Position numbers and translations under genes: made by a program
Part shown: piece after piece, positions 1-64,000 of the stretch
Numbering within the stretch: position 1 is the first letter of the stretch
How the letters are laid out: each line of letters starts with the position of its first letter
From: Spirochaetia bacterium
GTDB lineage: Bacteria > Spirochaetota > Spirochaetia > SZUA-6 > Bin103
Assembly: GCA_965198005.1 (NCBI GenBank)
Contig: CBDAOI010000001.1
Coordinates: 1 to 64,000 of the forward strand
Direction: 5' to 3'
Length of the DNA: 64,000 bases
Notes under the pieces: generated by a model
Database searches by the model: none
Told to the model about the DNA's origin: nothing
Seen by the model: the letters and a program-made list of their open reading frames with translations, nothing else

Positions 1-520
1 CCCAACTTCTGGCTGGGTATCATGGTGATGATCTACCCGGCTATCTGGTGGGGCTGGGCGCCGCCGCTGGAACTGGTTTCCTTCACCGAAAACCCGCTAG
101 GGAATCTGGCGGTGTTCATCATTCCCAGCCTGATTCTGGGCACCGCCGCGGCTGCCGCCACGATGCGGATGACGCGCACCATGATGCTGGAGGTGCTGCG
201 GCAGGATTTTATCAGGACGGCCTGGGCGAAGGGCTTGCGGGAGCGGGCCGTGGTAATCCGACACGCGGTCAAGAATGCCCTCATCCCGGTGGTGTCCCTG
301 ATCGGCCTGCAGTTGCCGATTCTGGTGGGGGGGCTCGGTGATCATGGAGAACATCTTCAACCTGCCGGGGCTCGGGCGCCTCTTGCTGACTGCCCTCAAT
401 GACAGAGACTACCCGATGGTCTCCGGCATCAACCTGTTTTTCGCCACTGGGGTGGTAGGGATCAATCTGCTCATCGACCTGGTCTACGCGGTCCTCGACC
501 CCAGAGTGCGCTATGAATGA
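1..520 (+). CDS. ABC permease OppB/DppB-like, 5'-partial, frameshift in G-run near 327
   Basis: EAA motif (RTAWAKGL.ER.V..RHA.KNA) and DPRVRY terminus split over ORFs 22..402 and 338..520; near copy of 7428-7948. Confidence 0.9.
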
Positions 521-1080
521 TTTCTTTGTCAGACTGGTCAAGGAGAAGCCACTGAGCATCATCGCCGGGGTTATCATCCTGCTGCTGATCCTGGTGGCGA
601 TCCTTGCCGACGTGCTGGCGCCGTTCCCGCATGATGAAGTGAACATCGTGGACCGGATGCAGGCCCCCTCGGCCCGGTACCTGCTGGGGACCGACCAGTT
701 GGGGCGCGACCTGCTGAGCCGCCTGGTCTTCGGGGCCCGGATTTCGCTGACCGTCGGCCTGGCGGCGACCACGGTCAACGTCGTGGTGGCGGTGCTGATC
801 GGCGGCATCTCGGGGTTCTTCGGCGGCAAACTGGACCTGGCGGTGCAGAGATTCGTCGACGCCTGGATGGCGTTCCCGGGGCTGCTGCTGTTGCTCACGA
901 TAATGTCGCTGGTGGGGCGGGGCGTGCTGCCGCAGATCATCGTGGTGCTGGGGGTAACGGGCGGCATTGGCGCCTCGAGAGTGGTCCGCGGTGCGGTGAT
1001 CGGGGTAAAGGAGAACATCTATTTTCAGGCGGCAGAGGCGATCGGCAGCACCAGGTGGAGAACCCTCATGCGCCACGTGC
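513..1080 (+). pseudogene. ABC permease OppC/DppC-like, 3'-truncated
   Basis: LLGTDQLGRD motif; almost identical to 9073-9634, then breaks into unrelated sequence after RHV. Confidence 0.85.
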
Positions 1081-1452
1081 CGGCGTTCATCAAGGCGACG
1101 CCCGGCCCGGTGGGTGTCACCACGACGATGGCGTCGTGTTGGCGCGCGCGGCGCGCATCGAGGAAGCGGGGCGTCGGCCCGGCACCCAGCTCGGTTACGC
1201 CGATGACCGAGCCGGAGCCCAGGGCACCCAACGGGCCTGAGACACCCTCCGGCCCGGTCAGGCCGCCGTCGAACAGGGGTACGCCCGCGGCCCTGCGGCC
1301 GCCGGTCTCCACGTAGGCCAAGCCGGGGTCGAGGCGGTCGAAGGGAACTCTCTCCAGCGTCGGCTCAAGGCCGCCGCCGGCGGCCCTGTCGGCCAGCCAC
1401 CGCGCCGAGGCGCCAGTACCATATTCGAACGCCCGAGATTCCATGCAGGCGT

Positions 1453-1690
1453 TCACCCGCGCAGGCATGGCACGTTGTAGCGGGGGATCGTGGCGTCGCG
1501 GGTGACGATGGTCAGACCCTCCGGACGAGCTTGCGCGATCCGGATGCGGTCGAAGGGGTCACCATGGATCGCCGGCAACTCGGCCACCGCCAGCGCGTGG
1601 CGGACCGTGATCGGCAGGTGCTGAAAGCGCTCCTGTTCGAGTGCGGTTTCGAGATCGTCCGGCGCCTCCAGCTTCAAGTCCAAGGAGAGC
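1453..1690 (-). pseudogene. PIN-domain VapC toxin, C-terminal part
   Basis: LP.IHGDPFDRI.IAQA..EGLTIVTRD motif. Confidence 0.8.
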
Positions 1691-1766
1691 AAGCCGCATC
1701 CGGCGATGGGTCCAGCGCCGGCGCGCCGTTGTGATACGGCGGGGGATTGGGTAAGGTCGCGCCACT

Positions 1767-3587
1767 GTGGATCAGCCGGCACGGTCACCCGGTAAGACGG
1801 AAGACCTTGAACAGCGACGCGCGGCCACCGGGGCAGCTTCTTCGGGTCACGTGACCGCCGCGATCACGCGCATCGTCCGCGCGGCGGTGCACCAGGTAGC
1901 CGCCGCCAACGCGCAGCCGGGTACGACCAGCCCCGATCCAGCCGCCGGCGCCGCCCTGGAGATCCCGCTCACCACGCCGCCCGACCCGGCGCTCGGCGAC
2001 TACGCGGTGCCGTGCTTCCGCCTCGCGCAACAGGTCGCCCAGAAGCCGGTGGCGCTGGCGGCTCAACTTCTGCATCTGCTTCAGCAAACCGATCTGGCGG
2101 CGCTCGGCATCGCCCGGGTGGAAACCCGCGGCCCCTACCTCAACTTCCACCTGCGCAAGGGCGACCTCGCGGCGCGGGTCATCAGCACCGTGCTGGAGCA
2201 GGGCGAGCGCTACGGCGCCACCGGGTCGGGGCTGGGCCAACAGGCGCTGGTGGAGCACACCAGCATCAATCCCAACGCCTCCCCCCACCTGGGGCGCGCG
2301 CGCAACGCCTGGATCGGCGACACCCTGGTACGGCTGCTCCGATTCGAGGGCTACGGCCTGCAGGTCCGCTTCTTCGTCAACGACGTCGGCCGCCAGATCG
2401 CGCTGCTCACCCTGGGCGTGGGGGATGCCACCCCCACGTTTGCCGAGCTGCTGGAAATCTACGTGGGAATGAACCGCCGGCTCGAGCGGGAACCGGAGTT
2501 GACCGACCAGGTGGACAAGCTGCTCGAGCGCCTGGAGAGCGGCGATCAATCCACGCGCGCCGCGTTTCGGCGCGTGGTGGAGATCTCGGTGCGCGGCATG
2601 GAACAGATTTTCGCCGACGCCGGCGTGCACTACGACCGCTTCGATTACGAATCGGACTACCTCACGCCCGCCCGCTACCTCGAGATCGTGGAGCGGCTGC
2701 GCGCCACCGGCAAGCTGTTCGAGGATGAGCACGGCCGCCTGGTACTCGACCTGGACGGGTTCGACCTCCCGTCACGCAACCCGGTGCTGGTGATCACCCG
2801 CGGCAACAAGACCTCGCTCTACGTGCTGCGCGATATCGCCTACACCCTGGACAAGGTGGCCGCGGCCGCCGATCTCAACCTGGTGGTGCTGGGCGAGGAT
2901 CAGAAGCTGTACCACCGCCAGCTCCAGGCGGCGCTCTCCCTGCTGGGGTCCGCCGCCCCGGCCGCCGTCCACTACAGCTACGTGATCCTGGGCAAGGAGT
3001 CGATGTCCACCCGCCAGGGCAACGTCGTGCTGCTCGAGGAGTTCACGGCCGAGGCCAAGCGCAAGGCCGCGGCCGAGCTGGCCGCCCGCGGCCACCCTGC
3101 CGACCCGGTGGTGGCGGCGACGGTGGCATACAGCGCGCTGAAGTACTCCTTCCTGCGCGTGGCCAACGACAAGCAGGTGGTGTTCGACTGGGCCAGCGCG
3201 ATGTCGTTCGAGGGGGAGAGCGGTCCCTACCTGCTGTACAGCCACGCACGCATCTGCTCGATCCTGCGCAAGTACGGCGGCGCCCTTCCGGCTGCGGCCG
3301 ACACCGCGTTCGCGGCGCTGGAGATGGTCGAGGAGCTGGAGTTGGTCAAGCTGCTTGAGACGCTCCCGGAGCAGGTAACGCGCGCCCTGCGGGTGCGCAG
3401 TCCGCACGTCATCGCCGGCTACACCTTCGCAGTGGCCCGCCAGTTCTCGACCTTCTACCACGCGTGCCCGATCCTGCAAGCGCCGCCGCCGCTGCGTGAG
3501 GCGCGCCTGCTGCTGGCGGCCGCCACCCGTCAGGTGCTGGCCAACTGCCTCAGGCTGATCGGGATCGACCCCCTGGAGCGGATGTAG
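1767..3587 (+). CDS. argS: Arginine--tRNA ligase (true start possibly GTG near 1850)
   Basis: GDY N-terminal motif, EHTSINPN..PHLGRARN (HIGH-like), MSTRQG, F.G.SGPYL.Y.HARI.SI, DALR domain ending LERM. Confidence 0.95.
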   Translation: MDQPARSPGKTEDLEQRRAATGAASSGHVTAAITRIVRAAVHQVAAANAQPGTTSPDPAAGAALEIPLTTPPDPALGDYAVPCFRLAQQVAQKPVALAAQLLHLLQQTDLAALGIARVETRGPYLNFHLRKGDLAARVISTVLEQGERYGATGSGLGQQALVEHTSINPNASPHLGRARNAWIGDTLVRLLRFEGYGLQVRFFVNDVGRQIALLTLGVGDATPTFAELLEIYVGMNRRLEREPELTDQVDKLLERLESGDQSTRAAFRRVVEISVRGMEQIFADAGVHYDRFDYESDYLTPARYLEIVERLRATGKLFEDEHGRLVLDLDGFDLPSRNPVLVITRGNKTSLYVLRDIAYTLDKVAAAADLNLVVLGEDQKLYHRQLQAALSLLGSAAPAAVHYSYVILGKESMSTRQGNVVLLEEFTAEAKRKAAAELAARGHPADPVVAATVAYSALKYSFLRVANDKQVVFDWASAMSFEGESGPYLLYSHARICSILRKYGGALPAAADTAFAALEMVEELELVKLLETLPEQVTRALRVRSPHVIAGYTFAVARQFSTFYHACPILQAPPPLREARLLLAAATRQVLANCLRLIGIDPLERM

Positions 3588-3621
3588 CGGTCCACCCCAC
3601 GGCCGGTCAGGAAGGCAGCGA

Positions 3622-3890
3622 TTGCGGCACATCCACCAACTGGCGCTAACGGATCTGGTGTACCCGGGGGCTACGCACAAGAGATTTGAACACTCGCTTG
3701 GCGTAATGGAGCTTGCCAGTCGCGTGTTCGATGTCGTGACACACCCCGACAATCTGACTGATGACATCAAGAGGCTCCTGAAGCCGCTCACATCGCCGGA
3801 TAAGTTGTCATACTGGCGACGAGTCTTGCGGATGGCAGCGCTGTGTCACGATGTCGGTCACCTGCCGTTCTCCCACGCAAGTGAAGAGCT
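3622..3890 (+). pseudogene. HD-domain phosphohydrolase fragment
   Basis: YPGATHKRFEHSLGV and AALCHDVGHLPFSHASE motifs; truncated at both ends. Confidence 0.8.
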
Positions 3891-3899
3891 CTTCGCCAT

Positions 3900-4200
3900 G
3901 ACAGATATACACACAAAGGCGGTGCACCGGACTTCCCGGTGTTGAGCGACGCCGGCTACCGTGCCGTGCAGCGCATCCGTAACGACCATCCCCGGCTGGC
4001 TGCGGTGATCGTCGCCGATAGTCTGTACTCCAAGCAACCGTTATCGAACAGGTGCGCGCCGCCCGCTGCTCGTTTCTGCTGGTGGCCAAACCGGAGGATC
4101 ACACCAGCCTGTACCAGGATATCGAAGGGCTGCGCCGCGGTCGGCTGCGTCGGACCGGGTACCGCGCGTACCGCGTTCGGGTAACCGCGCCGGGAGACCT
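3900..4200 (+). mobile_element. DDE transposase remnant (ISNCY-like)
   Basis: IVADSLYSKQP and FLLVAKPEDHTSL segments in shifted frames. Confidence 0.5.
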
Positions 4201-4634
4201 GGCAGGGGGACTGGTGTGCTCCCTGCGCCGCCGGCAGGCGCTTGCTGCACGGCTCCACCCTGGGCGCCGGTGTGGGTCAACCGGCGCGCCCTGCCAGCTG
4301 ACCCCACGACGCTGCCTGTGCCCGGTCGCTTACCGCCACCTCCGACGACACCTCACCGGGCAATCGACCGAAAGTGTTCGGGGGATGACAGGGACGCGGG
4401 CAGTGTTCGGTATTCCATGACAGAGTAAGCAGATAGCTCTTCGGAAGGGGGCGCGAGGGAAGCAGATGTCGAACGGGTCCCATCCACGTCACCGAATTTA
4501 GGTTTGACAACCACCGGAATAAGCCTTACAATACTCATTGTGCTGTTAGTCTCGGTGAGTGGCCGCGGCGCGAGGCATGAGGCGATCGTGTGGGAGAGTT
4601 CCTACCGGCTGGCGGGGGCCACCTGAATGCCCGC

Positions 4635-4663
4635 TTGACTGTTTGCCGCGCGTGTGGCAGACT
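4635..4663 (+). promoter_or_regulatory. Putative sigma70 promoter of ABC cluster 1
   Basis: TTGACT-N17-CAGACT; spacer resembles those at 37302 and 58294. Confidence 0.5.
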
Positions 4664-4938
4664 GCGTTCTCATGGGCACGGTGATGCGTGACGACACGTC
4701 CCAGCGCTCCCACCGGTTAGCGGTAACGCAGCCGGTGCATCCTACCACCACCACTACCCGTTCACCGAGAACTGCGGCTTCGCCTGCAGCACCGGGGGAG
4801 CGGCCGGCTCCGCGTGGCGCCGGCTCAGTCCACTGCATCCCCGACCACGACACACCGTCGCAGAACCAACCGCCGGCGTTGCCGGTCAATCACATCCATT
4901 ACAACCCTGCCGGTATTCCCGGCGCACAGGAGGTGCAC

Positions 4939-4974
4939 ATGGTACTCAAACAACCGCACGTGCGCGCGGCGTGA
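4939..4974 (+). CDS. Leader peptide uORF MVLKQPHVRAA
   Basis: SD GGAGGTG just upstream; homologous uORFs at 22208, 37367 and 43555. Confidence 0.7.
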   Translation: MVLKQPHVRAA

Positions 4975-5083
4975 GCCCGCTGAGTTACACGCCGCGCGCA
5001 CGTGCAGATTGGACTCGGTCTGGCCGCCTGCAACGCGGGCATGAGAGTAGCCAGAAAGCGGCAATCCGCTCCGCAATACTCTC
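4956..5083 (+). ncRNA. Structured cis-regulatory leader RNA, copy A
   Basis: Perfect 18-bp stem 4956-4973/4988-5005 plus further pairings conserved in other copies. Confidence 0.7.
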
Positions 5084-5108
5084 GAAAAATCCACATACGG
5101 AGAAACGT

Positions 5109-6884
5109 ATGAACATTGTAATAATCAGAATGACCTTCGCGATTGCGTTGGTCCTCGTCGTTACCGCAACCGGCCTGTGGGCCGCTGGCGCAGAAGAGGA
5201 GTCGGCGTCCGCCGCCGACAAGGAAATGGTGCTCGACCCGACCACCGGCAAGATGGTGACCGCGCCAGAGTACGGCGGGACCATAACCCTCGCCGCAGTC
5301 GAAGAGCAGATGAGTTCTGACACCGCGGAATCTGGCCCCAATGGATCTGGCATGGTCTCTGGCGTAGTAGAGAAGCTGGCCTTCGCGGACTGGGCAACGC
5401 CCAGGGACGAATTTGACTTCCAGTTTCTCAACGTTCCAGCTAACACGAGAGGTCAACTGGCGGAAAGCTGGTCGCAGCCCGACCCACTGACCCTCGTCAT
5501 AAACGTCCGCCAGGGAGTTCACTGGCACGACAAGGCACCGATGAACGGTCGGGAGCTGATTGCCGATGATATCGTATTTAACTTTCACCGCGTATTTGGT
5601 ATGGGCAGCGGATTCACCGAAGCTAGCGAATGGCTTCAAGACTGGGCCGGTGTCGAATTTGAATCGATAACGGCCACCGACCAGTGGACGGTTGAGTTCA
5701 AGTTGAAACAGCTAAGCCTCACTGCGCTGCGGCTTGTCCTCGACCACTGGATTTCTAACATATATCCCCCCGAGGTACTCCAGGAACACCGTGACATGCT
5801 CGATTGGCGGAACCTGGTCGGCACCGGGCCTTATGAGGCGACTGAATGGGTCGGGGCCAGCTCTGAGACATATACCAAGAATCCTGACTACTGGGGCTTC
5901 GACGAAAAATATCCGGAGAACCGCCTGCCCTATGCCGACCAGATAAGGGTCCTGATTATGCCCGAAGTGGCCACAATGCTGTCGGCGCTGCGCACCGGTA
6001 AGGTCGATCGTGGATACACATTGAGGACTATCGACCAGGTAGAGGGCCTCGAGAGGACCAACCCCGAACTCGAGATCTGGCCAATTTACGGTCGGGCGGA
6101 TTACATGTTCGGCATGGACAACATTAATCCGCCCTTTAACGACATCAGGGTGCGCAAGGCAATGCAGATGGCACTAAACCTCGAGGAAATCAACAGCGCC
6201 TACTTTGGAGATTATGCAGATATGATACCTCAGGGGCTGTTGAACCGGTTAATGACCGAGGTTGTCTTCCAATTTGAAGAGTGGCCCGAAGATGTCAAGA
6301 AGGTCTTCGACTACGACCCGGAAGGTGCCGAAGCGTTGCTCGATGAGGCCGGATATCCTCGCGGCGCCGACGGTACCAGATTCACGGTCGAGTTCATGCA
6401 CCTCAATCGGTATTCTGTGACCTGGCCAGAATTAGTCGGTTCATACTGGAAAAAGATTGGCGTTGATATTGAGATCGAGGTACTGCCTATAAACCCATGG
6501 GTGGCGAGAAGCAGAGCGAAGGATTTCCAAATAAAGAATTTGTCCGGCGCCGCAAAGTGGTTCCCAATGCCATACTTGAGTGGCCAGCTGACGGAGGCTG
6601 GATTTTACGGCTCCGTTAACGCCGACGCGGATTATGATGCCATGTCTGAAGCCGCCGGAGCCGCTACCACCACCGAGGAGCAGAACAGGATTTATAGACA
6701 GATGAATCAGCATGTGATAGAGAACTTCTATGCGATATGGGCTGGCAATGCGCCAACGTATCAGGTAACCCAGCCCTGGCTCAAAGGTTATAACGGTGAA
6801 AACTGGATGGGAAACGGTCAACGGCTCCCAGTCTTCGCCCGCCTCTGGATTGACCAGGATCTGAAGAGAGAAATGGGCTTTTAG
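5109..6884 (+). CDS. ABC substrate-binding protein, family 5
   Basis: Signal peptide, YGGTIT, LAESW, VGTGPY, PFNDIRVRKA, A..LLDEAGYP motifs. Confidence 0.93.
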   Translation: MNIVIIRMTFAIALVLVVTATGLWAAGAEEESASAADKEMVLDPTTGKMVTAPEYGGTITLAAVEEQMSSDTAESGPNGSGMVSGVVEKLAFADWATPRDEFDFQFLNVPANTRGQLAESWSQPDPLTLVINVRQGVHWHDKAPMNGRELIADDIVFNFHRVFGMGSGFTEASEWLQDWAGVEFESITATDQWTVEFKLKQLSLTALRLVLDHWISNIYPPEVLQEHRDMLDWRNLVGTGPYEATEWVGASSETYTKNPDYWGFDEKYPENRLPYADQIRVLIMPEVATMLSALRTGKVDRGYTLRTIDQVEGLERTNPELEIWPIYGRADYMFGMDNINPPFNDIRVRKAMQMALNLEEINSAYFGDYADMIPQGLLNRLMTEVVFQFEEWPEDVKKVFDYDPEGAEALLDEAGYPRGADGTRFTVEFMHLNRYSVTWPELVGSYWKKIGVDIEIEVLPINPWVARSRAKDFQIKNLSGAAKWFPMPYLSGQLTEAGFYGSVNADADYDAMSEAAGAATTTEEQNRIYRQMNQHVIENFYAIWAGNAPTYQVTQPWLKGYNGENWMGNGQRLPVFARLWIDQDLKREMGF

Positions 6885-6914
6885 GGGTTCGCCTCTACCG
6901 ATCTCAGTCAAAGT

Positions 6915-6961
6915 GGAGCTGGGAGGCGCCCGTTTCGCATGCGAGCGCGCTTCCCGGCTCC
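6915..6961 (+). promoter_or_regulatory. Intergenic stem-loop between SBP and permease
   Basis: GGAGCTGGGAGGCG...CGCTTCCCGGCTCC; homologous at 24230, 29762 and 43638. Confidence 0.65.
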
Positions 6962-6988
6962 CTTGCTCATTGAAAACGAGGTGTCCGC

Positions 6989-7948
6989 ATGAAAGCCTAT
7001 ATCATTAGGCGGCTGTTGCTGATTCTGCCCACGCTGTTCATCTTGACCATCCTGGTCTTTCTCTCTGTCCGTTTCATCCCCGGCGATGTAATAGACACGA
7101 TACAAGGTAGGATTATGTGGACAGCACCGGGCGGAGTTGACCGGGAAGCTCTTCTCCATAAGCTGGGATTGGACGTGCCTGTGTACGTGCAGTATGGACG
7201 CTGGATCGGCGATATTGTCCTGCACGGCTCTCTCGGCGAGTCCCTGCTGACTGGTTTCGCAGTAGGGGAGGCGATATTAGAGAGACTGCCGGTCACCCTT
7301 GAGCTTGGTCTGCTGGCAATCCTCATCGGGCTGGTGATCGCGCTGCCGGTGGGCATCTACTCGGCGATTCGCCAGGATAGCGCCGCCGACTTTCTGGGGC
7401 GCTCGGTCGCCATCATCGGCCTGGCTACGCCGAACTTCTGGCTCGGCATCATGGTCATGATCTACCCGGCCATCTGGTGGGGCTGGTCACCACCGCTGGA
7501 GCTGGTTTCCTTTACCGAAGACCCGCTGGAGAATCTCTGGGGGTTCCTGATCCCGAGCCTGATTCTGGGAACGGCCGCGGCTGCCGCCACCATGCGGATG
7601 ACGCGCACCATGATGCTGGAGGTGCTGAGGCAGGACTATATTCGAACCGCCTGGTCCAAGGGGCTCAGGGAGCGGGCCGTGGTGATCCGACACGCCGTCA
7701 AGAACGCCCTCATCCCGGTGGTGTCCCTGATCGGCCTGCAGTTGCCGATCCTGGTCGGGGGCGCCGTGATCATGGAGAACATCTTCAACCTGCCGGGGCT
7801 CGGGCGCCTCCTGCTGAATGCCCTCAACGACAGAGACTACCCGATGGTCTCCGGCATCAACCTGTTCTTCGCCACTGGGGTGGTGGTGATCAATCTGCTC
7901 ATCGACGTGCTCTACGCCGTCCTGGACCCCAGGGTCCGCTATGACTGA
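6989..7948 (+). CDS. ABC permease OppB/DppB-like
   Basis: Full length, MKAYIIRRLL start, PGD and EAA motifs. Confidence 0.93.
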   Translation: MKAYIIRRLLLILPTLFILTILVFLSVRFIPGDVIDTIQGRIMWTAPGGVDREALLHKLGLDVPVYVQYGRWIGDIVLHGSLGESLLTGFAVGEAILERLPVTLELGLLAILIGLVIALPVGIYSAIRQDSAADFLGRSVAIIGLATPNFWLGIMVMIYPAIWWGWSPPLELVSFTEDPLENLWGFLIPSLILGTAAAAATMRMTRTMMLEVLRQDYIRTAWSKGLRERAVVIRHAVKNALIPVVSLIGLQLPILVGGAVIMENIFNLPGLGRLLLNALNDRDYPMVSGINLFFATGVVVINLLIDVLYAVLDPRVRYD

Positions 7949-8035
7949 GTTCTTGCGCAGGCTGGTCAAGGAGAAGCCTCTGAGCATCATCGCCGGGGTC
8001 GTCATCCTGCTGTTGATGCTCGTGGCGATCTTTAG
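7941..8035 (+). pseudogene. OppC-like N-terminal stub
   Basis: MTEFLRRLVKEKPLSIIAGV, then breaks off. Confidence 0.7.
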
Positions 8036-8138
8036 CGTAACTAAGCTGCAGGTGTATGGGTGACGACATGACCCAGCCCAGCCCCCGGCTAGCGCCGACT
8101 ACCCGACTACCCGACTACCGCGCGCCGCTAGCCCGGCG

Positions 8139-8265
8139 GCTATTCCGGAGGCGCGCCCGGAAACGCGGCCGACCAGGTCGACGAGCGCCGGGGGTGGGTA
8201 TGGGCGTGACTTGGCCGGTCAGCCCGAAGCGGCGCCAGGGCACCGCAGACCGAGTCGGCGAAGTG
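8139..8265. repeat. Dispersed ~125-bp repeat (copies at 31931 and 33051)
   Basis: Shared CTATTCCGGAGGCGCGCCCGGAA...CGACCAGGTC...GAAGC sequence. Confidence 0.8.
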
Positions 8266-8399
8266 TACCGAGTTAGGTGGTCCCGTAGAGCTGGCTCCGA
8301 GAAGCACGCCATGTATTCGCCGGGGCGACCGTTGGCGAAGCGGCGTGGCCGGGGACTTCACTCGAGCGCCTTCTGTTGGAGCAACCGGATGGCTTTCCA

Positions 8400-8790
8400 G
8401 ATCTTCGCAGCTTGGGGCCAGGGATGGGAAGGTGGCGGGGTAGTAGTTCCTGAGGACCATCAGAGCACTTGTATCGGCCACGTAGATCATCCCGCGGTTC
8501 GCTTGAGCAGATAATCCTCGAAGCGGGTCACGGTGTCCGCCTTCATCCCAAGCCGGTCAGAGAGGTCGCCGACCGTCATGTTCCTGCGTGGTACTGATAG
8601 AACGCTGCCCTCAGGAAGGTGTCGCTCCAGTAGGTGCCTTGGTTTGCGTAGTATGAACCGCCGCCGCCTCCTGCAGGGCCACCAAAGTAGTCTTGAGCCC
8701 ACCCCTCTACCATTTGCTCGTACGTGGACTGTGAAATGGAAACCGGCAGTGATAGTGACCCCCCCCCTGGCGGAGGTTGATGACGTACGT
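8400..8790 (-). pseudogene. Remnants of an ImmA/IrrE-type C-terminus and a DUF4411-like PIN N-terminus
   Basis: GGGGSYYANQ..YW...F...A segment; overlapping start MIYVADTSALM....YYP..FPSL. Confidence 0.5.
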
Positions 8791-8799
8791 CAGTTGGCG

Positions 8800-9080
8800 T
8801 CAGGGAGCGGGCGGTGGTGATCCGGCACGCCGTCAAGAATGCCCTGATCCCGGTGGTGACCCTGATCGGCCTGCAGTTGTCGATCCTGGTGGGGGGCGCC
8901 GTGATCATGGAGAACATCTTCAACCTGCCGCGACTCGGGCGCCTGTTGCTGACTGCCCTCAATGACCGAGACTATCCGATGGTCTCCGGCATCAACCTGT
9001 TCGCCACCGGGGTGGTGGTGATCAATCTGCTCATCGACCTGATCTATGGTATCCTGGACCCCAGAGTGCGCTATGAATGA
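8800..9080 (+). pseudogene. OppB-like 3' fragment
   Basis: RHAVKNALIP...DPRVRYE. Confidence 0.8.
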
Positions 9081-9942
9081 TTTCTTTGTCAGACTGGTCA
9101 AGGAGAAGCCACTGAGCATCATCGCCGGGGTTATCATCCTGCTTCTGATCCTGGTGGCGATCCTTGCCGACGTGCTGGCGCCGTTCCCGCATGATGAAGT
9201 GAACATCGTGGACCGGATGCAGGCCCCCTCGGCCCGGTACCTGCTGGGGACCGACCAGTTGGGGCGCGACCTGCTGAGCCGCCTGGTCTTCGGGGCCCGG
9301 ATTTCGCTGACCGTCGGCCTGGCGGCGACCACGGTCAACGTCGTGGTGGCGGTGCTGATCGGCGGCATCTCGGGGTTCTTCGGCGGCAAACTGGACCTGG
9401 CGGTGCAGAGATTCGTCGACGCCTGGATGGCGTTCCCGGGGCTGCTGCTGTTGCTCACGATAATGTCGCTGGTGGGGCGGGGCGTGCCGCAGATCATCGT
9501 GGTGCTGGGGGTAACGGGCGGCATTGGCGCCTCGAGAGTGGTCCGCGGTGCGGTGATCGGGGTAAAGGAGAACATCTATTTTCAGGCGGCAGAGGCGATC
9601 GGCAGCACCAGGTGGAGAACCCTCATCCGCCACGTGCTGCCCAATATCGCCGCCCCGGTGATCATCATTTTCACGATCAACGTGGGTGGCGTGATCATCA
9701 GCGAGGCTGCGCTGAGCTTTTTGGGATTCGGACTGCCGATCTCGGTTCCGAGCTGGGGCGGGATGCTGAGCCGGGAAGGGCGCGAGTTCATGGAGGTGGC
9801 GCCGCGGCTGGCGCTGTGGCCGGGGCTGTGCCTGACGGTTGTCGTGTACTGTCTCAACATGTTCGGCGACGCGGTGCGGGACCTGCTCGATCCGCGGCTC
9901 AGGGGCGGTGGCGGGCGTCTCGGCGCCGAGCGAACGGTGTAG
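9073..9942 (+). CDS. ABC permease OppC/DppC-like
   Basis: Full length; GTDQLGRD, HVLPN, GDAVRDLLDPR. Confidence 0.93.
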   Translation: MNDFFVRLVKEKPLSIIAGVIILLLILVAILADVLAPFPHDEVNIVDRMQAPSARYLLGTDQLGRDLLSRLVFGARISLTVGLAATTVNVVVAVLIGGISGFFGGKLDLAVQRFVDAWMAFPGLLLLLTIMSLVGRGVPQIIVVLGVTGGIGASRVVRGAVIGVKENIYFQAAEAIGSTRWRTLIRHVLPNIAAPVIIIFTINVGGVIISEAALSFLGFGLPISVPSWGGMLSREGREFMEVAPRLALWPGLCLTVVVYCLNMFGDAVRDLLDPRLRGGGGRLGAERTV

Positions 9943-9964
9943 AACAGCCCACTCCGCCCGCTGA

Positions 9965-11258
9965 TCACGACGGCGCACCGGCGGCATTGAGGCCAGGTCG
10001 CTGCCGCCGTTCCGCGGCTGGTGATGGTGGCGGTGCCGGCGCGGCGGGGGCGCCCACTGCTTGCGCTGCGGTCGCGGTGGCCAGGCGCAGCGCCACCCGG
10101 CAGGCCAGGTCGAAGTCGTCGAGGTCAAGGCTCTCCCGCACCGTGTGCGCCGCGCGCTGGCCGACGCCCGAGCGTGACGGTCGGGATGCCGCGCACGGTC
10201 AGCGAGTTGGCGTCCAGGCCGCCGTTGGCGACGTGGTAGCCGGGGCGGCCGCCGGCGGAGCGCACCGCGGCCGCGGCCGCGGCCACGCACGGCTCGTCGA
10301 GGTCGAGCTTGAACGACTCGTAGTCGTGCCGGGTGGTGATCTTCACCCGCCCCGCCACACCGGCGGCGTTGGTCACCTGCGCGGCCGCCCGCCTGAATGC
10401 GCGGTCGACTTCGTCGGCAATGCGCCGCCGAAACTCGGGGTCGTGGCTGCGTACCTCCGCCTCCACGCGGGCCAGGTCGGCGACCACGTTGGTGGCCTCG
10501 CCGGCGCGCAGCACGCCGACGTTGCTGGTGCCGGAGCCGCCTTCCTGCTCGATCTTGCCGTGCCAGCCGGCGCGGTCGAGGTCCGCAATGGCCCGCGCCG
10601 CGATCGCGATGGCGCTCACGCCGCGTTCGGGCGCGCTGCCGGCATGGCTGGCCACGCCGCGGATTTCCAGGTGGATGCGGTAGGCGCCGGTGGCGGCCAC
10701 CATCAGCGCTTCCGGACTGTGGCCGTCCCAGTTGAAGGCCAGGCGCGGGTGACCGAGGAACGCCTTGGCGGCGTACCGGGAACCCTGCAGGCCGACCTCC
10801 TCCTGCACGAACCAGCAGAAGGTGACCGGCGGATGCGGCAGTTGCCGCTGGTGGATCTCCAGCGCCGCGCACAGCAGCACCGCACACGCCGCGCGGTTGT
10901 CGGCGCCGAGACCGGTGGCGCGGCTCTCGGCCCGCACGCTGCGCCCGCGGCGCACCGGCGTGCAGCCGACGCAGATCGGCACCGTGTCCATGTGCGCCGC
11001 CAGCAGGCGGCGCGGGCGGCTCGGTCCGCGCCTGCTGCCGGGGAGCCGCAGCACGAGGTTGCCGATGTCGCCGGCAATCCGGGTGCGGCGATGGGCGTGG
11101 TCGGTGACGATCATGGCCTCCGGCACGCCGGCCGCGCGCAGGTGGCCGGCGATGGCCCGCGCTACGGCGGCTTCGCTGCCGCTCTTGCCCGGGATTGCCA
11201 TCAGTTCCATGACCAGCCGTTGCGCACGCTCAAGATCGGGTTCCGGGGTAGTGCTCAA
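9965..11258 (-). CDS. M20/M25/M40 metallopeptidase (peptidase T-like), frameshift near 10168
   Basis: AHMDTV, LGADNRA, QEEVGL, ASHAG..PERG, GGLDAN motifs; removing one base restores G.GQ..AHT..E C-terminus. Confidence 0.88.
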
Positions 11259-11393
11259 GGTGACCCTTACATTGCCACGCCGGCGGAGTTCTGGCAAAGT
11301 GCGGGGACCCGGAATGACCCCGCCCACGCAGCGCAGCACGCGGCATTCTCAGGTTCGGGGATGCACCGGCGCGCGCCTGCCGGGCCCGCGGCG

Positions 11394-12635
11394 ATGACGA
11401 TCTACCGCGGCGTTCCCGTCGCACTGGTGGTGTTTCTCTCCACCGGGCTCACCATCGGCACCAGCCAGTACGCGTTCGGGGAGTTCGCGGCGCCATTGCG
11501 CGCCCAGTTCGGCTGGACCCAGACCCAGCTCAACCTCGCCCTGACCCTGGCGCTCGTGTCGGGCATCGTGGCGCCGCTGGCGGGCCGCGCCAGCGACCGC
11601 TGGGGCGTGCGTCCGGTCACCACCATCTCGCTGTTCCTGATCGCCGGCGGCTTCCTGCTGCGGACGCAGATGACGGCGCTGTGGCACTGGTATCTCAGCA
11701 GCGTTCTGATCTACGCCGGCTTCCCTGGCGCGACCGCGCTGCCGACCGGCAAGCTGGTGGGGCTCTGGTTCCCGGACACGCGCGGCCGGGTGACCGGCGC
11801 GGTCGCGGCCGGCAACAACTTCGGCGGCCTGACGATGGCGCCGCTGGCAGCGCTGGTGCTGGCCACCGGTGGTTGGCAGGCGGGCTACCTGGTGTTCGGG
11901 ACGATCATGCTGCTGCTGGCCGCCGCCGCCTGGATCACCATCCGCGAGGATCCTGCCCTGGTGAGCCGCGCGATGGCCGCCGCCGGACGCGGCCATGCGG
12001 CCGCCGCCCACCACTTGGCGCGGTCCGGTGCGACCCTGCGGCAGGCGCTGCGCACGCGCCGCTTCTGGCTGGTGCTGGGCGGGCTGGTCGGCGGCAACTT
12101 CACCTACCAGGGGGTCCTGACCCAGCTCCGCCAGCACTTCGAGGAGAGCGGCTTCGCCGCGCCGGCCGCGACCGCCGGGCTGGTGTTGATCGCGGTCATG
12201 GGGATCGGCTCCAAGCTGGCGTTCGGGCGGGCGAGCGAGCGCTGGACGGCGCGCTGGGCGTGCGTGGTGTCGATCGGCTTGCAGGCGGCGGGACTCACCA
12301 TCATCGCCCTGGCGCCGGGCGTGCCGGGGACCTGGGTGGGCATCGTGGTGTTCGCGACCGGCTTCGGCGGGTTCGGGGCGCTGCTGGTGCTGGTGGTGCA
12401 GGAGGCGTTCGGCATGCGCCAGTTCGGCAGCATCTTCGGCCTGATGCAGACCGCCTGGATCGTCGCGCTGGCGGGTGCCCCGGCCCTCGCCGGCCTGCTT
12501 CACGACCGCACCGGATCGTTCGACCTGGCGTTCCTGCTGATCGTCGCGATCTTCCTGCTGGCGATCGCCTGCTTCGTGCTGGCAGGCGCCCCACCGCCCT
12601 CCCCCACGGTCCCTTCCGCGCCCTCAGAAGACTAA
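11394..12635 (+). CDS. MFS transporter
   Basis: About 12 hydrophobic segments, GRASDRWGVR motif A, WF...RG. Confidence 0.9.
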   Translation: MTIYRGVPVALVVFLSTGLTIGTSQYAFGEFAAPLRAQFGWTQTQLNLALTLALVSGIVAPLAGRASDRWGVRPVTTISLFLIAGGFLLRTQMTALWHWYLSSVLIYAGFPGATALPTGKLVGLWFPDTRGRVTGAVAAGNNFGGLTMAPLAALVLATGGWQAGYLVFGTIMLLLAAAAWITIREDPALVSRAMAAAGRGHAAAAHHLARSGATLRQALRTRRFWLVLGGLVGGNFTYQGVLTQLRQHFEESGFAAPAATAGLVLIAVMGIGSKLAFGRASERWTARWACVVSIGLQAAGLTIIALAPGVPGTWVGIVVFATGFGGFGALLVLVVQEAFGMRQFGSIFGLMQTAWIVALAGAPALAGLLHDRTGSFDLAFLLIVAIFLLAIACFVLAGAPPPSPTVPSAPSED

Positions 12636-12772
12636 GACAGGCACCACGTTTGTACGGTAGTTGGCGATCACGTGCCGGCGACTCCGTTCCGGACCCGCGT
12701 GCAGACTGGCTGCAGGAACGCGGCTATCCGGCGAACGGCGGCCGGACCGTGTGCCAAGTCTCGAACAGGAGG

Positions 12773-13185
12773 TTACTCGGTCGTCCGATCCGACTCTTCG
12801 AGACGCCGGCGGAGTGCCTGGAAGGCTTCCTGGTCGATACCGGTAGCCTCCTCGATGACCGACCACTCGATTCCGGCCCGCAAGAAGTTCTCGATCGTGC
12901 CAAGCTGGCCTTCCTCGCGCCCCGTCTGAAGCCCTTCCTGGCGGCCCTCCTGGAGCCCCTCCTGGAGCCCCTTTTGGAGCCCCTCCTGCAGCAACTCCTC
13001 TGCGTACGTCTTCATGTCTCCTCCCGGTCCTGGTACGTGCCGCCCCAACGCCTCGCCGAACTCCCTCACGTTCTGCTTGTCGACCAGTCCAGCCTGGTGC
13101 TCAGCCACTCCGGCAGATTCGGGCGTAGCAAGCCGGCCGCTTCGGGCGCATTGGAGAACACTTTGCGGAACAGGTTGTCGTGCGG
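12773..13185 (-). pseudogene. Rpn/YhgA-like putative transposase, internally deleted
   Basis: MKTYAEELLQEG(LQEG)n...IEEATG C-terminus; upstream PHDNLFRKVFS in another frame. Confidence 0.75.
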
Positions 13186-13441
13186 CTGATACAACTCGCG
13201 CGCCATGCCGTGCGCCCGCCACCGTAGTGGCGCCACCAAGCGCTGTCAAACGCAGTGGAGAACCTCGAGAACCTCGCCGACCACCATGGCATCTCGCCCC
13301 TGGATTCTGAAGTAGCAATGCTGGTGGCATATTGGCCGTTGACTACGCCGACGCGTGGGCAGAGTAGGAGGCCGCCGCCGACAACACCGCGTGGGAGCGG
13401 GCGACCCACGATGGCCTGGCGACCTGAGCCGCGCTGCCGCC

Positions 13442-13585
13442 ATGCGTCGCGGAGATATCCGGATGGTCGACTTCAGCGTTCCCACTGGATCCGAGGCGGC
13501 GCATCGCAGACCGGCCATCATCGTAAGTAACGACGCCCCCAACATGACCGCCACACGATTGCGCCGTGGCGTCGTGACCATATAT
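13442..13585 (+). pseudogene. MazF/PemK toxin N-terminal fragment
   Basis: MRRGDI.MVDF..P.GSEA..RRPAIIVSND. Confidence 0.8.
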
Positions 13586-13586
13586 T

Positions 13587-13925
13587 ATGCCTGTCGTAAT
13601 CATCATATTCAGCATCAACATCGGAGGCGTAGTACGGAGTATTGCTTCTCTTAGTTTCCTCGGATACGGTCTCCCAATTCAGATTGCCGAGTGGGGTGCT
13701 TTGCTGAGCAGGGAAGGGCGACGGTACATGGAGAGGGCGCCATGGTTGGCTTTCTGGCCTGGACTTGCCCTTACTATTATCGTTTACAGTCTAAACATGT
13801 TCGGCGACGCGGTGAGAGACCTGCTTGACCCACGGCTCAGGGGTGGTGTGGGGCATGTGGGGGCGTGTGGCGCGAGGTCGGTTAAGAAAGCCATCAGGGG
13901 AAAAGATGACGGTGGACGCTGTTGA
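13587..13925 (+). pseudogene. OppC-like 3' fragment
   Basis: LSFLGYG..EWG..GDAVRDLLDPRLR. Confidence 0.8.
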
Positions 13926-14043
13926 GGAATCTCGAACCGTTGCATAAGCGGCGCAACCAGGGACTTTGGCCTATTCGCCAGCAGGCAAATCAGAGTTGCT
14001 TTTCTACGGAGTTGAACCAGGTTGCGGCGATTGGAGCGGTGGT

Positions 14044-14160
14044 ATGAGTTCTTCGGTCGCTGACGTCCGCGAGGCTCGCGCGACTGGTCTCCGGGTGGAC
14101 CAAGAGTCACTTACAATCGATCTTGTCGACGGCCGTACGATAATCGTTCCGCTCGATCGG
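14044..14160 (+). pseudogene. DUF2442-like antitoxin fragment
   Basis: L.IDL.DGRTI.VPL motif, truncated. Confidence 0.6.
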
Positions 14161-14169
14161 TGTGATAGA

Positions 14170-14400
14170 TCAACGTCGTTCGTGTCGGTGCGACGCGACG
14201 ATGTCCGCCCCCTTGGTGTCGTCGTTCTGAAGAGCGGTGCTCAGATGATCCGGCCACGCGACCACGGGACGCGGCCGCGGCGGTACGATGTGGGCGGCAA
14301 CCCGGCCCCGGTTGAGCACCTCGAACGTCTCCCCCAAGCGGATCTCCGACTCGACGGTGGCCCAATGGGCCTTCAGTTCCTTGACTGTAATCGTCTTCAT
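14170..14400 (-). CDS. Phd/YefM-like antitoxin
   Basis: MKTITVKELK....GETFEV.NRGR.AA.IVP. Confidence 0.75.
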   Translation of the reverse strand: MKTITVKELKAHWATVESEIRLGETFEVLNRGRVAAHIVPPRPRPVVAWPDHLSTALQNDDTKGADIVASHRHERR

Positions 14401-14580
14401 ACACCAAAAGTATATCCTCAAAGTTTCTTCAGGAAAACCTTTTCTCTCCAACGAATCGGCCCGCAGCCCATGCTCTACCCGTCGGTGGCTACGGGGTGGT
14501 GCGGGAGAGGAGCACGCACCATGAGCGACTGAGTGACAAGTGTACTTGACGTAGCGCGCAAATGGTGCTATATCGGCGTT

Positions 14581-14985
14581 GTGTATCTCAGCGTACTCAA
14601 GGCCGCGATGGCAAAGAAGGGATATCGACAGTCGGATGTGGCCAAGGCCGCGGGGGTGAGCCGGCAGGCGGTCTCTCTCTGGTTTGCCGCCGATGATGAC
14701 TTCCGGAACGTGCACGTTGCCACTCTCATGAACTTGAGTGCCGGCCTTGGAATAGACCCGGCCGAGCTCCTCAAACCATTCCCGGGATTGACGGAACCTG
14801 CGACCGTGCGGCGCTGGTACGCGGAGTTCTGCTGGGATCGATCCTATCCCGATATCTATCGCTTCCTGGTCTCACTGGCCGGATCGCAGCCGCGGGCGGT
14901 GGCGCGCCTCATCGCCAGTCGAGGAATATACGAGGCGGCGGCGATATTGGGCGCACCTACCCCGGACTCCGCGAAGGCCGCCAGT
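14581..14985 (+). CDS. XRE-family HTH protein, C-terminus broken
   Basis: QSDVAKAAGVSRQAVSLW helix-turn-helix. Confidence 0.7.
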
Positions 14986-15137
14986 ACATGCAGCAGGGAC
15001 CGTGGCTGGCGCTCTGGCCCGGCCTGTGCCTGACCATCGTGGTCTACAGCCTGAACATGTTCGGCGACGCGGTGCGCGATCTGCTCGACCCGCGGCTCCG
15101 GGGCGGCGGCGGTCGTCTGGGTGCCGGCGGCGCCTGA
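14985..15137 (+). pseudogene. OppC-like extreme 3' fragment
   Basis: WLALWPGLCLTIVVYSLNMFGDAVRDLLDPRLRGG. Confidence 0.75.
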
Positions 15138-15188
15138 AGCCGTCGTCCGGATCTCGTCCTCTGTGCCCGTGCAACTCAGGGCGCGCGG

Positions 15189-16946
15189 TCACTGCCGCAC
15201 GGCATCGCAGAACACCATCTCCCAGCCGTGGAACACCACGATCAGGCCGATGAAGCGCACCGCGGGAAACTGCCGCGCCAGCCGCTCGTCCGCCAGGTAC
15301 CGCTCGAGCTGCGCCGTCGCCTCTGCGGCCGCCGCCGCCACCCCGGCCTCGTCCACCGACTCGCTGCGCTTCAGGTATTTCAGCTCGATCAGATAACCGC
15401 GCTGCAGGTGCGGATAGCGGGCCACCAGCGGTTCCAGGCAGATGTCCGCGTGTCCCTTGCCCAACTCCGCCTCCGAGCGGAACACGTAATGGTCGCTCAC
15501 GCTCAGATAGGCGGCCAGGAATCCCTGGATTACCTTCTCCCCGCTGATGTAGTCGCGAATCCCCGTCTGCTGCGCGATCGCCTCGCTCAGAAACTCGAAC
15601 GCCGGCTGCCATTCCCCCCGGTTGGCCATCCCCATCATCAACTGCTCGAACCGGAACAGATTGACTGAAAACACCCCCACGTCGCGGTAGCCATCGCGCA
15701 GGAAGCCGTACATCAACCGCTTCACGGTCTGGTTCGGGATCGCCAGCCGCGGCACCCGCTCCACCACGTCGCGGATGCTCAACAGCCCGAAGTAGTGCAG
15801 CAGGGAGAGAAAGTTCTCCGGCTTGGTGAGGTCCTTCAGCGGAAAGCCGGGCTGGATGCGGGTGTCCACCTGCTCCTCGCCGATGATGTCGCGCAGCAGG
15901 TCGAAGTTGCCGTTGAGCTGCCGCCCGGTCACTAGCAGGTGGCGCAGCTTGCCGTAGTCGATGCGCACGTTGGTGTCGATCAGGTATTCCGGTACGTCTC
16001 GGTTGGGAATCGAGTTGTCCAGGTAGTAGAGCACCATGTCGGTGTTGTACAGATCGGTCTCGGCCGCCTTGGCGAACCGATAGCCGTTGTACCACTGGCC
16101 CATGATGCCCATGGCGGTCTCGACGTCCTGATTGAACACGCCCAGGTCCCGGTAGGTCTCGACCAGGCGCCGCACCTCCGATTCGGTGAAGCCGACCATC
16201 TCGTTGAAGTCCGGGTGCAGGCTGATGTTCTTGCCGATGTTGAAGCCGCTGGTCACGTCGTCCATCGTGATCGGCGACACGCCGGTGATGAACAGCCGCT
16301 CCAGACCGCCGCCGGTGCGCCCCGCCCCGGACTTCAGGGTGGCAAAGAAGTTGCGGTAGAAGCCGCCACCGTGGGTGAAGGAGTGGTACGCCTCCGCGCC
16401 GTGGTACGCCAGCACGGTGTTGGCGAAGTTGTCGTACTCGTCGATCAGCACGTACAGGGGGATGTCATGGTCGCCGGCGTACCGAAACAGCTCGGAAAGC
16501 TTGGTGGCGATGGAGGGCGGCGCGAGGATGTCCCGCACCGCGGCGTCGGGAAACACGTCGGGGTGCCGCCGCAGCGTCCCCCGCAGCTCTATGAAACAGT
16601 AGGTCTCGAACTCCCGCTCCAGCGTTTCGAGCTTGTCGTTGACGGTTGAAAAGTCGAAGCGCAGGGTGACGTAGCGGCGCTGTTCCCCGGTCGGGTCCTG
16701 CCCGATGTCGGTGCCGGCGAAGGTGGCCTCGAAGCCGTCGGCCCAGAAGCGGTCGTAGTAGTTCTCGAGCAGGGAGACCCACAGCGACTTGCCGAAGCGG
16801 CGCGGGCGGATCAGAAAGGCGTAGCGCTCGTCCTCCAGCCGCCGCAGGAAGCGGGTCTTGTCGACGTACAGCCAGCGGTTCCAGCGGATGCGCCTGAAGT
16901 CGGCCTCGCCGTAGGGAATGCGCGGGTGGGCGGGGGGCGTGCTCAC
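15189..16946 (-). CDS. AAA-ATPase-like / PD-(D/E)XK nuclease protein
   Basis: YVDKT, RPRRFGKSL, LIDEYD, FITGVS, WYNGY, IPN, G.AD...IELK motifs. Confidence 0.92.
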   Translation of the reverse strand: MSTPPAHPRIPYGEADFRRIRWNRWLYVDKTRFLRRLEDERYAFLIRPRRFGKSLWVSLLENYYDRFWADGFEATFAGTDIGQDPTGEQRRYVTLRFDFSTVNDKLETLEREFETYCFIELRGTLRRHPDVFPDAAVRDILAPPSIATKLSELFRYAGDHDIPLYVLIDEYDNFANTVLAYHGAEAYHSFTHGGGFYRNFFATLKSGAGRTGGGLERLFITGVSPITMDDVTSGFNIGKNISLHPDFNEMVGFTESEVRRLVETYRDLGVFNQDVETAMGIMGQWYNGYRFAKAAETDLYNTDMVLYYLDNSIPNRDVPEYLIDTNVRIDYGKLRHLLVTGRQLNGNFDLLRDIIGEEQVDTRIQPGFPLKDLTKPENFLSLLHYFGLLSIRDVVERVPRLAIPNQTVKRLMYGFLRDGYRDVGVFSVNLFRFEQLMMGMANRGEWQPAFEFLSEAIAQQTGIRDYISGEKVIQGFLAAYLSVSDHYVFRSEAELGKGHADICLEPLVARYPHLQRGYLIELKYLKRSESVDEAGVAAAAAEATAQLERYLADERLARQFPAVRFIGLIVVFHGWEMVFCDAVRQ

Positions 16947-17103
16947 TACCGTAGCCTGGGCACTGACTCTATCGTTTGCCCGGCGCGCGAGCAATGGAGT
17001 GCGTCCATGACCATCTGGCCGACCAGCACCGGGGCATCGTCGGGAAGCTCGGTAACCTCGAGCGTTCCGAATCTCACAGCCGCGAGTGGTGGCGCGGCCT
17101 CGG

Positions 17104-17991
17104 TCAGGCGGTGGCCGCGTCGATCTGGGCGAGGTCGCTGGCATCCAGCTCAAGGTCGGCAGCGCGTGCCGAGTCCTCGATGGTGGCGGCCCGGCTGGCG
17201 CCGACGATTACCAGGACGTGCGGCCCCTTACTGAGCAGCCAGGCGACCACCAGCCGCTGCGGGCTCACGCCATGGTGCTCGGCCAGGCGCGCAACCGCGG
17301 GGTGCCGTCGAGCAAGATCACGCGCCCCATGCGGCGGGGCCGCAATGCCGCCCAGGGGGCTCCAGGGGATGAATGCCAGTCCCCGCTCCCCGGCGGCGGC
17401 CAGGGTGCCGTCCTGCTCGGGTTGCCGATGCGCCAGCGAGTACTGATTCTGGGTGCTGGCGATCGCGGTCACGGACTGGGCCTCGTCGAGTTGCGCGACC
17501 GAGTACTCGCTGACGCCGATAAAGCGCACCTTGCCTTCTTCGCGCAGGCGGGCAAATGCGCCGATGCTCTCGGCGATTGGCACATCGGGATCGGGCCGGT
17601 GGTGCTGCAGCAGGTCGAGCCGCTCGACGTCGAGGTTGCGCAGGGAGGCCTCGCACTGCCGCCGCAGGTACTCCGGGCGGCCGTTGGGAACCCAGGCGCC
17701 GCCGGGGCGCGTGAAGCCGGCCTTGGTGGCAACCACCACCTGCGTGCGCACGTCTGCAGGCAGCTCCGCCAGGGCGGCGCGAAACAGGCGCTCGTTGTGG
17801 CCCATGTCCGATTCGCCGCGACCGTAGCTGTCGGCCGTGTCGATAAAGGTCACACCTTGGTCGACGGCATGGTGGACGACCTTGATCGCAGTTGCCTGGT
17901 CGGGGTGCGCCTCGGGTATGGACAGCGGTACGCCGCCGAGACCGACGGCGCTGACCGACAGGCCGGTGTTACCAAGTGGGCGGTAGTGCAT
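17104..17991 (-). CDS. Aldo/keto reductase
   Basis: FIDTADSYG, VATKAG, SL.NL....DL..H, GKVRFIGVS, PWSPLG. Confidence 0.92.
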   Translation of the reverse strand: MHYRPLGNTGLSVSAVGLGGVPLSIPEAHPDQATAIKVVHHAVDQGVTFIDTADSYGRGESDMGHNERLFRAALAELPADVRTQVVVATKAGFTRPGGAWVPNGRPEYLRRQCEASLRNLDVERLDLLQHHRPDPDVPIAESIGAFARLREEGKVRFIGVSEYSVAQLDEAQSVTAIASTQNQYSLAHRQPEQDGTLAAAGERGLAFIPWSPLGGIAAPPHGARDLARRHPAVARLAEHHGVSPQRLVVAWLLSKGPHVLVIVGASRAATIEDSARAADLELDASDLAQIDAATA

Positions 17992-18349
17992 GCCGCTCAG
18001 AGTAGCCTGTTTCCGGGAACTTCGCGACGCCGGCCGCAGCGGCGCCGCCGGTGCCCAGCGGCAACGCAGCCGTCCTATCCTCAATCTACCCCCCTGTACC
18101 CTTTAGAGAGTAGAAAGTTCGTCCGGGACTGCTAGAATCCCAGGCGGGCGAGGCAACCTGCCGGGAGCAACCTTGAGCCCCCCGCGCCGGAGAGCGCCCG
18201 GGGGGGACGTGTGCCCCGGCAGGAGTGCCGCGATGGATACCCAGTGAGGAGCTTGTGCCAGGGTGCCAAGGTGCCAGGAGCACCAGAGCATCAGAGCACC
18301 AGTACAGGGGCGGAACGACATCGTGGCAGCCGAGCTACAGAACAATCTC

Positions 18350-19442
18350 GGGGGGCGGGCACCCGGAGCGCGTGCACGCGGGGATCGAGGTGCCGCATGG
18401 CGCGGTGGTCGAGATGCTGCTGGAGCGCGAGGTGCAGGTGTACGCGATCAATCCCAAGCAGCTGGATCGATTTCGTGACCGGTTTACGGTGGCCGGCGCC
18501 AAGGATGACCGGCGCGACGCGCGGGTGTTGGCAGACTCGCTGCGCACCGACCGCCGCAGCTTTCGTCAGTTGCAGGTGCAGGCACCGCCGGTGATCGAGT
18601 TGCGGGAATGGTCGCGCCTGACTGCCGAGTTGCAGGAGGAACGCAACGGGCTGATCAATCGCATGCGCGAGCAACTGCGCCGCTACTACCCGGAGATGCT
18701 GGAGCTGGGCGGTGACCTCGGCGCGGGCTGGGTTCCGGAGTTGTGGGAGAAGGCTTCGACGCCGGCGGAGGCAGCGCGGGTCCGGAAGGCGTCGGTCGCG
18801 GCCATCCTGAAGCGCAACCGCATCCGGCGCCATGATGCTGTCAGTGTGCTGCGCATCCTGCGGCAGCAGCCGCTTGAGGTGGGCCGCGGGACGATAGCGG
18901 CGGCTACGGCGCACATCGCGAGCGTCATCGTCCGGCTGAAGCTGGTCGACCAGCAACTCAAACAGGCGCACAGCCGGCTCGACGAACTGCTGGCCGAGAT
19001 TGTGGCCGCCGACGACTCGGGTGAACCAGAAGAGCAGCGTGACGCCGTCATCCTGCGTTCGATGCCCGGTGTTGGTCGGATCGTGCTCGCCACGCTGTTC
19101 GCGGAGGCCTCACAGTTGCTGGCTGAGCGAGACTACCGCAGTTTGCGGATTCTGACCGGAGTCGCGCCGGTGACCAAGCGGTCGGGGAAGAGTTGCCAGG
19201 TGAGCATGCGCCGGGCCTGCAACCAGCGGCTGAGCAACGCGATGTATCACTGGGCGCGGGTGGCGATCCAGCACGATCCGGTGAGTCGGGAGCGGTATGC
19301 GGCGCTGCGCGCGCGCGGGCAGCGCCATGGCCGGGCGCTGCGTACGGTCGCGGACCGGTTGCTCGCGGTGGCGTGCGCGATGCTGCGTGACCGCACGCAG
19401 TTTGATCCACAGCACCGGGCACCGCGACCGCTGACCGCCTGA
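18350..19442 (+). mobile_element. IS110-family recombinase lacking its N-terminus
   Basis: AKDDRRDA, SMPGVG, GVAPVTKRSG, RACNQRL motifs; first GID motif absent. Confidence 0.88.
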
Positions 19443-19514
19443 TGGGGGAAGGTGGGCCGGGCGAGGGGATAATCCGAACCTGTTACGTAACGGAGCGTAA
19501 CGGGAAGTAGAGCA

Positions 19515-19796
19515 GTGGCGGTAAGTAACGCGGAACGACAACGGCGCTATCGAGAGCGCCGCAAGGCAGCGCAGCCCCGGGTGCAGTACCGCAGGCCGCA
19601 AGACCGCAGGTCCCGACCGCAGCAGGATGCGGTAGGCACCCTGCTCGACCTCCAGGGTGAGTATCAAGCGTGGCTCGACCACTTGCCCGACAGTCTCCAG
19701 GAGTCCGCGCTCGCACAGCGGCTGGAGGCGATGTGCGAGCTTGATCTTGCCGAACTGGAGAGCGTCGAGCCGCCGCGCGGGTATGGGCGCGACTGA
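19515..19796 (+). CDS. Small hypothetical protein, mobile-element associated
   Basis: S.AERQRRYRER N-terminus, PPRGYGRD end; fragment duplicated at 28162-28189. Confidence 0.65.
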   Translation: MAVSNAERQRRYRERRKAAQPRVQYRRPQDRRSRPQQDAVGTLLDLQGEYQAWLDHLPDSLQESALAQRLEAMCELDLAELESVEPPRGYGRD

Positions 19797-19886
19797 GGGG
19801 GCTCTGCAGCCCGCACCTCACGTCGTTCCTGACCTGCAAGCGCTGATCAGTGCCGGTCTCGGATTGATGTTCGAGGTGGCACACGG

Positions 19887-21245
19887 GAGCCGGGTGGCGG
19901 ACCGCGCGGTGTCAGCGGTGTCAGCGGTGGTAGGAAACGGCTTTGACGGGCATTTTGCGGGATTCCGGGGGGTACCCTGGGTATCTCCCTGGGTTTGGAA
20001 GGCCGTCAGGGGGCCGCTATGAGGCCGACGCGGACGCCGCCGAGCGGCCGGCTGCCGGCCAATCGGCGGTGAATGCCGGCCCTGAACGGGTCCGAGTGCC
20101 GGGATCGTCGGCGTAGCGGCGCGCATGCTGGCGCGCGGGCGGCGACTCGACCGGCAGCCGCGCGGCAGGCAGCCGGCTTGGAACAGCAGCCCGACGACCG
20201 CACGCGGCGGGGCCTTCGATTGCTGGTCCAGGTGGGAGCCGGGGTGGCGGACCGCGCGGCGTCAGCGGTGTCGGCGGTGGTGGGAAACGGCTTTGACGGG
20301 CACGTTGCGGGATTCCGGGGGGTACCCTGGGGTATCTCCCTGGGTTTGGAAGGCCGTCAGGGGGCCGCTATGAGGCCGACTCGGACGCCGAGCGGCCCGC
20401 TGCCGGCCAATCGGCGGTGAATGCCGGCCCTGAACGGGTCCGAGTGCCGGGATCGTCGGCGTAGCGGCGCGCATGCTGGCGCGCCGGCGGCGAACTCGAC
20501 CGGCAGCGGTGCAGGCAGAGGCAGCCGGCTTGGAACAGCAACCCGACGACCGCACGCGGCGGGGCCTTCGATTGCTGGTCCAGGTGGGAGCCGGGGTGGC
20601 GGACCGCGCGGCGTCAGCGGTGTCAGCGGTGGTGGGAAACGGCTTTGACGGGCACTTTGCGGGATTCCGGGGGGTGCCCTGGGGTATCTCCCTGGGTTTG
20701 GAAGGCCGTCAGGGGGCCGCCATGAGGCCGACTCGGACGCCGAGCGGCCCGCCGCCGGCCAATCGGTGGTGAATGCCGGCCCTGAACGGGTCCGAGTGCC
20801 GAGATCGTCGCCGCGGCGGCGCTCGTGCTGCCGCTCCTGTCCGAGCAGCCTCGAGCGCCGCGATGGCCGCAGCAACGGCCCCTCCCCCCGCGTGCGGCGA
20901 CTGACGGAGCAGCGGCTCGACGTTCAAGGAGGTCTGCCGTCGTTAGCTGTCCTGGAGGTGGCTGCGACCCGACCAAGCTGGGCTGCGGGCGGTGGCGGCG
21001 CGGTCAATACGGAGCCAGCGGTGCCGGGAATCGGCGTTGACGGGGGTAGCCGGGGGTACCCCAGGCTACCCCCGAGGGGCTGGAAGGCCCTCAGGGGGCC
21101 GCTATGAGGCCGCGAGCGGTCCGTTGCCGGCCAATCGGCGGTGAATGCCGGCCCTGAACGGGTCCGAGTGCCGGGATCGTCGGCGTAGCGGCGCGCATGC
21201 TGGCGCGCGGGCGGCGAACTCGACCGGCAGCCGCGCGGCAGGCAG
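19887..21245. repeat. Tandem array of ~350-bp units (3 close copies plus 1 diverged)
   Basis: Marker GTGAATGCCGGCCCTGAACGGGTCCGAGTGCC at 20069, 20417, 20769 and 21141. Confidence 0.92.
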
Positions 21246-21832
21246 CACCGGATATTCGAGTTGGTGGACGGTCCGTATCAGCAGGTGCGGGCTGGGTTCG
21301 GGTCGCGCCGGGAGTTCTGGGGCGCGGTGCGTGCCACGTTCCGGCTATTCCTGTTCCCGTCGTGGGACCAAGTGCTGGTGCGGATGAACTCGCCGCCGCA
21401 GCCGCTGTCCGGGTAGCCGCTCCCTGGAGAACTGAACCTGCTCCCTGAACGATCCCTGACTGGGGCTGCGGCGCAGGTGTGCCGGCGGCGCGCGGGCAAC
21501 CGGCCCCGAAGGGCCGATCGCCGCACCGCGCCAGCCCGCGGCATCGGCCGAGCGGCGGTGGCTGACGGTGGTCAGGTCATCGCACGGGGCTGCATGACGG
21601 TGGCTAACTACTTCACCTGCAATCAGTTACAGAAGTTCGGCCGGGTCGGGCCGGGTCGGGCCGTCCGGTGCATGCCTTTCACGGGAGGAATGGGTATTAT
21701 TGGGCCGTGCGTTCACGCGGTGGGCCAACAGGTGGGGCATGGTCGCATTTCACATACGGAGGGCTTGAGCTTATGACACTCTGCCCCTCTACCAGCCGTT
21801 CACCGAGAATTGCTGAACGCGGTGGGTCGCGC

Positions 21833-21862
21833 TTGACACGGATTTGGGCCGGCCTCTACACT
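21833..21862 (+). promoter_or_regulatory. Putative sigma70 promoter of ABC cluster 2
   Basis: TTGACA-N18-TACACT. Confidence 0.55.
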
Positions 21863-22197
21863 CGTCCGCGAATGGGCACCGACAGCATCCAGCCCAGCCG
21901 CCGACTACCGACTACCGCTAGCCGCGCAGCAGCCGACCTCGCGGCGCCGGTGCTGACGGCGGCACCATTGATGCGTGTGGCGCACAGCCGCCACGCATCT
22001 GTGCGTCCAACGGCCGACCGCGTCGGCCGCAAACTCCACCGGTCCACACCAGCCGGCGTTGCCGGCACCTCTATACAGACAACCGACACATCTGTGCCCG
22101 ACCACAGTTGTCGACGACAGATGCGCGCTAGCCGCGGCACCGGCTGGTCCGATGGCCGAGCCACCGTCCTGTCAAGCTCCCCAAATAGCTCAAGAAA

Positions 22198-22362
22198 GGG
22201 GGTGCAAATGATACTCAAAGAGCCGTAGGCGCGCGCGGCGTGAGCCCGGGTGAACCCGGTGAGTCACACGCCGCGCGCTTCTGACAACTTGACTCAGACT
22301 GGCAGCCTGCGTTGCAGGCGTGAGAGTAGCCAGGGAGCGGCAGTCCGCTCCGCACTACTCCA
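22198..22362 (+). ncRNA. Leader copy B: uORF MILKEP-TAG-ARAA-TGA (22208-22243) plus structured RNA
   Basis: Homologous to 4928-5083; TGAGTCA/TGACTCA and GAGTAG/CTACTC pairings. Confidence 0.72.
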
Positions 22363-22387
22363 AAAAACCTGATTAATGGAGAAAACC

Positions 22388-24220
22388 ATGAATGTTATCG
22401 TAAGCATTACAAGGGCCTTCGCGGTTGCGTTGGTCCTTGTCCTGACCGCAACCGGCCTGTGGGCCGGTGGCGCAGAAGAGGCACCGGCAGCCGCCGCCGA
22501 GAAGGAAATGGTGCTCGACCCGACCACCGGCGAGATGGTGGAGGCCCCACGATATGGCGGGACAATAACCGCTCTCAGTAGAGATTGGGGTCCAGCGACT
22601 TTTGACCAATATCTTTCGGCCCCTCAGTTGGGTGCTTTTACCCACGGTACTTTAGAGAAGCTAGGCCTCGGCGACTGGGGAGTAGATAGGAACGTATGGC
22701 AATGGAACCTTGCTGGTGCAGTGTATCCGGAAGATCTCGTGATAGGGGCGCTGGCGGAAAGCTGGGATATTTCCTCGGACAACCTCACCTATACCTTCCA
22801 CATCCGCCAGGGCGTTCACTTCCACGATAAGCCACCGGTGAACGGACGGGAGATGACTGCCGAGGATGTAGAATATAGCTTTCACCGCATGTTGGGAAAT
22901 AGACTGACAGGGACCGAGTTCAGTGGAACCGAACCCTCCCCCCACATCGGTCATTGGAGAGCTCTTCCGGTCGACTCGATAACGGCAACGGACACATGGA
23001 CGGTTGTTATCAAGCTGACACAGCCAGACCCCCGTGCGCTTACGCTCATGACCGACGCGACGACCATGTACATTGTTCCAAGGGAGGTAATCGACACACA
23101 CGGTGACATGAAGGATTGGAGGAACTTTATCGGCACCGGACCCTGGATGATGGATGAGTATGTCGAGAGCAGCTCGGTAACCTATACCAGGAATCCTAAC
23201 TACTGGGGCTTCGACGAGAAATTTCCGCAGAACCGCCTGCCCTATGCTGACGGATTCAGGTGGCTGATTATGCAGGACCAGGCAACAATGACCGCGGCCT
23301 TTCGCACGGGTAGGGTCGATTTCCAGGGCGGACGCAGTAGCGCCGTGCTAAAAAGCTTGGACGATGAGAATAACCTGCGACGGACCAACCCTGAACTCGT
23401 GATAACTCGGCATGTTAACCGGTCGGACTATGGGATGGGCATGAACATGCAGAGGCCGCCCTTTGATGACATCCGGGTGCGCAAGGCAATGCAGATGGCA
23501 CTGGACCGTGAGACACTTCACAACACCTACTTCAAAGGGTGGGGAAGCCCGACACCTCAATCATTGCTAGCCAGCGATCTCCCAGGGGTTGGCACCCCAT
23601 TTGAAGAGTGGCCCGAAGAGATCAAGAAGATCTATGAGTACAACCCGACGGAGGCCGAGAGGCTCCTTGATGAGGCGGGGTATACGCGCGGGGCCGACGG
23701 CATCAGGTTCAAGCTCACAATGGCACATTACGAGCTCACCGATCTGGACTATGCGGAATTAGTAAGCAAGACATACTTCCGTGACATTGGCGTTGAAGTA
23801 GAGGTTATTCCAGTTGCAGGTGCGGACTGGGCAGCTACGGTTACTGCTGCAGAGTGGGACTTTTTTGGCGGTATGACAATGGCGGGGAGATATCAGGATC
23901 CCTCGGGTTTTTTGGGTCAGCACACCAGTGCTTCTTCTCTCAATCGCTGCCAGTGCGCCGATCCGGTTTATGACGCCCTTTTTGAAGAGGCCAGCAAGGC
24001 AAGCACGCGAGCGGAGATTCTGCCGCTGTATAAAAAGCTGAATGACCGATTAAGAGATCAGGTGTATTTCGTATGGGGTCAGGAAACGCCACTCTACTCG
24101 GTGCAGCAGCCGTGGATCAAAGGTCGCAACGGCGAATATGTTCTGGGATCTAACGTGGAGTCCGTCATCATGGCCCGCCTCTGGGTCGACCAGGAGTTGA
24201 AGGAAGCGATGGGTTATTAG
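22388..24220 (+). CDS. ABC substrate-binding protein, family 5 (alternative start 22376)
   Basis: Signal peptide and family-5 motifs as for 5109. Confidence 0.93.
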   Translation: MNVIVSITRAFAVALVLVLTATGLWAGGAEEAPAAAAEKEMVLDPTTGEMVEAPRYGGTITALSRDWGPATFDQYLSAPQLGAFTHGTLEKLGLGDWGVDRNVWQWNLAGAVYPEDLVIGALAESWDISSDNLTYTFHIRQGVHFHDKPPVNGREMTAEDVEYSFHRMLGNRLTGTEFSGTEPSPHIGHWRALPVDSITATDTWTVVIKLTQPDPRALTLMTDATTMYIVPREVIDTHGDMKDWRNFIGTGPWMMDEYVESSSVTYTRNPNYWGFDEKFPQNRLPYADGFRWLIMQDQATMTAAFRTGRVDFQGGRSSAVLKSLDDENNLRRTNPELVITRHVNRSDYGMGMNMQRPPFDDIRVRKAMQMALDRETLHNTYFKGWGSPTPQSLLASDLPGVGTPFEEWPEEIKKIYEYNPTEAERLLDEAGYTRGADGIRFKLTMAHYELTDLDYAELVSKTYFRDIGVEVEVIPVAGADWAATVTAAEWDFFGGMTMAGRYQDPSGFLGQHTSASSLNRCQCADPVYDALFEEASKASTRAEILPLYKKLNDRLRDQVYFVWGQETPLYSVQQPWIKGRNGEYVLGSNVESVIMARLWVDQELKEAMGY

Positions 24221-24312
24221 TTGGGAAATGAGCTGGGAGGCTGTCGCTTGCAAGCGCGCCTCCCAGCTCCCATATCCCGCTTTCGCCGGAAAAGTGGAAT
24301 GAGGCGTGCCGC

Positions 24313-25323
24313 ATGAGAGCCTATATCATCAGGAGATTGTTGCTCTTGATCCCCACCTTGTGGATAGTGAGCATCCTGGTCTTTCTCTCGGTCCGCTTAA
24401 TCCCCGGCGATGCGGTAGACGTACTCGTGTTCAGGATGGCGACCTATGGTGAGCCCCTCGAGGGCTTTGACCGTGAAGCTATTACGCGTTTTCTGGGATT
24501 GGACGTGCCCGTGTACGTGCAGTATGGACGCTGGATAGGCGTGTTGCCGACCCCTCACTGGGTTACCGGTGAGTCCCACTTTAGAGGTCTCCTGCAGGGC
24601 ACCTTTGGCGAAACACTGGGAGGCGGCGCTGATACGATAGAGGCGAGGATACTAGCTAGATTGCCGCTGACTTTTCAGCTCGGTGTTCTGTCAATCGTAA
24701 TCGGGCTGGTGATAGCGCTGCCGGTCGGCATCTACTCGGCGACTCGTCAAGATACGGCCGTTGACTACGCTGGGCGCGGCATCGCCATCATCGGCCTGGC
24801 AACGCCTAACTTCTGGCTGGCCCTGATGGTCGTGATCTACCCCACCATCTGGTGGGGCTGGTCGCCACCGGCGGAGTGGGTTCCTTTCACGGAAGACCCG
24901 CTGGGGAATCTCGGAGTGCTCATCATTCCCAGCCTGGTTCTGGGCACGGCCGCGGCTGCAGGCACCATGCGGTTGACGCGCACCATGATGCTGGGGGTGC
25001 TCAGGCAAGACTATATCAGAACTGCCTGGTCGAAGGGTCTCAAGGAGAGGGTCGTCGTTCTGAGACACGCCACAAAGAATGCCCTCATCCCGGTGGTTAC
25101 GTTGACGGGCGGGCAGTTGCCGCTGCTGGTAGCTGGCTCCGTTATCATGGAGAACATATTCAACCTGCCGGGGTTAGGCCGTCTCTTTCTGGTTGCACTC
25201 ACTGAAAGAGACTACACGACGGTCTCCGCAGCGAACCTGGTTTTCGCCACCGCGGTTATGTTGGCGAATCTAATCATCGACCTGATGTATCCCTATCTTG
25301 ACCCGAGGGTCCGTTATGAGTGA
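24313..25323 (+). CDS. ABC permease OppB/DppB-like
   Basis: Full length, EAA motif. Confidence 0.93.
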   Translation: MRAYIIRRLLLLIPTLWIVSILVFLSVRLIPGDAVDVLVFRMATYGEPLEGFDREAITRFLGLDVPVYVQYGRWIGVLPTPHWVTGESHFRGLLQGTFGETLGGGADTIEARILARLPLTFQLGVLSIVIGLVIALPVGIYSATRQDTAVDYAGRGIAIIGLATPNFWLALMVVIYPTIWWGWSPPAEWVPFTEDPLGNLGVLIIPSLVLGTAAAAGTMRLTRTMMLGVLRQDYIRTAWSKGLKERVVVLRHATKNALIPVVTLTGGQLPLLVAGSVIMENIFNLPGLGRLFLVALTERDYTTVSAANLVFATAVMLANLIIDLMYPYLDPRVRYE

Positions 25324-26224
25324 CGCCACAGAGATATCAACATCAGTAATTGCGCCGAAGCGACGCTCTCCGCTGGCTGATTTCTTTACCAGGCTGTGGA
25401 GGGAGAAGCCACTGGGTGCGATCAGCGGGATTATCATATTGCTGTTGATTCTCATGGCTATCTTTGCCGATGTTGTGAGTCCTTATCCATATGATGAGGC
25501 AAACATCTCCGAAATGATGAAGGGGCCATCAGCCCAGTATCTTCTCGGTACCGACCAACTGGGGCGAGACTTCTTGAGCCGCCTTATCTACGGGGCTCGT
25601 GTTTCGTTGCTCGTGGGTCTGGCAACGACCGCTCTTAGTGTCGTGATCAGCGCCCTGATAGGCGGCACTTCGGGGTTCCTTGGTGGCAAATTGGACCTAG
25701 GTGTCCAGAGATTTGTCGACGCCTGGCTATCTTTTCCGGGGTTGATTCTGTTGTTGACGGTGATTTCCATCGTTGGGCGGGGTGTGCCACAGATGATACT
25801 GGTGCTGGGGATATCAGGAGGCATCGGCGGTTCGAGAGTGTTGAGAAGCGCCGTTATTGACATCAAAGAGAATGTGTATTTTGAGGCAGCAGAGGCGATT
25901 GGCAGATCAAAATGGAAAGCATTTATGCGACATGTCGTCCCCAATATTATGCCTGTCATGATTATCGGATTCAGCATAAGCGTAGGAGGCGTAATCCTGA
26001 GTATTGCTTCTCTGAGCTTCCTCGGATTCGGTCTGCCACTCGCGACTCCTGAGTGGGGAGCTCTGCTCAGCCGGGAAGGGCGCAAATTCATGGAGACGGC
26101 CCCGCGGCTGGCTCTCTGGCCCGGTCTTGCCCTGACTGTTACCGTTTACTGTCTCAACATGTTCGGTGATGCGGTGAGGGACCTGCTCGACCCGAGGCTG
26201 CGGAGCAGCGGACGGAGGGCTTGA
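25316..26224 (+). CDS. ABC permease OppC/DppC-like
   Basis: Full length, GTDQLGRD, overlaps the upstream stop. Confidence 0.93.
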   Translation: MSDATEISTSVIAPKRRSPLADFFTRLWREKPLGAISGIIILLLILMAIFADVVSPYPYDEANISEMMKGPSAQYLLGTDQLGRDFLSRLIYGARVSLLVGLATTALSVVISALIGGTSGFLGGKLDLGVQRFVDAWLSFPGLILLLTVISIVGRGVPQMILVLGISGGIGGSRVLRSAVIDIKENVYFEAAEAIGRSKWKAFMRHVVPNIMPVMIIGFSISVGGVILSIASLSFLGFGLPLATPEWGALLSREGRKFMETAPRLALWPGLALTVTVYCLNMFGDAVRDLLDPRLRSSGRRA

Positions 26225-26228
26225 GCTT

Positions 26229-27977
26229 ATGACACTCTGCCCCTCTACCAGCCGTTCACCGAGAATTGCTGGCGTTTTCGCCCTCATCGGGGCGGTGATC
26301 CTGCAGGCAGTGTGTGCCACGGTGCATGCGGAGAGCCCCCAGGGTTCCGTCACTGTCGAGTCTCAACCCCTGAATCCGGACACGCGTCCGTGTATCGACG
26401 CCTTCGAGTCCCATCGTCTGCCGCATGTCACCCAGGGGACTGCCGCCGGCGTTGGCCTTTTTTTCGGCAACGGCTCCGGCGTGGCCCTGGCCGATCTCGA
26501 CGCCGACGGCCTCATCGATATCGTCCTGCCGGGGCTGCATGCGCCCACCACCCTGCTCTGGAACGAGGGAGGGTTGCTGTTTCGGAGCGAGACGCTGGAC
26601 TCGACGCTCGCACGCGCGGTCAACGCGGTTGATGTGGATGGCGATGGCCGGATGGACTTGGTGTTTACGCACTTGCTCGGGGTGCCCACGTTCTGGAGGG
26701 GCAGCGCCGGCCCTAACGGTCCTCGGTTCACACGCGTTGCCGAGGAGCAATTCCATGGCAGCTTCAAAGCCTATGCAATCGCCTGGGCCGACTTGGACGA
26801 TGACAGCGACCTCGATATGGTCGGGGCCTCCTACGAATCTTCAGTTAGTACCCTCGCGTTGGCACGCGCGGTTTTCCGGGGGGAGAGCGAAGAGGAACTG
26901 GTGAACAGATTAGGCTCCGATTTGGGAGGCGGGGTGTTCTTGTTGACCAACGACGGCGGTGCCCTCACCCCCTTGCGCCTTACCGCCAAGGCGACCGCCC
27001 TGGCGCTGATTCTGACTGATGTCGATGGCGATGGCCGTCGCGACATCCTGGTCGGCAACGACTTCCACCCGGCCGATGCGGTGTTCCTCAATAAGCCCGA
27101 AGGCTGGATCGACGCTGCCCCGTTCACCTCAACAACGACCAACACGATGAGCTTTGCAGAGGGTGATGTCGATAACGATGGGATTCCGGAGCTGCTGGCC
27201 ACCGACATGAAACCCTATTCTCAGGACGAATCAGTGGACAATGCCTGGGGCCCAGTGCTGGACATGGTCGGGGATATGGATCCAAAGGATGGGGTCCAGA
27301 TTGCCCGCAATGTCTTGCAGACCCGAACGGCGGCAGGCGCAGGATTCGTAGAACGAGCTGAGGCAGCCGGGGTCGATGCCACTGGCTGGAGTTGGTCAGC
27401 GCAGTTCGGGGACCTGGACAATGACGGATTCCTCGACCTCTACGTCGTCAATGGCATGATTGCTTCTGGACTCTTCGGGCACTTGGCCGGAGACGAACTG
27501 AGGGAAGAAAACCAGGCCCTGCGCAACGATGGCACCGGCCGGTTTGTGCAGGTCCCGGAATGGGGACTGGGCGCCACCGAGAGCGGTCGGGGCATGGCGA
27601 TGGCGGACCTGGACAACGATGGGGATTTGGACGTTGTGGTGAACAACCTTGCGAAACCGGCCATGCTGTTCGAGAATCGGCTCTGTGGGGGGACCGCGCT
27701 GGAAGTGGAACTGCACTGGGAAGGCTCCCCGAATCGCCGCGCAATCGGCGCCCAATTGCGTCTGCACACCCAAGACGGGACGTTGCATCGCGAGATGCGC
27801 GCCAGCAGCGGTTATCTCTCCAGTGACCCGGCTCGTGTCCACTTTGGGCTTGGCCAACTGACCGGTGAGGCCGGTGAGGCCCCCTATCATCTCGAAGTGA
27901 CCTGGCCCGACGGCCGGATATCCCGCATCGACCGACCCTCCCTGGGGACCCTAATCACCGTGCAGCGTGTGCCGTGA
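26229..27977 (+). CDS. CRTAC1-like FG-GAP repeat / ASPIC-UnbV protein
   Basis: Repeated D.D.DG..D motifs, WSW...FGDLDNDG, AIGA, GYLS....VHFGLG; signal peptide. Confidence 0.9.
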   Translation: MTLCPSTSRSPRIAGVFALIGAVILQAVCATVHAESPQGSVTVESQPLNPDTRPCIDAFESHRLPHVTQGTAAGVGLFFGNGSGVALADLDADGLIDIVLPGLHAPTTLLWNEGGLLFRSETLDSTLARAVNAVDVDGDGRMDLVFTHLLGVPTFWRGSAGPNGPRFTRVAEEQFHGSFKAYAIAWADLDDDSDLDMVGASYESSVSTLALARAVFRGESEEELVNRLGSDLGGGVFLLTNDGGALTPLRLTAKATALALILTDVDGDGRRDILVGNDFHPADAVFLNKPEGWIDAAPFTSTTTNTMSFAEGDVDNDGIPELLATDMKPYSQDESVDNAWGPVLDMVGDMDPKDGVQIARNVLQTRTAAGAGFVERAEAAGVDATGWSWSAQFGDLDNDGFLDLYVVNGMIASGLFGHLAGDELREENQALRNDGTGRFVQVPEWGLGATESGRGMAMADLDNDGDLDVVVNNLAKPAMLFENRLCGGTALEVELHWEGSPNRRAIGAQLRLHTQDGTLHREMRASSGYLSSDPARVHFGLGQLTGEAGEAPYHLEVTWPDGRISRIDRPSLGTLITVQRVP

Positions 27978-28037
27978 GCTGCCCTAGCTGCCCTGACTGG
28001 CCCTAACTGCCCTGACAAACCGACCAGGATTAGCTCT

Positions 28038-28161
28038 AGGAGCGTGTCGGAGAACCCCCACCCACGCTGAGCCATTGAGTGGCGTCATTGTCGGTGGTAG
28101 CGTGGGGTGTGAGCACAGCGACGTTCCGAGAGAGCCGGATCAGGATTTCCTTCTGCCGCCG
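28038..28161 (+). mobile_element. IS1182-like left end and transposase stub
   Basis: PDQDFLLPP N-terminal motif behind a GAGCGTGTCGGAGAAC end-like sequence. Confidence 0.45.
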
Positions 28162-28194
28162 AGACAACGGCACTATCGAGAGCGCCGCAATCTA

Positions 28195-29726
28195 GGGATA
28201 TATTTAACTTCGCATTCTGGGACCGACCGCAGGAGACCACTAGAGGGAATCTGGCTGAAAGCTGGTCAATGCCCGACGATACAACTATCATCTTCCAGAT
28301 CCGCCAGGGCGTTCACTTCGCTCTTGATCCAGACAGTGAGGCCAGCCGCCTGGTAGGTGGTCGGGAGCTCGATGCTGATGACATCGAATGGAACTATCAC
28401 CGTATGTTGGGTCTGGGCGATTTCACCGCAGACGAACCTCCCGCCCAAAGGGGTGCTGCCACTATGGGGCTAGAGATCGAATCGGTAACGGCCACCGACA
28501 AATGGACGGTTGAGATCAAGCTGACGAAGCCTCAACTCGATGCGGAGTATAAAATATTGAACAACTGGGGCTTGTTCGCGTTGCCTCGCGAGGTAGTCGA
28601 GAAATACGGAGACTATAGGGACTGGAGGAACGTGGTCGGCACCGGGCCCCTTATGCTGACTGAATTTGTCGAAGGCGTCTCTGTTACCTGGAAGAAGAAT
28701 CCTGACTACTGGGGCTACGACGAAAAATTCCCGCAGAACCGCCTGCCCTATATTGATGAGTACAGGATGGTGCTGATGAAAGAACCAGCAGCACGCGTGG
28801 CGGCACTGCGCACGGGTCAGATTGATTTGATGGGGGGTGTCGGCGACGCTCAATTAACCTCTATCGACGATCTGATGACCATCCAGCGGAGCAACCCTGA
28901 AATCGATGTGTGGCCCGCTTATGGTATGGGAACTGGAAACTACAATTTTAACTTGGCTTTGCTGCCCACTTCCGACCTCGAGGTGCGCAAGGCACTGAAT
29001 ATGGCAGTGGACCGCAAGACAGTTTCCCTTACCTTGCATCAGGGTTGGGGAGATCCAGAAGCTATTGGGTTAATGCAGCCCGTGGAAGGGTGGAGCTGGC
29101 CCTATGATGAGTGGCCCGAAGACGTCAAGCAAGAATATACCTATAATCCGAAAAGGGCCGAGGAGCTCCTTGATGCGGCTGGATATCCGCGCGGCGCCGA
29201 CGGCTATAGATTCAAGATCATATTAGCCCATTTGGAGAGGGCTGATTTGTCCTACTCAGAACTCGTCATGGGGTACTTCGATGCCATTGGCGTTGACAGC
29301 GAGATTGTTGTGCAGACTTACGCTGAGCATAAGGCTGACTATACTGCGCCCACGCACGGGTTTGCGGCAGTGACTACTAATCATGGGTACGAAAGTGCCG
29401 GCGGGTTTGCCGCACTATCAAGGCAAATCCAAGAGGTTGGTGACTTTAGCTACACCAAAGTGAATGACCCCCGTCTGGTCGCCCTGTATGAACGCGCCAA
29501 AGATTCTCTCGACATGGAGGAGATAAAGAGTATTATTCGACAGACCGATGAGATTTATATAAGGGAGTACTTCGGCCTAGCCAAATCCCGCATTCCGCAG
29601 TTTATCGTGAGCCAACCGTGGGTCATAGGCTATAACGGTGAATGGAATATGGGCAGAAATCAACGTAATACCTACTTGGCCCGCCTGTGGATTGATAGTG
29701 AGCTGAAGGCAGCAATGGGTTATTAG
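28195..29726 (+). pseudogene. Family-5 substrate-binding protein lacking its 5' end
   Basis: Recognisable from RGNLAESW onward; no signal peptide or leader. Confidence 0.85.
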
Positions 29727-29889
29727 GGGTTTCACCCCTTGTGACTGACTTTAGGGAAAAAGGGAGCTGGGAGGATGTCGCCTGCAGGCGCGCTTCCCAG
29801 CTCCCTTACTCATTGAAGAATGAGAGGTCGATAACGAGATTGCCACGCTCCGATAACTCGGGGCTCGCAACGACAGGGAGTAATGTGAC

Positions 29890-30894
29890 GTGAGAGCCTA
29901 TCTCATCAGGCGGCTATTGTTGTTCATCCCCACCTTGTGGATATTGACCATCATAGTCTTTCTCTCGGTCCGCTTCATCCCCGGCGATATGGTAGACACA
30001 CTGGCGGCTGAGCTTGAGGCAATGGGTCTGGGTGTCGAGGTAGGCCGTAAAGCTATGGAGCGTATGCTGGGATTAGACGTGCCCGTGCACGTGCAGTATG
30101 GACGCTGGATAGGAGTGTTGCCGACCCCCGACTTGGTTACCGGTGAGTCCCACTTTAGAGGTCTCCTCCAGGGCACGCTTGGCGAATCAATGTGGGGCGG
30201 TTGGCCGACAGAGAAGAGTCTAATAAGTAGATTGCCAGTAACCATTGAGCTTGGCGTCATGGCAATCGTAATCGGGATCTTGATAGCCCTGCCCGTCGGC
30301 ATCTACTCGGCGATTCGCCAGGATACCGCCGTCGACTACGTGGGGCGCTCCGCGGCCATCATCGGCATGGCAACGCCCAACTTCTGGCTGGCCTTGTTGG
30401 TCCTGCTCTACCCGGTATTGTGGTGGGGCTGGGCGCCATCGCTAGTGTATATCCCTCTTGTCGAAGACCCGCCGGGGAATCTGGGGATGTTCATCATTCC
30501 TGCTGTGATTCTGGGGACAGCTATGTCGGCATCCATCATGCGGATGACGCGCACCATGATGCTGGAGGTGCTCAGGCAGGACTATATCAGGACGGCCTGG
30601 GCAAAGGGTCTCAATGAGAGGGTCGTCGTTGTGAGACACGCCCTCAAGAATGCATTCATCCCGATAGTTACCCTGGTAGGCATGCAGTTGCCCCTCCTGG
30701 TAAGCGGCTCCGTTATCATGGAGGAAATATTTGGCCTGCCGGGGATAGGTCGTATGTTTCTGGATGCCCTCGATCGAAGAGACTACCCGGTGATCCAAGG
30801 TGTAAACCTGTTTTTATCAGCGTTCGTTATGCTTAACATTCTACTTATCGACATGATTTATCCTTTTTTGGACCCCAGGGTCCGCTACAGATAA
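29890..30894 (+). CDS. ABC permease OppB/DppB-like
   Basis: Full length, EAA motif. Confidence 0.93.
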   Translation: MRAYLIRRLLLFIPTLWILTIIVFLSVRFIPGDMVDTLAAELEAMGLGVEVGRKAMERMLGLDVPVHVQYGRWIGVLPTPDLVTGESHFRGLLQGTLGESMWGGWPTEKSLISRLPVTIELGVMAIVIGILIALPVGIYSAIRQDTAVDYVGRSAAIIGMATPNFWLALLVLLYPVLWWGWAPSLVYIPLVEDPPGNLGMFIIPAVILGTAMSASIMRMTRTMMLEVLRQDYIRTAWAKGLNERVVVVRHALKNAFIPIVTLVGMQLPLLVSGSVIMEEIFGLPGIGRMFLDALDRRDYPVIQGVNLFLSAFVMLNILLIDMIYPFLDPRVRYR

Positions 30895-31836
30895 ATGGGG
30901 AACATGAGTGACGCTATAGGGGTACCATCAGTAGTGATTGCGCCGAAGAGACGTTCCCGGCTGGCTGATTTCTTTACCAGGCTGGTGAAGGAGAAGCCAC
31001 TGGGTACTACCTGCGGGATTATCATATTGATATTGATTTTTGTCGGTATCTTTGGCGATGTTTTGGCCCCTTATTCACATAGGGAAATAAACCTGGTAGA
31101 CAGGCTGCAGGGCGCGTCAGCCCAGCATCTGCTGGGTACCGACCAGTTGGGGCGAGATTTATTCAGCCGCCTTATCTTCGGGGCTCGTATTTCGTTACTT
31201 GTCGGTCTGACAGTGACCGTGCTCAATGTGGTCATCGCTGTCCTGATCGGCGGCACTTCCGGATTCTTTGGGGGCAAATTAGATCTGGCGGTGCAGCGCT
31301 TTGTCGATGCCTGGATGGCTTTCCCGGGACTGCTGCTCCTGCTGACCATCATGTCCATTGTGGGACAGGGTCTCCTCCAGATCATCGTGGTCCTGGGGAT
31401 CGCCGGAGGCATCGGCGGCTCAAGAATCATGAGAAGCGCCGTGATCGGTATCAAAGAGAATGACTATTTTCTGGCAGCCCAGGCCGTGGGCACCCCCACG
31501 AGCCAAATCCTGATCCGCCATGTCCTGCCCAATATTATGGCACCCGTCATTATTATCTTCTCCATTAACATCGGGGGGGTGATTATGTCTTTGGCTGCTC
31601 TGGGCTTCCTCGGATACGGTCTCCCACCCAGCATTCCTGACTGGGGCGGCATGCTCAGCCGGGAAGGGCGCAAGTACATGGAGCAGGCCCCCTGGGTGGC
31701 ACTCTGGCCAGGGCTGTGCCTGACGATTGTGGTGTACAGTTTCAACATGTTCGGAGATGCCGTCAGGGATCTGCTCGATCCGCGACTGCGGGGTGGCGGC
31801 GGTCGTCTCGCTGGCAGCGGCGCCACGTCGGTTTGA
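30895..31836 (+). CDS. ABC permease OppC/DppC-like
   Basis: Full length. Confidence 0.93.
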   Translation: MGNMSDAIGVPSVVIAPKRRSRLADFFTRLVKEKPLGTTCGIIILILIFVGIFGDVLAPYSHREINLVDRLQGASAQHLLGTDQLGRDLFSRLIFGARISLLVGLTVTVLNVVIAVLIGGTSGFFGGKLDLAVQRFVDAWMAFPGLLLLLTIMSIVGQGLLQIIVVLGIAGGIGGSRIMRSAVIGIKENDYFLAAQAVGTPTSQILIRHVLPNIMAPVIIIFSINIGGVIMSLAALGFLGYGLPPSIPDWGGMLSREGRKYMEQAPWVALWPGLCLTIVVYSFNMFGDAVRDLLDPRLRGGGGRLAGSGATSV

Positions 31837-32088
31837 GAGAGTGCGCGTGCGTTCCGCACCCAGTATCATGCCGGATGCACGGCGACCTCCACCCGTGGCG
31901 CCTCCCTGGCGCCACGGGTGGCATGACTTTGCTATTCCGGAGGCGCGCCCGGAACGCGGCCGACCAGGTCAACCAGCGCCGGGCTGTGCATGGGCGCGAC
32001 CTGGCCGGTCAGCCCGAAGCAGCGCCTGGCATCGGCGATTAGGCTGGAGCGGCTTGGTGGGCTGCCTCACCGCGGTTAGAATGCGGCT

Positions 32089-32331
32089 ATGACCTCTCGT
32101 ACGCAACAGCTTCTCCGCGAAGCCCTGACGCTGCCTGCCGAAGAACGCGCCGATGTGGCTGCCGAATTGCTCGCCAGCCTGGACGAGGCAGAAAGCGACA
32201 TGCAGGATGTCGAGACAGCTTGGGCCGCTGAAATCGAGCGACGCGCCCGGCGGATTCTCTCCGGCCAATCAACTGGGACTCCCTGGGAAGATGTGAGACG
32301 GCGAGTCGAAGACGAGTTGCGTCGGCGGTGA
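32089..32331 (+). CDS. Addiction-module antitoxin
   Basis: AL.LP.EERA..A..LL.SL...AW..EI.RR...PWE.V. Confidence 0.85.
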   Translation: MTSRTQQLLREALTLPAEERADVAAELLASLDEAESDMQDVETAWAAEIERRARRILSGQSTGTPWEDVRRRVEDELRRR

Positions 32332-32645
32332 CCCGCGCCATCCGGTTTGAAGACGAGGCAGAACAGGAATACCGCGCTGCCGCCCGCTGGTACGACGACC
32401 AGCGAGCCGGATTGGGCAGCGAATTCCTCGACACTGTGGACGCCACCCTGGCCCATATCGTTCGCTTCCCACGTGCAGGTGTGTTCGTGCCTCGCGTGCC
32501 CGCCGAACTGCGTGTGCGGCGCGCACCTGTCAAGCGCTTCCCGTACCATATCGTCTACATCAACCTCAAGACCGAAGCCACGATCCGAGTGCTCGCTGTC
32601 GCCCACGATCGTCGCAAGCCTGGTTACTGGAAAAGCCGGCTGTAA
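32328..32645 (+). CDS. RelE/ParE toxin
   Basis: WY....GLG.EF, RFPY.IVY, LAVAH.RRKPGYW; GTGA overlap with antitoxin. Confidence 0.88.
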   Translation: MTRAIRFEDEAEQEYRAAARWYDDQRAGLGSEFLDTVDATLAHIVRFPRAGVFVPRVPAELRVRRAPVKRFPYHIVYINLKTEATIRVLAVAHDRRKPGYWKSRL

Positions 32646-33304
32646 TCGCGAACACCGGTGTGGTGCACACGCGCTGGTCCGGGCGGATCTACTGATCGGT
32701 TGGCCGTCTCATGTATGAGGCGGTGCGCCAGGAGGATGTCAACCTGGTGCTGGCCAACATCATGTTCATCTACTCGAACGGGTCGGCCCCAGCGCTCGAT
32801 CATTCCGGCGCTTCCACCCTTCAGCTTCGCCACCGCCGCACCCACCCGGCACCTCCCGCGGTCTCACACCGGATGAACAGCGACCTCCACCCGTGGCGCC
32901 ATCCCTGCCGCCACGGCTGGCATGTAGCTCCCGGCCCGCGACAGGGACGTCGTGGGCTGGGAGCCCGTCGGCTATTCTCGATCCACTGCGCGAGTCAGAG
33001 CTGCACCGGCTGTTTACAGTACCTTCGCAGTTCGGGAGTAACATCCGCGTCCTATTCCGGAGGCGCGCCCGGAACGCGCCCGACCAGGTCAACCAGCGCC
33101 GGGCTGTGTATGGGCGTGACCTGGCCGAGCAGCTCGAAGCAGCGCCAGGGCACCGCGGCACCGCAGACCGAGTCGGCGGAGTGCACAGGTAACTCATCAC
33201 ACGACTGACGCGTCGTCCGTTCGTGGGCCCCGTCCATGGGGCCCAACACAGGCGTTCCCGCGCCATGGAGGGCGCGGGCGATTGGGCGCGTCCGGAGCCG
33301 CGCC

Positions 33305-33605
33305 GGAACTCGCTTAACTGCGGCTCGGAAGTGATCAGCGTGAACCGTCGCTTGCGCCACAGCTGGTACAGTTGGTCTGGGGGTGTGTCCCGTGTGATCA
33401 GAGCGGCAACGAGGATTCCGGTGTCGAGCACAACACGCACGCCTCACGCTCGGAGAGCCTCCTCGACGGCCTGCATGACAGCATCGGTTTGTCCCGCGTT
33501 TCGCTCTTTGACTTCTGCGACGGTCAGATCGAACAGCTTTTCTCTCACGGCGTCCTCAACAAACTGCGAGAGATGCCCTTTCTTCAGTCCCCGACTCGCA
33601 AGGAC
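33305..33605 (-). pseudogene. Partial inverted copy of the RHH/PIN pair at 47640-48275
   Basis: Near-identical sequence to 47700-48005. Confidence 0.85.
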
Positions 33606-33868
33606 CGTTGCCATTCGATTCACGCTCCATGCGAGTGGCCTCGTAGCCATAACGGCCCAACGCTACTCTTGTTATAGAATATCTGCGGTAACTACTCAGG
33701 AGCTTCCCACCGGGCGGGGCCCGGCGTGGTCATGCAAGAAACTGTTGTTTCTTAGGAGGACCTGTGACAGGTGCGAAGGTGGTTCGGTATTCTACCTGTC
33801 TGCGCGCGCTCACAATTGTGCATCCAGGCTGAGCTGGTCTGACTGGTACTTTGAGGGGGAGTGGTCGG

Positions 33869-35375
33869 TCAGGAAGTGTCGGGGGTCGGTACGAACGGCT
33901 GACCGTTGAAGACGCGGGTCAAGGCGTCGAAGGCGCCGACCGCGTTCTTGCGGGCGGTCGAGATGTACGAGCGGATCCGGCAGAAGGCGTTGGCGCCTTC
34001 GTCGGTGCGGAACGTGCCGGAGATTTTCTGCTGCACCTTCATCATGCGAATGTCGCCTTCAGCCAGATTGTTGGTGAATGGGACATTGAGGTCGTACATG
34101 AAAGCCAGGACTTCCTGACGGTGCTGGTCGAGCCGTTCGAGCAGGTTCCTGGGCTTGGTCTTTTTTCTTCTTCCGCGCTTCTTGTTTGCGCCTGCAGGTA
34201 GTGGTGGCAACGGGTTTTGAGCATACCCTTGATCGAGGTACCTGTTGATAGCGGGCTTCAAATGCCTCGATTTGCTGTGCAGAGAGACAGTCGGTGGCTG
34301 GTGCGGTCCGCTCGATCGTGCCCTTGATATCCAGCAGGCAGTCGATCATGCTCGCAGCCCATGGCTGGTGGTATCGCTCGTGCACAAAGATCAACTCGCG
34401 CAGATGGTGAGAGTTGCACAACCCATGCCGGCATAAGTAGCGGTAGTAGGGTTTCCAGAAGTCGTGAATGGCCCGTCCGACGAAGTGGGGCAGGATGTCG
34501 ATGGCATCGAGGGCTTCGCAGCCGCGGCTGCGATGGATGTGGTAATAGGTGGCGTTGACCGTCGAGGAGGTATGCAGCCACCACAGGGTGCTTTTCACCC
34601 GTGAGCCGGTCTCATCGAAGTGCGCGACCGGGGCCTGTGCGATCTGCTGTTTGATGAGTGCCACGGGATCTTCCAGCCGTTGGTGGCAGTCGGCGACGAT
34701 GTTGGCCAGAGTCCCTTCACTCATCGGGCAGCCGAACAGATCGTCCAACAGCTCGCAGGTGCGCTCGTAGGGCAGGAACTGATAGTTGTTCAGATACACT
34801 GCCGCAGCCCGGATGCGTGGACCGTATTGGACCGGGGCGCCCACCCCTTCGGGGAACGCCGCCCGGTTCAGGTGACCGCACGGGCACAGCTTGATTTCGG
34901 CCTGATGCTCGGTGACTAGCAGCCGCAGCGGAGGCAGGTCGTGGACTTGTCGGTGCTCGACGCGGTCGGGCTCGTGCTCCGCCAGCGAGCGCTGGCAAGC
35001 CGCGCATTCCTGCACCCGGTGGACCGTGGTGTGATCGGGCTCGTCGACCGGCTTGAGCGTATGTCCCTTATGTCCGGGCTGACCGCCGGACTTGCGCTGG
35101 CCTTGCTTGCGCTGGCTTTTGGGCTTGGGTTTATTCAAGCCATCGGAAGATGGTGGTTTGCTGCTGTTGCGCGAGTTCTTGGCCAGTTGATCTTCCAGCT
35201 CCTTCACCCGCTGTTCGCTGACCTCCAGGCGCCCGCTCAGCTGCTGCACCTGCTGCACCAGCTCCTTCACCTGCTGCACCAGAGCGTGGCTGCGGGCGCT
35301 CAGCTCCTGCACCACACGCACCACGGTATCCAGCCCGGCATGGAACATCGCCACTGCCTGTGCGCGGCTCAGCAT
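33869..35375 (-). CDS. IS66 transposase, frameshift near 34245
   Basis: KNSRNSSKPPSSD, GGQPGHKG, zinc finger, HFDETG, HLREL, PFTNN.AE.DIR..KV.QKISG. Confidence 0.92.
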
Positions 35376-36253
35376 GCGCACAACTCCCGGCGAAAGTCCT
35401 TGATCAGGGGATACAGGTAGACCGCCTTGACCGCAGCCTGGATACGATTCTCGCGGTCGTTGCGGGTGCGTCCCCGGGTTTCTCCGAGCCGCACCCAGTT
35501 GGCAGCGCGATAGCAGGTCCCGCGGAAGCGGCGCTCCACAAAGGTTTCCAGCGCATGCACCGGATGTCCATACTTCGCTTGCCAGTCGGCGCCAATGCGC
35601 CGCGCGATGAGGCCCAGCAGGTGGCTGGCCAGATGCGGCACCGTGACCCAGGGCAACACCAGAAAGCGCGTGTTGTTGGTCAACAACCCCAGGTTCCGCT
35701 GCCGTGCACTGCGCTCCCAACCGATCCAGAGGTCGCGCGCGGCGCAGGTCCACGCCGCCGAACCGAACAGCACGCAACCCAGCGCCCGGCCGCGGCGGTC
35801 GCGCGCCAGATAGCGGAGGTTCTCACCCACCGTGTTGCGGTGGCCCAGATAGTGGTAGCGATCAAGCAGGCAGTTGAACAGTCCCAGCTCGTGCGAACCG
35901 GCCCCCACCACGCTCACCCGCAGCGGCCGCAGGTCGCGCAGCGCGCCACCGATCGGGTCGGTAGCATGCGCCACCGAAGCCACGTGGCGGTTGCGCAACT
36001 CGTTGGTGGACGGCCCTCGGCGTTTCGGCAGTCGGATCAGATCGGCCCGCTCCAGCTTCAGCAGCAGCGTGCGGCAGGCCATGTCTTTCATCCTGCCCTG
36101 CGCGTTGCGCCAGTCCCAGCGGCGGCACAACTCCTCGCTGAGCCGTCTTCTACTCCACGGCGGATGGTCGCTCAGAAGACCTCGAATCAGCTCGAGATCC
36201 GCGGTGTGCAACTCCCGTCCCTGGATCACCATGACGTCGGTCGTGGGGGTCAT
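35369..36253 (-). CDS. DUF4338 / DruA-like protein
   Basis: R..LS..LC..WDW, YHYLG, NN.RFL.LPWV....LAS, DW...YG....LETFV, GTCYRAANW..LG.T.GR. Confidence 0.85.
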   Translation of the reverse strand: MTPTTDVMVIQGRELHTADLELIRGLLSDHPPWSRRRLSEELCRRWDWRNAQGRMKDMACRTLLLKLERADLIRLPKRRGPSTNELRNRHVASVAHATDPIGGALRDLRPLRVSVVGAGSHELGLFNCLLDRYHYLGHRNTVGENLRYLARDRRGRALGCVLFGSAAWTCAARDLWIGWERSARQRNLGLLTNNTRFLVLPWVTVPHLASHLLGLIARRIGADWQAKYGHPVHALETFVERRFRGTCYRAANWVRLGETRGRTRNDRENRIQAAVKAVYLYPLIKDFRRELCAC

Positions 36254-36398
36254 CGGTCATACCGTACCACCTCCGCGAACAGGAGTCCAGTGAAAATCCT
36301 GATCTTTCTTGGTTTTCTCGGGAGGAGGGGATCACCCCCAGTCGGCAGCTATATAGTAATATCTGCGAAAGGAACGTTGGCTGGAAAAGTAATCGGTG

Positions 36399-36950
36399 TC
36401 AATTGCCAAATTGGGGGCTGGCGACAGCGTCCGGCACCAAACCCTGCAGCCGTTCGCCGACCCGTAGCGCGACGTGGCGGCCGGGGCGGCCCGCTGCTTC
36501 GTGGGCGCCGGTCTGAAACACGATCCGGATCTTCCCGCCCAGCGCCTCGGCATAGGCGTGCAGCGTCGACAGCCGGACGTCGCTGCGCCGCTCCAACTTG
36601 GAAAGATCGGACTGCGAAATCTGCATCCGCCGCGCCAACTCGACCTGGGTGAGGCCGTGCGCGTGCCGGAGGGCGGCCAGCCCCACGCCTGCCGGCAACG
36701 CGCCGCCCTCGGTGCGGCATCGACACCGGTCGATCCACCCGCGCCACAGCGCAGAGGTCCCGTACATAGGGTACGCGTCGATCAGCCGCAGCACGGTGTC
36801 GGAAAATGCACCCCGGGGATCACGCAGAATCGCGCGTGCGATGGGGCCCCAATCGTCCAGGTCTCCCCGCTGCAGCAGGTCGACCACGACCGCGAGCGGT
36901 TGGCTTTCCAGCGGCGTATCGGGAGAGGCGTGAACGTGGCGGTGGATCAT
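36399..36950 (-). CDS. XRE-family HTH protein
   Basis: LTQVELA..M.ISQ..LSKLERRSD..LSTL..YAEALGG. Confidence 0.75.
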   Translation of the reverse strand: MIHRHVHASPDTPLESQPLAVVVDLLQRGDLDDWGPIARAILRDPRGAFSDTVLRLIDAYPMYGTSALWRGWIDRCRCRTEGGALPAGVGLAALRHAHGLTQVELARRMQISQSDLSKLERRSDVRLSTLHAYAEALGGKIRIVFQTGAHEAAGRPGRHVALRVGERLQGLVPDAVASPQFGN

Positions 36951-37049
36951 GGCGGCCCCTCCACCAGTTCGTCCAACACCCGCACGGCGACCCGGCGGCA
37001 CGCATCGACCACCGTCTGCCAGTCGTGCCAGCGGCGATCCAGCCGGCGG

Positions 37050-37228
37050 TACTTGACCTTGCCGTCCTGGCGGAAGGTTCGGCGCAGCAGATGGGTGCGG
37101 TAGGTTTGGTTGTTGTGGTGGCGGGTAGTGGTGGCTACGTGGACAGCGCCGTTTCTGGGTGACACGGGGCAAATATGGACATGGAAGGCTAGGGAAGTCA
37201 ACAGAAATCGAAAGTATTAGTGGCTACC
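37050..37228 (-). mobile_element. IS1634-like left end and transposase stub
   Basis: VHVATT.R.....Y..HLLRR.FR.DGKVK. Confidence 0.6.
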
Positions 37229-37301
37229 AGGCGGCGCGACCAGGGACTTCGTGGATTTGTGCAGTGACCGGTTAGCGGTGACGTCGGTGACGTCCGAGCG
37301 G

Positions 37302-37331
37302 TTGACAGGTTTGCCGCGCACGTGCGAGACT
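37302..37331 (+). promoter_or_regulatory. Putative promoter of ABC cluster 4
   Basis: GAGCGG-TTGACA-N18-GAGACT. Confidence 0.55.
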
Positions 37332-37355
37332 TCCACGACAACGGCCAGCACACGA

Positions 37356-37511
37356 GGAGGTGCAAGATGATACTCAAGGGACCGCACGCGCGCGCGGCGT
37401 GAACCCGCCTGAGTCACACGCCGCGCGCTTTACAGATTTGACTCGGTCTGGCCGCCTGCGTTGCGGGCGCGAGAGTAGCCAGGGAGCGGCAATTCGCTCC
37501 GCAATACTCTC
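37356..37511 (+). ncRNA. Leader copy C: uORF MILKGPHARAA (37367-37402) plus structured RNA
   Basis: SD GGAGGTG; same stems as copies A and B. Confidence 0.75.
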
Positions 37512-37535
37512 AAGAATCAACATACGGAGTTACGT

Positions 37536-39341
37536 ATGAATATTGTACACATTACCAGGACCTTCGCGGTTGCGTTGGTCCTCGTCCTGACCGCGACCGG
37601 CCTCTGGGCCACGGGAGAAACCGAATCCGCAGCCGCCGAGGCTGAAATGGTGACCGTAGAGCTTATGCGCGCGGATGGAACCATGATGACCAAGGAAGTA
37701 GAGAAGCCTCGATACGGTGGAATGTACACCGAGAGCATCGAGTTGGCGCTTCCGGCAGAGTCCTCCTGGGTAACGGGTGACCCGTCCCATACGACCTGGG
37801 CCCTCCAGGTTACCAATGAGCGGCTCCTCCAGGTCGACTGGGCGCGCGGAGCTTCCGGCACCGGAGACTATGGAGTGTTCCTGGCGCCCACCCCCGACAA
37901 GAAAACGGGAGCGCTCGTCGAGAGCTGGGAACAACCCAGTCTGACCCGCATCATTCTTCACGTGCGTCCGGGAGTCCCGTTCTGGGAGCGGAGTGACGTG
38001 GCGCGGCCCAACGATGCGCTGGAGTCGGCCTACGGTCGCCACGTCGATGCCCACGACCTCGTATTCTCCTGGGGCCAGTACTTCATCAAGACCCTCGGTT
38101 ACCACTGGACGGCCGTCGATGACATGACCGTGGAGATAACGCTGGACGAACCGGACGCGACCCAGGCTCAGTTCTTCTTCGCCCAGTTCGCCGCCGTGGT
38201 GCCGCGGGAAACCGAGGGCCTCAACATGGCCGATTGGCGGAACACGCTCGGCACGGGAGCGTTCATACCGACGGAACTGACCCCCGGTAGTGTGGTAACC
38301 TTCAAGAAAAATGAGAACTACTGGCAAACGGATCACATTCATCCTGAGAACCAGCTTCCCTACCTGGACGGGATGAGAATCGTGTCGTTTGAGGATGAGG
38401 CAGGGGTCATAGCGGCGCTACGCGCCGGCAGGCTCGACCGAACGGCGGGTCTGGGAATCGCCACCAGGTGGCAGGAGAGCCTCGAGGAGACCAATCCCGA
38501 GATCCTGTCGGGTCCGGCCATCATCAATCAAAGGGTGTTCAACGTGCGCCTGGACATCGAAGGCAGCCCCTGGCAGAACCTCCTCGTTCGCCAGGCTGCT
38601 CACCTCGCCATTCCTCACGCTGAGATACGCGACGAGTTCTACCAGGGCAATGCTCTGCTCTTCGGCTGGCCCAACTTCCCGCACCACGCTCCGTTGTACG
38701 TTCCGTTTGAAGAGCTGCCCACCAGTCCGCAAATACCCGGCTCAGGGGCCAGCGCCCGGGAGCTGTTCGAATTCCATCCCGACAAGGCCCGGGAGCTTCT
38801 TGCTCAAGCCGGCTATCCCGACGGGTTCACCTTCGAATTGCTCACTCAGCCGACAGATGCGGAATGGGCCGAGCTCTACGCCGGCTACTGGGACGACGTG
38901 GGAATCAACGCCGAGTTCAACGTGGTGGAGTCCACGGTCTTTTCGTCGAGCATCGCCGCGGGCGAGCATCAGTCGATGATCGCCACGAGCTGGGGTAACT
39001 GGGCGGATCCCTACTCGGTAATGCAGCAGTACTACGACCCAGGCAATCCGTCCAACTACTCCCGCGGTACTGACGAACGCGTCACCGATGCCTACCGCCA
39101 GATCACGCAAACCCTGGACCAGGACGAGTTGATAAGGCAGTTCCAGGAGACCGCGGTCTACATCATAGAGAATGCCGTTGTGATCGCCGGCGTTCCCGAG
39201 GCTAACTTGCAGTTCTGGCAGCCGTGGGTAAAGGGTTACAGCGGCGAGCTGATCGGCGCCGGTATTCAGGGCTGGCACGACGTCGCCAAGCACGTCTGGG
39301 TCGACCAAGACCTGAGGGAGCAGATTACCGGCAGCCGCTGA
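37536..39341 (+). CDS. ABC substrate-binding protein, family 5 (divergent)
   Basis: Same signal peptide; LVESW, LGTGAF, KARELLAQAGYPDG. Confidence 0.92.
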   Translation: MNIVHITRTFAVALVLVLTATGLWATGETESAAAEAEMVTVELMRADGTMMTKEVEKPRYGGMYTESIELALPAESSWVTGDPSHTTWALQVTNERLLQVDWARGASGTGDYGVFLAPTPDKKTGALVESWEQPSLTRIILHVRPGVPFWERSDVARPNDALESAYGRHVDAHDLVFSWGQYFIKTLGYHWTAVDDMTVEITLDEPDATQAQFFFAQFAAVVPRETEGLNMADWRNTLGTGAFIPTELTPGSVVTFKKNENYWQTDHIHPENQLPYLDGMRIVSFEDEAGVIAALRAGRLDRTAGLGIATRWQESLEETNPEILSGPAIINQRVFNVRLDIEGSPWQNLLVRQAAHLAIPHAEIRDEFYQGNALLFGWPNFPHHAPLYVPFEELPTSPQIPGSGASARELFEFHPDKARELLAQAGYPDGFTFELLTQPTDAEWAELYAGYWDDVGINAEFNVVESTVFSSSIAAGEHQSMIATSWGNWADPYSVMQQYYDPGNPSNYSRGTDERVTDAYRQITQTLDQDELIRQFQETAVYIIENAVVIAGVPEANLQFWQPWVKGYSGELIGAGIQGWHDVAKHVWVDQDLREQITGSR

Positions 39342-39494
39342 TGAGGCGGCGAGCGTAGGGTTTTTATGGCGCAGGGGTGGCGTTCGCGCTGGGCGAAACG
39401 CGGAACGGCCCCTGTGCTTCATCCACGGCGTCTCCTCGAGTGTGAGCGCAGCGATGGGGTCGTTGTGGCGCGCGGAGAGCAGCGGTAGGGTTCA

Positions 39495-40454
39495 GTGCGT
39501 GCCTATATCATCAGAAGACTGCTGCTGACCATTCCCACCATCCTCATCGTGAGCACCATAGTCTTCCTCGGCATTCGCCTCATCCCGGGCGACGTCGTCG
39601 ACTACATGGCCACGATGATCTACCAGTACGGCACCGGAGCGGGCGACCCTCGGGAGGCAATCCGGCAGAATCTGGGGCTGGACGTGCCACTTCACGTCCA
39701 GTTTGGCCGGTGGCTGGTGGGCATCGCAAAGGGTGACCTGGGGGTGTCTCTGTGGACATCCACATCGGTAGCCGAGGGCATACTGATCAGACTCCCCGTG
39801 TCCCTGGAGGTTGGCTCCCTGGCCATACTCATTTCGTTGATGATTGCCGTCCCGGTCGGGATCTACTCTGGGATGCGGCCGGAAACGGCGGGCGACTACG
39901 TATTGCGCAGCTTCGCGATACTGGCTATCGCCGTTCCCAGTTTCTGGCTGGGGACCATGGTCATGATCTATCCGGCAATCTGGTGGAAATGGTCGCCCCC
40001 CATGTTCTACGTACGGTTCTTCGCCGACCCGGTCGACAATCTCAACATCGTCATCGTGCCCGCGATCCTGCAAGGTCTGTGGCTTTCGGGCATCACCATG
40101 AGATTCACCCGCACCATGATGCTCGAGGTGCTGCGGCAGGACTACATCCGGACTTCCTGGGCGAAGGGTCTTTCGGAGAAGGTGGTCGTCATAAGGCATG
40201 TCCTCAAAAACACGCTCATCCCGTTGATAACGATGATCGGACTGCAGCTGCCGGTATTGATCGGCGGGGCGGTGGTTGTGGAGCAGATTTTCGGTCTCCC
40301 GGGGCTCGGTTCTCACCTGGTGAGGGCGCTCGAGAAGCGAGACTACCCGATTGTCTCCGGAATCAATCTGCTCATGGCAGGCTTTGTGTTGGTGGTCAAC
40401 GTGATAATAGATATCAGCTACGCTTGGCTCGACCCCCGCATCAGGTACCGCTAA
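39495..40454 (+). CDS. ABC permease OppB/DppB-like
   Basis: Full length. Confidence 0.93.
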   Translation: MRAYIIRRLLLTIPTILIVSTIVFLGIRLIPGDVVDYMATMIYQYGTGAGDPREAIRQNLGLDVPLHVQFGRWLVGIAKGDLGVSLWTSTSVAEGILIRLPVSLEVGSLAILISLMIAVPVGIYSGMRPETAGDYVLRSFAILAIAVPSFWLGTMVMIYPAIWWKWSPPMFYVRFFADPVDNLNIVIVPAILQGLWLSGITMRFTRTMMLEVLRQDYIRTSWAKGLSEKVVVIRHVLKNTLIPLITMIGLQLPVLIGGAVVVEQIFGLPGLGSHLVRALEKRDYPIVSGINLLMAGFVLVVNVIIDISYAWLDPRIRYR

Positions 40455-40477
40455 AGCACGCGCGCACGGAAGCGAGC

Positions 40478-41428
40478 ATGTCGACTACGGAACAACCACC
40501 GAGCACGGCCACAACGATCACCCGGGGATCAGTACGGGATTTCTTCAGGCGGCTGTTCCGGGAGCGCAAGTTGGGTGCCGCGAGCCTGATCGTCCTCTTG
40601 ACGTTTCTGTTGGTAGGCATCTTCGCCGAGTTCCTCGCACCACACGGAATGCTCGACCACAACGTCAGCCGGCGTCTGGAGGGGCCATCCGTCGAGTTCC
40701 CCCTCGGGACCGACCAATTCGGGCGCGATCAGCTGAGCCGCATCATCTTCGGCGCTCGTATCTCGATGATCGTCGGGGTTGCTGCCAGCGCGCTCTCGGT
40801 TGTCGTTGCGACCATTCTCGGCCTGATCTCGGGCTACCTGGGCGGCCGGTTCGATCTGATCATGCAGCGGTTCGTCGACGCTGTGCAGAGCTTCCCGTGG
40901 CTGTTCCTGGTGCTGACCATCATGTCGATCCTGGGGCCGGGTATTCTTCAGGTAATCATCGTCCTGGGGGTCCCGTGGGGGATCGTCAACATACGCACCG
41001 TCCGGAGCGTCGTGTTGAGCGTCAAGGAGAACGCGTACGTCGAGGCGGCGCGGGCCATCGGGTCGCGCGCCGGGAGAATACTCTGGCAGCACATTGCGCC
41101 GCAGATCGTGGCGCCGATAATCGTTCTCTTTACCGTCTCCCTCGGCGGGAACATCATCGGCGAGGCAACCGTGAGCTTTCTCGGCTTCGGGATCCCACCT
41201 CCCACGCCGAGTTGGGGCGGTATGCTCAGCCTGGAGGGACGCAAGTACATGCTGCAGGCTCCTGGGCTGGCGTTCTGGCCCGGTCTGTGCCTCGCCGCGG
41301 TGGTGTACGCGATCAACATGTTCGGCGACGCGATGCGCGACCTGCTCGATCCACGGCTGCGGGGTGGTATCGGGCGCTTTGGCATGGCGAAGAACAAGCG
41401 TAGGGTTGGTTCGGCAACAGGAGGTTAA
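40478..41428 (+). CDS. ABC permease OppC/DppC-like
   Basis: PLGTDQFGRD; full length. Confidence 0.93.
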   Translation: MSTTEQPPSTATTITRGSVRDFFRRLFRERKLGAASLIVLLTFLLVGIFAEFLAPHGMLDHNVSRRLEGPSVEFPLGTDQFGRDQLSRIIFGARISMIVGVAASALSVVVATILGLISGYLGGRFDLIMQRFVDAVQSFPWLFLVLTIMSILGPGILQVIIVLGVPWGIVNIRTVRSVVLSVKENAYVEAARAIGSRAGRILWQHIAPQIVAPIIVLFTVSLGGNIIGEATVSFLGFGIPPPTPSWGGMLSLEGRKYMLQAPGLAFWPGLCLAAVVYAINMFGDAMRDLLDPRLRGGIGRFGMAKNKRRVGSATGG

Positions 41429-41434
41429 TTGACA

Positions 41435-42550
41435 ATGACAGCAGTAGTAATTGGAGTGGGATTTGCCGGGGAAGGCCATGTCCGATCCCTGCGAAACGAA
41501 GGGGTCGAGGTCGTCGCCCTTTGTGGACGGACTCCCGAACCCGCTCAAGCGATGGCTCAAGAGTTGGGCATCACCGACCTGCGCTTTGATTGGCGACAGA
41601 CGTTGCAAGACCTGCGACCCGACATTGTCGCCATCACCACACCTGCTCCCCCGCACCTGGAAATGTCCAATTTCGCCGTCGAACTGGGCTGCCATGTGAT
41701 GTGCGAGAAACCGTTGGGCCTCAATGCGGCGGACGCACGATCGATGTTCATGGCGGTCGAGCAGGCTGGTGTGAAGCATGCCTATGCCTCTTCGAGTTGT
41801 TACTTGCCCCCCTTTGACCGTGCGGCGGAGCTGGTCGCGAAAGGCCACATTGGGCGACTTCGTGAAATCGAATACATCCGGCATAACAATATGTCCCCGT
41901 ATCGGCCCTATCACTGGTTCTATCGCGTGAATGAGGGGGGAGGCTGGTTGTTCCAGTTCTTCACCCACCAGTTGGCCCAAGTGCTGAGAGTGACGAGAGG
42001 TCAAGTGCGGGCAGCCATGGGGGAAGACCGATGCCTGATTGAGAAAGCGCCGATTGGACCCACCATCCACGATTTTCGCGATTGGCACAGTACCTTCATC
42101 GACCCGAAGCAGGCGGAAGCCGGAGAATGGGGGGAAGTGGATGCTGATACGGGATATACGGTCATGGCGCAGATCGAGATGCCGGATAATACCTCCATCC
42201 CTGCGCTCTTCCAGTATTCAGGCGCTCCGTTTCCCATGCCGAATCATCTTCTCTTCTATGGGACCGCCGGTACCCTGCTGCTGACCGGTGAGCATGATCC
42301 CAATGAACTCCAATACTACAGTCAGGAAACTCAGGTCTGGCAGAAGCAGGAAGTCGAGGTCTGGCCGACAGGGGCAGAAACGGGGCAGAAACAGTGGGAG
42401 CGGCTGTATCACGATTTCATGGCCGATATCCGGGGCGAAGGCTACCTCGGCTATCCCACCTATCGTGACGGTTGGATCACCAATGAGGTCATCGACATCG
42501 TGCGCAGTGGACAAAGCTGGACCCCTCTGCCTGAAAACCCAGGAACTTAA
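41435..42550 (+). CDS. Gfo/Idh/MocA oxidoreductase
   Basis: IGVGFAG..H, HVMCEKP, GGG motifs. Confidence 0.9.
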   Translation: MTAVVIGVGFAGEGHVRSLRNEGVEVVALCGRTPEPAQAMAQELGITDLRFDWRQTLQDLRPDIVAITTPAPPHLEMSNFAVELGCHVMCEKPLGLNAADARSMFMAVEQAGVKHAYASSSCYLPPFDRAAELVAKGHIGRLREIEYIRHNNMSPYRPYHWFYRVNEGGGWLFQFFTHQLAQVLRVTRGQVRAAMGEDRCLIEKAPIGPTIHDFRDWHSTFIDPKQAEAGEWGEVDADTGYTVMAQIEMPDNTSIPALFQYSGAPFPMPNHLLFYGTAGTLLLTGEHDPNELQYYSQETQVWQKQEVEVWPTGAETGQKQWERLYHDFMADIRGEGYLGYPTYRDGWITNEVIDIVRSGQSWTPLPENPGT

Positions 42551-42575
42551 TCCTATTTCTACTCGGAGCAAGCAG

Positions 42576-42830
42576 ATGCGGCTGCAGCGAAAACTCACCA
42601 TCACGATTGACGAAACTATCTACGAAGGTCTGTACAGAAAGGTAGGGCCTAGGAAGATTGCTCGGTTCATCGAGGAGATCGTGCGCCGGCACGTGGTCGA
42701 CACCGATCTCGATTCGCTTTACGAGGAGATGGCCCGCGACGAATCGCGAGAGCGGAAAGCTGAGGAGTGGTCGGAGGCGTTGCTGGACGACGTGGCGCCT
42801 GGGGCGACGAGCCGGAATGAACCGCAGTGA
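42576..42830 (+). CDS. Putative antitoxin, followed by a MazF stub at 42817
   Basis: KLTITIDE..YEGL...G...I..FIE; overlapping MNRSEVWWV.F....GGE. Confidence 0.7.
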   Translation: MRLQRKLTITIDETIYEGLYRKVGPRKIARFIEEIVRRHVVDTDLDSLYEEMARDESRERKAEEWSEALLDDVAPGATSRNEPQ

Positions 42831-42869
42831 GGTGTGGTGGGTTTCCTTTGAATCGGCGCAAGGCGGAGA

Positions 42870-43205
42870 ACACGTCGCTTGGCGGCACCCGTCCCAAGGC
42901 ATCGGTGCGCGCCCCGGATGGTCACCTGCTGGTCGCCAAGTTTCCGCGCGTCGACCACGACTGGCCGGTGACCCGCTGGGAGGCGGCGACGATGACCCTG
43001 GCCCAGGCCGCGGGCGGTCGAAGTCGCGCCGTGGCGGCTGCAGGTGGTGAGCGGACCGAGCAGTCCTCGCGGCACGCCGTTTCGACCGGCGCCACGGCCG
43101 GCGCATCCCCTACCCGTCAGCGCTCACTGCGCTCGACGCCTCCGACCACGAGACGCGCAGCTACCTCGAGATTGCCGAATTCCTGCGGCGCGAAGGCGCA
43201 CGGGT
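42870..43205 (+). pseudogene. HipA-like kinase toxin fragments
   Basis: SLGG.RPKASV, AKFP..D, RFDR, SYLEIAEF. Confidence 0.7.
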
Positions 43206-43543
43206 GACCTCGGTGACCTCGGTGACCTCCGAGCGGTTGACAGTGCGGCGCGCATATGCAAGGGTGGCTCCCCTGAGATTCGACGGATGCAGATGAAGCG
43301 CGATCACGACAGTCAGCGCAGTGGCCGGTTGGCGGTGGCCGCAACGTCACCACTGCCGGTGGCGGCGACGCTGGCGGGCGGCCGGAACGGCCGGAGTCCG
43401 CGCTTGACATGGTCAGGCAAGCCTGTGACGATAGGGAGTTCGGGGATCCCGGCCTTGCCGGCCATTCGAGACAGACAGCTTCTGTCAGGCATCTGGCAGG
43501 GCACCCTGTGGCCAAGAACCTGTGGCCAAGAAAGTGAAAAATA

Positions 43544-43612
43544 GGGGGTGCAAAATGATACTCAAAGAACCCCACGCGCGCGCGGCGTGAGCCGGGGTGA
43601 ACCCGCTGAGTC
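43544..43612 (+). ncRNA. Leader copy D, truncated: uORF MILKEPHARAA (43555-43590)
   Basis: SD GGGGGTG; homology stops after TGAGTCAC. Confidence 0.7.
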
Positions 43613-43713
43613 ACCCCTACTGACCTAGGTTCAGAAAGGGGGCTGGGGGTTGCGTTCGGAGCACCGCTTCCGACCGCGCTCCCGGCCCCTCTCTCATTGA
43701 GCAACGTGTCCCC

Positions 43714-43845
43714 ATGAAAGCCTATATCATCAGGCGGTTATTGCTGATTCTGCCCACGCTGTTCATCTTGAGCATCCTGGTCTTTCTCTCGGTGCGCTTC
43801 ATCCCGGGAGATGTAGTAGACGTGATGACCCGATTCGCGGCCGCT
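43714..43845 (+). pseudogene. OppB-like N-terminal stub
   Basis: MKAYIIRRLLLILPTLF..PGD, then joins an AAA fragment. Confidence 0.8.
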
Positions 43846-44093
43846 GGTGCTGCTGATCGATGAGATCGACGCGCTGGTGGGCGACACCCTGCTGTCGGTG
43901 CTGCGGCAGTTGCGCACCGGCTACGTCGACCGCCCGGCGCGCCGCACAGCATCATCCTGTGCGGGATGCGTGCGCCATTCAGGCATTCCCGTACTACGTT
44001 CGCTGGGTCCGGCGTTAACCAAGCAGGCCAAGCAGGTCAGTCGATTGCCTCGCGCGTGTCGGAAGCGATAGAGTCAGTGCTCAGGCTACGGTA

Positions 44094-45851
44094 GTGAGCA
44101 CGCCCCCCGCCTACCCCCGCATTCCCTACGGCGAGGCCGACTTCAGGCGCATCCGCCGGAACCGGTGGCTGTACGTCGACAAGACCCGCTTCCTGCGGCG
44201 GCTGGAGGAGGAGCGCTACGCCTTTCTGATCCGCCCGCGCCGCTTCGGCAAGTCGCTGTGGATCTCCCTGCTGGAGAACTACTACGACCGCTTCTGGGCG
44301 GACGGCTTCGCGGCCACCTTCGCCGGCACCGAGATCGGGCAGGACCCGACCGGGGAACAAAGCCGCTACGTCACCCTGCGCTTCAACTTTTCAGCCGTCA
44401 ACGACAAGCTCGAAACCTTGGAGCGGGAGTTCGAGACCTACTGCTTCATAGCGCTGCGGGGGACGCTGCGGCGGCATCCCGACCTGTTTCCCGAAGCGGC
44501 GGTACGGGACATCCTCGCGCCGCCCTCCATCGCCACCAAGCTGTCCGAGCTGTTCTGGTACGCGGGCGACCATGACATCCCGCTGTACGTGCTGATCGAC
44601 GAGTACGACAACTTCGCCAACACCGTGCTGGCGTACCACGGCGCCGAGGCGTACCACTCCTTCACCCACGGCGGCGGCTTCTACCGCAACTTCTTCGCCA
44701 CCCTGAAGTCCGGCGCGGACCGCAGCGGCGGCGGTCTGGAGCGGCTGTTCATCACCGGCGTGTCGCCGATCACCATGGACGACGTCACCAGCGGCTTCAA
44801 CATCGGCACCAACGTCAGCCTGCACCCGGACTTCAACGAGATGGTGGGCTTCACCGAGGCGGAGGTGCGGCGCCTGGTCGAGACCTACCGGGAGCTGGGC
44901 GTGTTCAACCAGGAGGTCGCTACCGCCATGGGGATCATGGGCGAGTGGTACAACGGCTATCGGTTCGCCAAGGCAGCCGAGACCGACCTGTACAACTCCG
45001 ACATGGTGCTCTACTACCTGAAGGATTCGATGCCGAACCGAGACGTGCCGGAATACCTGATCGACACCAACGTGCGCATCGACTACGGCAAGCTGCGCCA
45101 CCTGCTGGTGACCGGCCGGCAGCTCAACGGCAACTTCGACCTGTTGCGGGACGTGATCGGCGAGGAGCAGGTGGACACGCACATCCAGCCGGGCTTTCCG
45201 CTGAAGGACCTCACCAAGCCCGAGAACTTCCTCTCGCTGCTGCACTACTTCGGGCTGCTGAGCATCCGCGACGTGGTGGAGCGGGTGCCGCGGCTGGCGA
45301 TCCCGAACCAGACCGTGAAGCGGCTGATGTATGGCTTTCTGCGCGATGCCTACCGCGACGTGGAGGTGTTTTCAGTAAACCTGTTCCGGTTCGAGCAACT
45401 GATGATGCGGATGGCCAACCGGGGCGAGTGGCGGCCGGCGTTCGAGTTCCTGAGCGAGGCGATCGCACGGCAGACGGGGATTCGCGACTACATCGCCGGC
45501 GAGAAGGTTGTGCAGGGGTTCCTGGCTGCCTATCTGAGCGTGAGCGACCATTACGTGTTCCGCTCGGAGGCGGAGCTGGGCAAGGGGCACGCGGACATCT
45601 GCCTGGAGCCGCTGGTGGCCCGTTATCCGAACCTGCAGCGCGGCTATCTGATCGAGCTCAAGTACGTGAAGCGCAGCGAGTCGGCGGACGAGGCCGCCGT
45701 GGCGGCGGCGGCCACCGCGGCAACGGCGCAGCTCGAGCGGTATCTGGCGGAGGAGCGGCTGGCGCGGCAGTTTCCGGGGGTGCGCTTCATCGGCCTGATC
45801 GTGGTGTTCCACGGCTGGGAAATGGTGTTCTGCGATGCCGTGCGGAGGTGA
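44094..45851 (+). CDS. AAA-ATPase-like / PD-(D/E)XK protein, paralog of 15189-16946
   Basis: Same 585-aa length and motifs. Confidence 0.92.
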   Translation: MSTPPAYPRIPYGEADFRRIRRNRWLYVDKTRFLRRLEEERYAFLIRPRRFGKSLWISLLENYYDRFWADGFAATFAGTEIGQDPTGEQSRYVTLRFNFSAVNDKLETLEREFETYCFIALRGTLRRHPDLFPEAAVRDILAPPSIATKLSELFWYAGDHDIPLYVLIDEYDNFANTVLAYHGAEAYHSFTHGGGFYRNFFATLKSGADRSGGGLERLFITGVSPITMDDVTSGFNIGTNVSLHPDFNEMVGFTEAEVRRLVETYRELGVFNQEVATAMGIMGEWYNGYRFAKAAETDLYNSDMVLYYLKDSMPNRDVPEYLIDTNVRIDYGKLRHLLVTGRQLNGNFDLLRDVIGEEQVDTHIQPGFPLKDLTKPENFLSLLHYFGLLSIRDVVERVPRLAIPNQTVKRLMYGFLRDAYRDVEVFSVNLFRFEQLMMRMANRGEWRPAFEFLSEAIARQTGIRDYIAGEKVVQGFLAAYLSVSDHYVFRSEAELGKGHADICLEPLVARYPNLQRGYLIELKYVKRSESADEAAVAAAATAATAQLERYLAEERLARQFPGVRFIGLIVVFHGWEMVFCDAVRR

Positions 45852-46444
45852 CCCGGACCCATCGCACGACCGCCATCTCCCGAACACTTCCTCGGCATCG
45901 GTCTAACTGGTCGGCGGCCGCTTGACAGTGCCCTAGTCAGCCTGGTATGGTAGTTCTGAACAGGGGCCTCCGGGGCCCGCCCGGTGGGAAGCTCCCGTCG
46001 GGCGGCGCCACTGGAGCCGCTGGCACACCCGCACCATGAGTTGCGTACGACTGCGGCTGCCGCCGCTGTCGACCACCTCGGTGACGACCTGCAGCTCCGC
46101 CTCGCTGAATGTTCTGCCGGCACTCCGCAGGATCGGGATCGATTACGATAACGTTGGCGCCTCGTGCGAATCGTGCCGCAGTCACACTACGAACCGACCC
46201 CGACCGCCGACGGTCAGCTCATCGTACGCGTCAATACCGGTGCGCTGCGGCTGCGCACAACACCGGGTGAGCCGTTCGACCTGCTCGTCGCGGTCAGTTC
46301 GCTGAAGCGTGCGGCCACCCAGTGCGTGGCGTGACTTCAGGTTCGTGCTGGGCCAGGTCACCCGCACCATCGAGCCCGCTCTGCCACTGGCGCGCATGGT
46401 TCACCAGTGAACGGCCTGCGGACGGCCACATCGCCGGCGAATGA

Positions 46445-47238
46445 CGCTGTTCAATCTCCTCATCGACCTGGTCTATTCTTATTTGGACCCGAGGGTCAGG
46501 TATGAATAATGCGCGGGGCAGGTTTGCGGATTTCTTCATCAGGCTTCTCAAGGAGAAGCCGCTGGGTATTGCCGGTGGGATTATCATCGTATTTCCATGC
46601 TGGTCGGCCTGACAGCGACCACTCTGAATCTTGTGGTCGCTGTCCTGATCGGCGGCATCTCAGGATTCCTTGGGGGAAAAGTGGACCTGGTGGTGCAGCG
46701 CTTTATCGACGGCTGGATGGCCTTCCCGGGGTTGCTGCTCCTGCTGACCATCATGTCCATTGTGGGGCGGGGTTTGCCCCAGATCATTGTGGTCTTGGGG
46801 GTCAGCGGAGGCATCGGCGCCTCCCGAGTCGTCAGAGGCGCTGTGATCGGTATTAAAGAGCATGACTATTTTCTGGCCGCCAGGGCCGCGGGCACCCCCA
46901 CAAGCCAAATCCTGGTCCGCCATGTCCTGCCCAATATTATGGCGCCCGTCATCATCATCTTCTCCATCAACATCGGGGGGGTGATTATTTCCGAGGCCTC
47001 CCTGAGCTTTCTCGGATTCGGGCTGCCCAGCGAGGTTCCCAGCTGGGGAGGCATGCTCAGCTCGGATGGACGTCGATACATGGAGCAGGCCCCCTGGCTG
47101 GCACTCTGGCCGGGTCTCTTCCTGACTATTACCGTTTACAGTCTCAACATGCTCGGCGACGCCCTCAGGGATCTGTTCGACCCGCGGCTGAGGGGTGGCG
47201 GGGGACGCCTGGGAGCCGATGCCGCCAGGTCGGTCTAA
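46445..47238 (+). pseudogene. OppB end and internally deleted OppC-like permease
   Basis: DPRVRYE, KEKPLG start, then jumps to ISMLVGL...GDALRDLFDPR. Confidence 0.8.
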
Positions 47239-47448
47239 GAGGACCGACAGGGCGTCGACCAGGTCCGATTGAAACTCCCACACGTAGGGCTCGATCGCGT
47301 GAACCAGGGCATCGTATCCGCCGTCGGCGGTTACGGTCGGCGGCAACGATACGGTCAGCTTCGGACGGAGAAAACGTCAAGAACCGGGCTCAGAACCCAC
47401 TCAGTTCGTCATCCTGAGCGGCGAAGCCGATTTGCGGCCCCCGGCCGG

Positions 47449-47625
47449 TCAGGAAGGCAGTCGGCGGAACGCCCGCCGTCGCCCCGGCCCATACCGATAG
47501 AACAGGAAGTGCGCATTGAACGCGAATGCGTCCGTGATCCCCAGCCGCTCCATCAAGGCGAATGTGGTGCAGTCAACAAAGCTGAACGTCTGGTCGGGGA
47601 ACGCCTGGACATAAGCACACATACG
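47449..47625 (-). pseudogene. VapC PIN C-terminal fragment
   Basis: FSFVDCTTFALMERLGI..AFAF..HF. Confidence 0.75.
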
Positions 47626-47639
47626 CTTATGATGGATGT

Positions 47640-47864
47640 ATGAGTACAACTCGATGGTCGCTGGTGGTCTCCGAAGCAACTGACCGCGCCCTGCGTACCT
47701 TCCTTGCGAGTCGGGGACTGAAGAAAGGGCATCTCTCGCAGTTTGTTGAGGACGCCGTGAGAGAGAAGCTGTTCGATCTGACCGTCGCAGAAGTCAAAGA
47801 GCGAAACGCGGGACAAACCGATGCTGTCATGCAGGCCGTCGAGGAGGCTCTCGAGCGAGCGTGA
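47640..47864 (+). CDS. Ribbon-helix-helix antitoxin
   Basis: RW.L.VS..TD.ALR.FLA..G.KKG.LS.FVE.AV. Confidence 0.75.
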   Translation: MSTTRWSLVVSEATDRALRTFLASRGLKKGHLSQFVEDAVREKLFDLTVAEVKERNAGQTDAVMQAVEEALERA

Positions 47865-47867
47865 GGC

Positions 47868-48275
47868 GTGCGTGTTGTGCTCGACACCGGAATCCTCGTT
47901 GCCGCTCTGATCACACGGGACACACCCCCCGACCAACTGTACCAGCTGTGGCGCAAACGCCGGTTCACGCTGATCACGTCCGAGCCGCAGTTAAGCGAGT
48001 TCCGGCGCGTCACTCGTTACCCGAAGCTGCCTCGGTCCCTGAAGGCTCACGAAGCGGGGACCCTCCTGCGCGGGGTGCGTGCGCGAGCTGTTGTTGTCCC
48101 AGAGCTGCCACAGATCGATCTTGTCGACGACCCCGACGACAATCTCGTGCTTGCCACTGCCCTCGCCGGCGAGGCTGACTATCTGGTCACCGGAGATCGG
48201 CGTCACCTACTGCACCTGAAGAAGGTGCAGCAGACGAGGATCTTGACGGCACGTGAGCTGACAGAGTGCTCAACT
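47868..48275 (+). CDS. PIN-family toxin
   Basis: MRVVLDT.ILV.AL, DPDDN.VLA.A..G.ADYLVTGD..LL; C-terminus fused. Confidence 0.85.
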
Positions 48276-48279
48276 GACC

Positions 48280-48445
48280 GTTCCCGACGAACGGGACCTG
48301 CTCGAGCAGATCAAGCCGATCGGTCCCGAGGGGCTGCGCAACCGCGCCATCGTCGAGTTGCTGTATGCCTGCGGCATCCGCACCACAGAGCTGTGTCGGC
48401 TCCGGGTGGCCGACGTCGACCTCAAGGAACAGACCGTCGGATTTG
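48280..48445 (+). pseudogene. Tyrosine recombinase fragment
   Basis: GLRNRAIVELLYACGIR..EL..L...DVD. Confidence 0.7.
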
Positions 48446-48624
48446 GGCGGCGACGTTCGACCGATTCATCTCCGACGGCTGCCTCGACGCCATCGTCGAG
48501 ATTAGGTGCGGTTGCGCGGATGCTTGTCCAGTGGACGATGATTGGCGGGTGATGGGACAGCTCTATTCGCTCATCTATGAGTTGCGGAAAGACGCGGACG
48601 GTGAATATTGCCATCAGGTGACGC

Positions 48625-48930
48625 TCTGGTGATGCGCCATGGCGGCGATCCGTGGACCGACCTCTGCGTGAAGCTGCTTTTGAAGTGGCCGAACCTCTAC
48701 TACTCCACCACCGCCTGGGCGCCCAAGCACTACCCCCGCAACGTGCTCGAGTTCGCCAACAAGCGCGGGCCCAACAAGGTGATGTACGCCGGCTACTATC
48801 CGGGACTTTCGTACGAACGCATCTTCGGGGAGATGGACGACCTGCCGCTGCGCGATGAGGTCTGGCCCGCCTTCCTTCGCGACAACGCGATCTCGGTGTT
48901 CGGGTTGGAGGACGTGCTGGCAATGTCCGC
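48625..48930 (+). pseudogene. Amidohydrolase_2 C-terminal fragment
   Basis: MRHG.DPW....V.L.LKWPNLYYST.A..PK.YP...FLRDNA. Confidence 0.7.
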
Positions 48931-48984
48931 GATCGTCACCGAGACGCCCGAGGGCATCCCGGTGCACTTCGACCGGCATGCCTA

Positions 48985-49732
48985 CGAGGCCGAGTATGGC
49001 GTAGTCGCGGCGTCCCATTGCCGTTGTCCGGTCGACGGAGGCAAGCAACGTCTGCACGCTCTCCCAAGGCAGTGCCCGCGGCAACCGCTCGCCGCGGTAC
49101 ACCCGTGGCTGCTCAATTGCGGCGTCCAGACCGGGAGCGGCCTCGCCTCGGCCCGCCAGGAATCGCAAGAACGACCTCAGATGTGCCGCCTCGTGCTGGA
49201 GAGTGGCACGACTCAGCCGGGCCGCGACCGATTTCACGAATTGCTCAAGCTGTGACGCGGTGAGCTTCGGCAGCACCGTCGGATCGTCGTCGAAGTGCAA
49301 GAAGCCAAGGAATTCCGACGCACTGGTGGCGTGCTGCTGCACCGTCAATGCGGTCAGTCCCCTCACGTGGTCGAGGTAGTCTCGATAGGCACCGACCAAG
49401 CGTTCGCTGGGCGTGGCACTGGGGGCAGCGAGCGTCCCTCGCTCCTCCAGATAGGCCGTCAGGGAACGAACGAGAGCGGATAGGTAGACGTCGTCATAGC
49501 AACGGCGTGGCGCGAAAGTCAGCAGCTCCGCCCTGGAGAGCTTGCTCAACTCGCGGACGCCACCGCAGTGCAGCAGGTTGTCGAGACGGGGCGTCTTGCG
49601 AATGCGCTGGCGAATCGGCATCCTCGCAAACCCCAGTGCGTCAAGCCAGCGGACAAATCTATCAAGCTGGGGACCGAGTAGTGGCAGAGCGGCAAAGCGG
49701 GCATGTGCCCGCGGAAATAGATCGATAAGCAT
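48985..49732 (-). pseudogene. RIT-type tyrosine integrase, truncated before the catalytic core
   Basis: YL...RGL...T, LRSFLRFL, LPRAL, G.RDYAIL. Confidence 0.75.
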
Positions 49733-49924
49733 CGCGACCTCCGGATTGGTTCAGCTTGAGCCGCGCCAGCTTGGGCCTCAGGAGCGCTACTTCGTCCATG
49801 ATGGTGCACCTGCATGCGACTCCTGGGGAGTCTGGGCGGGCTGGTCAGTGTCGAAGTAGCCGTGCGCGCGCGAACCGGAACTGGAGTTGGCCGTTGCTGG
49901 GTTCGGCCGGCTGCTGTTCCGGCA

Positions 49925-50720
49925 GCCGGTCCTCGGTCTCGAACAGCTCCAGCGGGGTGCGGCCGACCTTCCGGACGATATGCAGGTCGTAGCTGTCACG
50001 GTTCCAGTGCTCCAGCGCGTCGACGAGTTCGTCGCTATAGGGGAGCTCGTGGCCGCGCTCCTTCTGGGCCTCGCGGAACAGCGGCAGGAAGCTGCGCTTG
50101 ACGTATTTTATGTCTCCTTCGACGCCTCCTTTGTGTTCCGGATGGTAAGGCAGACAGGGCGAAATCAGGAATCCGTAATGCAGCGCGAGCTGGCGATAGG
50201 CCCGGTTCACCAACGGGTCCTCGAAGGAGGCGACGATCACTGCCGCCTTCAGATTGTCCGGGGTCACCTTCTCGGACACGCCGCCGAACCACTCGAAGGC
50301 GTGGATGTGACAGGCGAAGAAGGTCTCCTGCTTCTGATCAAAGACCACCTCGCGGTACGCCCGGCGGGAGTGGCGCAGCCGGCCCGAGAACACCCAGGTG
50401 CGCCGCCGCGAGCGCGTGTTCACGTCCCAGGTGAGCCCCAGGTGCCCGAAATCGACCTCCATCACCTCGCCCGCCTTCGTCTCGCGGCGCATGACCGGTC
50501 TCACCGGCGCCGGGAATTGGCGGTGGATATAGCGCCGCACCGTGGTCTCCGAGTACTCCACCCCCCTCTGCTCGAGCAACTTGTGGATCACCAGGAAGCT
50601 GTAGCCTTCCTTGCCCCACCCCTCTATCTGCTCACGGTGGGCGTCGAGCGGGTGCTGGCGACCCTCCTCGCCGATCCGCTGTTCGGGGTACACCTCCTGC
50701 AGTTGATGCTCGGACGGCAA
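49925..50720 (-). mobile_element. istA: IS21-family transposase fragment
   Basis: EVDFG, L..SR, AF..FGGV.....DNLK, PEHKG.VE. Confidence 0.85.
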
Positions 50721-50789
50721 CTCTTGCTGCGGCGGTACGGTTCTACCTGGAGGCGAAGCAGCGGCGGCTGCTCTGCTCCGCCGATGGGT

Positions 50790-51286
50790 TCGGCTTCAGT
50801 CCGCGGCGGATCACGGTGAGCACCGTGGGACTGGTCTCGGCCATCAAGCGCCTGGCGAGCACACGGCTGCCGGTGGGTTTGGCGGTGAGCCTGCACGCCG
50901 ACGACAACGCGCTCCGCCGCCAGTTGGTCCCGACCGCCGGCCGCTGGCCGGTGTCGGCAATCGTGGCCGCCGCGCACGCCTACGCCCAGGCCACCGGCCG
51001 CACCGTCACCTTCGAGTACGTCCTGCTGGCCGGAGTCAATGACGCGACCGCCCACGCCGAACGGCTAGCCCTGCTGCTATCCGGCCGCGCCCGCATCAAG
51101 GTCAACGTCATCCCCTACAACCCGGTGCCGGATCTGCACACCCTGCGCCGCCCCGACGCCCAACGGATACACGCCTTCGTCCAGACCCTGCGCCGGCGCG
51201 CCGTCCCGGTAACCGTGCGCAAGGAGAAGGGCCAGGAAGTAGCCGCCGCCTGCGGCCAACTCCGCCGCCACGCTGGCTGTCAGTAG
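50790..51286 (+). pseudogene. rlmN: 23S rRNA methyltransferase RlmN, C-terminal part
   Basis: ITVSTVG, LAVSLHA, TFEYVLL.GVND, VN.IPYNP, AACGQL. Confidence 0.88.
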
Positions 51287-51359
51287 CGCATTCCCGCCCC
51301 GCAATGCAAGACGGACTCGAGCTGTGCACGTGGTCGTAGCCTTGGACACTGACAGCGGA

Positions 51360-51797
51360 TATGCTATCGTCATCTTGCTGCGCATCGTTGTGGACACGAA
51401 CGTCCTCGTGGCCGCGGCAGCGAGTCCCGACGGCGCGAGTCGGGAGGTGATCCGACGTTGCCTTCTTGGTCGATACGAACCGCTCGTAGCACAAGCGCTG
51501 TTTACCGAATACGAAGCGGTACTATCGCGGACGGACATCTTCCTTCGCTCGCCGATTTCCAGCAAGGAACGCGGTGTGCTATGGATGGCGTTCGCCAGCC
51601 GTTGCGAGTGGGTCCGTGTGCGGTTCCTATGGCGTCCTAACTTGGCGGACGAGTCGGACAACCACATCGTTGAGTTGGCTGTCGCCGGCGGGGCGGACGC
51701 GATAGTGACCCACAACAGGCGCGACTTCGAGCGTGCGGAGCTACACTTCCCGGGGCTAAGCATCGTGACGCCGGGCGAGCTGATTGCGGAGGAGTAG
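51360..51797 (+). CDS. PIN-family toxin
   Basis: VVDTNVLVAA, WRPNL.DE.DNH.VELAVAG.A..IVT.N.RDF. Confidence 0.88.
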   Translation, partial: YAIVILLRIVVDTNVLVAAAASPDGASREVIRRCLLGRYEPLVAQALFTEYEAVLSRTDIFLRSPISSKERGVLWMAFASRCEWVRVRFLWRPNLADESDNHIVELAVAGGADAIVTHNRRDFERAELHFPGLSIVTPGELIAEE

Positions 51798-51799
51798 AG

Positions 51800-52048
51800 A
51801 TGTCGACCTTGACGATCCGTTTACCGGACGACACCCATGGGCGACTGAAAGAGATTGCGCGGCGGCGCGGCATGAGCATGAACAAGCTGGTCGAAGAGCT
51901 CTCCACCGTGGCAATTGCTCAGTACGATGCCGAAGTGCGCTTCCGAGCACTGGCGGCGCGCGGGTCGGTGGAGGCTGGGCTGCGCATCCTGGACAAGCTG
52001 GACGCTGCATTCGCGCGCACCGCAGGCAACAGCGGTCGCCGTGAATAG
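51800..52048 (+). CDS. HicB-like / RHH antitoxin
   Basis: MSTLTIRLPD..H.RLK..A..RG.S.NKL.EE. Confidence 0.82.
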   Translation: MSTLTIRLPDDTHGRLKEIARRRGMSMNKLVEELSTVAIAQYDAEVRFRALAARGSVEAGLRILDKLDAAFARTAGNSGRRE

Positions 52049-52154
52049 TGCCAGGTGCCGCTTCGTCAGGAGGCGCGCGCCGGGTAGCGTGCGGCCATCT
52101 GGTCCAGGGTGACGAGCGGCACGCGCGCGGCCTGGCCGGCCTGACCGAAGGCGC

Positions 52155-52540
52155 TCATGCGCGCTTCGCACACCTCCTGCATCGCGCCGCGGGCGGCCTT
52201 GAGGTAGTCTCGCGCGGGTCGAAACCGGCGGCGTTTTCGGTCAGCACCTTGCGTACCGCGCCGGTCATCGCCAGACGGTTGTCGGTGTCGACGTTGATCT
52301 TGCGCACGCCGTGGCGGATGCCGCGCTGGATCTCCGCGACCGGCACCCCCCAGGTCTGGCGGATGGCGCCGCGGTAGGCGTTGACCAGGTCCTGCAGCTC
52401 CTGCGGCACCGACGACGAGCCGTGCATCACCAGATGGGTGTCGGGCAGCCGGCGGTGGATCTGCTCGATGCGGGTCATCGCCAGCACCTCGCCGTCCGGC
52501 TGCTGCGAGAACTTGTAGGCGCCGTGGCTGGTGCCGATTC
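52155..52540 (-). pseudogene. fba: Class II fructose-bisphosphate aldolase, C-terminal fragment
   Basis: [36 protein letters not shown]. Confidence 0.85.
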
Positions 52541-52744
52541 GATGCCGCCAGGGCGATGTGAAAGAGCGCGCCGGCTACTGGTGCCTTGGCGGCGCTGGGT
52601 TTACCAAGTCTGCAGCCAGCGTGTCCGGCACGATGTCTAATAGCTCATCGAGTGTCCATCGCCCATCCTTGAAGATGCTTTTCACTGGCGCAGGGTGACT
52701 GATGAGGGCGATCTGCCCCCCTCTAGCTCCAAAAACACAGCCAA

Positions 52745-52930
52745 TCAGGCGGCGGCACAGCGGCAGTTTTTGCTTGCGGGCACGATTGGCGAGAAAGCCG
52801 TAGTGGCGGATGCGGACGAAGCGAGCGGGCAGGACGTGCTGCAGGAAGCGACGCAGGAACTCGACCGCATCGAGTTTCATCACGCGATGGCGGTGGCCAC
52901 CACGCTTATAGTCCTTGTAGTGGAGCTGCG
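52745..52930 (-). mobile_element. IS91-like (Y2) transposase C-terminal fragment
   Basis: EFLRRFLQHVLP..F.RIRHYGFLAN. Confidence 0.8.
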
Positions 52931-53272
52931 CTTGACCAGCCACAGGGTGCGCCGCGCCAGCGCCGCCCGGGGCGGGATGCCCTCGGGCACCACCGCCGAG
53001 GCGAACAGTCCCTCGGCCCGGCAGCGCCGTGCGCGCTGGCCGAACGCGCAGCCGACGAACACCTCGTCGGGGCCGCACGCTGAGTGGGCCAGCGCCGCCC
53101 GGAACGCCGCATCGACGCCGGCCGCGCAGCCCACGAAGAACCCGAACCCGTGCCGGCGGAACCGCTCGACCAGCGCGCGGCAGACCGGCTGCTCCACCTG
53201 CCCGCGGCGGCTGCCGGCAAACAGCACCGAGCGCGCCGCCACCTTGAACCGCAGCGCCGGCTGATGGGGTAA

Positions 53273-54500
53273 TCACGATGACGCCGCCGGAATGTGCCGC
53301 CTCCCCCGGCGCGCGCGGGCGGATTCGGGTGCTGGCGGCTGCGACGCCGTGCGATCTCCGGACAGCCGCGCTCGCACACCGCAGTGCAACTCGGCGTCCG
53401 TCCGGGAAGGCCCCTTCCCTGCCCGCGGCGCCTGCTGGTTCTGCGCCGAACTACGTGTGTCGCACCGAACCTGCTCGCTTCCCGGGGTCGCTACTGTCCG
53501 CGCTTGCCGGTTCGGCGCCGAACCGCCGGCAGGTGCGACGCTGGAGTCGGCCGCAGCAGGACCGGGCGCAGGAGAGCCGGCAGCGACCGAGCCGGCGTAG
53601 CGCGAAGTCCGAGCGCCACTCCGGTCCGGGACCCGCGCCGCCTGTTGGTTCTGCGCAGAACCGGGTGTGGTCCGCTGGTCGTGCTCGCTCCCCGGGGCCG
53701 CTACTACCAGCTCCGCTCGCCGGTTCTGCGCCGAACTGTCGGCGCGCGCGACGCCGGGGCCGGCGACCGCCGAGCCGGCGGCGGCCAAAGCGGGTGCGGG
53801 GCTGCCAGCAACCGGACCCGCGGCAACCGAACTGCGGGCAGCCGCGGTCGCGGGCACCCCCTCGCCAGGCGCTCCGGCGGCGCAAGTCGACGAGCCGGCC
53901 TTGGATGCAACCGCGGCCACCACATCACCGGTAGCCCGGTGTTCGTCGGTGACGGCGAGATGCTGCTCGCACGTCTCGGCGGGCCGCGCCGGCACCGCCG
54001 CCCCCCGCTTGGCGCGACTCCGCTCCCGCATCGGGTCGTACTTCCGCTCCGCCTGCTGCAGCAGGTAGGCGAGCAGTTGCCCGGTGGTGAAGCCCGGGTT
54101 CACGTGCGACAGCCAGCCCTTCAGCTTGGCGATGGTCTCTATACTGCTCTGGTCCAGGATCACCCGCACCGCGTAGCGGCCGCCGCCGAGGGCGCGCTGC
54201 TGCTCTCGCGGCAGGCCCAGCTCCGGCTCCAGTTCCGCCAGCAGCTTCTCGGTCTCACGGGCCGACTTGTTGGCGACCAGATCGACCAGTTCGACCTTCT
54301 GGTCCCGGGTCCATGCCGGTGGTGGTTCCGTCGCGGGCGGCGACGGCGCAGACTCGCGGGCCGCACGGCCAAGCGCATCCATTACTGTAGTTCAGCTCCC
54401 GTACCGCGTACGCGAACAGACTCGGATAGCCACGTTCTTCGTACAGCTCACGGCGCTCTATTTCGTCCAAGTGCTGGATCGTAACGATGGTGAGTTCGGT
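53273..54500 (-). pseudogene. HNH-associated protein, frameshifted, HNH domain lost
   Basis: HL.EIERR.LY...GY.SLF.YAV.EL.YS N-terminus; ends RHIPAA where an HNH domain usually follows. Confidence 0.6.
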
Positions 54501-54514
54501 CTCGTGGCGGGCCA

Positions 54515-54870
54515 GTTCTCGGCAAATGCTTGCTGACCACGCTTCGCGTGCGCCGCGTAGTAGGTCAGCAATTCCGTGCTCGCCACGTGTAGCCACTGCA
54601 GCTTGCCGTTGATACTCATCCCGGTCTCATCGAAGCCGACCACCGGCTGACCACTGATAGCAGCACGGATGGTTTCGTTGATCCCCGCCACGCGCTGCCC
54701 GCAGAGGTCGTTGATGTTCACCAACGTCCCCACACTAATCGGAATCGAGAACAAATCCTCGAACAGCTCCGCCGTTCTCTGATACGGCAGCAGGCCGTAA
54801 TTCTTCAGATACGTCGCTATCGCTTGCAGCCGGCAGCCGTACTGCACCGGTGAAATCGCCAAGCTGGTTC
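54515..54870 (-). mobile_element. IS66 transposase internal fragment
   Basis: PVQYG, LPYQR..E...DLF, FDETG, WLHV.S. Confidence 0.8.
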
Positions 54871-55576
54871 GGGCTCGCGACGAGCTTACGTATCTGGTAA
54901 TCGTAACGTCCGCCAGGTTCCTCATGAACACGCTGCGCGAGCACCCTGCTGCCGGCGAAGTGGTGGCCGCGATCGATCAGTACCTGCCGACCTACGGGCA
55001 TCAGGGGTACTCGTTGGACTTCGTCGAACCGACCCAGGCGGAGGACCCGGCGGGGCCGTTTGCCACGCTGAAAGCGATGGTCGGCGACCAGGACTACGAC
55101 CCTGAGCATCAGCGCGCCAAGGCGGCAGCTATCCGCGAGGAGAAACTCGAGCAGATCTCGGAGCTGCTGAGCGGCCTGGAGTACTGGCAGTTTCGCTACC
55201 GGCTGTGGCTGGCCAGAAGGTACGCTCCGGTCCGCGACGAAGTCTCCTTCCTGTTGGGCTCGTGCTGGTCGGTAGTGCGCCCCATGGCGTTCGAACTGGG
55301 CCGGAGCTCCGGTCAGGTCACCGCCAAGGCGAGCGTGGTGATGGGCCCGGCGGACTTCGCCAAGATGGAGCCAGGATCGATCCTCGTTTCGCCGTTGACC
55401 ACGCCGGCCTGGACACAACTGTTTGCCCATGCCGCGAGCCTGGTCACCGATCGATCGTTGCGCGGGAATATGGCATCCCGGCAGTGCTGGGGGTCGGTAA
55501 CGGCACCGAGCGCATCGCGCACGGTCAGCTGATCACCATCGACGGCGACGCCGGTACGGTAGCGATCCACGACTGA
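54860..55576 (+). pseudogene. PEP-utilising enzyme (mobile domain) fragments
   Basis: ILV.P.TTPAWT.LF..A..LVTD, IVAREYGIPAV.G. Confidence 0.8.
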
Positions 55577-56110
55577 AGACGGAAAGATGACGAATGCGGC
55601 TCATCGCGGCATCGACGTGAGCGGGGGGGTGGAGCGGGGGGAGCAGGCTCGTCTGGTCCAGTAGGCGGTCGCCCATGCCCATTGTCCATGGGGCGCATTG
55701 TCAGTTACGGCCCCCAAGAAAAGGGAGCCCGTGGACAACACCGGCATCTCGCTGCTCGAACGACCGCGCCCACGAGCTTCGCCAGCGCACCGCCTCGCGC
55801 GCTTCGGGCGCATACATGCCGTTTGTACTACAATAAGCGTTCCGCAATCGTAGCGGACCGTCCCGAAGAGGGGACCGACGTCTGGGCTGTGAATAGGGGG
55901 CTCATATCCCTCATCCCGTTACGGCTCGTGGTCGACGGCCGCCCACCGATGTGCTACGGTTTGTGGCCGTAACGGTGCCGTTTGGCCGCCGGCTGCTCAA
56001 GCTCGGCGTGGACAAGGATCTCACGCTGACACTCTTCGAGCACAAATGGCGCCGCAAAAGGACGGCTGCGTCAGAGTGCAGGTTCTCATCAACCTTGGAT
56101 TCCACACTGA

Positions 56111-56310
56111 TCACGATTTACGCGCAGAGAGGACAACAACGCGATCCCGCGCCAGATCCGCAGCGTACTGAAGCGCGGCCTGTATGTCTGGCTCCTCAAC
56201 GTTGTAGCCGTGAACGATCGCCTCTGTTGTCTCTCCCGCGGCAATGTTGTCGAGGATTACCGACACCATGACCCTCGTACCCCGGATGCACGGCTTCCCG
56301 TGATCGCCGC
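56111..56310 (-). pseudogene. DUF433 antitoxin-like
   Basis: GKPCIRGTR..V..IL...A.G....I...Y.....DI.AAL.YA. Confidence 0.8.
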
Positions 56311-56398
56311 TCGATCCAAGACTCAGGGGCGGCGCGCCCCTGACCTGATGCAGGCAAGATGCCCGGTCGGCGACCGGGGGGGCGGAGCGCTGCGGCAC

Positions 56399-56719
56399 TC
56401 AGGGGTCGCTAGCAGCCGGTGCCGCCCACGGGTCGATCAGTTCCAGGCCGCACGCTTCGAAGTCGGTGATGTTCCGTGTCGCCAGTTGGCATCGACGAGC
56501 GCGGGCCACCGCGGCGATCTGGCCGTCAACGACGCTCATCGGGCGGCCGATCTCACGGCGCGAGCCCATGATCTCACCGTAGATCGAGGCCGCGCCCCAA
56601 TCGAAATCGAGCACGCGCTCGGCAAATCCGCTGGATACGAATCGGTCGAAACGGTGTTGGAGATCGTCTCGGCGATGATGCATCAACTCCGACACCACGT
56701 TGGTGTCGATCAGGATCAT
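56399..56719 (-). pseudogene. VapC/FitB PIN toxin, internally deleted
   Basis: MILIDTNVVSELM, DGQIAA.A, LATRN..DF. Confidence 0.8.
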
Positions 56720-56954
56720 GGTGCCACGCGCACGGGTTGGTGTGGTGCCCGGTCGGGTAGTTCGAGATCTACTCCGTGAGCCGGCCCGAACAACTGCACT
56801 GCCAGGTCACCGATACTCTCCGGTGCTTCCCAAGCTGCTGCCGTCCCTTTGAGCGAGCGCCCGGGCAACGGCGAGCACGTCATCGTCGATCATCACGGCG
56901 GTACGCACGAATACATCGTCGCATTAACGCATCATCACGTCAAGGAGCATGCGC

Positions 56955-57095
56955 TACATCGCGATCAATCCCAAGCAGATGGATCGATTTCGTGACCGGT
57001 TTACGGCGTCCGGCGCCAAGGATGACCGCCGCGATGCGCGGGTGTTGGCGGACTCGCTGCGCACTGATCGACGCAGCTTTCGTCAGCTGTAGCTG
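56955..57095 (+). mobile_element. IS110 fragment matching 18443-18575
   Basis: AINPKQ.DRFRDRF...GAKDDRRDA. Confidence 0.8.
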
Positions 57096-57129
57096 AAGGT
57101 CTCGTCCCCTTCCGCCTCGTCGTCATCGA

Positions 57130-57837
57130 CTACCGGCACCACGAGCGGCTGCGTACCTGCCTGATGGTCTTTTCGAGGGCGCGGCGAACGGGGTTCACGA
57201 CCTGTGCCTCGGGGTCAATCGGATCAAGGTCATGGGTGGGCAGGGAGTCGAGGTTGAACTGTTCGCGCAGGTACTTGAAGAAGTTCTCCTGCGACCAGCG
57301 CGAGAACATGGCGCCGGCGACCTGTTGCACGGGCAGCTGTGGGTGGGTGGTGATCACTGGCACTTGGCGACCGGTGGCGAGCCGGCGCCGGATCTGGCGG
57401 ACGGTGAGCCCGTTGCGCAGTACTATCGGTTGCTCGGCGAGGTCAACGGTGGTGGCACTGGTTCCAGCGGGTGCATGGATCAGTACCTCAAGCGGGTGGA
57501 AGTCCTCCTCCGGCCAGTCCTCGCCCGTGAAGTTCTTGTGCCAGGTGATGCAGGCGATGCCGCGCCGGGCCAGCCGCTTGAACAGGTCCGGGCTCCAGCC
57601 CGCGCGGTCGAACACCAGGGTGAGCGCCGGCGCGCCGGCCTCCGGCACCACCCCCAGTTGCAGCAGGTGCGGCGCCACGTCCTGTTCGAGCGCCTGGTGC
57701 AGGCACAGCAGGGGCGTGCCACCGAGGGCGTTGATCCAGTCGCTCACGGACGCCGGCAAACACAGCTTCTGGCGCGCGACGAAGTGTTTCGGCAGCCGAC
57801 CGTTGCGCCCGGCGTATACCTTCACGTGGCCGTCCAT
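57130..57837 (-). mobile_element. Putative DDE transposase fragment
   Basis: DGHVKVY, VFDR.GWSP..F, MFSRWSQENFFKY. Confidence 0.75.
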
Positions 57838-58581
57838 TGTCCCGGATCAAGCCGAGCACCGCGTCGAGATCGATCCGTTCCAGGGGCGGGATGGATGAAC
57901 GTGCCTCATCGGCCACGTTCTCCCGCATCGCCTGGCCCGCCTCGACGTTGGCGTACACGCAGCGGAGGTCGCCCTGCCCGCCGCCGTTCAGCAGATCGCG
58001 CAGCGCCAGCAGCGCCGAGGTCTTGCCGGTCTGTCGCGGCGCGTGCAGCACGAAGTGGTCCGCGGCCACAACGGGCCCCTCCGTGTTGAACTTGCGCACG
58101 ATCACCATCGTCGCAGAGTTCGGCGCGGTTGTCATCCTCGCGACCGGCGCCGACGGTGAAGCGAATCAGGTCGCAGCGGAGTTCATGCCCGGTGGCGGCC
58201 GTGCGGTGCGCTTGAGGCGGGAGCACGCAGATCAGCGAGCGACAACGCCGGCGCCGCCGTACCGAGCACCCGTAAGCCGAGCGGCCCGAGCGGTTGACAG
58301 GGTTGCCGCGCGCACGTGCAGACACGAATTACAGCGACCTTCGCGGTGGCGTTGGTTCTGGTTCTGAACGCCACCGGCCTGTGGGCCGCGGGCGCAGAAA
58401 AGGAGCCGACTACTCGGCAGAACACCGTCCCCACGTCGCGTCGTGGGACGCGGGCCGTACATAACCCGCTCGATCGTGATCAGCGCTGCGGTTGGCGAAG
58501 CCTATGGCGCGCTGCGTCGCCCGCCGGATTTCGGCGTTCGCTGCTGTTCTGAGGCACGTCAATCCAGTGCACCGCCTTGGC
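57836..58581. repeat. Rearranged duplicate of 60537-61303
   Basis: Near-identical AAA N-terminus, promoter and orphan signal peptide. Confidence 0.88.
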
Positions 58582-58965
58582 AACCTTGGCATCGATGTAG
58601 CGCACCGGCAGCAGTCGGTGGCCGATCAGATCCACCGCAGCACCGCACTGCTCAAGCGGTATGTAGCCGAGCAACGGCTCATACTCGCCTTCTTCCGGTT
58701 CCATCTCGACGAACATGACCTCGCCATGAATGGCCCTGAACCCTTCGATACGGATCAAAGCCGGCCCACAGACCGTGCCCCCTACCACCTGCTGCGTTGC
58801 GGTCTGCAGCGCGACCTCTTCCTCCAACGCAAATGCCCCGAACCGCTCCTTCCAGGCCATCGGCAGCGTCAAGTAACCGGCGCCCGTGTCGACCAGCGCG
58901 TCGATGCGGACGACGCAAGTAGCAGACACATTCTCGACCACTACCGAAGTAACAATACGTCCCAT
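58560..58965 (-). CDS. Clan AA (retropepsin-like) aspartyl protease
   Basis: ALVDTGA..L.LP and EPLLG.IPLE motifs; stop region altered. Confidence 0.75.
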
Positions 58966-59141
58966 GAACGAGCGGAGCGTTTCCCCCTCGCCTCCTCGCG
59001 CCAGCATAGCGCTCTCGCGCCGGAATCGGCAAGTGGAAACCCGTCGGACGTGGACCTGATGGTCACTAACGCTTACCCGTTGAAGGGGAGAGCATCCTGG
59101 CTTCCTGGCCAGAATGCCTCGTCAGCAAGCCGCGCTTCGCG

Positions 59142-60812
59142 CTACATCCCCCAGACCGTGACCGGCACGCCAGTTCCCGCCGGGGTGCGGCGGAAGATCT
59201 TTTCCGCCCAGGATCGGTCCGGCGCGCGGTCGAACACGATCAGGTGGCCCGCCTCCGCCCCGCAACGGTCCATGTAGCCACGGATCTGCTCCACCCCCTC
59301 GGCGATGGTCCGCTCCAACCCCTTGCGCAGCACCTTGCACTCCACCACGAAACGGCGCTCGCGCCCACCCTGCGGCCACACGATCAGCAGGTCGGTGCGC
59401 CCGCGTCCCAGCGCGTACTCCCGCTCGATCCGCCCGCCGCCGTTCACGATGCGCTGCAGGTGCGCCTGCAGCAGCAACTGCGGGCCGGCCTCGTGGTACC
59501 GCTCGAAGCGCTGTACCCAGTGCTCGGAGTGCTCGCGAAAGAACTCCTGGAACGCCGCGATCAGCCCCTCCACGTCCAGCCCGCCGTCTGCGCCCACGTA
59601 CCATGCCATCTCTTGCGGCAGCCCCGCCTGCACCGCGTAGTTCAGATGGCGCGGCACCACCTCGGCGTAGATCGGGTTGGCGATGCGCGGCGTGCCGGCG
59701 GCGTCCTGCGCCACCAGCCCCAGGTCGCAGACGTAGGCGACGTCCTCGGTCGACCACGCCTGCTGGTCGGCACCGGTCAGAATCGGCTCCACCACGCGCC
59801 GCACGCGCTCCTCGCGCAGCTTGTGCGCCAGATCGTCGATGTGCGTGTCGCGGCGCAGGATCAGCCGCTCCTGCGCCTCCAGGATGGCGTCTGCCGTGAT
59901 CGGGCGCGCGCGCTCACGCCCCACCTCGTCCTCGAAGCATGCCTCCCGGCACAGCGCGTTCACCAGCCACGGCTGCCCGGCGGTCCGCGTCAGGATCAGC
60001 CGCACCGCCTCCTCCGTGAACACCTGCCCGGTCGCCGCCGTGTGCTGCCCCAGCAACGCCCGCACCTCCTGCTCCGAGAAGTCGCCCAAGCGCAGCGACT
60101 TGGCCTTGATGTTGAAGGCGCTGCCGCCGAGCACCAGCCGGTTCTCGGCAGTCGAGTGGATGCGGTAGTCGCGCACGTCACGCACCCCGCACAGGATGAT
60201 GCTGTGCGGGAAGCGCCCCGGGCGGTCGACGTAGCCGGTGCGCAACTGCCGCAGCACGGCCAGCAGGGTGTCGCCCACCAGCGCGTCGATCTCATCGATC
60301 AGCAGCACCAGCGGCCGCGAGTCGGCCATGCTCCAGCGCAGCAGCGCGTGCCGCAACGCCATGCCCGGCCCCACGCGCTCCAGCACCCCGGGCCAGAGGT
60401 CCTCCAGGGTGTCATCGTCCAGCGTCACGCTGGCCTGGAGCGCCAGTTCGGCAAGCACGGTGCGCAAGCCCTGGTCCGAGAATGCCGGCCCCCGCGCTCT
60501 GCCCCATGCGCCGTTTTCATGTCCTCTCGCAACACGGGATGAACGTGCCTCATCGGCCACGTTCTCGCGCATCGCCTGGCCCGCCTCGACGTTGGCGTAC
60601 ACGCAGCGGAGGTCGCCCTGCCCGCCGCCGTTCAGCAGATCGCGCAGCGCCAGCAGCGCCGAGGTCTTGCCGGTCTGTCGCGGCGCGTGCAGCACGAAGT
60701 ACTTCTTGTCCCGGATCAAGCCGAGCACCGCGTCGAGATCGATCCGTTCCAGGGGCGGGATGTGGTAGTGGTCCGCGGCCACAACGGGCCCCTCCGTGTT
60801 GAACTTGCGCAC
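59142..60812 (-). CDS. AAA+ ATPase with PD-(D/E)XK C-terminus
   Basis: FNTEGP, HAPRQTGKTS, LLIDEID, GQPWLVNAL, REYA.GRGR.D...ECK. Confidence 0.9.
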   Translation of the reverse strand: MRKFNTEGPVVAADHYHIPPLERIDLDAVLGLIRDKKYFVLHAPRQTGKTSALLALRDLLNGGGQGDLRCVYANVEAGQAMRENVADEARSSRVARGHENGAWGRARGPAFSDQGLRTVLAELALQASVTLDDDTLEDLWPGVLERVGPGMALRHALLRWSMADSRPLVLLIDEIDALVGDTLLAVLRQLRTGYVDRPGRFPHSIILCGVRDVRDYRIHSTAENRLVLGGSAFNIKAKSLRLGDFSEQEVRALLGQHTAATGQVFTEEAVRLILTRTAGQPWLVNALCREACFEDEVGRERARPITADAILEAQERLILRRDTHIDDLAHKLREERVRRVVEPILTGADQQAWSTEDVAYVCDLGLVAQDAAGTPRIANPIYAEVVPRHLNYAVQAGLPQEMAWYVGADGGLDVEGLIAAFQEFFREHSEHWVQRFERYHEAGPQLLLQAHLQRIVNGGGRIEREYALGRGRTDLLIVWPQGGRERRFVVECKVLRKGLERTIAEGVEQIRGYMDRCGAEAGHLIVFDRAPDRSWAEKIFRRTPAGTGVPVTVWGM

Positions 60813-61324
60813 GATCACCATCGTCGCAGAGTACGGCGCGGTTGTCATCCTCGCGACCGGCGCCGACGGTGAAGCGAATCAGGTCGCAGCGGACTTCACG
60901 CCCGGTGGCGGCCGCGCGGTGCGCTTGAGGCGGGAGCACGCAGGTCAGCGAGCGACAACGCCGGCGCCGCCGTACCGAGCACCCGTAAGCCGAACGGCCC
61001 GAGCGGCCCGAGCGGTTGACAGGGTTGCCGCGGGCACGTGCAGACACGAATTACAGCGACCTTCGCGGTGGCGTTGGTTCTGGTTCTGACCGCCACCGGC
61101 CTGTGGGCCCGCGGGCGCAGAAAAGGAGCCGGCTACTCGGCAGAACACCGTCCCCACGTCGCGTCGTGGGACGCGGGCCGTACATAACCCGCTCGATCGT
61201 GATCAGCGCTGCGGTTGGCGAAGCCTATGGCGCGCTGCGTCGCCCGCCGGATTTCGGCGTTCGCTGCTGTTCTGAGGCACGTCAATCCAGTGCACCGCCT
61301 TGGCCCTGAACCCTTCGATACGGA

Positions 61325-61556
61325 TGACTCGGATGTGGACCTGATGGTCGTTGAATCGGAACCGTTCGGAAAGAACCAGAGCCGGCGGCTGGAGTCCGTA
61401 CGACTCTGGAGGGCACCGTCACACTGTCGTGCCGAACGACATCGTCGTCTACAGCCGGGACGAACTGGAGCGCTGGCACGGTCCGATCAACCATCTCCTG
61501 GCGCGCACGTTCCGCGAGGGGAAGGTGCTATGGCTATATGGAAGCGAATCCGGCAG
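61325..61556 (+). pseudogene. Minimal nucleotidyltransferase fragment
   Basis: DSDVDLMVV and DIVVY...E......EGKVL. Confidence 0.6.
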
Positions 61557-62286
61557 ACCGCCTGCAGGGCGCATCGGTGCAGCATCCGCTGGGCACCGAC
61601 CAGTTGGGGCGGGACCTGTTGAGTCGCCTGCTCTACGGGGCTCGTATTTCGCTCATTGTCGGCCTGGCCGCCACCGCCATTACGGTTGCGGTAGCCGTCC
61701 TGGTGGGCGGTAGTTCAGGATTTGTTGGTGGCAAGCTGGACTTGGTCGTGCAGCGGGTGGTCAATGCCTGGATGGCGTTCCCGGGACTGCTGCTGTTGTT
61801 GACGGTGATGTCGATCGTGGGCCGGGGAATGGTGCAGATCATCGTGGTGCTCGGCATAACCGGGGGCATTCCGGCGTCACGGATCGTGCGCGGAGCGGTG
61901 ATCGGGGTCAAGCAGAGCACCTATTTTCTGGCGGCAGAGTCCATTGGCCGCAAGCAATGGGAGACGCTCGTCCGGCACGTGCTGCCCAACATCGCGGCTC
62001 CGATAGTCGTCATCTTCAGCATCAACATCGGAACGGCGATCATCGCCGAGGCCAGCTTGAGTTTCCTGGGCTTCGGTCTGCCGCTGGAGATTCCGAGCTG
62101 GGGCAGTCTGCTCAGCCGAGACGGGCGCAAGTACATGAGCAGGCGCCCTGGCTGGCGCTGTGGCCCGGTCTGTGCCTGACCATTCTCGTGTACAGCCTGA
62201 ACATGTTCGGTGATGCGCTGCGCGACTTGCTCGACCCCCGGCTGCGCGGCGGCCAGGGAAGTTTCGGCACCGCGGGAAAACGCTAA
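61538..62286 (+). pseudogene. OppC-like permease, 5'-truncated, frameshift near 62137
   Basis: HPLGTDQLGRD...GDALRDLLDPR in two frames. Confidence 0.85.
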
Positions 62287-62356
62287 CGCTTACCCGTTGA
62301 AAGGGAGAGCATCCTGGCATCCTGGCCAGGAGGCCTCGTCAGCAAGCCGCGGGTGG

Positions 62357-63643
62357 CGCTACATCCCCCAGACCGTGACCGGCACGCCAGTTCCCGCCGG
62401 GGTGCGGCGGAAGATCTGTTCCGCCCAGGTGGCCCGCCTCCGCCCCGCACCGGTCGACGTAGCGGCGGGTTTGCTCCACCCCGTCGGCGATAGTCCGCTC
62501 CAATTCCTTGCGCAGCACCTTGCACTCCACCACGAAGCGGCGTTCGCGCCCGCCCTGCGGCCACACGATCAGCAGGTCGGTGCGCCCGCGCCCCAGCGCG
62601 TACTCCCGCTCGATCCGCCCGCCGCCGTTCACTATGCGCTGCAGGTGCGCCTGCAGCAGCAACTGCGGGCCGGCCTCGTGGTACCGCTCGAAGCGCTGCA
62701 CCCAGTACTCGGAGTGCTCGCGGAAAAACTCCTGGAACGCCGCGATCCGCCCCGCCACGTCCAGCCCGCCGTCCGCACCCACGTACCACGCCATCTGGTG
62801 CGGCAGCCCCGCCCGCACCGCGGCGACGTCGGCGGCGGTCACCGTACGGGAACGGTCTTCGCGCAGCGTCTTGTTCTCGAAGCAGGCACCGTACGCCAGT
62901 GCGTTCACCAGCCAGGGCTGGCCGCGGGTCTGCGTCCACACGGCCTCCAGTGCCTCCGGGGCGAACGCCTGGCCGGTCTCTGCGGTGTGCTGGCCCAGCA
63001 GCGCCAGCGTCTGCTCGCGCGAGAAGTCGCCCAGCCGCAGCGACGCGGCGGCGATGTTGAACGGGCTGCCGGCGGCGCCCATGCGGTAGTCGCGCAGGTC
63101 GCGCATGCCGGACAGCACCACGCTGTGCGGGAAGCGTGCCGGGCGGCCGGGATAGCCGGCGCGGATCTGCTGGAGCACCGACAGCAGCAAATCGCCCACC
63201 AGCGTGTCGATCTCGTCGATCAGCAGCACCAGCGGAAGCGGCGACGCCTCCGCCCAGCGAGACAACGCTTCGCCCAGTGCCTCGTCCGCACCGACTCGCG
63301 CCAGCACGTCCGGCCAGATGTCGTCCGGAAAGCCGTCATCCAGCGTCGCCCGCGCCTGCGACGCCAGCCTGACGAGCACCGTGCGCATCGCCCGCTGCAC
63401 GTCGTCGCGCGCGGTACAGGCGGTTTCGACGGTAACGTACACGCACCGGTAGCCCCGCCCGTTCAGCACTTCGGCCAGCGCCAGCAGCGCCGACGTCTTC
63501 CCGGTTTGCCGCGGCGCATGCAGCACGAAGTACTTCTTGTCGCGCACCAAGCCGAGCACTTCGTCCGGATCGATCCTCGACAACGGCGCGATCAGGTAAT
63601 GATCGGTCGGATTGACGGGGCCGGCGGTGTTGAACGAACGCAG
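62357..63643 (-). pseudogene. Second AAA+/PD-(D/E)XK paralog with deletions
   Basis: HAPRQTGKTS, LLIDEID; 3' part near-identical to 59142-59600. Confidence 0.85.
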
Positions 63644-63685
63644 GTTGACCAGTCACGCCTACGCTCCTATGGTAATCGCACAACC

Positions 63686-63795
63686 ATGGGAGCGACGTAC
63701 GTAGACGTGACGATCCGCAATCCCGCCGCACCGGCGAAGAGCTGGACCGGACGGTTCCTGGTGGATACGGGCGCCTTCAACTCGCTGGCGCCGCG
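63686..63795 (+). pseudogene. Clan AA aspartyl protease N-terminal stub
   Basis: MG.TYVDVTIRNP......FLVDTGA. Confidence 0.7.
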
Positions 63796-64000
63796 CCGGC
63801 TGCGCCGGCACGGCACCACGGCACCGCGAGCGGTTGACATGCTTGCCGCGCGTGCGAGCGTGCAGCGTTCGGGGATCGACGGATGGGAATGAGGCAGTAC
63901 GGCCACTCCGTGACACGTAAGACCATGACAAGCGATGCGCAGCTATCGCCCCCTGGTCAGCTTTTTCCGACTGGGCGCCACAGCCAGCGCAGTGACCGGT

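Follow-up and report, generated by a model that had tools for sequence, protein, structure and literature searches.

A modular 5' leader, absent from Rfam and apparently a new, lineage-specific cis-regulatory element, recurs before paralogous SBP genes in the genome of a Spirochaetia bacterium. Judging from its sequence, the leader is very probably a functional cis-acting RNA. Our best explanation, to which we give about an even chance, is a genus-specific modular 5' leader, with a pseudoknot for control and an accessory mini-ORF, common to more than 100 paralogous ABC-importer operons of the Opp/Dpp type (SBP_bac_5). The window, that is, the whole 64,000-nt stretch analysed here, corresponds to positions 1-64000 of contig C1 of a 4.89-Mb MAG (66% G+C, 90% completeness, 3.3% contamination). 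Searches with Rfam 15 gave no match at the gathering score in the whole window, only noise (E > 2) over 4850-5150, and no match at E <= 1 for four leaders of a sister family (type II, see below), in keeping with the preliminary description of this DNA, which had not recognised the leader. The listings and abstract openings returned by literature searches likewise held no description of it.

The preliminary description had placed four copies of a Shine-Dalgarno (SD) sequence plus an 11-codon upstream ORF in the window, and its placement was borne out for all four copies, A to D. The features of the window are the following.

4928..4935, plus strand: SD AGGAGGTG of the copy A mini-ORF, read in the sequence; the SD is kept among 79 copies
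4939..4974, plus strand: mini-ORF of copy A, 11 codons and TGA, MVLKQPHVRAA; ATG in 110/115 distinct copies
4956..5005, plus strand: hairpin P1, with the final mini-ORF codons as its 5' arm and the stop at the loop (RNAfold, RNAalifold)
5020..5024, plus strand: pseudoknot stem S1, 5' arm CTGGC, pairing with 5050-5054
5026..5040, plus strand: hairpin P2, within pseudoknot loop 1, optional
5043..5049, plus strand: pseudoknot stem S2, 5' arm GAGAGTA, pairing with 5077-5083
5050..5054, plus strand: pseudoknot stem S1, 3' arm GCCAG, adjoining the S2 5' arm
5057..5070, plus strand: inner hairpin of pseudoknot loop 3, type I only (from the fold)
5077..5083, plus strand: pseudoknot stem S2, 3' arm TACTCTC
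5094..5111, plus strand: small hairpin P4, with the weak SBP SD (GGAG, 5099-5102) and the SBP start codon (5109-5111) (RNAfold)
5109..6884, plus strand: SBP_bac_5 gene behind copy A (Pfam PF00496, E 1e-56)
6989-7948: permease gene after the copy A SBP gene
22197..22387, plus strand: copy B leader; SD 22197-22204, mini-ORF 22208-22243 with TAG as codon 7 at 22226-22228, core match 22288-22366
22376-24220: SBP gene behind copy B (PF00496, E 2.5e-76)
37355..37535, plus strand: copy C leader; SD 37355-37362, mini-ORF 37367-37402, core match 37437-37516
37536-39341: SBP gene behind copy C (PF00496, E 7.8e-47)
43543..43616, plus strand: copy D, a truncated remnant in which only the SD (43543-43550), the mini-ORF (43555-43590) and the 5' portion of P1 remain

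Full copies start with AGGAGGTG or AGGGGGTG, followed by three to five variable bases, and can be aligned from the SD onward; among 79 copies the spacer between SD and ATG varies from 3 to 5 nt and the SD itself is kept. The mini-ORF had been said to start 169-180 nt before the SBP start in copies A, B and C, and we measured 168-180 nt from ATG to ATG (170 nt in A, 168 or 180 nt in B, 169 nt in C). All three SBP genes of the window are of the SBP_bac_5 type and are followed by OppB/OppC-type permeases (Pfam). Single-sequence folds of copies A, B and C yielded z-scores of -5.4, -3.3 and -3.2 against shuffled sequences, and hairpin P4 is restricted to some subfamilies of the leader. A promoter scan of the three full copies called nothing of the sigma-70 type close to the leader. 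The last gene of the copy B operon (26229-27977) encodes a 582-aa protein with FG-GAP repeats and an ASPIC/UnbV domain, an unusual partner of an Opp-type transporter.

The resemblance of copy D to the other copies stops near 43616 (blastn query positions 1-50 only). It is followed by no SBP gene; instead, we found a short permease-like N-terminus, breaking off near 43850, and then an AAA-ATPase gene (44094-45851) with Predicted AAA-ATPase and PDDEXK_9 nuclease domains (Pfam). Past copy D (43617-45851), a G/C-rich palindromic stretch resembles the spacers between SBP and permease genes elsewhere, and the region looks like an operon wrecked by rearrangement.

Blastn comparisons produced 91 HSPs in the source genome and 81 copies that include the 5' end, indicating that the leader recurs far beyond chance. 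Seventy of these 81 copies precede a paralogous SBP_bac_5 gene in the same orientation and at a distance of 154-327 nt, and for 69 of them the SBP start is no more than 220 nt away. The downstream genes, assigned by N-terminal motif, Pfam and tblastn, have one common signal-peptide-like N-terminus. No recognisable SBP N-terminus was found downstream of the remaining 11 copies, of which the one read closely, copy D, proved to be a truncated remnant. Linkage to transporter genes had been proposed as a test of whether this is a plain mobile repeat, and the fixed orientation and distance of 70/81 copies before SBP genes speak against one. Indeed, a mobile or REP/MITE-like repeat landing before genes by chance would account for the high copy number, the palindromic parts, the optional mini-hairpins nested within the leader and a single duplicated insert of 19 nt, but we consider it extremely improbable, because the copies sit before a single gene family, copy D has lost most of the leader, reading revealed neither terminal inverted repeats nor target duplications, and the downstream signal-peptide codons are conserved along with the leader.

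The genome contains approximately 155 SBP-like loci (tblastn), of which 74 have the type I leader described above and 81 do not; many of the latter have the sister, type II leader. A model of the leader core (R1, 80 positions), whose match counts per genome are lower bounds, has at least 116 matches in the source genome. Among paralogues, the SBPs show a median identity of 49% and the leaders 75%, and the two values are uncorrelated (r = 0.12). Contigs from sponge metatranscriptomes of three studies contain the leader stretch, and one 160-nt contig of run X1 spans 4902-5061 with zero mismatch, which attests to presence in an RNA library only; this support comes from assembled Logan contigs, fragmented by the paralogues, and an uncovered part does not count as a finding.

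The part of the leader with covariation support is an H-type pseudoknot, a topology that follows from the S1 3' arm being placed directly after the S2 5' arm, and it ends approximately 24 nt before the SBP start: 24-25 nt separate the end of the S2 3' arm from the SBP ATG in 46/66 measurable copies (70 examined). In the annotated structure of 66 type I copies, 95.8% of the cells are paired, as compared with 28-50% when the partner columns are slid, and seven pairs are changed on both sides, as compared with 3.1 expected. Stem S1 of type I is paired in 97.3% of cells, with one compensatory change (66 copies), and S2, taken over both families, in 96.5%, with compensatory changes in 3/7 pairs. 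The pair closing the inner hairpin of loop 3 (219/225) changes from G-C through G-U to A-U, and also from G-C to C-G. Loop 3 carries conserved unpaired bases, CGGCA, and the SBP SD lies outside the pseudoknot.

Type II leaders have the same P2 and S2 as type I, and a different S1 at the same place (CCCTCGC/GCGAGGG versus CTGGC/GCCAG); the length and content of loop 3 also differ between the two types. P2 is missing in two type II copies, L106 and L110, and is thus optional. Aligned to a covariance model, 53 type II copies drawn from six genomes plus two metagenome contigs have 94.2% of cells paired versus 38-54% when slid, with 48 cells changed on both sides versus 13.7 in shuffles, a value reached by 0/500 shuffles. 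S2 of type II is 99.7% paired, with three compensatory pairs. The alignment was fitted to the nested part of the model, with S1 outside it; in this alignment one S1 pair changes from C-G to G-C in four sequences and to U-A in three. After re-anchoring, 37/53 rows showed 7/7 S1 pairs and a few rows were mis-anchored. In JGI metagenome contigs, the core pattern occurs in 24 stretches, two of which pass the core model, both as type II, and the exact mini-ORF pattern occurs in none. A strong SD with a mini-ORF of 1-8 codons, unrelated in content to that of type I, is present in 24/26 type II copies, with the forms M(Q/A/T/P)PKTGYD, MQN/MEN/MRN, VKP/VKL and ATG-stop. In type II leaders L096 and L097, short direct repeats (CCAAGACACGA-like units) in copy-variable number lie directly past the mini-ORF stop; in the type I leader of the window, no C-rich repeat was seen. 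We also noticed a third kind of SBP leader, in which a small hairpin (GGGTACCGGGA...CCCGA) and GAGGAGGAG precede the start (for example, G000 C1:227442, C4:183259 and C4:2246494) and which the core model does not match.

These features raise the possibility of a riboswitch, in which the pseudoknot would be the aptamer for one global metabolite or second messenger serving the whole SBP set. S1 and S2 together form the conserved, covarying fold expected of a riboswitch, making the pseudoknot a candidate aptamer only, and the compactness of the H-type fold, the conserved unpaired CGGCA in loop 3 and the fixed distance to the start site over more than 100 copies would all agree with this reading. 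Among known H-type pseudoknot riboswitches are preQ1-II, SAM-II and fluoride, with which the leader has in common a pseudoknot of covarying stems, conserved loop bases and a position near the start site. Unlike these, however, it has no Rfam match, leaves the SD outside the fold, occurs in one genus only and is present in more than 100 copies per genome before the paralogues of one gene family. Restriction to one genus would be unusual for the aptamer of a universal ligand, loop 3 differs between the two types in length and content, and no terminator follows the pseudoknot, so that we regard a riboswitch as quite unlikely. That the pseudoknot is the main effector of the leader is a model that we hold with even confidence.

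Hairpin P1 comprises 13 bp on 66 copies (RNAalifold) and is longer in copy A (RNAfold). Its cells are paired in 99.1% of cases with zero compensatory changes, and it may thus be conserved for reasons other than pairing; its loop tolerates gain or loss of a mini-hairpin. The mini-ORF was found to end within a GC stem, as had been claimed, with its last four codons and stop in the 5' arm and loop of P1, and, since the 3' end of the mini-ORF is the P1 5' arm, every translating ribosome must melt P1.

We tabulated the codons of 115 distinct mini-ORFs from the source genome and the relatives that were fetched. The start codon is ATG in 110, GTG in three, TTG in one and GTA in one. Changes in codons 3-6 are nearly confined to third positions (CTC 86/CTG 28; AAA 112/AAG 3; GAA 84/GAG 27; CCG 100, CCC 7, CCT 7 and CCA 1), codon 7 is free (CAC 84, TAG 16, TAC 8, TGG 4, others 3), and codons 8-11 are nearly invariant. 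The peptide therefore has 11 residues, or six in the 16 copies with a stop at codon 7. This pattern agrees with translation and some constraint on MILKEP, but not with any function of the C-terminal half of the peptide; the periodicity rests on few independent events, with a rough estimate of p about 0.05. Constraint at the peptide level, as suggested in the preliminary description, consequently holds in part: third-position variation in codons 3-6 is in its favour, whereas codon 7 varies freely and the stem fixes codons 8-11 without compensatory change, as its own caveat about the conserved RAA had anticipated. On the strength of the codon pattern, translation of the mini-ORF is probable. ATA, AAA and GAA are uncommon in this genome (11%, 22% and 35% of their codon families), and the preferred Lys codon genome-wide is AAG (78%), yet the mini-ORF keeps AAA in 112/115 copies. 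Retention of these uncommon A-ending codons makes a constraint at the RNA level likely, besides that on the peptide.

Several other readings of the mini-ORF region were discarded. GATACT as a -10 box is without a -35 box and would leave the conserved AGGAGG without a role; the upstream flanks, read by eye, offered no fitting GG..GC spacing of the sigma-54 type; UGA as a selenocysteine codon, with the loop mini-hairpin as SECIS, is contradicted by a 10-nt indel that breaks the frame; and the candidate frameshift site CTC AAA G before P1 contains no slippery heptamer in frame. Binding of CsrA to GGA motifs was set aside as well, given that no CsrA gene was found in this 90%-complete genome.

The preliminary description had cast the leader as an attenuator, in which the position of a ribosome on the mini-ORF selects between P1 and an alternative fold, thereby switching read-through or SBP translation. 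In support of such a mechanism, the mini-ORF ends inside P1, which makes its translation and P1 mutually exclusive; MILKEP evolves in a coding-like manner; and the TAG variants place Pro before the stop, a context that is slow to terminate. Furthermore, masking the mini-ORF and the P1 5' arm in the folds exposes a 5-6-bp hairpin between GAGTCA of the P1 loop and TGACTC just 5' of S1. This hairpin shows almost no covariation and its sixth pair is often A.C, although one peripheral pair is changed on both sides in L019 (GAGTCG/CGACTC). Against attenuation, no repeated regulatory codon exists in MILKEP(H/Y/stop)ARAA among the 115 copies, and a terminator scan did not call P1, or any other plus-strand terminator, at the three full copies of the window. 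At least five T within the 8 nt after P1 occur in only 9/65 copies (mean 2.8). Modelling revealed no effect of an occupied mini-ORF on the SBP start site: over 56 copies, this site had a predicted probability of 0.48 of being unpaired, both with the mask (mini-ORF to 12 nt past the stop) and without it, in nested folds, with pseudoknots outside the calculation. P1 ends at 5005 with its 3' arm, and the SBP SD (5099-5102) lies outside it. The alleged pairing partner of the mini-ORF, TACTC with a downstream GAGTA, does exist as sequence, but 28/115 copies have CTG, for which reading the alignment revealed no matching change in the partner; pairing of TACTC with GAGAGTA of S2 was rejected on the same grounds, the CTG variants being uncompensated. 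In addition, type II mini-ORFs can be as short as ATG-stop, and some orthologues have an intact leader but for the missing mini-ORF start. Taken with the free codon 7, these results do not support the logic of trp, TnaC or SecM attenuators, and we judge attenuation to be unlikely.

Comparison with established leaders points in the same direction. The trp, his, pheA and pyrBI leader-peptide transcription attenuators are enterobacterial, and resemble the present leader in having an SD and a short upstream ORF that overlaps a stable hairpin, with ribosome and hairpin mutually exclusive. The leader differs from them in the lack of a cognate codon run, of a U-tract terminator and of an evident antiterminator, and, in contrast to trp/his-type leaders, its ORF can shrink to six codons or vanish, that of the sister family having 1-8 codons. 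Arrest peptides such as TnaC and SecM are defined by a conserved arrest motif in a peptide that fills the exit tunnel; a peptide of 11 or six residues, with position 7 free and positions 8-11 fixed by the stem, does not answer to this definition. With erm/cat translational attenuation, the leader shares a very short ORF that supplies one arm of a hairpin, but the other arm of P1 does not contain the downstream start site; that site is over 100 nt away, and its predicted accessibility is the same with and without the mask (0.48 vs 0.48). A tiny ORF in a long leader is also found in E. coli tna (tnaC plus a Rho site) and in other uORF/Rho leaders (on such leaders, see PMC7815308 and PMC12360218), and Rho is encoded in the source genome. 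As compared with tna, however, the peptide has 6-11 residues with a free position 7, and its stop is followed by a G+C-rich hairpin and not by a C-rich unstructured stretch.

To examine how the leader evolves, we compared its distribution and its state in orthologous loci. The core model is present in 7/10 other species of the genus, and gave no match in the 30 other relatives (0/13 for the sister genus and 0/17 for the remainder of the order); by blastn, the leader was found in 6/10, 0/13 and 0/17, respectively. Expansion of the SBP genes occurs in the same congeners as the leader. The leaders differ among orthologues of the copy A SBP, although these proteins share 94-96% amino-acid identity: type I with ATG in G000, type I without a start codon in G005 and G006, type I that has lost SD, start and frame and kept P1 pairing in G007, and type II in G001. 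Between orthologues, the leaders are 73-79% identical versus 92% at synonymous third positions, indicating that leaders are exchanged or recombined among loci. Part of the likeness among paralogous leaders may therefore reflect concerted evolution rather than selection, and the comparison of 49% with 75% identity is weakened; the position-specific pattern and the covariation stand despite this exchange. Conservation has no sharp beginning at the SD and extends at least 200 nt further upstream within upstream subfamilies. Additional conserved modules precede the mini-ORF, among them a CCGGC-GTT-GCCGG hairpin motif (window 4870-4885, also before other copies), and the full leader may be a mosaic of 350-400 nt.

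Exchange among loci also suggests a plainer reading, namely that the element has no special regulatory role and is the 5' UTR of an amplified, gene-converted cassette, its SD and hairpins being at most generic mRNA stabilisers. The swapping of leaders, their divergence beyond synonymous sites and their expansion in the same genomes as the SBP genes are all consistent with it. According to PMC3997798, mRNAs of bacteria lacking RNase E are stabilised by a strong SD, even without a start codon, and by occlusion of the 5' end, as in the ermC stall site and the cryIIIA STAB-SD, which share with our leader a perfect SD at a long distance from the gene's start site. The source genome encodes Rho and RNase Y; no gene for RNase J, RNase E/G or CsrA was detected in this 90%-complete assembly. 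Compared with those stabilisers, the leader keeps a start codon and a frame, and RNase J was not found. Moreover, ATG in 110/115 copies would be needless for a pure SD-type stabiliser, gene conversion leaves unexplained a free spacer and a free codon 7 beside invariant neighbours, and it does not account for the compensatory changes in S1 and S2 or for two unrelated S1 sequences at the same place. We thus deem a plain 5' UTR a rather poor prospect.

For the modular leader that we favour, we propose the following mechanism. Module 1 consists of the very strong SD and the mini-ORF whose 3' end forms the P1 5' arm. Module 2 is the H-type pseudoknot of S1 and S2, with its optional loop-1 hairpin and conserved unpaired loop-3 bases, ending approximately 24 nt before the SBP start codon and just upstream of the weak SD. 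Module 2 would serve as the common control element, setting either the access of 30S subunits to the SBP start site or the fate of the mRNA, and would probably act by binding one common trans-acting factor or ligand; on this model, the leader probably sets the amount of binding protein made. Module 1 would be an interchangeable accessory for early loading of ribosomes on a long leader, where these could keep Rho and nucleases off and order the folding of the leader, and it would sense no particular amino acid. The role of module 1 as a ribosome loader is a tentative proposal, somewhat less likely than not.

A bolder version, which strikes us as very doubtful, would make the leader an RNA 'regulon tag', in which the pseudoknot and one ligand or protein switch more than 100 operons while the mini-ORF hands post-termination ribosomes across the fold. 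The mini-ORF would then be a ribosome launcher that opens P1, so that ribosomes could reach the weak SBP start. Plant pararetroviruses employ a shunt made of a short ORF plus a hairpin, of which such a leader would be the bacterial counterpart.

If the leader is regulatory, one RNA design would control a large share of nutrient uptake in an abundant uncultured sponge symbiont, whose 4.9-Mb genome contains about 155 SBP genes and at least 116 core copies. As an uncatalogued RNA motif with natural covariation, it is a candidate for RNA family databases and for better annotation of intergenic regions. Sister species provide a natural module-swap experiment, since the same gene occurs with an ATG mini-ORF, with a start-less mini-ORF or with the other leader type, and the element is compact (about 180 nt), its parts being amenable to standard reporter and structure-probing assays.

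The genome carries leader A with its SBP gene in two copies of 100% identity, on two contigs (window 4928-6881 and G000:C4:1733552-1735505), and two further pairs of leader and gene are exact duplicates, representing either very recent duplications or redundancy in the MAG assembly. Other repeats were noticed in the genome. On the minus strand of G000:C4 (offsets 155679-161469 on the reverse complement), ten copies of one motif are spaced at approximately 642 nt, suggesting a long gene built of tandem repeats. Another unit, present about 15 times in G000, starts with AAAAGTG and continues with a run of 9-20 G and a common downstream sequence (for example, C3 + 282310 and C4 - 2075330, as offsets on the strand searched); the G run differs in length from copy to copy, resembling the terminus of a mobile or phase-variable element.
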